Positions 1 through 5,991 of a stretch of DNA of 5,991 nucleotides are shown here, in pieces. This DNA is from a virus. Lineage: Duplodnaviria; Heunggongvirae; Uroviricota; Caudoviricetes. Position numbers and translations under genes: made by a program. Position 1 is the first letter of the stretch, and each line of letters begins with the position of its first letter. The stretch is from the IMG/VR virus record IMGVR_UViG_2744054978_000003, one strand, 5' to 3'. Below the pieces are notes generated by a model. The model saw only the letters and a list, made by a program, of their open reading frames with translations. It was not told where the DNA came from and searched no databases.

Positions 1-40
1 TTTTTAAAGTATCGTCACACACCCAAGAATTACACAAAGT

Positions 41-70
41 CGTTCTTCTGCGGCGTCAAAGTGGTATAAA
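41..70 (+). promoter_or_regulatory. Candidate extended -10 promoter on the plus strand upstream of the 149-172 terminator
   Basis: TGgTATAAA at 62-70 (TG-n-TATAAA extended -10) with a weak -35-like CGTTCT/GTTCTT about 17 nt upstream. Could drive a ~95-nt transcript ending at the plus-strand terminator. Confidence 0.25.
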
Positions 71-148
71 AGACAGCCATTCCGCAAGGTGTTTTAACAA
101 ATCAAAAGGGGTTTTAATAACGGGCTTAAAGCTGAAAGCTTTCCGGAC

Positions 149-172
149 CCCCCAGCCTATCTGGGGGTTTTC
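149..172 (+). terminator. Plus-strand intrinsic terminator, convergent with the lom terminator
   Basis: CCCCCAG (149-155), loop CCTAT, CTGGGGG (161-167), followed by TTTT (168-171). Ends a plus-strand transcript coming from the left edge of the window. Confidence 0.55.
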
Positions 173-179
173 TGGTCCC

Positions 180-206
180 AAAAAAGCCCGCCTGAACCGG
201 CGGGCT
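180..206 (-). terminator. Intrinsic terminator downstream of lom
   Basis: Plus-strand AGCCCGCC (185-192), loop TGAACC, GGCGGGCT (199-206), an 8-bp stem. On the minus strand it is followed by a 5-U tract (complement of A-run 180-184). Lies 26 nt downstream of the lom stop codon. Confidence 0.65.
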
Positions 207-232
207 GTCATAACACTGTGTTACCTGGCTAA

Positions 233-832
233 TCAGAATTTATAACCGACACCCACGATGAAACCGTCAGTGCGCCAGTCGCCACTGCCGGAGCCTTCAT
301 AAGCAATATCAATGGCCACGGATTCGGTCGGGTTAAACTGCACGCCAGCTCCCCACGCCAGAGACGTGTTGCTGTGGCGACCGTCATCACTTCCGGTCAG
401 CACATCGTGCGTTTTCCCCTTGTTGTCAGTTACGCGAAGATAATCCCCGGAGAAAGTCGACACACGGCTGTAAGCCACACCCGCCATCGCATACGTGCTG
501 AACCATTCATTCACGCGCACAGACGGCCCCGCCATTACGCTGAACCAGCGGTTACGAACGGAATCTTCATGCCAGCGGGTATCGCTGTAACGGGTAAGCT
601 GGCGATTCTTGTCTCCTGCATAGCTGAATGACGTAACCATTCCCAGCGTGTCCGTAAACTCATAACGGTATTTCACGTTAATCCCGTTCAGATCATCACT
701 GCCGGGAACGTTCGTCGAGGCATGAAGATACCCCGCGCTCAGCGTGGACTGATGTTCAGACGCCCATGCAGGCGCACCGGATACGGCCAGACAAATGGCT
801 GCGGACAAAATTGCTGCACAAACTTTACGCAT
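233..832 (-). CDS. lom: Lom outer-membrane protein (Ail/Lom/PagC/OmpX family 8-stranded beta-barrel)
   Basis: 199-aa minus-strand ORF, ATG at 830-832 (complement), TGA at 233-235. Signal peptide [24 protein letters not shown], then ...[11 protein letters not shown]...[10 protein letters not shown]... and a C-terminal aromatic residue (..VGVGYKF) typical of outer-membrane barrels. Closely matches lambda Lom as I recall it. Located immediately downstream of J as in lambda. AGAGG Shine-Dalgarno-like sequence upstream. Confidence 0.95.
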
Positions 833-856
833 AATTACCTCTCGCTTTTCTGCAAT

Positions 857-880
857 AAAAAAGGCGTCATTCCTGACGCC
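857..880 (-). terminator. Intrinsic terminator-like hairpin between the J stop and the lom start
   Basis: Plus-strand GGCGTCA (863-869), loop TTCC, TGACGCC (874-880), a perfect 7-bp GC-rich stem. On the minus strand the hairpin is followed by a 6-U tract (complement of A-run 857-862). On the plus strand it is followed by CTTTATT, so it may act in both directions. Confidence 0.6.
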
Positions 881-902
881 CTTTATTGGGGTTATAAATA
901 TT

Positions 903-3900
903 TCAACGAATACTGATGCCGGAAGCAGCTTTTTTGGTCACAATCACCGTACAGTCGGTGATATTGCCTGCCCCCTGATTGCCTTTCTGGAAAATCTTAA
1001 ACTCCAGAGTGACGCTACCACCACCACTAGGCATATCAATAACTGCACTGTAACTACCGGGAATGGCCCCTTTAGTTTCTCTGGATGCGATTAATACGCC
1101 GTTTTTGCGAACTTCAAAACCATAACCCGTGTATCGCGTGCCTCCTGGGTTATTTCCGCTCCCCGGATCGTCATACGCTATACCGTTAAAAATAATGGGC
1201 GGAATAATTATCTGGCGGTCAAAGTTATGATCATCGCTGATGGTGACTGTAACCGTACCGTTTGGTGTTTCCGTGTTACCCCACGTACCGACTTTTTTCG
1301 GGAAGGCTTTTGATACAGCTTTAACGAAATCCCCTCTGACCTGGGTCGCCTCCAGCATGCCCTTAATCGTACAGTTCTGGTTAATCGTGACATTGTTGAG
1401 CGTTCCTGAGTTCGCATTCACACTGCCACTGATATCCGCATTTTTAGCGGTCAGCTTTCCGTCTGATGTCAGGGAAAATACCGGAGGACTGCCACCGCTG
1501 GTAATGGTGGGGGCCGTCAGGCGCTTCAGGAACACGTCGTTCATGAATATCTGGTTGCCCTGCGCCACAAACATCGGCGTTTCATTCCCGTTTGCCGGGT
1601 CAATAAACGCGATACGGTTAGCGGCAACCAGAAACTGGCTCAGCTTGCCTTCCTCCGTGTCCTCCATGCTGAGGCCAATACCCGCGACATAATGTTTGCC
1701 GTCTTTGGTCTGCTCAATTTTGACGCCCCACATGGCATTCCACTTATCGTTAGCATCCTTCCACTCTTTCGAAAACTGCTCCAGTTTGCTGGCGTTATCC
1801 TCCGTCAGATCGACTTTTTCCAGCAGCTCCTTGCCGAGATGAGATTCGGTTATCTTGCCTTTGAAAAAATCCAGGTAACCTTCCGCATCATCGCTCGCCC
1901 GACCGACGGCCTCCACGAATGCCGATTTGCCAACGGTGTTCACACTGCGGATATAAAAGTAATAATCATGGCCCGGTTTGATATTGATACTGGCGGCTAT
2001 CCAGTACAGCCCCGTGCCAAGGTAGCGGGCTGTGGTTTCAACCTGCCTGATATCGGCAATCCGCGTTTCCGAGAACCAGAACTCAAACTGTACCGTCGGA
2101 TCATAAACCGCAAGATGCGGCGTGGCAGTTATCTGAAAATAGCCCGGCGTCAGCTCAATCCGCGACGGCGCTGCCGGGGCGGCAATCCGGAACGATACCG
2201 ATGCCGGATCGCCCTGCTGTCCCCACGCATTTACCGCCCGGACCGTCAGCGTGTAACGCCCCAGCGCCAGTTGCCTGAAGCGGTATGTGGTTTCCGTCGT
2301 CCGGGCCGTGCTGACCAGCCGCTCACTGCCGTCATCCGCTGTTACGGTCAGACGGAGCAGGAAGCTCACGCCCTTCACCACCTTCGGCGTGTCCCAGCGC
2401 GCCAGCACCTGATATTCCCCGCTGTCTGCGGTGACTTCGGCGGTCAGGTGCTGCACCGCTGGCGGCGTGACACCATTCACCGTGCCGCTCTGGTCGCCGT
2501 CAAAGTGCGCCCCGTTATCCACGATGGCCTCTTTTTCCGGTACATGCTGCACGGCGGTGATGGCATACGTGCCGTCGTCGTTCTCACGGATACTCACGCA
2601 GCGGAACAGGCGCTGGCGCAGCGTCGGCAGCTTCAGCCCCCACACGCTGTATTCAGCAACGCCGTCAGGAACACGGCTCACTTTCACCTTCACGCCGTCG
2701 GTGACGGACTGAACCTCCACGCTGACCGGATTGCCACTTCCGTCAACCAGGCTTATCAGCGTGGTGCCGGAAGATGGCAGCGTGATTTCACGGTCGAGCG
2801 TCAGCGTCCGGGTCTGGCTGTTCACCGCCAGCACGCGCCCGCCGGTGCTGATACCCGCATAGTCATCATCGCAGATTTCAATGACATCGCCCGGTACATG
2901 GCGAAGCCCTTCTGCGCCCACGCTGAAATCCACTGTCTGCGTTTCCAGCAGTTCTGTTTTAATCAGCCACAGCCCGGCGCGGTGTGCCTGCCCCCGACTG
3001 GTACAGCCAAAGGCATCCATTTTCGTGACGTTACGACCGTAACGGGCAATGGCCTGCGTATCTTCAACCAGCTCTGTCGCCGTCTCCCAGCCGTTATCCG
3101 GGTCAGTCCAGTTCACCTCAACGGCATTATGGCGGTCTTTCAGGGCGCTGAAGCTGTAGCGGAACGGCGCGCCATCATCCGGCATCACCACATTACTGCG
3201 GTTATAGGTCCACACCTTATCCGACGGTCGGTCCTGCACAAACGTCAGCGTCTGCCCGTTCCATACCGGCATACAGCGCATCGCCGAGCAGAAATCACTG
3301 AGCACATCCCACGCCTTGCGCTGTGTGGTCAGCCAGGCATTACAGGTGATGCGCGGCTCCGTGCCACCAAAGCCATCCGGCACCGACTGGTCACAATTCT
3401 GGCCGATGACATACAGCGCCCATTTGTCCACATCCGCCGCACCAAGACGTTTCCCCATGCCGTAGCGCGGATGGGTCAGCATATCCCACAGACACCAGGC
3501 CATGTTGTTGCTGTATGCTGGCTTAAACGTTCCGTCCCAGATACCGCTGTATTGCCGCGTCTGCGGGTTATAGTTCGACGGCACCTGCAGAATGCGCCCG
3601 CGAAGATGATAATTACGGCTCACCTGCTGGCTGCCGAACTGCTCCGAGTCCACCTGCACGCCGACCAGTGCCGTGTTCGGGTAGCACTGTTTCACATCGA
3701 TGATTTCGGTGTATGACGACCAGAGCGTTTTGTTCTGCAGCTGGTCTGTGGTGCTGTCCGGCGTCATCCTGCGCATCCGGATATTAAACGGGCGCGGCGG
3801 CAGGCTACCCACCACCACCGAGGCCAGATACTGCGAGGTGGTTTTGCCCTTAATGGTGATGTCTTTTTCCGTCACCCAGCCACCGTTACGTTGTATCTGA

Positions 3901-4316
3901 ACCAGCAGACGGACTTCCGACGGATTCCTGTCACCCTTTGAGGTGGTTTCCACCAGTGCCTGTACACCGAAGGTAAAGCGCAGACGGTCGATGTTTGCCG
4001 ACGTGATGGTGCGGGTGATCGGCGTGTCATATTTCACTTCCGTACCCAGCACAGTCTCGGAGCCGGAGGATTCAAAACCTTCCGGCGGTGTCTGCTCCTG
4101 CTCACCTGCCCGGAACACCACCGTGACGCCGGAGATGTTGGTATTCCCCTCACTGTCCAGCACCGGCGTACTGTTCAGCAGCACGCTTTTTAATCCATCC
4201 ACCGGACCTTCAATCGGCCCTTCACTGATGGCATCGATCACACTCAGCAGCTGCGTGGACTTCAGGTTGTCCTTCGCTTCGCGCGGGGTATGCCCCTTAC
4301 TGCTACCTTTACCCAT
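903..4316 (-). CDS. J: Tail tip attachment / host specificity protein J (lambda gpJ-like central tail fibre), 1137 aa
   Basis: Uninterrupted 1137-aa minus-strand ORF, ATG at 4314-4316 (complement), TGA at 903-905. N-terminus [45 protein letters not shown] is the lambda J N-terminus as I recall it. Size is close to lambda J (1132 aa) and it sits between I and lom. GGAG/GAGGA Shine-Dalgarno-like sequence directly upstream of the start. Confidence 0.97.
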
Positions 4317-4327
4317 TCCTCACACTC

Positions 4328-4358
4328 CATAAACAACAAAGCCGCCCAAAAGGCGGCT
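4328..4358 (-). terminator. Terminator-like hairpin between the lipoprotein moron and the J start (possible moron 3' boundary)
   Basis: Plus-strand AGCCGCC (4340-4346), loop CAAAA, GGCGGCT (4352-4358). On the minus strand it is followed by UUUGUUGUUU (complement of 4331-4340), an interrupted U-tract, so terminator strength is uncertain. Sits 24 nt downstream of the lipoprotein stop and just upstream of the J ribosome-binding site. Confidence 0.35.
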
Positions 4359-4382
4359 CATGAGTTACGGCAGGATTAACTA

Positions 4383-4721
4383 TTATTTACATGCATTAAC
4401 ACTATCAGCAAAAATTTTTGGCGTTAATGCTGGTACGCGTTCATAAAGAGTAAAACTACTGCCATTTCCTGCTTTTTTGATATCAAGCACAACATCATAC
4501 CCACCCATAGCCTGTGGAACTAAAAGGCTTACCCCATTCTCAATAGGAATGGATGTTATAGGTGTTCCATTACCAGCCCATTGTCTGGATATGCAGCCTG
4601 ACAATTCATCAATATTTTTTAATGAATTACCTTCCATTACAGGCTTGCCGGATTTTACGTAATCCAAAGATTTACATCCTGTTAAGGCAATAATCGTGCA
4701 GAATAAAATCGTTTTGTTCAT
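4383..4721 (-). CDS. Small predicted outer-membrane lipoprotein (moron), 112 aa from ATG; function unknown, candidate superinfection-exclusion / receptor-masking factor
   Basis: Minus-strand ORF with ATG at 4719-4721 (complement) and TAA at 4383-4385. N-terminus MNKTILFCTIIALTGC is a lipoprotein signal peptide with lipobox L-T-G-C; mature protein begins C-K-S (Lys at +2, no Asp retention signal, so outer-membrane sorting is predicted). The region is clearly AT-rich relative to flanking I and J. The ORF track offers an upstream TTG at 4731-4733, but the ATG is the more plausible start. No strong Shine-Dalgarno was seen. Confidence 0.7.
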   Translation of the reverse strand: MNKTILFCTIIALTGCKSLDYVKSGKPVMEGNSLKNIDELSGCISRQWAGNGTPITSIPIENGVSLLVPQAMGGYDVVLDIKKAGNGSSFTLYERVPALTPKIFADSVNACK

Positions 4722-4760
4722 ATAGCTAACCAACAGAATAATTATCAGTGTTCGATATAA

Positions 4761-4788
4761 ATATTAAATCAGTTAGAACATGAGTAAA
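4761..4788 (-). promoter_or_regulatory. Candidate sigma70-type promoter for the lipoprotein moron
   Basis: On the minus strand: TTTACT (complement of 4783-4788), 16-nt spacer, TAATAT (complement of 4761-4766), in the AT-rich gap between the I stop and the lipoprotein start. Hexamers were picked by eye in AT-rich DNA, where chance matches are frequent. Confidence 0.3.
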
Positions 4789-4793
4789 TAATA

Positions 4794-5435
4794 TTACCGC
4801 CCAATTACCACAACCTGACCACCATCCCCTTCATCTGCCGTGCTGATCTCCTGAGATGCCACACGTGACCCCACGCGCATTTCACCGTACAGAACAGGCA
4901 GGACATTGCCTTGGGCAACCATGTTATCCAATGAGGAAAAATAGGTATTTTGCTTACCGTTATCAGTGGCTGACACTTTAGGCGTTTTGGCTTTCGGTGC
5001 CAGCATCTGCGCAACACCGCCTAAAACCATACCTGCCCCAAGAGAGAACATGAGATTACTTGCAACAATACTAAGCCCCGGCATCCAGATTGCCGTAGCA
5101 ATTAGCGCCGCACCCAGCACTGCCTGAAAAATACCGCCACTTTTGGCACCCGCCAGACGCGGTACGATGTGGATCACGGCACCATTTGCCAGCGGCTCAT
5201 TAAGACGGGCAGATAATTCGTTTTCGCCTGCATCACGCCCGGAAATGCGCACCTGATACCAGCCCTCATTCAGTTTCTGGCGAAACGCCGGAAGCTGCGT
5301 GGCCAGCGCCCGGATGGCTTCAGCCCCCGTTTTCACACGAAGGTCGATGCGGCGACCAAATCGTTGTAAATCCCCGTAAAGGCAGATGCGTGCCATGCCC
5401 GGTGACGCCAGAGGGAGTGTGTGCGTCGCTGCCAT
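4794..5435 (-). CDS. I: Tail assembly protein I (lambda gpI-like)
   Basis: 213-aa minus-strand ORF, ATG at 5433-5435 (complement) preceded by a GAGAGAGG Shine-Dalgarno-like run, TAA at 4794-4796. N-terminus MAATHTLPLASPGMARICLYGDLQRFGRR and C-terminus ...GNVLPVLYGEMRVGSRV...GGQVVVIGR match what I recall of lambda gpI. The start lies 103 nt inside the 3' end of K in another frame, the same overlap arrangement as lambda K/I. Confidence 0.9.
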   Translation of the reverse strand: MAATHTLPLASPGMARICLYGDLQRFGRRIDLRVKTGAEAIRALATQLPAFRQKLNEGWYQVRISGRDAGENELSARLNEPLANGAVIHIVPRLAGAKSGGIFQAVLGAALIATAIWMPGLSIVASNLMFSLGAGMVLGGVAQMLAPKAKTPKVSATDNGKQNTYFSSLDNMVAQGNVLPVLYGEMRVGSRVASQEISTADEGDGGQVVVIGR

Positions 5436-5991
5436 TTGTCGGTATACCTCTCTCGTTTGCTCAGTTGTTCAGGAATATGGTGCAGCAGCTCGCCGTCACC
5501 ACAGTAAATGGCGGCATGATTCGGCACCGATGAACCAAAACAGCACAGCAGCACATCGCCCGGCTGCGCCGCTGACAACGGCACCTGATACAGCCCTGTG
5601 GCCTCCAGATTATCCAAATAGAGATTCTGACCGTTACGCCACCAGTCATCCTCGCGATGAAAATCCGGCATCTCAATCCCCGCCAGATGGTAAGCATCCC
5701 GGAACAGCGTGTAACAGTCCGTCACCCCGTGCTCAAAGCGCCGCCCGGTAAGATGTGGCACACAGCGGAACTTGTAAATCGCCCCCCGGCAGACCAGCCA
5801 CCACGGCAAATCACTCTGCACCTGCAGCCGCCGATCGGCCTCACTCAGCCAGGGCAGACCACCGGGGTGACTGTGGACCAGCGCCACAATCTCACCCTGC
5901 ATTTCTGCCTGCAGCCAGTCCTCCGGCGACATCCGGAAATACTCTTCCGGCTCACCGGAGATATTCACGCAGGGAAAATATCTTTCCCCCT
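5333..5991 (-). CDS. K: Tail tip assembly protein K (lambda gpK-like), 5'-truncated by the window edge; MPN/JAMM domain followed by an NlpC/P60-like domain
   Basis: Minus-strand ORF ends at TGA 5333-5335. The ORF track starts it at GTG 5966-5968, but the frame stays open to 5989 (G-E-R-Y-F-P-C upstream), so the true start is probably outside the window. Contains an exact JAMM metalloprotease motif H-x-H-x7-S-x2-D (HSHPGGLPWLSEAD) and a downstream Cys/His segment (GVTDCYTLF ... NHAAIYCGDGELLHH) typical of NlpC/P60. Sits upstream of I and J as in lambda. Confidence 0.9.
   Translation of the reverse strand, partial: GERYFPCVNISGEPEEYFRMSPEDWLQAEMQGEIVALVHSHPGGLPWLSEADRRLQVQSDLPWWLVCRGAIYKFRCVPHLTGRRFEHGVTDCYTLFRDAYHLAGIEMPDFHREDDWWRNGQNLYLDNLEATGLYQVPLSAAQPGDVLLCCFGSSVPNHAAIYCGDGELLHHIPEQLSKRERYTDKWQRRTHSLWRHRAWHASAFTGIYNDLVAASTFV

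Follow-up and report, generated by a model that had tools for sequence, protein, structure and literature searches.

A probable IS200 left-end remnant with its terminator hairpin lies directly behind lom in a lambdoid prophage

What kind of DNA lies between the lom gene and the left end of this prophage sequence, and does it encode a small RNA? The sequence that we analysed, referred to below as the window, is the whole stretch of 5,991 nucleotides from the viral record IMGVR_UViG_2744054978_000003. The first-pass annotation proposed that positions 41-172, downstream of lom, hold an orphan small transcription unit on the plus strand, in which an extended -10-like element at 62-70 and a clean intrinsic terminator (stem 149-167 plus TTTT) would delimit a non-coding RNA of ~95 nt. 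Our results point to another origin. Window 76-180 is very probably the truncated left end of an IS200 element (nt 1-105), placed right behind the lom terminator's T-run, and we met no evidence that contradicts its identification as an IS200 left end. Because IS200 is a known kind of element, the unit is not an orphan, and the locus is an ordinary mobile-element remnant.

The window carries minus-strand tail genes of a lambdoid prophage, including J (4316..903) and lom (832..233), the latter encoding an Ail/Lom outer-membrane beta-barrel protein of 199 amino acids. Exact copies of the J and Lom proteins are encoded in E. coli assemblies, and BLAST aligned window 179-5991 to many E. coli prophages at 97-98% identity. 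Downstream of lom, on the same strand, a terminator scan, folding and comparison with empty sites revealed an intrinsic terminator with an 8-bp stem at 185..206 and a T-run at 184-180, whose fold has an energy of -18.2 kcal/mol (z = -4.7). Prophages free of the IS match the window only from 179 rightwards, at 97-100% identity. The border of prophage homology is therefore 179/180, and the empty-site comparison shows that the IS200 end abuts the T-run of the lom terminator. The first-pass annotation had also allowed for a module boundary in this region, and that suggestion was borne out by the border at 179/180.

BLAST, alignments, a coordinate map and Rfam were used to define the remnant at 76..180, whose tnpA-sense strand is the minus strand of the window. 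A search with window 76-178 found the IS200 left end at 9,558 places in 2,470 of the 5,426 complete E. coli genomes, at up to 96% identity, and plasmids of E. coli, Salmonella and Yersinia also matched the IS200 fragment. Compared with nt 1-105 of copies from E. coli, Salmonella and Yersinia, window 76-180 is 86-96% identical, the values for the IS200C copies of E. coli being 92-96%. The alignment consisted of eight sequences, the window and seven IS200/IS1541 copies from these three groups. For the numbering we set the left-end hairpin to its published position, nt 12-34, so that window position equals 181 minus IS200 nt. When intact copies were numbered in this way, the second inverted repeat fell at nt 70-138 and tnpA began with its ATG at nt 145, as in the published map (Ellis 2015).

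The window has in common with IS200 of the IS200/IS605 family (IS200C and IS200F of E. coli and Salmonella, IS1541 of Yersinia) the hairpin at nt 12-34, a small second hairpin, and a position directly after a T-run or terminator. It differs from the full-length element of 707 bp in that only the first 105 nt are present, the window containing neither SD nor tnpA nor the right end with its own hairpin, which would fall left of position 1, and in the terminal 11 nt, where it departs from E. coli IS200 copies at 2-3 positions. The insertion site is shared with the complete IS200C of ST131 prophages: ST131 genomes carry this element, with tnpA on the minus strand, at exactly the same site after the lom terminator. 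The left end of the ST131 IS200C is ~92% identical to the window fragment and differs from it in the terminal 11 nt, suggesting that the two insertions may be independent or old. At the ST131 locus in NZ_CP033884.1 (4744454-4752618), the complete IS200C follows lom at locus positions 3016-4165, and a truncated pseudogene of a tail-fibre N-terminal part comes next.

A T-run abuts the tnpA-upstream side of seven of the eight aligned IS200/IS1541 copies, the window included, which fits the report that terminator-like sequences are over-represented immediately upstream of IS200/IS605 elements (PMC13548323). In both the window and ST131, the T-run beside IS200 is that of the lom terminator. The IS copies of K_EC180 and DSM 103246 follow closely on fadR and topA, genes that are oriented in the same direction. 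In DSM 103246 (NZ_CP019944.1, 1005-1492), IS200 is located between cysB and topA and its tnpA is frameshifted; as an artefact of this frameshift, the CDS has been annotated as reaching into the 5'UTR stem-loop.

The most conspicuous part of the remnant is the IS200 left-end hairpin (nt 12-34), which occupies window 147..169 with its stem at 149-155/161-167. It can be read on both strands, was found by the scan and by folding, and makes up the Rfam model's first helix. On the plus strand, the scan reported a stem of seven pairs, six of them G-C, with a 5-nt loop and then TTTTCTGG. A TTTT run at 168..171 (plus strand; sequence and scan) completes a canonical intrinsic terminator, that is, a G+C-rich hairpin followed by UUUUCUGG. 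The plus-strand fold of 143-176 has an energy of -19.0 kcal/mol (z = -2.9), a value equalled by 2 of 200 shuffles. The clean intrinsic terminator of the first-pass annotation is thus confirmed by the scan and by this fold. On the minus strand, the hairpin has an energy of -15.7 kcal/mol and is followed by GUCCGG, without a U-run. All eight aligned copies keep the left-end hairpin, and the Rfam alignment indicates that the one in the window has two pairs weakened relative to the consensus. In the passages of Ellis 2015 and Ellis 2017 that cite Beuzon 1999, the left-end hairpin is described as a strong bidirectional Rho-independent terminator that stops ~85% of impinging outside transcripts. We take terminator activity in both directions from this literature, also on the minus strand, where no U-run is present. 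Beside the hairpin, at 128..142, lies a small conserved one, AAAGCU-GAA-AGCUUU, which was recognised from Rfam, the alignment and folding and corresponds to the second helix of the Rfam model. It is weak (-3.5 kcal/mol) and includes the homologue of the tnpA start site (~nt 40, ~window 141, minus strand; start site from Ellis 2015).

Termination is most likely the sole plausible activity of this dead IS200 fragment, and we infer no dedicated function for the remnant beyond it. On the minus strand, the IS200 hairpin would back up the lom terminator, 13 nt behind it, against read-through. On the plus strand, the hairpin and UUUU would halt transcripts arriving from the left and so keep them from entering lom and J in the antisense direction. 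A comparable situation is found in Salmonella, where STnc290 and STnc440 are stable RNAs that end at the IS200 left-end terminator (Sittka 2008). There, as in the window, an IS200 hairpin lies downstream of a host gene and can give flanking transcripts a new 3' end. However, STnc290 and STnc440 run in the tnpA sense, from the upstream gene to the hairpin, whereas the RNA proposed in the first-pass annotation runs in the opposite direction; and unlike the genes in the Salmonella setting, lom has a strong terminator of its own 13 nt before the hairpin. These results matter chiefly for annotation. Where no gene is present, as in the stretch after lom, a clean terminator can mimic an sRNA gene, and the one described here is the built-in terminator of the IS200 fragment. 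On plasmid pS163-2.4 (NZ_CP058713.1, 780-1492), the left-end hairpin region of IS200 has a changed sequence (CCCCCCCCCAGTCTAGCAGGGGG). The gene ltrA, for a group II intron reverse transcriptase, starts ~90 nt beyond the altered hairpin, suggesting an intron insertion at the terminator hairpin of that copy.

We then asked how far the IS200 sequence extends to the left. With all seven aligned copies, similarity ends at window 76, equivalent to nt 105, a position within the loop that closes the tnpA 5'UTR stem-loop. In the alignment, homology stops after ...CTTGCGG..TGGC, again at IS200 nt 105, and window 1-75 does not continue with nt 106 onwards; among the BLAST matches listed (9,558 places in all), the best E. 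coli ones likewise start at window 76. Nt 1-11, the terminator and the tnpA start-site region (~nt 40) are thus kept in the window, together with the stem-loop's left arm. This arm comprises nt 70-99 of the repeat at nt 70-138 and is found at window 82..111 on the minus strand by alignment, map and folding. Alignment and folding showed that the right arm of the stem-loop, the SD, and the tnpA ATG (nt 145) with its reading frame are absent from 1-75, and none of the frames of 1-75 contains a TnpA-like N-terminus. A divergent IS200 leader and tnpA start was considered for 1-75 and discarded, there being no SD, ATG, right arm or TnpA-like N-terminus. An internal, MITE-like deletion was discarded as well, short-word BLAST against full IS200C having returned chance words only. 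The remainder of IS200 appears to have been replaced by unrelated DNA at window 75/76, and owing to this replacement the window copy would be unable to make transposase or genuine art200. The term truncated could stand for a deletion, or for the insertion of another element with the rest of IS200 further left.

The loss of art200 bears directly on the proposed small RNA. STnc490 was found as an Hfq-bound RNA mapped antisense to the IS200 transposase start (Sittka 2008). It was renamed art200 and described as an RNA of ~90 nt that starts at nt 153/154, runs antisense to tnpA and blocks tnpA translation (Ellis 2015). In an intact copy at the lom site, art200 would be a plus-strand RNA of ~90 nt and would therefore resemble the RNA of the first-pass annotation in strand and size (~95 nt). 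In the window, the surviving part is the 3' ~42 nt of art200 (nt 105 down to ~64), at 76..117 on the plus strand, where the 3' end at ~nt 64 follows from the published start and the length of ~90 nt. Its promoter, start site, 5' half and long hairpin are missing, as is its complementarity to the tnpA SD and start codon. The positions equivalent to the promoter and start site, window 27/28 and leftwards, are non-homologous DNA, and the window copy has no SD or ATG, so that complementarity in cis to the SD and to tnpA's first three codons is not found. Folding reflects the same loss. The art200 stretch of an intact copy forms a long hairpin and then UUUU (-35.5 kcal/mol, z = -4.96), whereas the equivalent stretch of the window forms no long hairpin (-13.5 kcal/mol, z = 0.14). 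Intact IS200 copies do make a ~90-nt RNA at this place on the equivalent of the plus strand, and to that extent a small-RNA unit was rightly suspected; but the art200 promoter and start lie beyond the truncation at 76, and the hairpin is lost.

The Rfam result has to be read with the same care. Family RF01405 (STnc490) matched window 169..45 on the minus strand with 60.5 bits, above the gathering cut-off of 56, and the score comes from model positions 1 to ~78; intact IS200/IS1541 copies gave 140-153 bits with the same model. Nothing credible was obtained from other Rfam families in window 1-1000. The RF01405 consensus represents the tnpA-sense strand, IS200 nt 12 to ~135, and its matches in the window and in intact copies alike are all on the tnpA strand (window 45-169; L021 1471-1594; L023 671-794; L024 671-794). 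The minus-strand label is therefore no argument against a plus-strand RNA, because the model is tnpA-sense and the published RNA is antisense; the label is that of tnpA and should not be taken as the direction of the sRNA. An automatic Rfam annotation would call this locus STnc490 on a marginal score, although the copy cannot make STnc490. In the structure and Rfam check suggested in the first-pass annotation, RF01405 passes its gathering cut-off, and 75-176 folds with z = -0.43.

That annotation derived the start of its RNA from the -10-like motif TGGTATAAA at 62..70 on the plus strand. The motif is present and is the sole TGNTATAAW in the window. It has the TG and matches the hexamer TATAAT at five of its six bases, the exception being the conserved T at the end; no -35 element was seen upstream of it by eye, and a sigma-70 promoter scan reported no promoter at 62-70. 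Its occurrence does not exceed the level of chance, as 0.27 copies of TGNTATAAW are expected and at least one was found in 43 of 200 dinucleotide shuffles of the window. The motif lies in non-IS200 DNA, 6 nt from the junction. Since it belongs to the unrelated 1-75 and the hairpin belongs to IS200 76-180, the two differ in origin, and their combination into one unit in the first-pass annotation does not hold. We conclude that TGGTATAAA is a feature of unrelated flanking DNA, not the art200 promoter or part of a conserved sRNA gene. Overall, the earlier observation is partly confirmed, and its interpretation was only partly supported, because the locus does belong to a real sRNA-bearing element but the copy is truncated and the promoter cited is not that of the element.

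Window 1..75, the DNA joined to IS200 nt 105, matched nothing in the collections searched. BLAST of 1-80 or 1-110 gave no match for 1-75 in 5,426 complete E. coli genomes or 72,556 plasmids, and BLAST of 1-240 against phages gave no match left of 76. Exact and codon-degenerate patterns from 1-78 were found in no species-representative genome, metagenome or viral contig. Look-ups of exact J, Lom, protein I and a 51-aa ORF reached many E. coli prophages, none with the 75/76 junction. This last ORF lies on the minus strand at 56-211, passes through two terminator hairpins and is probably spurious. A second frame, frame 1 of the plus strand, is open from position 1 to a TAA at 67-69 (FLKYRHTPKNYTKSFFCGVKVV). 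It is missing from the list of ORFs because it runs off the end of the window. With these two frames, the earlier statement that the left end has no ORF in any frame proved to be not quite accurate. The 22-aa peptide of frame 1 has no Pfam, NCBIfam or PDB match, and tblastn with it found nothing in phages. A prophage-encoded anti-sRNA was considered for the C/A-rich run at 15-40 and dropped, nothing being left in its support once the IS200 identity was clear.

One lead concerns the bases next to the break. Read on the minus strand from 76 to 58, starting exactly at the break, CTGTCTTTTATACCACTTT shares 14 of 19 positions with the mosaic end of Tn5, CTGTCTCTTATACACATCT, and it agrees with 9 of the 11 positions common to the outside and inside ends of IS50. 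The stop codon of the IS50 transposase lies inside the inside end. The Tn5 transposase was confirmed to end in ...MAQGIKI, and the window peptide ends in ...CGVKVV with its stop 7 nt inside the putative end. The window (58-76 only) therefore resembles the 19-bp ends of IS50/Tn5 in its 14/19 match at the break point and in a stop just inside the end, as in IS50; it differs in five mismatches and in having no detectable protein or DNA homology. A Tn5-end pattern search with a limit of three mismatches accordingly gave no match at 58-76. Of the marks of an IS4-family (IS50-like) terminus, a CTGTCTCTT... repeat and a DDE transposase, the window offers a 14/19 match by eye and 22 visible codons only. 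One possibility is that window 1-76 forms the end of a so far undescribed IS that lies within IS200. If the IS50-like lead is true, a second IS would have landed inside IS200 and the -10-like TATAA would belong to a transposon end; and if 1-75 is the end of such an IS, it would represent a minor new mobile element.

These observations allow the other readings of the locus to be weighed. The one that we regard as possible, if unlikely, supposes that a plus-strand gene enters from the left and ends at the TAA at 67-69, with the IS200 hairpin as its terminator and 70-171 as its 3'UTR. In one version, an IS4/IS50-type IS end (1-76) landed in IS200 at nt 105 and its transposase stop lies inside the terminal repeat. 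This reading is compatible with the explanation of 76-180 as an IS200 remnant. The open frame 1 over 1-69 and the sharp IS200 break at 75/76 are in its favor, as are the resemblance of CTGTCTTTTATACCACTTT to the Tn5 end (14/19, anchored at the break) and the placement of the ...CGVKVV stop, which is similar to that of the Tn5 transposase stop inside the inside end. However, 22 open codons arise by chance about 1 time in 3, the peptide is without a match in Pfam, NCBIfam and PDB, no IS DNA matched in the 5,426 E. coli genomes or 72,556 plasmids, and the mismatches to the Tn5 end, a resemblance spotted after the fact, exceed three. Activity on the opposite strand is improbable. Here a weak tnpA promoter (start ~nt 40, ~window 141) would give rise to a shortened tnpA-leader RNA, comparable with the regulatory RNAs that derive from the 5'UTR in Salmonella. 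The remnant does retain the first 105 nt, and with them the start-site region and ~65 nt from the beginning of the leader, the Rfam model is in the sense orientation, and the first 50 nt of tnpA are enough to repress SPI-1 genes in Salmonella (Ellis 2017). Against this, the tnpA promoter is intrinsically weak and undefined (Ellis 2015), the copy no longer has the processing sites and stem-loop that yield the stable 90/110-nt species, invF as the known target belongs to Salmonella, and the scan found no minus-strand terminator within 1-140.

We consider it very improbable that the stretch is a stand-alone plus-strand sRNA gene as first proposed, in which the motif at 62-70 starts a ~95-nt RNA at ~77 that ends with the hairpin and UUUU at ~171. 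Given the identity of the locus, such a transcript would be a chimeric junction RNA made up of the 3' part of art200, an antisense of the tnpA leader and the left-end terminator. Motif and hairpin both exist at a suitable spacing, the plus-strand hairpin with its U-run is a canonical terminator, and the RNA would be complementary to nt 40-105 of tnpA mRNAs from intact IS200 copies in the same genome. But the motif is expected by chance (43/200 shuffles), has neither the final T nor a -35, and was not called by the promoter scan; the RNA at 75-176 on the plus strand folds, as a whole, no better than shuffles (z = -0.43); and conservation gives no sign in its favor, because 1-75 was found nowhere else. 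The tnpA terminal loop, moreover, sits at the break point, and the M1 mutation showed this loop to be critical for art200 pairing (Ellis 2017). A more specific proposal, which we rate as highly unlikely, is that the break put a fortuitous outward -10 6 nt from the 3' segment of art200, so that the locus makes a chimeric ~95-nt plus-strand RNA that ends at the IS200 terminator and could act in trans on tnpA mRNAs of intact copies or on leader-derived sRNAs. The fortuitous -10 of this proposal might lie within the terminus of an IS4-like element not yet described. There is similarly little likelihood that the 75/76 junction is non-biological and arose from a chimeric assembly or from foreign or engineered DNA linked within a repeat. 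Such an origin would fit the finding that 1-75 matches nothing in the collections searched whereas 76-5991 is ordinary E. coli DNA, the multi-copy nature of IS200, a repeat where assemblies break, and the failure of exact J, Lom or I proteins to lead to a contig with the 75/76 junction. Assembly errors, however, usually fall at repeat borders and not inside a repeat, and the E. coli accessory genome is open, with rare elements being common.

Two further features of the tail-gene region were observed. Between J and lom, at window 857-891, lies a further hairpin that is flanked by a T-run on either side (AAAAAAGGCGTCA..TGACGCCCTTTATT). In the minus-strand direction this hairpin has the form of an intrinsic terminator after J, suggesting that lom would need its own promoter, and the region gave weak, sub-threshold Rfam matches to STnc40, STnc420 and STnc50. 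Between the gene for tail assembly protein I and J, a minus-strand ORF of 112-116 amino acids is found at 4383-4733. Its counterparts in related prophages have no Pfam domain on record; the ORF matches phrog_914, a family of unknown function (E = 6.5e-33), and its position is kept in many related prophages.

What the first reader, a model, noticed from the sequence alone, without database searches (positions are those of the whole stretch)
903..1400. Compositionally distinct 3' end of J suggests a swapped receptor-binding domain
Most of J is GC-rich and carries the lambda-like N-terminus, but the last ~500 nt of the gene (C-terminal ~150 aa, roughly from ...[20 protein letters not shown] to the end ...[14 protein letters not shown]) look clearly more AT-rich by eye. 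In lambda the C-terminal portion of J is the LamB-binding host-range determinant, and lambdoid J proteins are known to be mosaic there. A composition break at this point suggests a horizontally exchanged receptor-binding domain, possibly for a receptor other than LamB. J is also 1137 aa versus 1132 in lambda. I cannot confirm from memory whether this C-terminal sequence is identical to lambda's.
Basis: partly seen in the sequence, partly recalled or inferred. Interest (0 to 1): 0.6.

Follow-up and report, generated by a model that had tools for sequence, protein, structure and literature searches.

The report
Phage 434-type receptor domain on J
The AT-richer end of this prophage tail-tip gene J is real, and it is the long-known phage 434 ("h434") receptor-binding domain, which uses the porin OmpC instead of lambda's LamB and is common in E. 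coli prophages, so the finding is correct but ordinary.

Summary
The last ~494 nt of J (window 903-1396, minus strand) have GC 0.474 against 0.580 for the rest of the gene. GC3 has a change-point at codon 993 (0.70 to 0.44; 0 of 300 permutations reach it). Lambda J has no such break.

Against lambda, J is about 96-97% identical in DNA up to J nt ~2920, then falls to 42-57% (39% amino-acid identity, synonymous sites saturated). Against phage 434 the same stretch is 98.4% identical in DNA and 97.6% in protein, and both J proteins are 1137 aa. Pfam, PDB sequence search and an AlphaFold model all place it in the same Ig-like gpJ C-terminal receptor-binding family as lambda's.

Phage 434 and lambda h434 hybrids use OmpC, so OmpC is the inferred receptor. 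This was not tested here.

This domain type occurs in 2113 of 5426 complete E. coli genomes. Lambda's own type occurs in 98, and the listed top hits for it are laboratory strains, so lambda carries the rare allele.

Modular exchange of this "specificity region" is already published and already used for engineering. A small uncharacterised lipoprotein gene inserted between I and J is noted in passing.

The parts
903..4316 (-). Gene J: tail tip attachment protein / central tail fibre, 1137 aa
   Evidence: ORF. NCBIfam NF049904 lambda_TipJ scores 2280 bits against a cutoff of 1950. Six Pfam gpJ domains occur in lambda order. 88% amino-acid identity to lambda J overall.
1397..4316 (-). Lambda-like J backbone (hub domains, two FNIII/Ig domains, helical shaft, beta-prism fibre), aa 1 to about 973
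   Evidence: About 96-97% DNA identity to lambda and to 434 in 100-nt bins. dS 0.136 to lambda and 0.128 to 434; dN 0.014 and 0.009. GC 0.58.
1408..1463 (-). Conserved 56-nt stretch (J nt 2854-2909) identical in window, lambda and 434, directly upstream of the break. Likely site of homologous crossover.
   Evidence: Mismatch positions and the alignment. [quoted passage not shown]
903..1396 (-). Exchanged specificity region: 434-type (h434) receptor-binding domain, aa ~974-1137. GC 0.474.
   Evidence: 42-68% DNA and 39% amino-acid identity to lambda. 98.4% DNA and 97.6% amino-acid identity to phage 434. GC3 change-point at codon 993.
909..1316 (-). Ig-like C-terminal receptor-binding domain proper (Pfam PF12421 Ig_GpJ_C), aa 1001-1136
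   Evidence: Pfam E 6.1e-25. PDB sequence hits to lambda gpJ (8xcj/8xck, E 2e-32) and A8 gpJ (9wca, E 3e-41). AlphaFold2 model has pLDDT 80 and is all-beta. Foldseek top hits are 8xck, 9wcb, 8xcj and 9wca at E about 1e-16 to 1e-15.
833..902 (-). J-lom spacer with a GC-rich hairpin (863-880) followed by a T-run on the minus strand
   Evidence: Hairpin found. The equivalent site is annotated as a terminator in phage 434. The spacer is unlike lambda's but like that of 434 and CB9615.
233..832 (-). lom (Ail/Lom outer-membrane beta-barrel), 199 aa, 434-type. Adjacent variable module, separable from the receptor domain.
   Evidence: Pfam PF06316 E 1.7e-121. Codons 1-170 have dS 1.68 to lambda lom, and the last 29 codons have dS 0.37. 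Identity to lambda recovers at window ~313. The same lom type follows a different receptor-domain type in CB9615.

Best explanation
Window 903-1396 encodes the receptor-binding ('specificity') module of the lambda-family tail tip protein J, in the allelic form first known from phage 434 (h434).

Shown here: the J backbone is lambda-like. From about residue 974 onward the gene carries a divergent homologue of lambda's Ig-like C-terminal domain, nearly identical to that of phage 434. It has its own lower GC and GC3, and its own loop lengths.

Inferred history: this module is exchanged among lambdoid prophages by homologous recombination. One crossover lies in the conserved sequence just upstream (J nt ~2854-2920). 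The other lies at or beyond the J stop codon.

Inferred mechanism, by analogy to the solved lambda and A8 gpJ structures: three copies of the domain form the distal tip of the central fibre. Their bottom loops insert into a trimeric porin, and binding triggers tail opening and DNA ejection.

Inferred receptor: OmpC rather than LamB, because phage 434 and lambda h434 hybrids use OmpC. This was not tested here.
For: 1. Abrupt loss of identity to lambda within about 30 nt at J nt ~2921 (97% falling to 68% and then 42-57%), while identity to 434 stays at 95-100%.
2. Synonymous sites are saturated against lambda in the domain (pS 0.77) but dS is 0.136 in the backbone. Against 434 the domain (dS 0.036) is closer than the backbone (dS 0.128), so the two parts have different histories.
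3. GC3 change-point at codon 993, reached by 0 of 300 permutations and absent from lambda J.
4. A CB9615 prophage is 98-100% identical up to J nt ~2900 and 92-100% identical again from shortly after the J stop codon through lom. It differs only across J nt ~2950-3414, where it carries a third domain type. The domain alone is therefore the exchangeable unit.
5. Same family and fold as lambda's domain: Pfam PF12421, PDB sequence hits, Foldseek.
6. Homologues fall mainly into two groups, those at 90% identity or more and those at about 43-51%, with few full-coverage intermediates. This indicates discrete allelic types.
7. Literature. Replacing lambda J with 434's switches the receptor to OmpC (PMC3509688, PMC11101478). 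Residues 960-1132 form an independently evolving module with four indel hot spots (PMC6646904). Natural C-terminal portions fused at lambda aa 964 retarget lambda particles to OmpC (PMC11338833).
8. The four indels seen here (+6, +18, +3, -12 nt, net +5 aa) lie at or near those hot spots.
Against: - No experiment links this exact sequence to OmpC. It differs from 434 at four residues: window N1019, I1108, Q1110 and G1115 against 434's D, V, H and R.
- Positions 1019 and 1108-1115 align with the lambda loops around residues 1012 and 1107 that control receptor choice (PMC6646904). In phage 21 a single J mutation adds a receptor (PMC11336670).
- OmpC is polymorphic, and other gpJ chimeras discriminate between OmpC alleles (PMC11338833). 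The host range may therefore differ from 434's.
- The direction and date of the exchange cannot be read from one window.
- The window also departs from lambda and 434 after the lom terminator, where they carry stf. Whether this prophage still makes infectious particles is unknown.
Confidence: 0.85

Rival explanations
1. The C-terminal domain diverged in place from a lambda-like ancestor under strong diversifying selection for host range, with no recombination.
For: The specificity region is a documented hot spot of amino-acid and indel variation under diversifying selection (PMC6646904). dN is high here (0.55 against lambda).
Against: Synonymous sites are saturated in the domain but not next to it (pS 0.77 against dS 0.136). 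The transition occupies about 30 nt. Against lambda, the non-coding spacer downstream is also replaced. The domain is closer to 434 than the backbone is. The same flanks carry a third domain type in CB9615.
Confidence: 0.03
2. The domain is 434-like in sequence but binds a different receptor, or only particular OmpC alleles, because of its four substitutions in or next to loop regions.
For: Four differences from 434, at 1019, 1108, 1110 and 1115, lie opposite lambda's receptor-determining residues 1012 and 1107 (PMC6646904). Single J mutations change receptor use in phage 21 (PMC11336670). The gpJ chimeras A8 and 1A2 differ in which OmpC alleles they accept (PMC11338833).
Against: 97.6% identity to 434 across the domain, with identical indel structure. 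The exact variant is widespread (624-member cluster) and is 99.8% identical in DNA to several Stx phages. A shift in allele preference is plausible, but a change to a different protein is unlikely.
Confidence: 0.1
3. The composition shift is a by-product of amino-acid content or chance and says nothing about origin.
For: GC1 also drops (0.587 to 0.476), reflecting a domain rich in Asn, Lys, Ile, Thr and Gly. A broader GC decline starting at J nt ~2175 is also the best change-point in lambda.
Against: GC3 drops from 0.70 to 0.44-0.49, reached by 0 of 300 permutations. Lambda's homologous domain keeps GC3 at 0.61. The composition break coincides with the identity break.
Confidence: 0.02

Closest known systems
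Phage 434 central tail fibre J (UMO75286.1, OL657226), the classical h434 host-range allele, also carried by lambda h434 imm21 (OM418627)
   Same: Same length (1137 aa). 98.4% DNA and 97.6% amino-acid identity over the last ~164 residues. Same four indels relative to lambda. Same 434-type lom downstream. Its receptor is OmpC (PMC3509688, PMC11101478).
   Different: Four substitutions in the domain: window N1019, I1108, Q1110, G1115 against 434's D, V, H, R. The backbone differs by dS 0.128 and 18 amino acids. The window also has an extra lipoprotein gene between I and J, and departs from 434 after the lom terminator, where 434 carries stf.
Lambda gpJ receptor-binding domain (PDB 8XCJ, 8XCK), which binds LamB
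   Same: Same Pfam family (PF12421) and the same Ig-like beta fold (Foldseek E 5e-16, TM 0.67-0.70). Same position at the tip of an otherwise ~97% identical J.
   Different: Only 39% amino-acid identity, with four loop indels (net +5 aa). GC 0.474 against 0.543. Different receptor (LamB).
A8 gpJ receptor-binding domain (PDB 9WCA; 9WCB in complex with OmpC of EDL933); natural counterpart in the E. coli O55:H7 CB9615 prophage
   Same: A third allelic type of the same domain on the same J backbone and flanks. GC is also 0.474. It binds OmpC, in a solved complex (PMC11338833).
   Different: About 48% amino-acid identity to the window's domain, with different loop lengths. J is 1132 aa in CB9615.
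Long-tailed Stx-converting and other lambdoid phages (Stx2a_WGPS6, Stx2_112808, ASU11, mEp460_ev081, phage 2851)
   Same: 99.0-99.8% DNA identity over window 903-1400, annotated as host specificity protein J.
   Different: None of the phage records holds the inserted lipoprotein gene between I and J. I found no receptor assays for these particular phages.

Membership tests
Lambda TipJ (phage attachment tail tip protein J, NCBIfam NF049904) | Full-length match above the curated cutoff | tested here: met
   2280 bits against a cutoff of 1950, covering residues 1-1137.
Lambda TipJ | Domain order: FNIII-A, Phage-tail_3, two Ig domains, tail-tip fibre, C-terminal receptor-binding domain | tested here: met
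   Pfam PF24801, PF13550, PF24421, PF24489, PF09327 and PF12421, in that order.
Lambda TipJ | Genomic position in the tail module: K, I, J, lom | tested here: met
   ORFs, compared with lambda and 434 annotation. One extra ORF sits between I and J.
gpJ C-terminal receptor-binding domain (Pfam PF12421 Ig_GpJ_C) | Profile match above the gathering score | tested here: met
   88.3 bits against a cutoff of 26.2, residues 1001-1136.
gpJ C-terminal receptor-binding domain | Ig-like beta-sandwich fold as in the solved gpJ structures | tested here: met
   AlphaFold2 model with pLDDT 80. Foldseek hits to 8xck, 9wcb, 8xcj and 9wca at E 5e-16 to 3e-15, TM 0.67-0.70. Only a monomer was modelled; the trimer was not.
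h434-type allele of the specificity region | Near-identity to phage 434 J residues ~974-1137, including loop lengths | tested here: met
   97.6% amino-acid and 98.4% DNA identity, with no indels. Both proteins are 1137 aa.
h434-type allele of the specificity region | Adsorption and infection depend on OmpC, not LamB | not testable with these tools
   Established for 434 and lambda h434 in the literature (PMC3509688, PMC11101478). Here it is inferred from sequence identity only.
Lambda-type (LamB-binding) specificity region | Close sequence identity to lambda J 974-1132 | tested here: not met
   39% amino-acid identity, four indels, and no megablast match to lambda in this stretch.
A8-type (OmpC-binding) specificity region, PDB 9WCA/9WCB | Close sequence identity to A8 gpJ | tested here: not met
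   About 48% identity.

The most novel reading that the evidence does not exclude
The four substitutions relative to phage 434 (N1019, I1108, Q1110, G1115) lie in or beside the loops that align with lambda's receptor-determining residues 1012 and 1107. They may define a natural sub-variant of the h434 domain tuned to a different set of OmpC alleles, or able to use an additional porin. If so, the 90-100% identity cloud of this domain, found in 39% of complete E. coli genomes, would be an allelic series tracking OmpC polymorphism.
Probability: 0.15. Interest if true: 0.35.

Novelty: already known. Interest (0 to 1): 0.12.

Why it matters
It allows a receptor (OmpC, not LamB) to be predicted for this prophage from sequence alone. 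It also gives a clean example of the modular exchange of the gpJ specificity region, which is already documented and already used to retarget lambda-derived delivery particles.

The only mildly useful new point is quantitative. In 5426 complete E. coli genomes the 434-type domain is about 20 times more frequent than lambda's LamB-binding type. Lambda is therefore the atypical reference.

Tried and rejected
- Locus L002 (phage 434) was not visible to the Python sandbox. I pasted its J sequence instead.
- I looked for the sequence of the OmpC-targeting chimera '1A2' in the supplements of PMC11338833, to see whether it is the 434 type. Only delivery data are held as text, with no protein sequence.
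- A literature search for receptor assays on phages carrying the near-identical domain (mEp460, mEp332, PhiR42) returned nothing.
- I considered whether the receptor domain and lom travel as one cassette, because against lambda the divergent block spans both. I rejected this as a rule: the CB9615 prophage pairs the same lom type with a different domain type.
- I considered whether the inserted lipoprotein gene is tied to the 434-type domain, as a possible receptor-masking partner. That is not supported: in CB9615 the same gene precedes an A8-type J, and a 50%-identical homologue in an Enterobacter prophage sits between the T chaperone and tape-measure genes.
- The lipoprotein has no Pfam or NCBIfam hit. 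Its only PHROG hit is phrog_914, of unknown function. Its fold search gave only weak matches (best: Flpp3, E 9e-3, TM 0.51).
- The other ORFs overlapping 903-1400 (795-1094 +, 1240-1692 +, 1208-1417 -) lie in alternative frames of J. I treated them as spurious.

Full report
**Layout of the window**

All the genes discussed lie on the minus strand, in lambda order.
- K: 5333-5968 as listed. It probably starts beyond the window end.
- I: 4794-5435.
- An extra small ORF: 4383-4733.
- J: 903-4316, 1137 aa.
- lom: 233-832, 199 aa.

J is a full member of the lambda TipJ family. NCBIfam NF049904 scores 2280 bits against a cutoff of 1950. Six Pfam gpJ domains occur in the lambda order, ending with PF12421 'Tip attachment protein J, C-terminal receptor binding domain' at residues 1001-1136.

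Yes. GC by segment of J is as follows.

| J nt | Window | GC here | GC in lambda |
|---|---|---|---|
| 1-2100 | 2217-4316 | 0.597 | 0.59 |
| 2101-2920 | 1397-2216 | 0.539 | 0.54 |
| 2921-3414 | 903-1396 | 0.474 | 0.543 |

- By codon position, the last segment against the rest is GC1 0.476 against 0.587, GC2 0.457 against 0.453, and GC3 0.488 against 0.702.
- A single change-point fitted to GC3 falls at codon 993 (about window 1338). GC3 is 0.70 before it and 0.44 after it, with LLR 18.6, reached by 0 of 300 permutations.
- The same analysis on lambda J gives only a weak change-point elsewhere (codon 710, 24 of 300).
- On all nucleotides the best single change-point is at J nt 2175 in the window, in lambda and in 434 alike. 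It is weaker in lambda (LLR 6.0 against 15.7 here). That milder decline is a property of the J backbone. Only the second step is specific to this allele.

**What is it?**

*Comparison with lambda J.* BLASTP gives 88% identity overall, and almost all differences fall after residue ~974. In 100-nt bins, DNA identity to lambda is 88-99% (mostly 95-99%) up to J nt ~2900, then 68, 49, 42, 44, 46 and 57%.

*Comparison with phage 434 J.* This J is also 1137 aa. Identity is 91-100% in every bin and 95-100% over the last 500 nt. The domain differs from 434 at only four residues: window N1019, I1108, Q1110 and G1115 against 434's D, V, H and R.

*Database matches.* Megablast of window 903-1400 against 50,697 phage records finds 74 records, all at 90% identity or more. 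None of the 30 records listed is lambda, and the ≥90% identity floor excludes it. Among the records are:
- phage 434 and lambda h434 imm21, at 98.2-98.4%;
- several Stx-converting phages, at 99.0-99.8%.

An identical protein fragment already exists in a 624-member cluster labelled E. coli host specificity protein.

*Substitution rates* (Nei-Gojobori).

| Comparison | Backbone dS | Domain |
|---|---|---|
| Against lambda | 0.136 | pS 0.77 (saturated), dN 0.55 |
| Against 434 | 0.128 | dS 0.036 |

The domain and the backbone therefore have different histories. The domain is more recently shared with 434 than the rest of J is. In-place diversifying selection cannot saturate synonymous sites across a boundary of about 30 nt, so recombination is the explanation.

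*The upstream junction.* A 56-nt run (J nt 2854-2909, window 1408-1463) is identical in the window, lambda and 434. It includes the codon for lambda aa 964. [quoted passage not shown]

**Extent of the module**

Against lambda, the divergence does not stop at the J stop codon. It continues through the J-lom spacer and the first ~170 codons of lom (dS 1.68). Identity recovers at about window 313.

The comparison with a prophage of E. coli O55:H7 CB9615 separates the two parts.
- That prophage is 98-100% identical up to J nt ~2900.
- It differs only across J nt ~2950-3414, where it carries a third domain type.
- It is again 92-100% identical from shortly after the J stop codon through lom.

So the receptor domain alone is an exchangeable unit, and lom is a separate, adjacent variable module.

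**Same kind of domain, different allele**

- The segment matches Pfam PF12421 at E 6e-25.
- It matches the PDB sequences of lambda gpJ (8xcj/8xck, E 2e-32) and 'A8 gpJ 713' (9wca/9wcb, E 3e-41).
- An AlphaFold2 model built on a 20-sequence alignment (pLDDT 80, pTM 0.71, all-beta) hits 8xck, 9wcb, 8xcj and 9wca first by Foldseek, at E 5e-16 to 3e-15 and TM 0.67-0.70. The next hits are about eleven orders of magnitude weaker.
- The framework strands are conserved across types and the loops vary.
- Homologues fall mainly into a group at 90% identity or more and a group at about 43-51%. This fits discrete allelic types.
- The +5 aa relative to lambda is the net of four indels (+6, +18, +3, -12 nt). 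They lie at or near the four indel hot spots (lambda residues 1012, 1048/49, 1077/78, 1107) described for natural J homologues (PMC6646904). My mapping of positions is approximate, because gap placement is ambiguous.

**Mechanism**

*What the literature shows.*
- The C-terminal part of gpJ determines host specificity.
- Replacing lambda J with 434's switches the receptor from LamB to OmpC, the receptor of 434 (PMC3509688; PMC11101478).
- In the solved lambda structures the trimeric domain inserts four bottom loops into LamB. Binding spreads the domain bases and twists the fibre, and this propagates upward to open the tail tip (PMC11101478).
- A third natural domain type (A8) has been solved in complex with OmpC (PDB 9wcb).
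- Natural C-terminal portions fused at lambda aa 964 retarget lambda particles to OmpC, with allele-dependent efficiency (PMC11338833).

*What I infer.* By 97.6% identity to 434, this domain most likely binds OmpC and works in the same way. That step is inferred, not shown.

*The caveat.* Window residue 1019 and residues 1108-1115 align with the lambda loops around residues 1012 and 1107 that control receptor choice (PMC6646904). Single J mutations are known to add receptors in phage 21 (PMC11336670). A shifted preference among OmpC alleles therefore cannot be excluded.

**How common is it?**

| Domain type | Complete E. coli genomes with a match (of 5426) | Notes |
|---|---|---|
| 434-type 3' end | 2113 | Up to 7 copies per genome |
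| Lambda-type 3' end | 98 | All at 99% identity or more; the five hits listed are laboratory strains such as DE3 lysogens |

The CB9615 (A8-type) domain also has GC 0.474. The low-GC state is thus the commoner one among these alleles, and lambda's higher-GC LamB-binding domain is the unusual one. 'Swapped' is true only with lambda as the reference.

**Comparison with what is known, and novelty**

The allele is the h434 host-range determinant, used in lambda genetics since the 1960s and sequenced in 434 and in lambda h434 imm21 (PMC9119081). Three things have already been published:
- the modular, recombining nature of residues 960-1132, from 1207 natural homologues (PMC6646904);
- the 35-40% identity among OmpC- and LamB-binding domains of this family (PMC12502783);
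- engineering use of the same junction (PMC11338833).

Nothing about the feature at 903-1400 departs from that picture. The result is a confirmed but ordinary feature.

**Seen in passing**

*The extra ORF between I and J.*
- Between I and J, lambda and 434 have a 60-bp spacer. The window instead has a low-GC (30-40%) ORF.
- With the ATG start it spans 4383-4721 and encodes 112 aa. It has a lipoprotein-type signal ending in LTGC, and a terminator-like hairpin follows it at 4339-4359.
- It has no Pfam or NCBIfam match. Its only PHROG match is phrog_914, of unknown function.
- It has no megablast match in the phage collection, but it occurs in 337 of 5426 complete E. coli genomes, annotated as hypothetical.
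- Its AlphaFold model is confident (pLDDT 84). The best PDB fold match is weak: the Francisella lipoprotein Flpp3, E 9e-3, TM 0.51.
- A 50%-identical homologue in an Enterobacter prophage sits at a different place in the tail operon, between the T chaperone and tape-measure genes. In CB9615 the same gene precedes an A8-type J.
- It behaves like a moron that is not tied to one receptor-domain type. Its function is unknown.

*The window end.* Window 1-178, downstream of the lom terminator, departs from lambda and 434, which carry the side-tail-fibre gene there. It partly matches an unannotated sequence present at up to 35 places per E. coli genome.

Noticed in passing
window 4383-4733 (-); ATG-start version 4383-4721: An extra low-GC (30-40%) gene for a 112-116 aa predicted lipoprotein (signal ending LTGC) sits between I and J, where lambda and 434 have only a 60-bp spacer. 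It has no Pfam or NCBIfam hit, and its only PHROG hit is phrog_914 (unknown function). It is absent from 50,697 phage records by megablast but present in 337 of 5426 complete E. coli genomes as 'hypothetical protein'. The AlphaFold model is confident (pLDDT 84), and the best fold match is weak (Flpp3, E 9e-3). A 50%-identical homologue in an Enterobacter prophage sits between the T chaperone and tape-measure genes. It looks like a moron and is not tied to the 434-type domain.
   Followed up: partly
window 233-832 (-), divergent part ~313-832: lom is the 199-aa 434 type. It is strongly diverged from lambda's 206-aa lom over the first ~170 codons (dS 1.68), while its last ~29 codons and the downstream terminator are lambda-like. 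It is a second mosaic module directly next to the J receptor domain, but separable from it.
   Followed up: yes
window 1-178: Downstream of the lom terminator the sequence departs from both lambda and 434, which have the side-tail-fibre gene (stf / orf-401) there. Window ~76-200 matches an unannotated sequence at 93.6% identity, found at up to 35 places per E. coli genome and also on plasmids. This may be the end of a repeated or mobile element, and stf may be missing or displaced in this prophage.
   Followed up: partly
window 185-206 (-), 863-880, 4339-4359 (-): Three terminator-like hairpins: after lom, between J and lom (the equivalent sites are annotated as terminators in phage 434), and after the inserted lipoprotein gene just upstream of J.
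   Followed up: no
window 1518-1613 (-), J residues 902-933: The central-fibre segment that a 2026 paper identifies as the trigger peptide for the prophage abortive-infection nuclease HepS, including F924, is identical to lambda's here. This J would be expected to be a HepS trigger (PMC13043305).
   Followed up: no
window 1397-4316 (-), J backbone: The backbone is itself finely mosaic. Local patches drop to 88-93% identity against lambda (for example J nt ~900-1000 and ~2200-2300) or against 434 (J nt ~1600-1700, 91%). Overall the backbone is no closer to 434 (dS 0.128) than to lambda (dS 0.136).
   Followed up: partly
whole window: No complete E. coli RefSeq genome or phage record holds the window end to end. 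The best match is 97.7% identity over window 179-5991 (E. coli 23CRST030, SCEC020023, EC-129). The source is therefore a related prophage that is not in those collections.
   Followed up: partly
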